From the IMG/VR virus record IMGVR_UViG_3300033993_000240: DNA of 20,000 nt. The stretch is one strand, 5' to 3'. Made by a program: the position numbers and the translations under genes. The notes under the pieces are model-generated. The model ran no database searches. It was not told where the DNA came from and saw only the letters and a program-made list of their open reading frames with translations. The DNA is from an uncultured virus (IMG/VR IMGVR_UViG_3300033993_000240). Lineage: Duplodnaviria; Heunggongvirae; Uroviricota; Caudoviricetes. This document shows, one piece after another, positions 1 to 20,000 of this stretch. How positions within the stretch are numbered: the stretch's first letter is position 1; each line of letters begins with the position of its first letter.

Positions 1-27
1 CTACAGTTTGCAAGCTATCTTCTGATC

Positions 28-312
28 ATGGCAACCAAAGACTCAAGACTCGCTCGCGCTGGCGTGGAGGGCTACAACAAGCCAAAACGCACGCCATCGC
101 ACCCAACCAAAAGCCACGTTGTCGTGGCCAAGGCCGGTGACCAAGTGAAGACCATTCGCTTTGGTCAGCAAGGCGTGTCTGGGTCTCCAAAGAAGGAAGG
201 CGAGTCGAAGGCATCCGAGGCTCGTAGAGAATCATTCAAAGCCAGACACGCTGAGAACATTGCCAAAGGCAAGATGAGCGCAGCGTATTGGGCTAATAAG
301 GTCAAGTGGTAA
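28..312 (+). CDS. Small basic conserved phage protein (KTIRFGQQG...FKARH...SAAYWA..KW type)
   Basis: 94 aa Lys/Arg-rich ORF co-oriented with and 3 nt upstream of the gp10-like gene; motif pattern recalled from viral hypothetical proteins. Confidence 0.75.
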   Translation: MATKDSRLARAGVEGYNKPKRTPSHPTKSHVVVAKAGDQVKTIRFGQQGVSGSPKKEGESKASEARRESFKARHAENIAKGKMSAAYWANKVKW

Positions 313-315
313 GCC

Positions 316-1728
316 ATGCAAATACCAATCCTCAACGGCATCTACGCTGACAACACGCCAGAGCTGCGCACCAGTTATCCGGTCAACATGATGCCTGTGC
401 CAAAGAAGTCTGGCATCAGCAATGGATTCCTGCGTCCAGGCGATGGCATTGTGGCTAATGGCACAGGTCCAGGCACTGACCGTGGCGGCATCAACTGGAA
501 TGGTATCTGCTACCGAGTCATGGGCACCAAACTGGTGTCGGTGGCTAGAGATGGTACTGTGACGACTCTTGGCGATGTTGGTGGACCAACCACTGATCTG
601 GTGACGATGGATTACAGCTTCGACTTGCTGGGTATTGCATCAGGTGGCCGACTTTACTTCTGGGACCCAGTTGCATCCACACTCACGCAGAACACCGATC
701 CAGACCTAGGTGTGGTGCTCGACTTCTGCTGGGTAGATGGCTACTTCATGACGACTGATGGTGCCAATTTGGTCGTCACAGAGCTTTCTAATCCATTAGC
801 AGTCAACCCGCTAAAGTACGGCAGCTCAGAAGTTGATCCAGACCCTGTAGTGGCACTCATCAAGCTGCGCAACGAGGTTTATGCGCTCAACAGCAACACC
901 ATTGAGGTGTTCGACAACGTGGGTGGCGACTTGTTTCCATTCGCACGTATTGATGGCGCACAAGTCCAAAAAGGCGTACTTGGAACGCATGCATGTTGCA
1001 TCTTCCTTGATCGCATTGCATTCTTGGGCGGTGGTCGAAACGAAGCTCCATCAATTTACATTGGTGCAGCAGCGACCACCCAAAAACTTAGCACCCAAGA
1101 GATTGACAACCTGTTGTTGCAATATACAGAAGCTCAATTGGTGCGCGTCCAACTAGAAGCACGCAACGACAAGAACCATCTGCACCTTTATGTGCATCTG
1201 CCAGACCGCACCATTGTTTATGACGCATCAGCATCGGAGGCATTGGGCGAGGCGGTCTGGTTTACACTGGCCAGCACTGTGGTCGGCTTTGCGCAATATC
1301 GCGCACGCAACATGGTCTGGATTTACGACAAGTGGTTGGTTGGCGATCCTCAATCCAGCTCCATTGGCTACTTTGTGCAAAGCACTGGTGAGCATTGGGG
1401 CCAGCAAGTTCGCTGGGAATTTGGCACGCTGATCGTCTACAACGAAAGCAATGGCGCAATTTTCAATGAGATGGAGCTGGTCAGCTTAACAGGCAGCGTG
1501 GCCTTGGGAACAAACCCACAGATCAGCACCAGCTACAGCGTGGATGGCAAGTCATGGAGTCAAGATCGCAGTATCACAGTTGGCACAATTGGAAACACCG
1601 TCAAGCGCCTGGCATGGTTTCAGCAAGGCCACATGCGCAACTGGAGAATCCAGCGTTTCCGTGGTGACAGCGATGCTCACGTGTCGTTCATCCGTCTTGA
1701 AGCCCAGATCGAGGCATTGGCATTCTGA
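316..1728 (+). CDS. Packaged-DNA stabilisation / tail hub protein, P22 gp10-like
   Basis: 470 aa beta-rich protein starting MQIPILNG; motifs YPVNMMPVPK, GYF, SSEVDPDPVV, SxDGxxWS, RNWRIQRFR; size and position match P22 gp10. Confidence 0.88.
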   Translation: MQIPILNGIYADNTPELRTSYPVNMMPVPKKSGISNGFLRPGDGIVANGTGPGTDRGGINWNGICYRVMGTKLVSVARDGTVTTLGDVGGPTTDLVTMDYSFDLLGIASGGRLYFWDPVASTLTQNTDPDLGVVLDFCWVDGYFMTTDGANLVVTELSNPLAVNPLKYGSSEVDPDPVVALIKLRNEVYALNSNTIEVFDNVGGDLFPFARIDGAQVQKGVLGTHACCIFLDRIAFLGGGRNEAPSIYIGAAATTQKLSTQEIDNLLLQYTEAQLVRVQLEARNDKNHLHLYVHLPDRTIVYDASASEALGEAVWFTLASTVVGFAQYRARNMVWIYDKWLVGDPQSSSIGYFVQSTGEHWGQQVRWEFGTLIVYNESNGAIFNEMELVSLTGSVALGTNPQISTSYSVDGKSWSQDRSITVGTIGNTVKRLAWFQQGHMRNWRIQRFRGDSDAHVSFIRLEAQIEALAF

Positions 1729-2150
1729 TGGCAACCTCACCTGTTTCCCGCAGATTGAACTTGACGCGAGATCAGCTCGCAACGTTTCTGACTGACCAGC
1801 AACAGATCAGGCAGTTTGAATTGCTGTTTGCTACTGTTGATGAAATTCAGGTTATCACAGGAACTGACTTTGAGTACCAGGCAGACACCGCAGCGGCAAA
1901 CGCCAACAATGCACTAGCCCAGATTAGTGCGCTGGCGCAGGATACAGCAGTAGATGACGCTGTACTGAATGCCAAGATTCAGCAGGCTTTGGATGCTATT
2001 CCACGATTGGCCCAAGCATTGGACTTGCTTGCACTAGCACCTGTGCGCAACAATATCGAACTGGCACACGATGTGAATGGCATCCTGCCTTATGCAAACC
2101 AAACCGCCTCAGTGCGATCTAATCAGGTGCTCACATGGCTTTCGATGTAA
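1728..2150 (+). CDS. Putative tail needle/plug stalk (gp26 position), coiled coil
   Basis: TGATG overlap with gp10-like gene; Ala/Leu heptads (ADTAAANANNALAQISALAQ); DVNGILPYAN fibre-like motif near C-terminus. Function inferred from synteny. Confidence 0.55.
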   Translation: MATSPVSRRLNLTRDQLATFLTDQQQIRQFELLFATVDEIQVITGTDFEYQADTAAANANNALAQISALAQDTAVDDAVLNAKIQQALDAIPRLAQALDLLALAPVRNNIELAHDVNGILPYANQTASVRSNQVLTWLSM

Positions 2151-2470
2151 TTACACCCGCAAAACTTGGCCAAGCGGCCATCACCACAGGCGTGACAACG
2201 CTGTACACCGTACCGGCCAGCACACGCACGCTTCTTAAAGAGTTAAGCATTGCCAACACTACGGCAGCGGCCATCAATGTGCGCGTGTTCTTGGTGCCAT
2301 CGGCAGGATCAGCAGGAACTGGCAACGCATTCCTATACGATGTGCCAGTACCAGGCAACAACACTCTGCAATATAACGGCATCGAGGTGCTGAACGCAGG
2401 CGACACAATCCAAATTCAGGCAGCATCGGCAGGCCTCACAATCATCGCCAGCGGTGGCGAAGCCACATAA
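2135..2470 (+). CDS. Small beta-rich virion protein, paralog 1
   Basis: 111 aa; AGGTG upstream of ATG; TLYTVP...NTT...LTIIASGGEAT pattern shared with next ORF. Confidence 0.7.
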   Translation: MAFDVITPAKLGQAAITTGVTTLYTVPASTRTLLKELSIANTTAAAINVRVFLVPSAGSAGTGNAFLYDVPVPGNNTLQYNGIEVLNAGDTIQIQAASAGLTIIASGGEAT

Positions 2471-2480
2471 GGAGAATGAA

Positions 2481-2816
2481 ATGACCGTATCAATCAAGGT
2501 TCTGATCCCACCAAAACAGGCCGAAAATGCCCAGACCACGCAGTACACAGCAGTGAACTGCAAGGCGCTGATCGACAAGTTCACGGCCACCAATACCACG
2601 GCAGGCAATGTGACGATCAGCGTTAATCTGGTGACCAGTGGTGGCGCAGCTGGCGCATCCAACTTGATTGTGGACACTCGCAGCATTGCACCTGATGAGA
2701 CCTACACATTCCCAGAGTTGGTTGGTCAGGCACTGGAATCAGGCAGTTTTATCAGCACCATTGCCAGCGCAGCTACATCACTGACCATCCGCGCATCTGG
2801 CCGCGAAATCACTTAA
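2481..2816 (+). CDS. Small beta-rich virion protein, paralog 2
   Basis: Start reassigned to ATG 2481 after AAGGAG; 111 aa; TQYTA...NTT...LTIRASGREIT. Confidence 0.72.
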   Translation: MTVSIKVLIPPKQAENAQTTQYTAVNCKALIDKFTATNTTAGNVTISVNLVTSGGAAGASNLIVDTRSIAPDETYTFPELVGQALESGSFISTIASAATSLTIRASGREIT

Positions 2817-2826
2817 GGAGAACAGC

Positions 2827-3228
2827 ATGGACAAATTTATGATGATGCCAAAGGGATTCATGGGCCTACCAATGGATGAAGAATTCATCACCACGGCAGA
2901 AAACAAGAAGAACACCCAGATCGTTATTGACGACTGGATGCTTGGCCCAGAGAACCCAAGCAACGAGCCAACGGCCAACAAGACCTACTGGATCGCTGTG
3001 GGCAAAGCCATGCAAGTGGACGAAAAAGAGTCTCGTCGTCGTCGCTGCTCGAACTGCGAGTACTACGACAACAGCACCATGACGCAGGCTAAGATGGAGC
3101 GCATTCCCCGCAATGATTGGGATACTGATGCTGGTTTCCGTGGTTACTGCACAAAATTCGAGTTCATTTGCCACGACCTGCGTGTCTGCCAGGCATGGGA
3201 AGAACGTGAATTTGAAATGGAAGATTGA
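2827..3228 (+). CDS. Cys-rich putative metal-binding phage protein
   Basis: AAGGAG RBS; CSNC...GYC...FIC...VCQAW, five Cys in the C-terminal half. Confidence 0.75.
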   Translation: MDKFMMMPKGFMGLPMDEEFITTAENKKNTQIVIDDWMLGPENPSNEPTANKTYWIAVGKAMQVDEKESRRRRCSNCEYYDNSTMTQAKMERIPRNDWDTDAGFRGYCTKFEFICHDLRVCQAWEEREFEMED

Positions 3229-3253
3229 CCAAATGCTGAAATGTGGGAAAATA

Positions 3254-3304
3254 GAGCCGCTGAGTCTATCGGGCCACCAGCAGCTCACCCTTAACAGGAG
3301 TTGC
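3254..3304 (+). promoter_or_regulatory. Candidate cis-regulatory RNA with two mutually exclusive stems, one covering the RBS
   Basis: GAGC-c-GCTG (3254-3262) can pair with CAGC-a-GCTC (3278-3286); alternatively GCAGCTC (3280-3286) pairs with GAGTTGC (3298-3304), overlapping AGGAG (3296-3300). Weak promoter-like TTGACC (3225-3230)...TGgGAAAAT (3244-3252) upstream. Confidence 0.4.
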
Positions 3305-3306
3305 AC

Positions 3307-3756
3307 ATGATTGGTATCGATTGGCTCAAGGAGAACCTGCAAAGGGTTTTCATGTTGCCTGCGCCAGTCGTGGAATGGCTCGTCATGGTATACGATGCCA
3401 TTCAGGTGTTTGACGATGTTGCCGATGGCGACACGGTTGATCGCAAAGACCTGAATGCGACCATCTGGAACACAATGGTGGGCATGCATCAAAACCAATT
3501 TTTTATTACAAACAGCCACCACCTTGTGCCATTGCTGGCAACAGCAATCATGAAGTGGCAAGCCTCCGACCAAGCAGAGCGTGCAGGTGAGGCCGATGCC
3601 AGATCATTCGTCTGGCGAGCAGGCTACTATGACCTGATTTTGATGGCCATATCGCTTACGCATGGCCCAGGCTTTGCCACAAAAAATGCTCATCTGGTCA
3701 TGGATTTATATGGCGAGAAATTTGAAGACTACATGAAGGAGTTCGGCAATGCCTGA
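3307..3756 (+). CDS. All-alpha protein with DDxxD motif (isoprenoid-synthase-like fold suspected)
   Basis: Start at ATG 3307 after AGGAG; FDDVADGD follows a hydrophobic helix; occupies the P22 gp14 slot ahead of ejection genes. Confidence 0.7.
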   Translation: MIGIDWLKENLQRVFMLPAPVVEWLVMVYDAIQVFDDVADGDTVDRKDLNATIWNTMVGMHQNQFFITNSHHLVPLLATAIMKWQASDQAERAGEADARSFVWRAGYYDLILMAISLTHGPGFATKNAHLVMDLYGEKFEDYMKEFGNA

Positions 3757-4399
3757 TCCAGTCACAGCCTTAGTTGTTGGTGGAAGCCAACTCATTGGAA
3801 GTTCAATGCAAGCCAGCGCTGCTGGTGAAGCCGCAGGCATTCAAGCCGGTGCAGCCCAACAAGGCATTGAAGAACAGCGCAGGCAATTCGATGCTTTGCA
3901 AACATTACTCAAGCCTTATACCGAGGCAGGTCTGCCAGCACTTGAAGCACAGCAAGCATTCCTTGGTCTCAAAGGGCCAGAAGCAGAACGTGCGGCAATT
4001 GAGCGCATCACAGGTGGTGAGACATTCCAAGCGCTTGCCGGTCAAGGCGAGGAAGCATTGCTTCAGCGTGCATCGGCCACTGGTGGCCTGCGTGGTGGAA
4101 ACATCCAAGGCGCACTGGCTCAGTTTAGACCAGCATTGCTTTCCAGCCTCATTGAACAGCAATATGGCCGCTTAGGTGGTATGACACAGTTGGGTCAGCG
4201 ATCTGCTGCTGGTGTTGGCGCTGCTGGCATGGAGTCAGGTGTCAATGTGGCCAATCTACTATCACAGCAAGGCGCAGCCAGAGCCGGTGGTGAACTTGGC
4301 GAGGCCAAAGCCTATGGCCAACTATTCAATTTGCCAGCTCAGTTCCTTGGTATGCAAATGGGCGCAGGCGGTAAGGCTGGCATGGGATTTGGGTTCTAA
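3749..4399 (+). CDS. DNA ejection/transfer protein, P22 gp7-like
   Basis: 216 aa Gly/Ala/Gln-rich; LKPYTEAGLPAL and ASATGGLRGGNIQGALAQFRP motifs as in gp7-like proteins; AAGGAG RBS. Confidence 0.82.
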   Translation: MPDPVTALVVGGSQLIGSSMQASAAGEAAGIQAGAAQQGIEEQRRQFDALQTLLKPYTEAGLPALEAQQAFLGLKGPEAERAAIERITGGETFQALAGQGEEALLQRASATGGLRGGNIQGALAQFRPALLSSLIEQQYGRLGGMTQLGQRSAAGVGAAGMESGVNVANLLSQQGAARAGGELGEAKAYGQLFNLPAQFLGMQMGAGGKAGMGFGF

Positions 4400-4410
4400 A
4401 GGATAACAAC

Positions 4411-5844
4411 ATGGCAATCATCAACCCATTCCAAGCACCAATCAACTACGCAGTCGATGTGCAAAGCCCATTTGAGGCCGCACTTGGTGGATTCAAAATT
4501 GGCGCAGCTGGTGCAGAAGCACAGGCACAAGCACAAGCACGTGAGCAGGCAATGAAAGCGCAGACAGAACTGAAAACTTTGTTCAGTAACCCCAATGCAA
4601 CAGCCTCAGACTATGCGCGTGTCACAGCTTTCTTGCCTAAAGATCAGGCAGAAAGCGTGAGAAAGTCGTTTGACATGATGTCAGCTTCTCAACAGCAAAA
4701 CCGACTGCAACAGTCTGGACAAGTTTATGCGGCCATGAAATCTGGCCAAACTGACATTGCAAAAAACCTGCTTAAAGAACAGGCAGACGCATTCCGCAAT
4801 TCTGGCCGTGAGCAAGAAGCCAAAGCAACCGAGACCTATGTTCAACTGATTGACATGAATCCTACTGGTGCGCAGACAACCATTGGACTGATGATGGCCA
4901 CACTGCCTGGTGGAAAAGAACTGCTTGAGAATGTCGACAAGACATTATCAACAGGCAGAGAAGAAGCCAAAGCGCCAGCTGCACTGCTTGAGGCAAGAGC
5001 AAAGGCTGACAAAGCCGTAGCAGATGCCACCACAGCACAGGCCACAGCCACCAATGCAGCAGAAAAAGCAGCAGCAGATGCAGCCAAAGCAACGGCAGAC
5101 GCACAAAAAGCGCAGGTCGATGCCAAATTTGCAGAACAAATCACACTTGCAGACCTTAAAAAGAAAGCTGCTGATCTTGGTTTAACAAATGCACAAACTG
5201 GTTCGGCATTGGCACAAACCAAAAAACTTGGTCTGGAAAGTCAAAAAGCCGCACTCGAACTGGAAGCACTCAAATCCACTGGTGGCCTTGACCCCACCAA
5301 AACATTTGAGCAGGAAGAAAAACTGCGCAAGGAATTCCAAGGTCGCACCAAGGTGTATGGCGAACTAGGCACCACATTCAACAACATCAAGTCTTCGGCA
5401 GAAGCAAAGAACGGCCCAGGCGACATTGCACTGATCACTGGATTCATGAAAATGCTCGATCCAGGATCAGTGGTGCGTGAGACAGAATTTGCAACAGCAC
5501 GCGATACCGCAGGCCTGTACGAAAGACTCCTCAACACATCACAAAAACTGCAAAGCGGTCAGCTTTTTGCGCTTGATTCAAAACAGCGCCAAGAATATGT
5601 CAATCTGGCCAAGCAATATCTTGACTCAGCCCAGAAAAAAGCAGGCGAAGACAAGACTGCGCTTGGCGTGGTAGTCAAAAACTATCGACTCAACCCAGAA
5701 AACGTGTTTGGGCCTGAGACAGCGGCAGCGCCAACTGCACCAGCAGCAAACAGCGTCACAGTCGGTGGCCAGACTTACACTCGTCCTGCGAATTTCACTG
5801 ATGCTCAGTGGAACGCATACAAGCAATCCGTGGGGGCAAGATGA
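4411..5844 (+). CDS. DNA ejection protein, gp20-like position
   Basis: 477 aa helical Ala/Gln/Lys-rich, Cys-free; KMLDPGSVVRETEF motif recalled from phage ejection proteins; lies between gp7-like and gp16-like genes. Confidence 0.7.
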   Translation: MAIINPFQAPINYAVDVQSPFEAALGGFKIGAAGAEAQAQAQAREQAMKAQTELKTLFSNPNATASDYARVTAFLPKDQAESVRKSFDMMSASQQQNRLQQSGQVYAAMKSGQTDIAKNLLKEQADAFRNSGREQEAKATETYVQLIDMNPTGAQTTIGLMMATLPGGKELLENVDKTLSTGREEAKAPAALLEARAKADKAVADATTAQATATNAAEKAAADAAKATADAQKAQVDAKFAEQITLADLKKKAADLGLTNAQTGSALAQTKKLGLESQKAALELEALKSTGGLDPTKTFEQEEKLRKEFQGRTKVYGELGTTFNNIKSSAEAKNGPGDIALITGFMKMLDPGSVVRETEFATARDTAGLYERLLNTSQKLQSGQLFALDSKQRQEYVNLAKQYLDSAQKKAGEDKTALGVVVKNYRLNPENVFGPETAAAPTAPAANSVTVGGQTYTRPANFTDAQWNAYKQSVGAR

Positions 5845-8240
5845 GTCCAGAAGAATGGTTGGCATCACAGAGTAGTCAGGCTGCACCAGCAGCTCCTGCA
5901 TCTGCACCTACGGCCACAGCACCAGCTGCGGCTCCAATGTCACCTGAGCAGTGGGCGGCATCACAACCCAAAATGGGCTTCTTTGAAGGCCTAGTCGAAC
6001 AGGTCACTGGCCGCGCACGCGCAACACCTGAAACTCAGGCATTGCCTGAATGGACAAGCATGCCAGAGCTGAATCAAATGAGCGTGGCATCGTTCAAGAC
6101 AGCATTGGGCACACTCCTGAGCAACCCCAAGGAAACGGTGCAGATTTTGCAAGCCAACTTCCCTGGTGTTCAGATTCGCCAAGATGCTAAGGGTAACTAC
6201 CTGATGCGCTCGTCGGTTGATCAAAAAGAGTATGCCATCCCGCCAGGCTTCACGATGGGTGACATTCCCCGCGCAGCTGGTGGTATTGCAGCCTTCACAC
6301 CAGCAGGCCGAGCCATGACCATCCCTGGTGCGATCGTGGCTGGTGGCGCAACTCAAGCGGCCATCGAAGCAAGCCAAGCGGCAACTGGTGGAAAGTTCGA
6401 CACTGGCGAGGTGGTCACAGCAGCAGTCACAGGCCCAGCAGGGCAGATTTTGCAGCGTGTGGCACCTCCGGTCGTCCAAGCGGTCAAAAAAGGCGTACAG
6501 CGAGTCACAGGCAAAGCACCAGCACCTGCGATAGCACCAGGCGCACCTATGGGCACAGCAATGGCTCCAAAGGCACCTCCAGTCGCTACTGCACCTGAGA
6601 TGCCACCAACTGCACCAGAAGCGCCTCCAGCAGCAATGCCAGAAGTGACACCAACAGCCCCAGAGATTCCAGTCGCACCAACTGCGCCAGTAGTGACAGA
6701 AGTGGCCGAGGAAGAAGTCGGAAAGCTGGTCAAGCAGGCAGCAGGAACAGGCTTTGGTTCAGCTGGCGCACGAGACCGGCTGGCCGATCTTGCACAAGTC
6801 AATGTAACAGCCAAAGAAGCCGCAGATCGTCTTGGCATCCAACTACCTGCTGATGTGTTCAGCGACAACCCACAAGTCCGAGCAGCCGCAGGCCTAACCA
6901 GATCAGCCGCAGGTAGCGAGGCCGAGGCTTTATGGCGCAACACCGTCACGCAAGCCGTGGACAAGGCCGACGATGTGATCAAACAATTTGATGCCACATT
7001 TGTTGAAGGCGCAGTCGCACCTGGCGTGGTATCGCAAAAGATTAAAGACTCACTGACTGCGACTCGTTCAGACCTCAATGCGCAGGCAAGCAAGGTCTAC
7101 AACGCAGTCGATGAAGTGGTGCCAAAGACATCGGTGGTCGATCTGCCAAAGCTCAAACAAACCCTTGACATTGTCAAGGCCGAGGTTGGCGAAAAAGGAA
7201 TGTCGGCAGCCGAGCGAAATCTGGCCAAAATGATCGAGGAAGGCAACATCACGTATGGTCGACTCAAGCGCGAGAAAACCCTTATTGGCAACGCCATCAA
7301 CAAGATGGAGTCACCATACGGCAGCATGGCCGAGGCAGACCTCAAGCGCCTGTATGCGGCACTCGCTGACGACCAACTGACAAACGTGGGCAACATTGGT
7401 GGCGAGGAACTGCGCCAGCAACTGCGTGCGGCCAACCTGTTGTACGCAAAAGAGCGTGCATTGGGCAATCGCATCGTGAATGCGTTTGGCCAAGATATCG
7501 AGGGCAGCGTGGCCAACAAGATGCGCACAGCCATCACTGGTGCTGCCAAAGGTGATGCTGGCGAGTTCAATCGCCTGCTAAAAACCGTCCCAGAAGACCT
7601 GCGCAAAGAAACAATTGCTACCGCGCTGGCATCTGTCACGCGCTCGGCCAGAGGAGCTGAAAAAGGTGGCTTTGGATTTTCAGAGTTTGCCGACATTTAT
7701 CCAAAACTGCGTGCAAACCCACCAGTTTACAAAACCATCGTTGACACACTTGGAAAAGACTCAGCTGACGTATTGCGCGACTTGTACGAGGTTTCTAAGC
7801 GCGTCACAGAAGCCAGAGCCAATGTCCTGACCACAGGCAAAGCAAACCAAGCATTGCTGCAAGGCATGCAGGCCGAAAGCCTAATTGGTAAGGTTATGGA
7901 GAGCACGCTGGCCAAGGGCGCATTGACTGGTGCAGCTGCTGTGGGTGGTCCTATCGCAGCCGCAGCCACATCTGTGCTCACCGGAGCCATGACACAAGGC
8001 AACAAGGATTCACTCAAAGCAGCAGGAAAACTGTTCGCTGATGAGAACTTTCAGAAACTTGCCATCGAAGCTGCGACCAAAGGAACACCAAGCGCAGCTA
8101 GTATTCGTCGCACAGCCATGTCACAATCCTTCCAGAAATTTGCAGATGCAGCAAAACTGCCAAAAGCATTGGACGCAAGAATTCAATGGTTGCAGACAGC
8201 AACCCAAGCCGAGCGACAATTCGACCAGGAGAACCAATAA
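5841..8240 (+). CDS. Large DNA ejection protein, gp16-like position
   Basis: Start reassigned to ATG 5841 (ATGA overlap); ~799 aa helical, Cys-free, with Gly/Ala hydrophobic segments and Pro/Ala linkers; directly precedes head-binding gene. Confidence 0.72.
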   Translation: MSPEEWLASQSSQAAPAAPASAPTATAPAAAPMSPEQWAASQPKMGFFEGLVEQVTGRARATPETQALPEWTSMPELNQMSVASFKTALGTLLSNPKETVQILQANFPGVQIRQDAKGNYLMRSSVDQKEYAIPPGFTMGDIPRAAGGIAAFTPAGRAMTIPGAIVAGGATQAAIEASQAATGGKFDTGEVVTAAVTGPAGQILQRVAPPVVQAVKKGVQRVTGKAPAPAIAPGAPMGTAMAPKAPPVATAPEMPPTAPEAPPAAMPEVTPTAPEIPVAPTAPVVTEVAEEEVGKLVKQAAGTGFGSAGARDRLADLAQVNVTAKEAADRLGIQLPADVFSDNPQVRAAAGLTRSAAGSEAEALWRNTVTQAVDKADDVIKQFDATFVEGAVAPGVVSQKIKDSLTATRSDLNAQASKVYNAVDEVVPKTSVVDLPKLKQTLDIVKAEVGEKGMSAAERNLAKMIEEGNITYGRLKREKTLIGNAINKMESPYGSMAEADLKRLYAALADDQLTNVGNIGGEELRQQLRAANLLYAKERALGNRIVNAFGQDIEGSVANKMRTAITGAAKGDAGEFNRLLKTVPEDLRKETIATALASVTRSARGAEKGGFGFSEFADIYPKLRANPPVYKTIVDTLGKDSADVLRDLYEVSKRVTEARANVLTTGKANQALLQGMQAESLIGKVMESTLAKGALTGAAAVGGPIAAAATSVLTGAMTQGNKDSLKAAGKLFADENFQKLAIEAATKGTPSAASIRRTAMSQSFQKFADAAKLPKALDARIQWLQTATQAERQFDQENQ

Positions 8241-8726
8241 ATGTCCACGATTGAAGTTCAACCACCATACCCAGCATTTGCTGGCGCTGACGGTCAGCCG
8301 TTGGAGAATGGTTATATCTGGATTGGGACGGTTAATCTGTCTCCACAGACAAATCCGATTAGCGTCTATTGGGATGCAGCCAATACCATTGCAGCACCTC
8401 AACCTATTCGCACATTGAATGGCTACCCATCACGCAACGGTACACCTGCGCGCTTCTACGTTGCCAGCGACTACAGCATTCAAGTTCTGGATTCCAAAGG
8501 AAGCGTGGTATATACATCACTCAATGACAATTTGTCTGGTAATGGATTTGTAGCATCAAACGCGACTGGCAATGGTGTGCAGACGATATTTGCGGTCTCA
8601 TCTGTGCCAAGTGCAATTTTCATCAATGGCGTGTACCAGAACCAAAACACTTACACAGTGTCTGGCGGTAATGTGACATTCAGCCAAGCACCCCCATTCA
8701 ATTCGGTGATTGAATTCTTGATTTAA
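8241..8726 (+). CDS. Stand-alone tailspike head-binding domain plus small C-terminal adaptor domain
   Basis: GQPLENGYIWIG...NPISVYWD...QPIRT...YSIQVLDSKG resembles the P22 tailspike N-terminal head-binding domain; C-terminal GNGVQTIF...INGVYQ...VTFSQAPP module; only 161 aa. Confidence 0.8.
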   Translation: MSTIEVQPPYPAFAGADGQPLENGYIWIGTVNLSPQTNPISVYWDAANTIAAPQPIRTLNGYPSRNGTPARFYVASDYSIQVLDSKGSVVYTSLNDNLSGNGFVASNATGNGVQTIFAVSSVPSAIFINGVYQNQNTYTVSGGNVTFSQAPPFNSVIEFLI

Positions 8727-8736
8727 GGAGAACAGA

Positions 8737-9294
8737 ATGTTAAAGACCGTCACAAATTCCATCAACGCAAGCCAGATTCAAACGCCAATCACTTTGCCTG
8801 GTAATGTCACTCTATCAACTGGCAACTTAGTCATCGGCACATCTGGCAAAGGAATCGACTTTTCTGCCGATCCGTCAGCTCCAGGCATGACCAGCGAGTT
8901 GTTTGATGACTACGAAGAAGGTACGTTTACGCCAACAATTGCGGGTCAAATCACCGCTGGAACTGGCACTTACACAACTCAAGTAGGCACATATACTAAG
9001 ATTGGCCAAGTTGTTTATGTAAGTCTTAATTTAGCTTGGTCTGCTCACACTGGAGTAGGTGATATGCAAGTAAACGGATTGCCCTTTACTGTCAATTCAT
9101 CAGTCCATTCACAAATGTCAAACGGCACTTATGATTTGTCCTTGACCGCCTTAAATATGCTTTTAACTAGAGCGCAAAAAAGTGGAACATTTATAAAATT
9201 GCTTCAATCACCAGTTGGCGGTGGTGCATGGAATGGCGTTCCAATGGACACAAGTGTTACTGTATTAGAAATCACAGGCTTTTACACAGTCTAA
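8737..9294 (+). CDS. Short tail fibre / receptor-binding-type protein (DDYEEGTFTP domain)
   Basis: AAGGAG RBS; GKGIDFSA, DDYEEGTFTP, GTYTKIGQVV, GLPF motifs typical of fibre C-terminal domains. Confidence 0.72.
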   Translation: MLKTVTNSINASQIQTPITLPGNVTLSTGNLVIGTSGKGIDFSADPSAPGMTSELFDDYEEGTFTPTIAGQITAGTGTYTTQVGTYTKIGQVVYVSLNLAWSAHTGVGDMQVNGLPFTVNSSVHSQMSNGTYDLSLTALNMLLTRAQKSGTFIKLLQSPVGGGAWNGVPMDTSVTVLEITGFYTV

Positions 9295-9304
9295 AGGACA
9301 AATC

Positions 9305-10525
9305 ATGGCACTGACAAAAGCAACCTATTCCATGATTTCAGGGGCGTATGTAAACGCCTTGGATTATGGCGCTGATCCTACTGGTGTTGCTAATAGCCAA
9401 CCAGCAATTCAAGCCGCATTGAATACTGGCGCAAATGTGTTTTTGCCCCGTGGTAATTACAAAATTACAACGACACTGCAATTCACATCAACAGATCAGG
9501 TGTTTTTTGGTGAGAACGGAAACGCACTTAACGCCACCACTTCAAACAACCCAACTGCTGCGGTCGGTATGTCGCAGATTTTTACGCAGTCGGCAATTTT
9601 GATGTTTAGTTGCAATGATAAGCAAGGCGTTTCAATCCGAGATATTGTTTTCAATGGTTGCGCCCTTGCAACTGGTGGTATTGATTGCACAGGTGCTGGA
9701 GCGCCTGGAGGCATTGCCTTTGGTATTGTGTTTAACAATGTTGGCATCAACTCCATTCTTGGAATTGCTCTTGACACAGCAGAGGCAGTTGATGCTCAGT
9801 TTTACAACATCAACATTCAAGGGTACGACTATTTATCTAACATAGTCACAACTCGAGGTATTAGTTGCGGTGCAACAAACAATAATTTTTATGGTTGCCG
9901 TGTTGAAGGTTGCACCAACGGCGCTTTTATTATTGGCACTATCAACCACTTTTTTGGCTGCACGTTTGCAAACCCAACCGGCACTAACATCAAAATTGGT
10001 GGAAACATTTCGCAGTTAAGTTTCAACGGGTGTTACCTTGAAAATGGCGTCACAATTTATTCAAATTCGTCATTTGCATATGGATGCGTTGATTTTGTAA
10101 ATTGTTTTATTCAAAATGCAAACGTCAGCAATTTGATTGACCTAACAAATGCCGCATCCTCAAGTCAAGTCAATTTTATTGGTGGCAGATTCCATGAAAC
10201 GTCTGGGTCGAGCAACATAACTGCACCAAGTGGCGTGTCTGTAAATTGCATCAATGTTGGTCAGACTACACCAACATTTTCTGGTGCTGGCTCATTTTTG
10301 TTGCAGACAAACGCAAACGTGTTTTCATCGGAACCAAGAACAGTGTTTCCAGGCTATGTTGCTGTTGATGGTTCTACGGCACAAATTCACGCTGGTGTTG
10401 GAACTCCACAAGGCGCTGTTACAGCACCTATTGGCTCTATATTCATGCGTGAAGATGGCGGCGCAGGAACATCTTTTTACGTCAAAGAATCCGGTACTGG
10501 AAATACTGGTTGGGTTGCAAAATAA
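9305..10525 (+). CDS. Tailspike / depolymerase with pectate-lyase-like beta-helix
   Basis: VNALDYGADPTGVANSQPAIQAALN...VFLPRGNYKIT N-terminal signature; Asn/Gly/Cys beta-helix repeats; C-terminal GTPQGAVTAPIGSIF...YVKESGTGNTGWVAK. Confidence 0.85.
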   Translation: MALTKATYSMISGAYVNALDYGADPTGVANSQPAIQAALNTGANVFLPRGNYKITTTLQFTSTDQVFFGENGNALNATTSNNPTAAVGMSQIFTQSAILMFSCNDKQGVSIRDIVFNGCALATGGIDCTGAGAPGGIAFGIVFNNVGINSILGIALDTAEAVDAQFYNINIQGYDYLSNIVTTRGISCGATNNNFYGCRVEGCTNGAFIIGTINHFFGCTFANPTGTNIKIGGNISQLSFNGCYLENGVTIYSNSSFAYGCVDFVNCFIQNANVSNLIDLTNAASSSQVNFIGGRFHETSGSSNITAPSGVSVNCINVGQTTPTFSGAGSFLLQTNANVFSSEPRTVFPGYVAVDGSTAQIHAGVGTPQGAVTAPIGSIFMREDGGAGTSFYVKESGTGNTGWVAK

Positions 10526-10530
10526 CCGTG

Positions 10531-10547
10531 CCAGTGCGGAACACTGG
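10531..10547. repeat. Perfect 6-bp hairpin CCAGTG-cggaa-CACTGG
   Basis: Inverted repeat 6 nt after the tailspike stop codon. Confidence 0.55.
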
Positions 10548-10573
10548 AATTTGATTTTGATTGGAGTATCAAA

Positions 10574-10822
10574 ATGGCTCTCGAAAAAGTAAACGTAGTA
10601 GATCGTATTGAAGTTGTTGAAAACGGCTCAATTCAAGTTCGCACCAAAACCGCAATTCTCGAAGATGGCATTGAAATCAGCAGTAAATTTCATCGTCACG
10701 TTGTTGTGCCTGGCGCTGACGTAAGTGGTGAAGATGACAAAGTGAAAGTGATTGCAGCATCTATTCACACCTCTGACGTAATTGCAGCATACGAAGCAGC
10801 CATCGCTGCACAAGGAATCTGA
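10574..10822 (+). CDS. Small tail-fibre-associated protein (possible assembly chaperone)
   Basis: GGAG RBS; 82 aa, IEVVENGSIQVR...EDGIEISSKFHRHVV pattern recalled next to fibre genes. Confidence 0.65.
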   Translation: MALEKVNVVDRIEVVENGSIQVRTKTAILEDGIEISSKFHRHVVVPGADVSGEDDKVKVIAASIHTSDVIAAYEAAIAAQGI

Positions 10823-10823
10823 A

Positions 10824-11177
10824 ATGGCTGGTAATTCACAAATTGCATTTGCACCACTTGGCAAGACCATTGTGGTGGCAGCAGCTGCATCTGCACCTGT
10901 TGGCATCCAAGCTCCTGTCTATGCCAAGTTTGACCCACAAAATGCAGGTCAGTACCGATTTATCAACAATGGAACCACCACTGTGTTCTTGGGCACTGGC
11001 CCAAGCGCAGCAGAGGCTACGGCCAATGCAGTGGCTCCTGTGGCCGGTACGCCTTCAGCGGCCATCGTGCTGGTGCCTGGCGCTGTTGAGGTCTTGCGCT
11101 TCAACATCGACACCTACTTCAGCGGCCTGTCCAGTTCGGCAGCCACCGTTTACATCACGCCAGGCCAAGGCCTGTAA
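10824..11177 (+). CDS. Hypothetical beta-rich virion protein
   Basis: Start reassigned to ATG 10824 after AAGGA; 117 aa; ends VYITPGQGL. Confidence 0.65.
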   Translation: MAGNSQIAFAPLGKTIVVAAAASAPVGIQAPVYAKFDPQNAGQYRFINNGTTTVFLGTGPSAAEATANAVAPVAGTPSAAIVLVPGAVEVLRFNIDTYFSGLSSSAATVYITPGQGL

Positions 11178-11410
11178 TGTTGGGGACTGACGTTATGGCA
11201 GTAGAAAGCAACGAGATCGACCTTGTCAAATATGGCGTGCTCTGGCAAAAAGTGCAGGACATGGACAAAAAGATGGACAAGGTCGAGCGCCAGCTCGAAG
11301 AATTGGTGGCGCTGGCCAACAAAGGTCGTGGAGGCCTTTGGTTTGGCATGACCATTGTTTCTGGCGTATCTGCCGTGGTTGGTTACCTGCTTAATTATTG
11401 GAAGCATTGA
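11177..11410 (+). CDS. Coiled-coil + C-terminal TM protein (XhlA/holin-like architecture)
   Basis: TAATG overlap; heptads then GLWFGMTIVSGVSAVVGYLL hydrophobic segment; alternative start at second Met. Confidence 0.6.
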   Translation: MLGTDVMAVESNEIDLVKYGVLWQKVQDMDKKMDKVERQLEELVALANKGRGGLWFGMTIVSGVSAVVGYLLNYWKH

Positions 11411-11547
11411 AATATTTACTTGCGATGGTTTTAACACTATCGCAAGTTTCATCAGTTGAATATTGGTGCGTTCGTTGGGCATGGACGGGTGATGTTTTTA
11501 ATCGCAAAGTAGTATGCCTTGAGTGGAAAAAGGTAGAGCGAAAATGA
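11407..11547 (+). CDS. Unannotated 46-aa putative secreted peptide with two Cys
   Basis: Manual translation: MKYLLAMVLTLSQVSSVEYWCVRWAWTGDVFNRKVVCLEWKKVERK; TTG start overlaps upstream TGA, stop overlaps downstream ATG; exactly fills the gap. Confidence 0.7.
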   Translation: MKYLLAMVLTLSQVSSVEYWCVRWAWTGDVFNRKVVCLEWKKVERK

Positions 11548-12038
11548 TCGACCCCATTACAGCCCTAGCAGGGCTACAAAGCGCAATTAGCGTAGTCAAA
11601 AAAGCCAGCAAGGTCGCAAATGATCTGGCTGGTTTAGCACCATCTATTGCCAAGATGTTTGACGCTAAGAGCGTGGCCACCAAAGCGATGGTGGAAGCCA
11701 AGCGCTCTGGCAACAAATCAAACCTTGGAACAGCCCTTCAAATCGAGATGGCGCTCGATGAGGCAAAAAGGTTCGAGGCCGAGTTGATGATGCTATTTCA
11801 GGCCACAGGCCGAGCAGATGTGTGGCAGAAAATCAAAGAGCGCCAGCAGCAAATGGACATCGAGGATGCTCATTTAGCCAGGCAAGCCAAAGCGGATGAA
11901 AAAAAGCGCAAAGAATCTGAGGCCGAGCAGCTAGAGTGGGCAGTCGCCATTGTTGTGATCGTGATGCTTATTGGCGCTATTGGCTGGGGCATCAATGAGG
12001 TTGCTGAATTGTGCGCTAAGACGCGCTGTGGGCGATGA
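11544..12038 (+). CDS. Helical protein with C-terminal transmembrane segment
   Basis: Start reassigned to ATG 11544 (MIDPITALAG); coiled coil, then WAVAIVVIVMLIGAIGWGI and short CAKTRC tail. Confidence 0.72.
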   Translation: MIDPITALAGLQSAISVVKKASKVANDLAGLAPSIAKMFDAKSVATKAMVEAKRSGNKSNLGTALQIEMALDEAKRFEAELMMLFQATGRADVWQKIKERQQQMDIEDAHLARQAKADEKKRKESEAEQLEWAVAIVVIVMLIGAIGWGINEVAELCAKTRCGR

Positions 12039-12184
12039 ATGAGTACCAAAAGCAATTTGACCAATTCCTCAAAATCTTCGTGCGCCTATGCGTGGTTTGG
12101 TGGGTGCTTGGTCTGTTGCGATTCCTGCCTGATGAATTGGCCGACAAGGTTGTAAATAAGCTACTTGGAATGATTGGACTATGA
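12035..12184 (+). CDS. Unannotated 49-aa membrane/amphipathic protein
   Basis: Manual translation: MNEYQKQFDQFLKIFVRLCVVWWVLGLLRFLPDELADKVVNKLLGMIGL; ATGA overlaps at both ends. Confidence 0.72.
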   Translation: MNEYQKQFDQFLKIFVRLCVVWWVLGLLRFLPDELADKVVNKLLGMIGL

Positions 12185-12792
12185 GTGACGAAAAACCATC
12201 AGATATATTGAGCAAGGTGCTGTCCTATGTTGACAGCCCATTCAAGTTGTTTGCCCTGATACTCATGGCGGTGTTTGCGTTTGCTGGATACTTTGTCTGG
12301 CAGAACCAAGAGCTGCTAATGGGCGCATACAAAGAGTCCAAAAAGATGCCAAGCATTGTTGAGGACAGGGTGGAAGACGCAGCTGCTCACTTGTTCAAAA
12401 CCACCAATGCTACCATTGTGGCCGTGTTTAAAGTAAACCCCATGTTTGGCACCAGAGTGCTGCATCGCGCCTACACCAAAGAAGGCCGAGACAAAACCAA
12501 CGATGGGCTTGATGTGGGCCTGTTTACCCAGAACGCATCCAACAACGCTGATGTCGTCAAGTTGATGGCCAGCGAGATACCTTGTGGTGAGTACAAGTCA
12601 GCACAATCCGAGATGGGCCTTTGGTATATCGCAAAGGGTGTCACATACACTTGCAGAATCAGCATCCCGCCTGATCCAAATCGGTTCGTGGGCCAAATTA
12701 CTGTTGGCTGGGATAATGAGCCAGCCGACATTCAGGTGGCAAGAACCATGATGGAAATTGCAGCAACCATGCTTTCAAGGAGCAAACAATGA
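12181..12792 (+). CDS. Single-TM protein with large periplasmic domain, T4 holin T-like
   Basis: 203 aa, N-terminal TM; PSDIL, YKESK, AVFKVNP, FVGQITVGW, AATMLSRSK align by eye with recalled T4 T (PSDIL, YKQSK, AVYSFRP, YAGTITMYW, AARILGRAK). Confidence 0.6.
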   Translation: MSDEKPSDILSKVLSYVDSPFKLFALILMAVFAFAGYFVWQNQELLMGAYKESKKMPSIVEDRVEDAAAHLFKTTNATIVAVFKVNPMFGTRVLHRAYTKEGRDKTNDGLDVGLFTQNASNNADVVKLMASEIPCGEYKSAQSEMGLWYIAKGVTYTCRISIPPDPNRFVGQITVGWDNEPADIQVARTMMEIAATMLSRSKQ

Positions 12793-13199
12793 TCGCACTC
12801 GACGCACTTTTAAACGTTGGCGGCAAGCTCATCGACAAATTGATTCCAGACCCAGAGGCCAAGGCCAAAGCGCAACTGGAGTTGGCGAAGCTGGCGCAAG
12901 AAGGTGAGCTGGCAAAGATGGCCAACGACACCAAACTGTTTGAGGTGGAACAACAAAACACCACAGACCGATGGACAGCAGACATGGGGTCAGACTCTTG
13001 GTTGTCTAAAAACATTCGCCCTATGGCCCTGATAGCCATCTTCTTAGCCTATTTCATCTTCACTGCAATGTCGGCCTTTGGCTACAACGCACAGGAATCC
13101 TACGTCCAGCTGCTTGGCCAGTGGGGACAGATCATTTTCTTGGCCTATTTTGGTGGCCGCACCGTTGAGAAACTCGCAGACATGCGGAGCAAAAAATGA
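12789..13199 (+). CDS. Holin, GTA 3TM-like family
   Basis: IDKLIPDPEAKAKA, DSWLSKNIRP, hydrophobic segments, YFGGRTVEK; directly upstream of endolysin. Confidence 0.8.
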   Translation: MIALDALLNVGGKLIDKLIPDPEAKAKAQLELAKLAQEGELAKMANDTKLFEVEQQNTTDRWTADMGSDSWLSKNIRPMALIAIFLAYFIFTAMSAFGYNAQESYVQLLGQWGQIIFLAYFGGRTVEKLADMRSKK

Positions 13200-13633
13200 A
13201 CCTCACACCTCACTTCACACTCGAAGAACTAACGGCTTCAGAGACCGCAGAACGCAACGGCTGGGACAATAGTCCCAATGACACCGAGCTGGCAAACCTG
13301 ACGCGCCTGGCAGACTTTCTGGAGCAGGTGAAGGTGGTGCTGGGTGGCAAGCCAATCATGATCAGCTCAGGCCTGCGCACCAAGCTGGTCAATGATGCGG
13401 TTGGAAGCAAAGATACCAGCCAGCATCGGACTGGATGCGCTGCCGACTTTAAGGTGCCAGGAATGACACCAGACGAGGTGGTGCGCAAGATAATTGACAG
13501 CGGCATTGGTTACGACCAAGTGATTCGTGAGTTTGATCGCTGGACCCACATCAGCATCTCAAACAGCGAGGACACCAGCCCACGAAAGCAGGCGCTGATC
13601 ATCGATAAGGCTGGCACCAGACCTTACGCATAA
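13196..13633 (+). CDS. Endolysin, peptidase M15A family
   Basis: LTPHFTLEEL, ISSGLR, SQH-x6-D (SQHRTGCAAD) and WTHIS zinc-ligand motifs. Confidence 0.9.
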   Translation: MNLTPHFTLEELTASETAERNGWDNSPNDTELANLTRLADFLEQVKVVLGGKPIMISSGLRTKLVNDAVGSKDTSQHRTGCAADFKVPGMTPDEVVRKIIDSGIGYDQVIREFDRWTHISISNSEDTSPRKQALIIDKAGTRPYA

Positions 13634-13806
13634 TTGGCCACCACAATCGCCACAAAAGCCATCCACAGTAGGCTTAGAACTGCGATCAACAGCCAATAGA
13701 AAAAGCGCCTAAAAAGGCGCTTTAATGTTGAAAGTTGCGGAGCACAAGCAATACGAGAAGGGCAGTCTCTGCCCTGATTGCAATTGCCATCACAGCAAAA
13801 ATTCAT
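13624..13806 (-). CDS. Small Cys-motif (CDGNCNQGRDCP) membrane protein
   Basis: Start reassigned to ATG 13806 (ATGA overlap); 60 aa with C-terminal TM; overlaps endolysin 3' end by 10 nt. Confidence 0.55.
   Translation of the reverse strand: MNFCCDGNCNQGRDCPSRIACAPQLSTLKRLFRRFFYWLLIAVLSLLWMAFVAIVVANYA
13702..13723. terminator. Candidate bidirectional intrinsic terminator at the convergence of both arms
   Basis: AAAGCGCCT-aaaa-AGGCGCTTT perfect 9-bp inverted repeat; T-runs follow the GC core on both strands; ~70 nt downstream of endolysin stop. Confidence 0.55.
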
Positions 13807-13967
13807 GATGACCACCATGCCACCAAAAGGCAGGCAAAACCAACACCAATGGCGAAGGCCAGCACATAGCCTGCCACGCGCTCCCAAAGCGGCTCCTCGC
13901 GGCCATAACCTTGCACCCATGTGCAGTCTGCAAAATTACGTGGTGTTTGAAAGTTTGAGTTTTTCAC
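13803..13967 (-). CDS. Unannotated 54-aa protein with C-terminal TM
   Basis: GTG start with AAGGAG (13979-13974); MKNSNFQTPRNFADCTWVQGYGREEPLWERVAGYVLAFAIGVGFACLLVAWWSS. Confidence 0.7.
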   Translation of the reverse strand: MKNSNFQTPRNFADCTWVQGYGREEPLWERVAGYVLAFAIGVGFACLLVAWWSS

Positions 13968-14001
13968 GATCAGCTCCTTGCTGGTTGGTTAATGTGCCCA
14001 C

Positions 14002-14032
14002 AGTATAGCACGAAGTCCCACAATCAATGCAA
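14002..14032 (-). promoter_or_regulatory. Sigma70-type extended -10 promoter
   Basis: TGcTATACT at 14010-14002 on - strand; TTGCAT at 14032-14027 (19-nt spacer, suboptimal); intergenic, ~35 nt upstream of a GTG start. Confidence 0.6.
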
Positions 14033-14046
14033 CTAGGGATAAACCA

Positions 14047-14535
14047 TTACATTGAGGTTATCTCCATATCATGCGGCTTGCGCTTGCCATTGAGTAGATC
14101 GTGCAGGCGTTTTTCAGTCAATCGGTGGCAACGATACATGGTGCGAGCAGGCAACATGTTCAGAAGCTCGGCATAGTCGCTCAGAATCGAGCGTACAGCC
14201 TGAATTCCTGTCCCATCCATACGAATGGTGCCACCAGCCCTGTTTCGCTTGCCAGCAAGCGCCAAAGCGGTGATGGCATCCATCAATAAGCCATTGGAGT
14301 CCTCGCAAACCTTCATCTCCACCACCAGCGTCTCCATGAGGTTGACTGCATCGGAAACCACACGCCAGTCGTCCGTGGTGGGCGCTGGCGCGGTCTCCAT
14401 TGCATGCAAGCCTTGGTACATCATGGTGAGCTGGTGCGTGCGAAACTTCTCAGGCAACGGCTCGGTCGGACTGGCCATCATCTCATCGAGGATGGTGTAG
14501 TGCCTTGGCCTTGGCTGTGGCTTGCGCTTTTTCAT
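14047..14535 (-). CDS. Conserved hypothetical helical phage protein
   Basis: Start reassigned to ATG 14535 (MKKRKPQ, TGATG overlap); 162 aa. Confidence 0.7.
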   Translation of the reverse strand: MKKRKPQPRPRHYTILDEMMASPTEPLPEKFRTHQLTMMYQGLHAMETAPAPTTDDWRVVSDAVNLMETLVVEMKVCEDSNGLLMDAITALALAGKRNRAGGTIRMDGTGIQAVRSILSDYAELLNMLPARTMYRCHRLTEKRLHDLLNGKRKPHDMEITSM

Positions 14536-14666
14536 CAATAGCCTCGCCAGACGCGCACATCCACCAGCCACAGCGAGACAAAGAACTCGCCACCAGAAAA
14601 GCCAATGCCAAACACTGGCCACTTGTGCATCAACGTGTCGATGCTGATGTGAATCTGCTTCTTCAT
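14535..14666 (-). CDS. Hypothetical 43-aa protein
   Basis: AGGAG then ATG 14666 in ATGA overlap; MKKQIHISIDTLMHKWPVFGIGFSGGEFFVSLWLVDVRVWRGY. Confidence 0.5.
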   Translation of the reverse strand: MKKQIHISIDTLMHKWPVFGIGFSGGEFFVSLWLVDVRVWRGY

Positions 14667-14833
14667 GCCTTGGTCTCCTGTGCTTGCTGGCGCTCCAATT
14701 CCATCTTGACGCAGTGCAGAATCTGCGCGGCCAGAGTGCGCGTGTTGCGCTCGGCCATCTTGCGCAGCTCGATCTCGATGTCGGCAGGCAGCCTGATCGT
14801 CATGTATCGGTCTTTGATTTTTGAGGTGCTCAT
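14663..14833 (-). CDS. Arc-like ribbon-helix-helix DNA-binding protein (not in ORF track)
   Basis: MSTSKIKDRYMTIRLPADIEIELRKMAERNTRTLAAQILHCVKMELERQQAQETKA; TIRLP...L...A....R..A.QI matches Arc pattern; ATGA overlaps on both sides. Confidence 0.8.
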   Translation of the reverse strand: MSTSKIKDRYMTIRLPADIEIELRKMAERNTRTLAAQILHCVKMELERQQAQETKA

Positions 14834-15306
14834 GATGCCTCCGATGGACGCTCGACATATTCTGTCGCTGGGGTGTAAGGAAATGTGACTGGCACCATGC
14901 TTTCGCGATCGGTGTAGTAGGACTTGTGCTTCTCGTCAGTCTCTTTATCGGTATGCCAATCGTAAAAAACAATACCGTCTATGTCATAGGCTTGGCCATT
15001 AAAGCGATCAGCCTGTTTAAAGACACGGCTACAACGTTTATTTTGGAAAACGCCTTCACTGGCCTCATGCCATTCCCAGTCCTCGCCTGTCAGTGGAACC
15101 AATGGCAAGTACATCGCCAGCTTTCTGAACACGTTCACTGCGTAAGGAGCAGAACTTCCAGAATGGCCCTCATCAGCAAACACGTCCAACAGCTTTAACA
15201 CGTGCTTGCAAATTGCTTCTTGCATCTCGTCGTAGTACTTGCCATCGTCGTCAAGCCAGCCAGCTGCGCGAAACTCCATCAAAGCATGCTTGTGAATGTT
15301 GTTCAT
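14830..15306 (-). CDS. Conserved hypothetical phage protein (EGHSGSSA, PLTGEDWEW, QNKRCSRVFK)
   Basis: 158 aa; AAGGA RBS; ATGA overlaps. Confidence 0.75.
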   Translation of the reverse strand: MNNIHKHALMEFRAAGWLDDDGKYYDEMQEAICKHVLKLLDVFADEGHSGSSAPYAVNVFRKLAMYLPLVPLTGEDWEWHEASEGVFQNKRCSRVFKQADRFNGQAYDIDGIVFYDWHTDKETDEKHKSYYTDRESMVPVTFPYTPATEYVERPSEAS

Positions 15307-15668
15307 AAATTGTCCTTGTGTTGGTTGAAAAAGGCCTGAAGTTTGCCCTTGGCATCATCAGCACCTTTTCCCACTATACAACAGAATCTCACACTTTCAA
15401 GATAGGAAATCCAGTCTTTCTGCTCGGCACTCAGGCTGCCACCCTTGGTGCGCTTCATCTCCACCCAAAGCCCCCAAGCAGGGATGAACAGATCAGGCAC
15501 GCCAGAGGAAACGCCTTCAGCCTTCAAGCGGCCAGCGGTGGCAGGACTGCGAGCGCCACCATTGGGAATCGCAAAGATGCGCACGCCTGGCCAAGTCTGG
15601 CGAAACCAGCGCACCAGCTCGCGCTGCTCCTCATGCTCGGTGGGAATACGATTGGTCAAAATGGGCAT
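15303..15668 (-). CDS. VRR-NUC domain nuclease
   Basis: EHEEQ, FAIPNGG, GVSSGVPDL, WVEMK, SAEQKDW motifs; GGAGG before ATG 15668. Confidence 0.88.
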   Translation of the reverse strand: MPILTNRIPTEHEEQRELVRWFRQTWPGVRIFAIPNGGARSPATAGRLKAEGVSSGVPDLFIPAWGLWVEMKRTKGGSLSAEQKDWISYLESVRFCCIVGKGADDAKGKLQAFFNQHKDNL

Positions 15669-15850
15669 TCGGCCTCCCACTTTGGGCAGGCATCCACCTC
15701 GGCAGCAAACTCAGCTGGCGGTGTCATGAAGAACTCGGTGCACAGGCCATCTGTGCCGTACATCTCGCAGGTATGGCAGCACTTTGGTGGGCCAGCCTTG
15801 ATCCACTCGCGGTAGTCAACCAAGAATTGCGGCTCTGGTGGTCGGCTCAT
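15656..15850 (-). CDS. Small Cys-rich protein (CCHTC...C...CPKW)
   Basis: Start reassigned to ATG 15850 (ATGA overlap); 64 aa. Confidence 0.65.
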   Translation of the reverse strand: MSRPPEPQFLVDYREWIKAGPPKCCHTCEMYGTDGLCTEFFMTPPAEFAAEVDACPKWEAECPF

Positions 15851-15999
15851 TTCAGACCCCTTTGCATCAGCTTCACCCAGCACCGAGCGCAATGCCACTT
15901 GGTGCGCACCTTGACACCACCAAGCGGATCAGCCTCACGGCTGCACACATCACAAACCTTGAGCTTGTGCATTCGATTCATTTGTTCTTCAACTGTCAT
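15847..15999 (-). CDS. 50-aa zinc-finger protein (CxxC...CxxC), not in ORF track
   Basis: MTVEEQMNRMHKLKVCDVCSREADPLGGVKVRTKWHCARCWVKLMQRGLK; ATGA overlaps at both ends. Confidence 0.65.
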   Translation of the reverse strand: MTVEEQMNRMHKLKVCDVCSREADPLGGVKVRTKWHCARCWVKLMQRGLK

Positions 16000-17585
16000 T
16001 CCCAGCTCCTTTTTATTACCCTAAAAAACTTTCCGTCCTTGCGATACTCGATCCACTCTGGTGGCGTGGCCATGTTCATGTTCTTAACCATGTCCTCCAG
16101 CGTCTTCACATTCAGACCACCAGGCACAATGCTGGCGCTGTTGGCGATACTCAGAAGCTGGCTCATTGCACGCTGGCCTGCATAGCCTTCATGCATGATC
16201 GGCAAATACTCGGTGATTGGCGTATCGCTCAGGCCACCGTAGTAAGTCACGGCCAGCATCTCGATGCCAGAGGCCTTGCTGATGTGCTTGCGCCATGTCC
16301 AGCTCGTCACTTCCAACTCTTGGCCATCCAGACCCATGATGTCGTCATTTCGCAACACCATCGATTTTTTTACTGGCTCAGGAAACTGCTCACCGCATGA
16401 AGGGCAAAGCATCACCGAAATGTGCACCAGCTCACCGCAGTGATCGCAAACCTTGACTGGTGCCTCGCCATTCCCATCGCCACCCTTCTTTGGTGGCTGC
16501 ACATTGGTGATCGGTCCATGCGACTCGACCACACCAGCAAAGTCGAGAACCAAGCAATGATCGGTGTGGCTCTTTACCCTCATGCCACGGCCTGCCATCT
16601 GCACATAAAGGCTGGCGCTCATGGTCGGACGCAACATCACCACCAGATCGATGTCTGGATAGTCAAACCCTGTGGTCAACACATTGGCATTGGTGAGCGC
16701 ACGCACACGGCCAGACTTGAAGTCGGCCAACATGCGCTCGCGTTCTTTTTTTGGTGTTTCGCCAGTCACGCATTCAGCGGTCACACCTTGCTGGCGCAGG
16801 ACTTCGGCCACATGCTCGGCATGCTTCACGCCAGCACAGAAAAACAGCCATGCTTTGCGTTCACCGGCCAAGCCCATGACCTCATGGACCACAGCCTGAT
16901 TCTTGTCGTCGGTATCCACTGCGGCCTGCAATTCGGACTCAATGAACTCGCCACCGCGCTTATTCACGCCAGTCACATCCAGCTTGGCCTTGGTGACCTT
17001 GGAGCGCAGCGTAGCCAAATATCCCTTGAACACCAGCTCCTCGATGCTGACAGGCGTGAGTAGATCGTCAAAGAGCGCAGGCTTGTCGGTGATCAAGCCA
17101 TGCCCCAAGCGGTAAGGTGTGGCGGTCAGGCCAATCACACGCAAGTGCGGATTGATGGCCTTCAACTCGCCAAGCAGTTTGCGATAGCCACCCTCGTCCT
17201 TGTGGTTGACTAAGTGGCACTCATCGATGATCACTAGATCAATGTGGCCAAGCTCACGCGCCTTGGTGCGCACCGACTGGATGCCAGCAAAGGTGATCGG
17301 CTCGCTCAAGTCTTTCTGGCCAATGCTGGCGCTGTAGATGCCCATCGGTGCACCAGGCCAATGCTGGCGCATCTTCTCGGCATTCTGCTCAATCAGCTCC
17401 TTGACATGGGTCAGCATGAGCACCCGAGTCTCTGGCCAGTTTTGCAGGGCATCCTTGCACAGCGCAGCCACAATGTGCGACTTGCCTGAGCCGGTCGGCA
17501 GCACCAAGCATGGATTGCCTTGGTTGCCAGCCTCAAACCATCGGTACAGCTCGTCGATGGTGCGCTGTTGGTAGTCACGGAGCAT
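15996..17585 (-). CDS. Superfamily 2 helicase (RadD/YejH-like) with C-terminal zinc ribbon
   Basis: LRDYQ, LPTGSGKS, DECH, GLTATP, LTTGFD, QMAGRGMR; CDHC...CPSC. Confidence 0.93.
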   Translation of the reverse strand: MLRDYQQRTIDELYRWFEAGNQGNPCLVLPTGSGKSHIVAALCKDALQNWPETRVLMLTHVKELIEQNAEKMRQHWPGAPMGIYSASIGQKDLSEPITFAGIQSVRTKARELGHIDLVIIDECHLVNHKDEGGYRKLLGELKAINPHLRVIGLTATPYRLGHGLITDKPALFDDLLTPVSIEELVFKGYLATLRSKVTKAKLDVTGVNKRGGEFIESELQAAVDTDDKNQAVVHEVMGLAGERKAWLFFCAGVKHAEHVAEVLRQQGVTAECVTGETPKKERERMLADFKSGRVRALTNANVLTTGFDYPDIDLVVMLRPTMSASLYVQMAGRGMRVKSHTDHCLVLDFAGVVESHGPITNVQPPKKGGDGNGEAPVKVCDHCGELVHISVMLCPSCGEQFPEPVKKSMVLRNDDIMGLDGQELEVTSWTWRKHISKASGIEMLAVTYYGGLSDTPITEYLPIMHEGYAGQRAMSQLLSIANSASIVPGGLNVKTLEDMVKNMNMATPPEWIEYRKDGKFFRVIKRSWE

Positions 17586-18418
17586 TTAAAAGTCTCCAGA
17601 CTGTTGCTGCCACTTTTGGAACTTGTCCGTTGCCAATGGCTTTAAGTCGGTCCACTCTTGCGGCCACCCCATCAGCCACTCGACCCACGTTGGGTTCAGC
17701 GGCCCACCAGCCTGTGCCGCTAGGGGGATTTCGTTCCTCTTGTACTCCGAGGGATTTCCACCGTCTTTGTGCATTCTGGCCACTGGTGTTGGCCACAGTC
17801 TCGGATTGTTCACTTGGTCCACCAGTCTGATCTGGATGGGCTGGCCATTCTTTCGATGATTCTGGCCTTGTTTGAGTAGGCCAGAGGTCCCCCCCCCCCC
17901 CCGTGTCTGGAGTGCGCCACAATCCACGCTCTGTCCCTCTGATGCGGTGCGCCAACATCGACTGCTCCCATAACAGTCCATCGCGTGTCATACCCGAGAC
18001 TGGAAAGGTCGCCAAGGACTCGTCCGAGTCCTCGATGAATGAGCATTGGGCTGTTTTCCACGAATACGAATCTGGGTCGAACTTCGCTAACCACCCGCGC
18101 CATGTGGTACCACATTGAGGACTGCTCTCCATCGAGTCCTGCGCCTCGGCCTGCGATGGAAATGTCCGTACAGGGAAAGCCTCCCGAAACAACGTCAACA
18201 ATTCCTCGCCACGGTTGTCCGTCAAAGGTTTGAACGTCATCCCAAATCGGGAAAGGCGGGAGAACTCCGTCATTTTGTCTGGCGACAAGTACGCAAGCTG
18301 CGTAAGGTTCCCACTCGACTGCACAGACGGTTCGCCATCCGAGCAAATGCCCCCCAAGTATTCCTCCACCAGCGCCTGCGAATAAAGCCAGCTCATTTAA
18401 TTCTCCTTGTTTGTTCAT
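17575..18418 (-). CDS. C5 cytosine DNA methyltransferase, catalytic chain; frameshifted at G14 in this sequence
   Basis: Motif I FAGAGG, IV GFPC, VI ENS, VIII QRDR in ORF 18418-17810; motif X RLKAIGNGQVP lies in another frame after the G tract; removing one G gives a continuous 280-aa ORF. Confidence 0.85.
17586..18396 (-). CDS. Overlapping alternative-frame methyltransferase chain (WPTP segment + motif IX); frameshifted at the same G14
   Basis: Own AAGGAG RBS (18408-18403) 6 nt before ATG 18396; with one G removed reads into LWPTP...LNPTWVEWLMGWP and ends TAA 17586 adjacent to helicase ATG (269 aa). Confidence 0.75.
17889..17902 (-). repeat. G14 homopolymer (C14 on +)
   Basis: Counted directly: gaggt-C14-gtgt; the longest homopolymer I saw in the window. 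Confidence 0.95.
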
Positions 18419-19440
18419 CCCACAATCCTTCCACCAAAGTCCTTGCGCATCTCAGCAATCAAAGGATCACCGCTGGCGCAGGCATCAGAATTGGCCAGCA
18501 GCTCCTTGCTACCCCAAACACCTTCCTGCTCAGGATCGCCATTGGCCAGATTCACTCCATTGATCTCATATACAGCTGTGAACTCGTCTGGACCATTCTT
18601 GCGCTGCCAAGGCACCAGATCAGGGTGCAGGACATGCGACTCGCAACCAGTGCGCTGGGAATCCAAAGGAATCTCAGCATCCCACTTGGCGCAGTGCCAA
18701 GTCGAGTCAGGCATCGCTGTGGCCAAAGCGCAGGTGCGGCAGTTCACATGCTTGGTGGTCTTGGACTGGTGGCAGAACTCATGGGCATCACAAAACTTGC
18801 ACTGATACCAGCTCGCATCTGAGCTGATCGGCTCAGGCATGCGGTCACTCAAAGCAATGCGCTTGCCACGAACAATGGCCTTGTGCGCCACATCTTTGTC
18901 GAACTTTACGCGCTCTGTGTGAATGCGGTCATCATCCTTGCAGACAGCCAAGTACAGCGCACGATCAATGTCGGTGCCGGCCATGTAGACCTGCATCTGC
19001 ACAAAGTGCTCAGGCTTGGACTTCTCCACGCCATTCTTCTCCAGATCATCAAACGACTTTTTGGAGTGTGTCTTGAACTCGGCAATGTGCTTGGACTTGG
19101 GCGCTTCTGGCACACCTTTGTCGATGATGGCATCCAGCGATCCAGACACATGGCAGCCAAAGTCGACACGGTGCTGGGCAGACACCTTGCGCACATCAAT
19201 GCCAATGGCACGCAGATCGCTGATGATGTTGGCCTCCTCTTGGTGGCCACGACGAAACAGGCGCAGAATTCGACCAGGGAAGCTCGGCTGCACAGCCCAG
19301 CGGAAAGACAGCCACAGCCACCTATCACACACATGGCCAAGCGTACTGGCTCCAAGGTGTGGGCGCGGAACCTCGGCAATGGCCTCATGGTGCTTGTCAA
19401 TTAGCGCCTGAATGTTATGCTCTGACTCGGGAATCTTCAT
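18415..19440 (-). CDS. PD-(D/E)XK exonuclease, Cas4-like
   Basis: HLGAS..GHVCDR, GSLDA, AEFKT, QMQVYM, CKFCDAHEFC (split Cys cluster); AAGGAG RBS. Confidence 0.85.
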   Translation of the reverse strand: MKIPESEHNIQALIDKHHEAIAEVPRPHLGASTLGHVCDRWLWLSFRWAVQPSFPGRILRLFRRGHQEEANIISDLRAIGIDVRKVSAQHRVDFGCHVSGSLDAIIDKGVPEAPKSKHIAEFKTHSKKSFDDLEKNGVEKSKPEHFVQMQVYMAGTDIDRALYLAVCKDDDRIHTERVKFDKDVAHKAIVRGKRIALSDRMPEPISSDASWYQCKFCDAHEFCHQSKTTKHVNCRTCALATAMPDSTWHCAKWDAEIPLDSQRTGCESHVLHPDLVPWQRKNGPDEFTAVYEINGVNLANGDPEQEGVWGSKELLANSDACASGDPLIAEMRKDFGGRIVG

Positions 19441-19469
19441 GTGGTTCTCCTTTGTAGTTGCTACTTTAT

Positions 19470-19520
19470 GCCCAGGCTTCGGGTCGGGGGTTCCTAGCCG
19501 GCCTGGGCTTTTCTTTTCTT
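19470..19520 (+). terminator. Stem-loop with T tract oriented antisense to the local genes
   Basis: GCCCAGGC (19470-19477)/GCCTGGGC (19501-19508) followed by TTTTCTTTTCTT on +. Confidence 0.55.
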
Positions 19521-20000
19521 ACTTCTTAGCCCAAGGCGGTGCAGCCTTGGCAGTCGCAGTCTGAGCAGCCTCAGCCTGCTTCACAAAGGGCGGCACGTTG
19601 GCAGCTGGCGCTGCACTGCCAGACACAGACTTGAAGCCCTTGACCTCATTGCTTGCACCGTACTGAGCGTCCTCTTTGACCTCCAACTTGATGGCGATCT
19701 GGCCACCAATCAACTGGTCGGTGTCGGTCACTTTGGCCAAGCCAATGGCACGCATGATGTCACCCAGCTGCTGGCGACCGATCTCCTCAGCCTTGGGATT
19801 GGCGTTCTTGATGTTCAGGTTGCCAAAAACAACACGACCTTGGTGGCTCGGGCCAGTGATGTCATAACGCAGCTTGATGTACTGGCCATTGCCAGCCTTG
19901 GTTGCCTTCAACTCAGACTGAGAGATGGTGGCGGTGTACCAGCCAGCAGGCAGAGGCTCAAAGTTGCCATTGCCTTGGGGCAGTTCGTTGACGTTGAATT
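19519..20000 (-). CDS. DUF669-like single-stranded DNA-binding protein (5' end outside window)
   Basis: Frame stays open to the window edge (FNVNELPQGNGNFEPLPAGWYTATI...); GRVVFGNLN, NEVKGFK and C-terminal PPWAKK. Confidence 0.82.
   Translation of the reverse strand, partial: FNVNELPQGNGNFEPLPAGWYTATISQSELKATKAGNGQYIKLRYDITGPSHQGRVVFGNLNIKNANPKAEEIGRQQLGDIMRAIGLAKVTDTDQLIGGQIAIKLEVKEDAQYGASNEVKGFKSVSGSAAPAANVPPFVKQAEAAQTATAKAAPPWAKK

Follow-up and report, generated by a model that had tools for sequence, protein, structure and literature searches.

A dual-coded phage C5-cytosine methyltransferase locus with a length-variable poly-G tract as a candidate switch of both chains

The window analysed here is a 20,000-nt stretch of DNA from an uncultured virus of the Caudoviricetes (IMG/VR record IMGVR_UViG_3300033993_000240), and by ORF reading and Pfam search it carries a two-frame methyltransferase locus (alpha and beta, in the G14 register) at 17575..18418 on the minus strand. 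We found that the dual coding of this locus is real. The reading that we favor, and consider probable with considerable room for others, is that the locus encodes a heterodimeric phage C5-cytosine methyltransferase on two nearly co-extensive ORFs, that slippage in a single poly-G tract switches both chains, and that the window holds an OFF allele.

Two overlapping frames and the products of natural alleles

The alpha frame upstream of the tract runs over 17903..18418 (all features here lie on the minus strand) from an ATG at 18416–18418 that overlaps the stop codon of the upstream exonuclease gene (ATGA). Reading along this frame, we found motif I (FAGAGGG, ~18362–18382), motif IV (GFPC, 18170–18181), motif VI (ENSP, 18047–18058) and motif VIII (QRDRAWIV, 17918–17941), labels that follow C5 methyltransferase nomenclature. 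The beta frame, +1 relative to alpha, occupies 17903..18396 on the same side of the tract; its 164 codons start at an ATG at 18394–18396, read MSWLYSQALVEEY...GLWRTPDT and overprint the alpha catalytic domain. An AAGGAG hexamer at 18403..18408, within alpha codons 4–6 and 6 nt 5' of the beta ATG, is a putative Shine-Dalgarno sequence for beta. The G14 tract itself lies at 17889..17902 (C14 on the plus strand) and encodes four glycines in the alpha and beta frames alike; none of 200 dinucleotide shuffles produced a run as long (on average 0.03 matches of the 10-mer).

Downstream of the tract, the beta frame (17586..17888, by ORF reading) holds a TRD-like WPTP module and a motif IX-like segment (LNPTWVEWLMGWPQEWTDL, 17643–17699), and its TAA stop (17586–17588) is directly followed by the ATG of the helicase gene (17583–17585). 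The label motif IX-like is provisional and reflects resemblance to the consensus together with predicted packing against motif X. The downstream alpha frame (17575..17888) begins with a poorly conserved linker, continues through WW..EPNVGRVADGVAARVD (17650–17697) to motif X (RLKAIGNGQVP, 17617–17649), and ends at a TGA (17575–17577). The methylase locus sits in a replication operon, and we saw no nuclease partner within the window.

In the G14 register of the window, ORF A (18418..17810) ends after 202 aa at a TGA (17810..17812), ORF B continues into the motif X frame (18396..17575, 273 aa), and the motif IX frame, open to 17586, is cut off from B, its sole access being a third-frame ATG at 17981. 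These ORFs are as the initial annotation had drawn them, with two frames side by side into the tract, motif X and IX-like ends beyond it, A stopping at 17810 and B fused to motif X. It had also predicted that a single tract would shift both chains together, and we found the predicted product sets in three natural alleles on contigs 97.4–97.8% identical to the window. The G13 allele (L008) joins A to motif X and B to motif IX, giving an alpha of 280 aa and a beta of 269 aa; the G12 allele (L007) fuses A to motif IX (276 aa) and truncates B (194 aa); and the G14 allele (L010) has the same products as the window.

Tract length among relatives and the case for a switch

With a register-neutral flank pattern, we surveyed 58 viral contigs and found tracts of 10 (2 contigs), 11 (11), 12 (13), 13 (15), 14 (12), 15 (4) and 17 Gs (1); the same pattern had no match in metagenome_contigs. 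The tract-length polymorphism first proposed from the window alone is real (G10–G17), with all three registers among close relatives. Among the 50 assessable contigs, 15 are ON, 20 are at +1 and 15 are at –1. The strain group of the window (same flanks) comprises G12 in two contigs, G13 in one and G14 in three, plus the window, and all three registers occur inside this one group at 97% identity or more. The tract has two features of a contingency locus: it is an uninterrupted repeat within an ORF whose length differs between close relatives across registers, and coding capacity on both sides is kept in OFF alleles, with the IX and X frames intact 3' of the tract in 50/50 assessable contigs and both frames intact 5' of it in 51/53 contigs with the full upstream flank. 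These intact flanking frames imply that the OFF state is probably reversible. Because lengths from G10 to G17 occur at one site in close relatives, the tract looks like a heritable on/off switch.

Within the tract clade, each of the four beta third positions is G in 26/26 contigs (a clean set that leaves out contig-end cuts, duplicates and four contigs with a tract-edge substitution). This purity is modestly above expectation (p ~0.013, from the 17/50 neighboring third positions that are invariant in these contigs; first and second positions are invariant at 33/50 and 41/50 sites). In distant relatives, the beta peptide TPDTG(A/T)GGTSGLLKQG is encoded with mixed codons, and most family members lack a tract at the corresponding site. 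Mixed codons in homologs had been named in advance as evidence that would overturn phase variation; we do find them, but only outside the tract clade, and inside it the run is pure G.

In the mechanism that we favor, alpha (frame 0) brings catalytic motifs I–VIII, a poorly conserved linker and motif X, and beta (frame +1) brings ~165 overprinted N-terminal residues followed by a conserved WPTP-type recognition module and motif IX. The poly-G tract lies just after motif VIII, where selective constraint changes from alpha to beta. Slippage by one G in either direction during DNA replication would move both ORFs out of register simultaneously, so that one mutation would cost alpha its motif X and beta its recognition/IX part. 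G14 in the window is in an OFF register, with alpha ending at 202 aa and B fused to X. Switching within populations would be frequent and reversible, ON progeny would be methylated, and the benefit would be a hedge between two threats, restriction aimed at unmethylated DNA and methyl-dependent restriction. What speaks against the switch is that the registers are near uniform (15:20:15) with no clear ON excess, a distribution that also fits a neutral, dispensable gene or RNA-level read-through.

One alternative, to which we give a low but appreciable probability, is that the tract is a real hypermutable hotspot without being an adaptive switch, in a methylase that is often dispensable, whose registers drift freely and whose OFF copies are decaying. 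The near-uniform registers would follow from this, and most relatives manage without the tract. Second lesions are present in 3 of the 58 contigs (L236, which is G001, L223 and L226), and both upstream ones, G001 included, are in the +1 register; G001 has lost 59 nt of the motif I region and is otherwise 100% identical to the window. However, only 2 of the 35 OFF contigs are known to carry another lesion (5 of the 35 lack the full upstream flank and are uncheckable 5' of the tract), and 35/35 keep the downstream IX and X frames. OFF contigs that are nearly lesion-free at 80–99% flank identity require a recurrent return to a selected state. In addition, the run is kept uninterrupted although relatives tolerate mixed codons.

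A second alternative, which we regard as unlikely, is that RNA-level slippage on the long G run, either during transcription or as ribosomal frameshifting, gives all registers from any allele, leaving tract length modulo 3 nearly neutral. Some alpha and beta would then be produced even from nominally OFF alleles. RNA polymerase slippage on long homopolymers is established, and this alternative predicts just what we see, near-uniform registers with flanking frames otherwise intact. Slippage on G/C runs, however, is less efficient than on A/T runs, none of the 21 sequencing runs that contain the sequence is on record as RNA, and relatives without the tract express the pair without such a device.

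Equally doubtful in our judgment is a three-state switch in which each register has its own product set and the nominally OFF sets have residual, altered or regulatory activity, or in which RNA slippage lets every allele make all sets. Here G13 would give the alpha–beta heterodimer; G12 and G15 would give one chain with motifs I–VIII, the recognition module and IX in canonical order, with X on a separate frame; and G11 and G14 would give a bare catalytic half plus a B–X fusion, with the recognition/IX part accessible via the third-frame ATG at 17981. Such a switch would explain why the registers are about equal with all frames intact.

The initial annotation had called a homopolymer sequencing error an equally plausible source of the window's G14; this did not hold up, and we now consider a sequencing or assembly error in a true G13 very improbable. 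Some assemblies do falter here, in that 7/58 contigs end within 83 nt after the tract and contigs of run X3 break at it; however, contigs of runs X1, X2 and X4 span G14 with 0 gaps. X2 and X4 come from other studies (depth 12.8 and 24.3, respectively), and X1 may be the source run. G14 is also present in two IMG/VR contigs of the window's strain group (L009 and L010), other lengths are reproducible in other strains (G11 in four contigs of another strain with identical flanks), and G13 is found in only 15/58 contigs. G14 is a genuine allele and is unlikely to be an error. All 24 listed runs were available as Logan contigs, in which each run shows one tract allele and no indels were listed; as contig data these are no evidence of homogeneity. 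A joint that skips 824 nt (17585 to 18410) in X2 and X4, taken as a candidate sign of cassette-less variants, was set aside as too weak, with 26 letters on its shorter side.

Evidence for the beta chain and its predicted complex with alpha

To quantify how far the beta frame is kept open, we counted stops in 43 relatives dereplicated at <90% nucleotide identity. The beta frame has 0 stops in 43/43 loci over 229–311 codons, as compared to 5.25 expected from alpha-synonymous permutations (P of zero stops: median 0.0005, maximum 0.0375), and the +2 frame of the same loci has 15.4 stops. In the reciprocal test, the alpha frame has 0 stops observed versus 8.95 expected. All 43 loci share the beta start context [ATG]TGA|ATGAG[CT]TGG, in which a stop immediately precedes the beta ATG; the beta start trails the alpha start by 22 nt in the window and by 4 nt in most relatives. 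Both frames are intact in 62/72 assessable viral loci, all ascertained through alpha only, and the other 10 are shifted exactly at the tract. We found both ORFs in 4/4 phage records examined (alpha is annotated in three of them and beta in one), and 18 of 27 loci in bacterial genomes and MAGs are complete with both frames open.

Codon-position variability changes sides at the tract. Over alpha codons 1–150, alpha position 3 is the most variable, indicating constraint on alpha, and the N-terminal sequence of beta is dictated by alpha. Past the tract, variability is highest at beta codon position 3. The conserved recognition-type modules GLW.TP and WPTP.A are located in beta. The tract sits where constraint is handed over from alpha to beta. 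As a probe of constraint on the beta N-terminus at the protein level, diversity (pi) at alpha third positions is 0.108 as compared to 0.267 in the neighboring helicase gene, a comparison of six contigs only in which all three codon positions are lower. Beta matched no Pfam or NCBIfam family, and its profile against PDB sequences gave a best E of 0.27, to an unrelated protein; at least 7417 protein clusters are beta-like, all of them unnamed or 'hypothetical'.

Window ORF A matches Pfam PF00145 (E 2.6e-30 / 1.3e-30), with residues 11–170 aligned to profile positions 5–162 of 324, so A holds only the motif I–VIII half. In alpha, the catalytic-half motifs I (FxGxGG), IV (PC), VI (ENV/ENS) and VIII (QxRxR) are all present, the alpha profile matches M.HhaI residues 16–179 (E 1.9e-18), and the best Foldseek matches are M.HhaI and M.HaeIII. 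Departing from the C5 class, motifs I–VIII, IX and X do not all lie on one polypeptide: it takes the G13 register to place motif X in alpha, and every relative has its IX-like segment in the +1 frame. Conservation in alpha is lowest between motifs VIII and X (amino acid diversity 0.8), and the corresponding linker in the model (residues 168–258) has pLDDT <50. Modeled alone, alpha gives a moderate fold (mean pLDDT 52.4, pTM 0.55), and beta (AF2) gives a poor one, with a mean pLDDT of 46.7 and a pTM of 0.22 and with pLDDT of its upstream part mostly below 50.

When alpha and beta were modeled together, ipSAE was 0.89, 0.89 and 0.88, and the best control scored 0.02; the ipSAE mark that we applied is reached by 116/157 solved complexes and 2/215 mismatched pairs. 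Partner pLDDT is 60–62, and at least 60% of contacts are shared between runs. On the beta side, the predicted interface consists of residues 200–209 and 226–254, and motif IX of beta is predicted to pack against alpha motifs X and I. The model supports binding, suggesting that alpha and beta are physically associated, and the two chains together probably form the active enzyme; the complex score may, however, mirror likeness to solved single-chain C5 methyltransferases, where IX packs on X. The dual-frame, two-chain enzyme first proposed from the window is upheld by the stop-free beta frames (43/43), the intact pairs (62/72) and the complex score (0.89 versus 0.02). That beta is no gene, its frame being open by chance or through alpha codon constraint or else serving a single chain made by two programmed frameshifts, is barely credible: the alpha-driven N-terminus and the lack of a confident fold or Pfam/NCBIfam family would fit, but the absent stops, the variability of beta position 3 downstream of the tract, the shared start context and the complex score all argue against it, and if frameshifting yielded a single chain there would be no need to keep the 164 upstream B codons open.

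Comparison with known systems

The same-strand overlap of the two frames extends over ~270 codons and is conserved in thousands of phage and prophage genes; to our knowledge, few conserved dual-coding regions of DNA viruses are longer. Annotation pipelines call just one ORF of the pair. In each chain, one half is functional and the other is a 'shadow' of the partner chain, which makes the locus a natural test bed for the evolution of overprinted genes. If the tract is a switch, the small number of contingency loci described in phages would grow by one that is phage-encoded and epigenetic, and with a cultured relative, phage bet-hedging between restriction and methyl-dependent defense would become directly testable.

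The closest described enzyme is M.EcoHK31I of E. coli, whose original paper is reportedly that of Lee, Kam and Shaw in 1995. As described in PMC2836561, M.EcoHK31I is an alpha/beta C5 methyltransferase that needs two polypeptides, with beta wholly within an alternative frame of the alpha gene. The initial annotation had drawn this analogy, and it stands for the second polypeptide, the chain with motif IX (IX-like in the phage beta), which in both systems is read from another frame within the alpha gene. The likeness does not extend to a small beta or to the placing of the TRD. In the account of PMC2836561, the M.EcoHK31I beta is a short nested ORF and the TRD is in alpha; the phage beta is nearly as long as alpha (269 versus 280 codons), starts 4–22 nt after it and contains the recognition-type modules. 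Unlike M.EcoHK31I, the present locus is phage-borne, sits in a replication operon and has a poly-G tract.

In Helicobacter, Neisseria, Moraxella and Haemophilus, mod and R-M genes contain simple-sequence repeats that make their methyltransferases phase-variable; in common with our locus, the repeat lies within an ORF and its length changes by slippage, turning the enzyme on or off. These genes are chromosomal and for the most part of the N6-adenine Type III or Type I/II classes, and each tract affects a single ORF; our locus, in contrast, belongs to a phage genome and encodes an enzyme of C5 type, and its one tract changes the register of two overlapping ORFs to give three product sets.

Homopolymer slippage in phages has been proposed as bet-hedging against host defense by Gomez, Barrick and Waters (bioRxiv 10.1101/2025.10.21.683753), whose cases, as presented there, include T2 agt, T4 rIIA and SSRs of at least 6 bases; our case differs in being a tract of 10–17 Gs in a dual-coded C5 methylase. 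The same preprint refers to polyG tracts in Campylobacter phage receptor-binding genes (Sorensen et al., 2021) and in the methylase gene of Bordetella phage BPP-1 (Liu et al., 2004). We considered BPP-1 as a polyG precedent and set it aside: its methylase gene, bpm, carries the annotation of an adenine methylase, and the BPP-1 reference record contains no G run of length 9 or above. Our literature search, with most subscription journals and REBASE outside its range, returned no phage dual-frame C5 methylase and no phage poly-G methylase switch.

A related arrangement is found in Paenibacillus larvae phages (e.g., BN12 gp62/gp63), where a nested 'DNA methyltransferase' pair has its second ORF in another frame inside the C5 gene. 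In these phages, beta begins 202 nt inside alpha and not at the alpha start, and we noted no poly-G tract. The nested ORF is a distant relative of beta (25% identity by tblastn, residues 56–251), and such pairs are listed, without comment in the part of the source available, in PMC6070908.

Arrangement of the locus in the window

The methylase gene of the window is encoded on the minus strand. It is flanked by genes of a replication module, one for a Cas4-domain exonuclease (18415-19440) and one for a helicase (15996-17585), and genes for head, DNA-ejection, tail-spike, holin and endolysin functions are on the plus strand; from this gene content we conclude that the window is phage DNA. On the minus strand, frame A (18418..17810, 202 aa) matches the Pfam profile PF00145 only at positions 5-162 of 324 and so holds motifs I-VIII only. 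Frame B, as given, starts at 18396 on the same strand and runs through the poly-G tract (G14, minus strand, 17889-17902) into a frame that ends ...RVDRLKAIGNGQVP at 17575, and a third downstream frame ends ...LNPTWVEWLMGWPQEWTDL... at 17586. The stretch 17643-17699 encodes motif IX in one frame, and 17650-17697 in the other is the conserved EPNVGRVADGVAARVD lead-in to motif X. With 10, 13 or 16 G, frame A joins motif X (the alpha chain) and frame B joins motif IX (the beta chain).

The genes are tightly coupled: the alpha start overlaps the exonuclease stop (ATGA, 18415-18418), the helicase ATG follows directly after the beta stop TAA, and the alpha stop is 8 nt within the helicase gene (both in 17575-17588). 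The third frame has an ATG at 17981 (MDCYGSS...) from which the stretch 17889-17981 is open into the tract, continuing as the motif IX frame in G14 and as that of motif X in G12. We saw no evident Shine-Dalgarno-like sequence ahead of this ATG, and the third frame is open from the equivalent point also in relatives without the tract.

Dual coding across relatives

Two full-length ORFs offset by one base are present in four phage records (an uncultured Caudoviricetes, Salmonella phage S9-5, Acinetobacter phage ABMM1 and Ralstonia phage Gerry), of which three are annotated with alpha and one with beta. At least 7417 protein clusters are related to beta, all unnamed or 'hypothetical' and none with a Pfam domain, and PHROGs places beta in phrog_1008, 'DNA methyltransferase'. 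Among 80 viral loci retrieved via beta, 60 had two complete ORFs at the standard start offset and one (L058) had both at a different offset; 12 had a break at the tract, accompanied in L025 by a further deletion, and 7 were cut by contig ends or had 5' lesions. After dereplication at 90% nucleotide identity, the beta frame had no stops in 43/43 loci over 229-311 codons, as compared to 5.25 expected on average when alpha synonymous codons were permuted (probability of zero stops: median 0.0005, maximum 0.0375); in the +2 frame, stops numbered 15.4. To remove ascertainment through beta, we repeated the search with alpha and obtained 80 viral loci, 8 of which were not assessable. Alpha ends in motif X and beta in motif IX in 62/72, the frames are shifted exactly at the tract in 10/72, and in none of the 72 is the beta frame closed for another reason. 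In bacterial genomes and MAGs, both frames are open and complete in 18/27 loci; the remainder comprise 3 that are open until they reach a contig end, 1 frameshifted at this tract (L093, G11), 3 frameshifted at a second G run, 1 in which alpha is interrupted and 1 that matches only in part. Dual coding is a trait of the family and not the product of chance.

To follow constraint in each frame, we used codon alignments of the 43 dereplicated loci. In alpha codons 1-150, the pattern is the normal one for alpha, with position 3 most variable (0.22-0.46) and amino acid diversity of 0.07-0.30, while beta opposite these codons changes mainly at its second position (diversity 0.27-0.52). From motif VIII to the motif X lead-in the pattern is reversed: variability is highest at alpha position 1 (beta position 3) and alpha amino acid diversity reaches 0.8. 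The final 25 alpha codons show the alpha pattern again. Constraint thus passes between the frames, and each chain is half functional and half a shadow of its partner. The beta N-terminus, for which structure prediction gave no confident fold, must stay open yet seems free in sequence. The start context [ATG]TGA|ATGAG[CT]TGG is common to all 43 loci: the beta ATG is immediately preceded by a stop, and the starts, separated by 4 nt, follow a single ribosome-binding region. In the clade of the window, the alpha start is 22 nt upstream and AAGGAG lies 6 nt ahead of the beta ATG.

M.EcoHK31I, whose alpha gene contains the motif IX chain in an alternative frame, is the published precedent (available text of PMC2836561), and the locus resembles it in this respect. 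Paenibacillus phage annotations include two overlapping methylase genes on which the available part of the article (PMC6070908) does not comment. In phage BN12 (gp62/gp63), GenBank labels both overlapping ORFs DNA methyltransferase and beta starts 202 nt inside alpha, which suggests that the first ~55 beta residues are not universal. Our literature search found no paper on phage C5 methylases encoded in two co-extensive frames, nor on a poly-G tract shifting both methylase chains.

The closest relative in genome collections, L093 (87% alpha identity), is on a 33-kb contig of a freshwater Burkholderiaceae bin; further bacterial relatives are from Ramlibacter, Comamonadaceae, Rhodoferax, Janthinobacterium and Pusillimonas, and the runs containing the sequence are lake or freshwater metagenomes. 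These sources hint at a freshwater betaproteobacterium as host.

Tract length in natural alleles

With a register-neutral search (conserved upstream flank and at least 9 G), we found 58 viral contigs with tract lengths of 10 (2 contigs), 11 (11), 12 (13), 13 (15), 14 (12), 15 (4) and 17 (1), as read from assembled contigs, which cannot reveal minority alleles. Fifty were assessable (7 end within 83 nt past the tract and 1 has a deletion): 15 are ON, 20 are at +1 (A ends and B continues into X) and 15 at –1 (A continues into IX and B ends). The motif IX and X frames are intact downstream in all 50, and A and B are intact upstream in 51/53 contigs whose upstream flank is complete.

By flank pattern with a variable gap, we retrieved four IMG/VR contigs as close alleles of the window. 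Three are 97.4-97.8% identical to it, over ~1 kb for the first: L007 (G12) has A fused to IX (276 aa) and B truncated (194 aa), L008 (G13) has alpha of 280 aa and beta of 269 aa, and L010 (G14) has the same products as the window. The products that the initial annotation had computed for these lengths are exactly those of the natural alleles. The fourth, G001 (L005/L006/L009), is 100% identical to window 15900-19993 except that it lacks 18327-18385; this 59-nt deletion covers the motif I region and its junction has 2 nt of microhomology. As G001 is also G14, it is an OFF allele bearing a second, irreversible lesion. In addition to the window, its strain group (identical flanks) has two contigs of G12, one of G13 and three of G14, and another strain has G11 in four contigs.

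The suggestion that G14 is equally well explained by a homopolymer sequencing error fares poorly: contigs of three sequencing runs (X1, possibly the window's own source run, and X2 and X4, from other studies; depths 55, 12.8 and 24.3) span it without gap or mismatch, and lengths are reproducible in other strains, making error unlikely for the window. Contigs of run X3 break at the tract (17887|17931), and seven of the 58 viral contigs (L207, L211, L214, L220, L224, L233 and L248) end 1-83 nt past it, some with garbled sequence behind it, which suggests assembly trouble or mixed lengths.

In the 150 nt past the tract, 33/50, 41/50 and 17/50 sites are invariant at beta positions 1, 2 and 3 among 26 tract-bearing contigs. 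Mixed glycine codons in homologs had been proposed as evidence against phase variation. In the tract clade, whose flanks are 80-99% identical, the run is kept, with its four beta third positions all G in 26/26 contigs (p ~0.013 against the 17/50 neighbouring third positions). Mixed codons do encode the same beta peptide, TPDTG(A/T)GGTSGLLKQG, in the more distant L032, L034, L055 and L070, which indicates that the homopolymer is a derived trait of one clade. A second G9-G11 run is present in other clades (L070, L109, L112, L114, L115, L116, L137 and L161) in the AG.GAG region of alpha, ~250-280 nt past the beta ATG and just after motif IV, and the frames of L114-L116 are shifted there. Poly-G tracts may thus have originated on more than one occasion among these genes.

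A putative two-chain enzyme and its proposed switch

When alpha was modelled with beta residues 150-269, the complex had ipSAE values of 0.89, 0.89 and 0.88, as compared to 0.02 for the best control; the score mark is attained by 116/157 solved complexes and 2/215 mismatched pairs. Partner pLDDT was 60-62 and runs shared at least 60% of contacts. Modelled contacts involve beta 200-209 and 226-254 (WPTP module, motif IX) and alpha 10-19, 36-46, 146-155 and 230-262 (motifs I, VIII, X). Alone, alpha is modelled as an M.HhaI-like core with a low-confidence stretch over residues 168-258. The model supports the predicted binding of the chains; its layout is that of a single-chain C5 methyltransferase, so the pass may stem from likeness to solved enzymes.

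The best-supported reading is a heterodimeric phage methylase of alpha and beta chains with a hypermutable tract that would disable both chains together and could restore both, the window being an OFF allele. OFF alleles with no defect other than the tract occur across diverged strains, which implies frequent return to a selected state. A near-uniform register distribution and second lesions in three contigs also fit two other readings: a dispensable gene drifting through registers, or slippage at the RNA level, by which the DNA register would become nearly neutral. The purpose proposed in the initial annotation, protection from restriction enzymes versus exposure to methyl-dependent nucleases, would be a reasonable one for a switchable methylase. 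Bacteria are well known to have phase-variable methylases, and the available portion of a 2025 preprint (bioRxiv 10.1101/2025.10.21.683753) proposes phage contingency loci and also mentions polyG tracts in receptor genes of Campylobacter phages and in a methylase of BPP-1.

In contigs of X2 and X4, the helicase start is joined to the exonuclease end and the 824-nt methylase cassette is skipped (17585 to 18410). With 26 letters on its shorter side, this join hints only weakly at relatives that lack the methylase gene or have a different one there.
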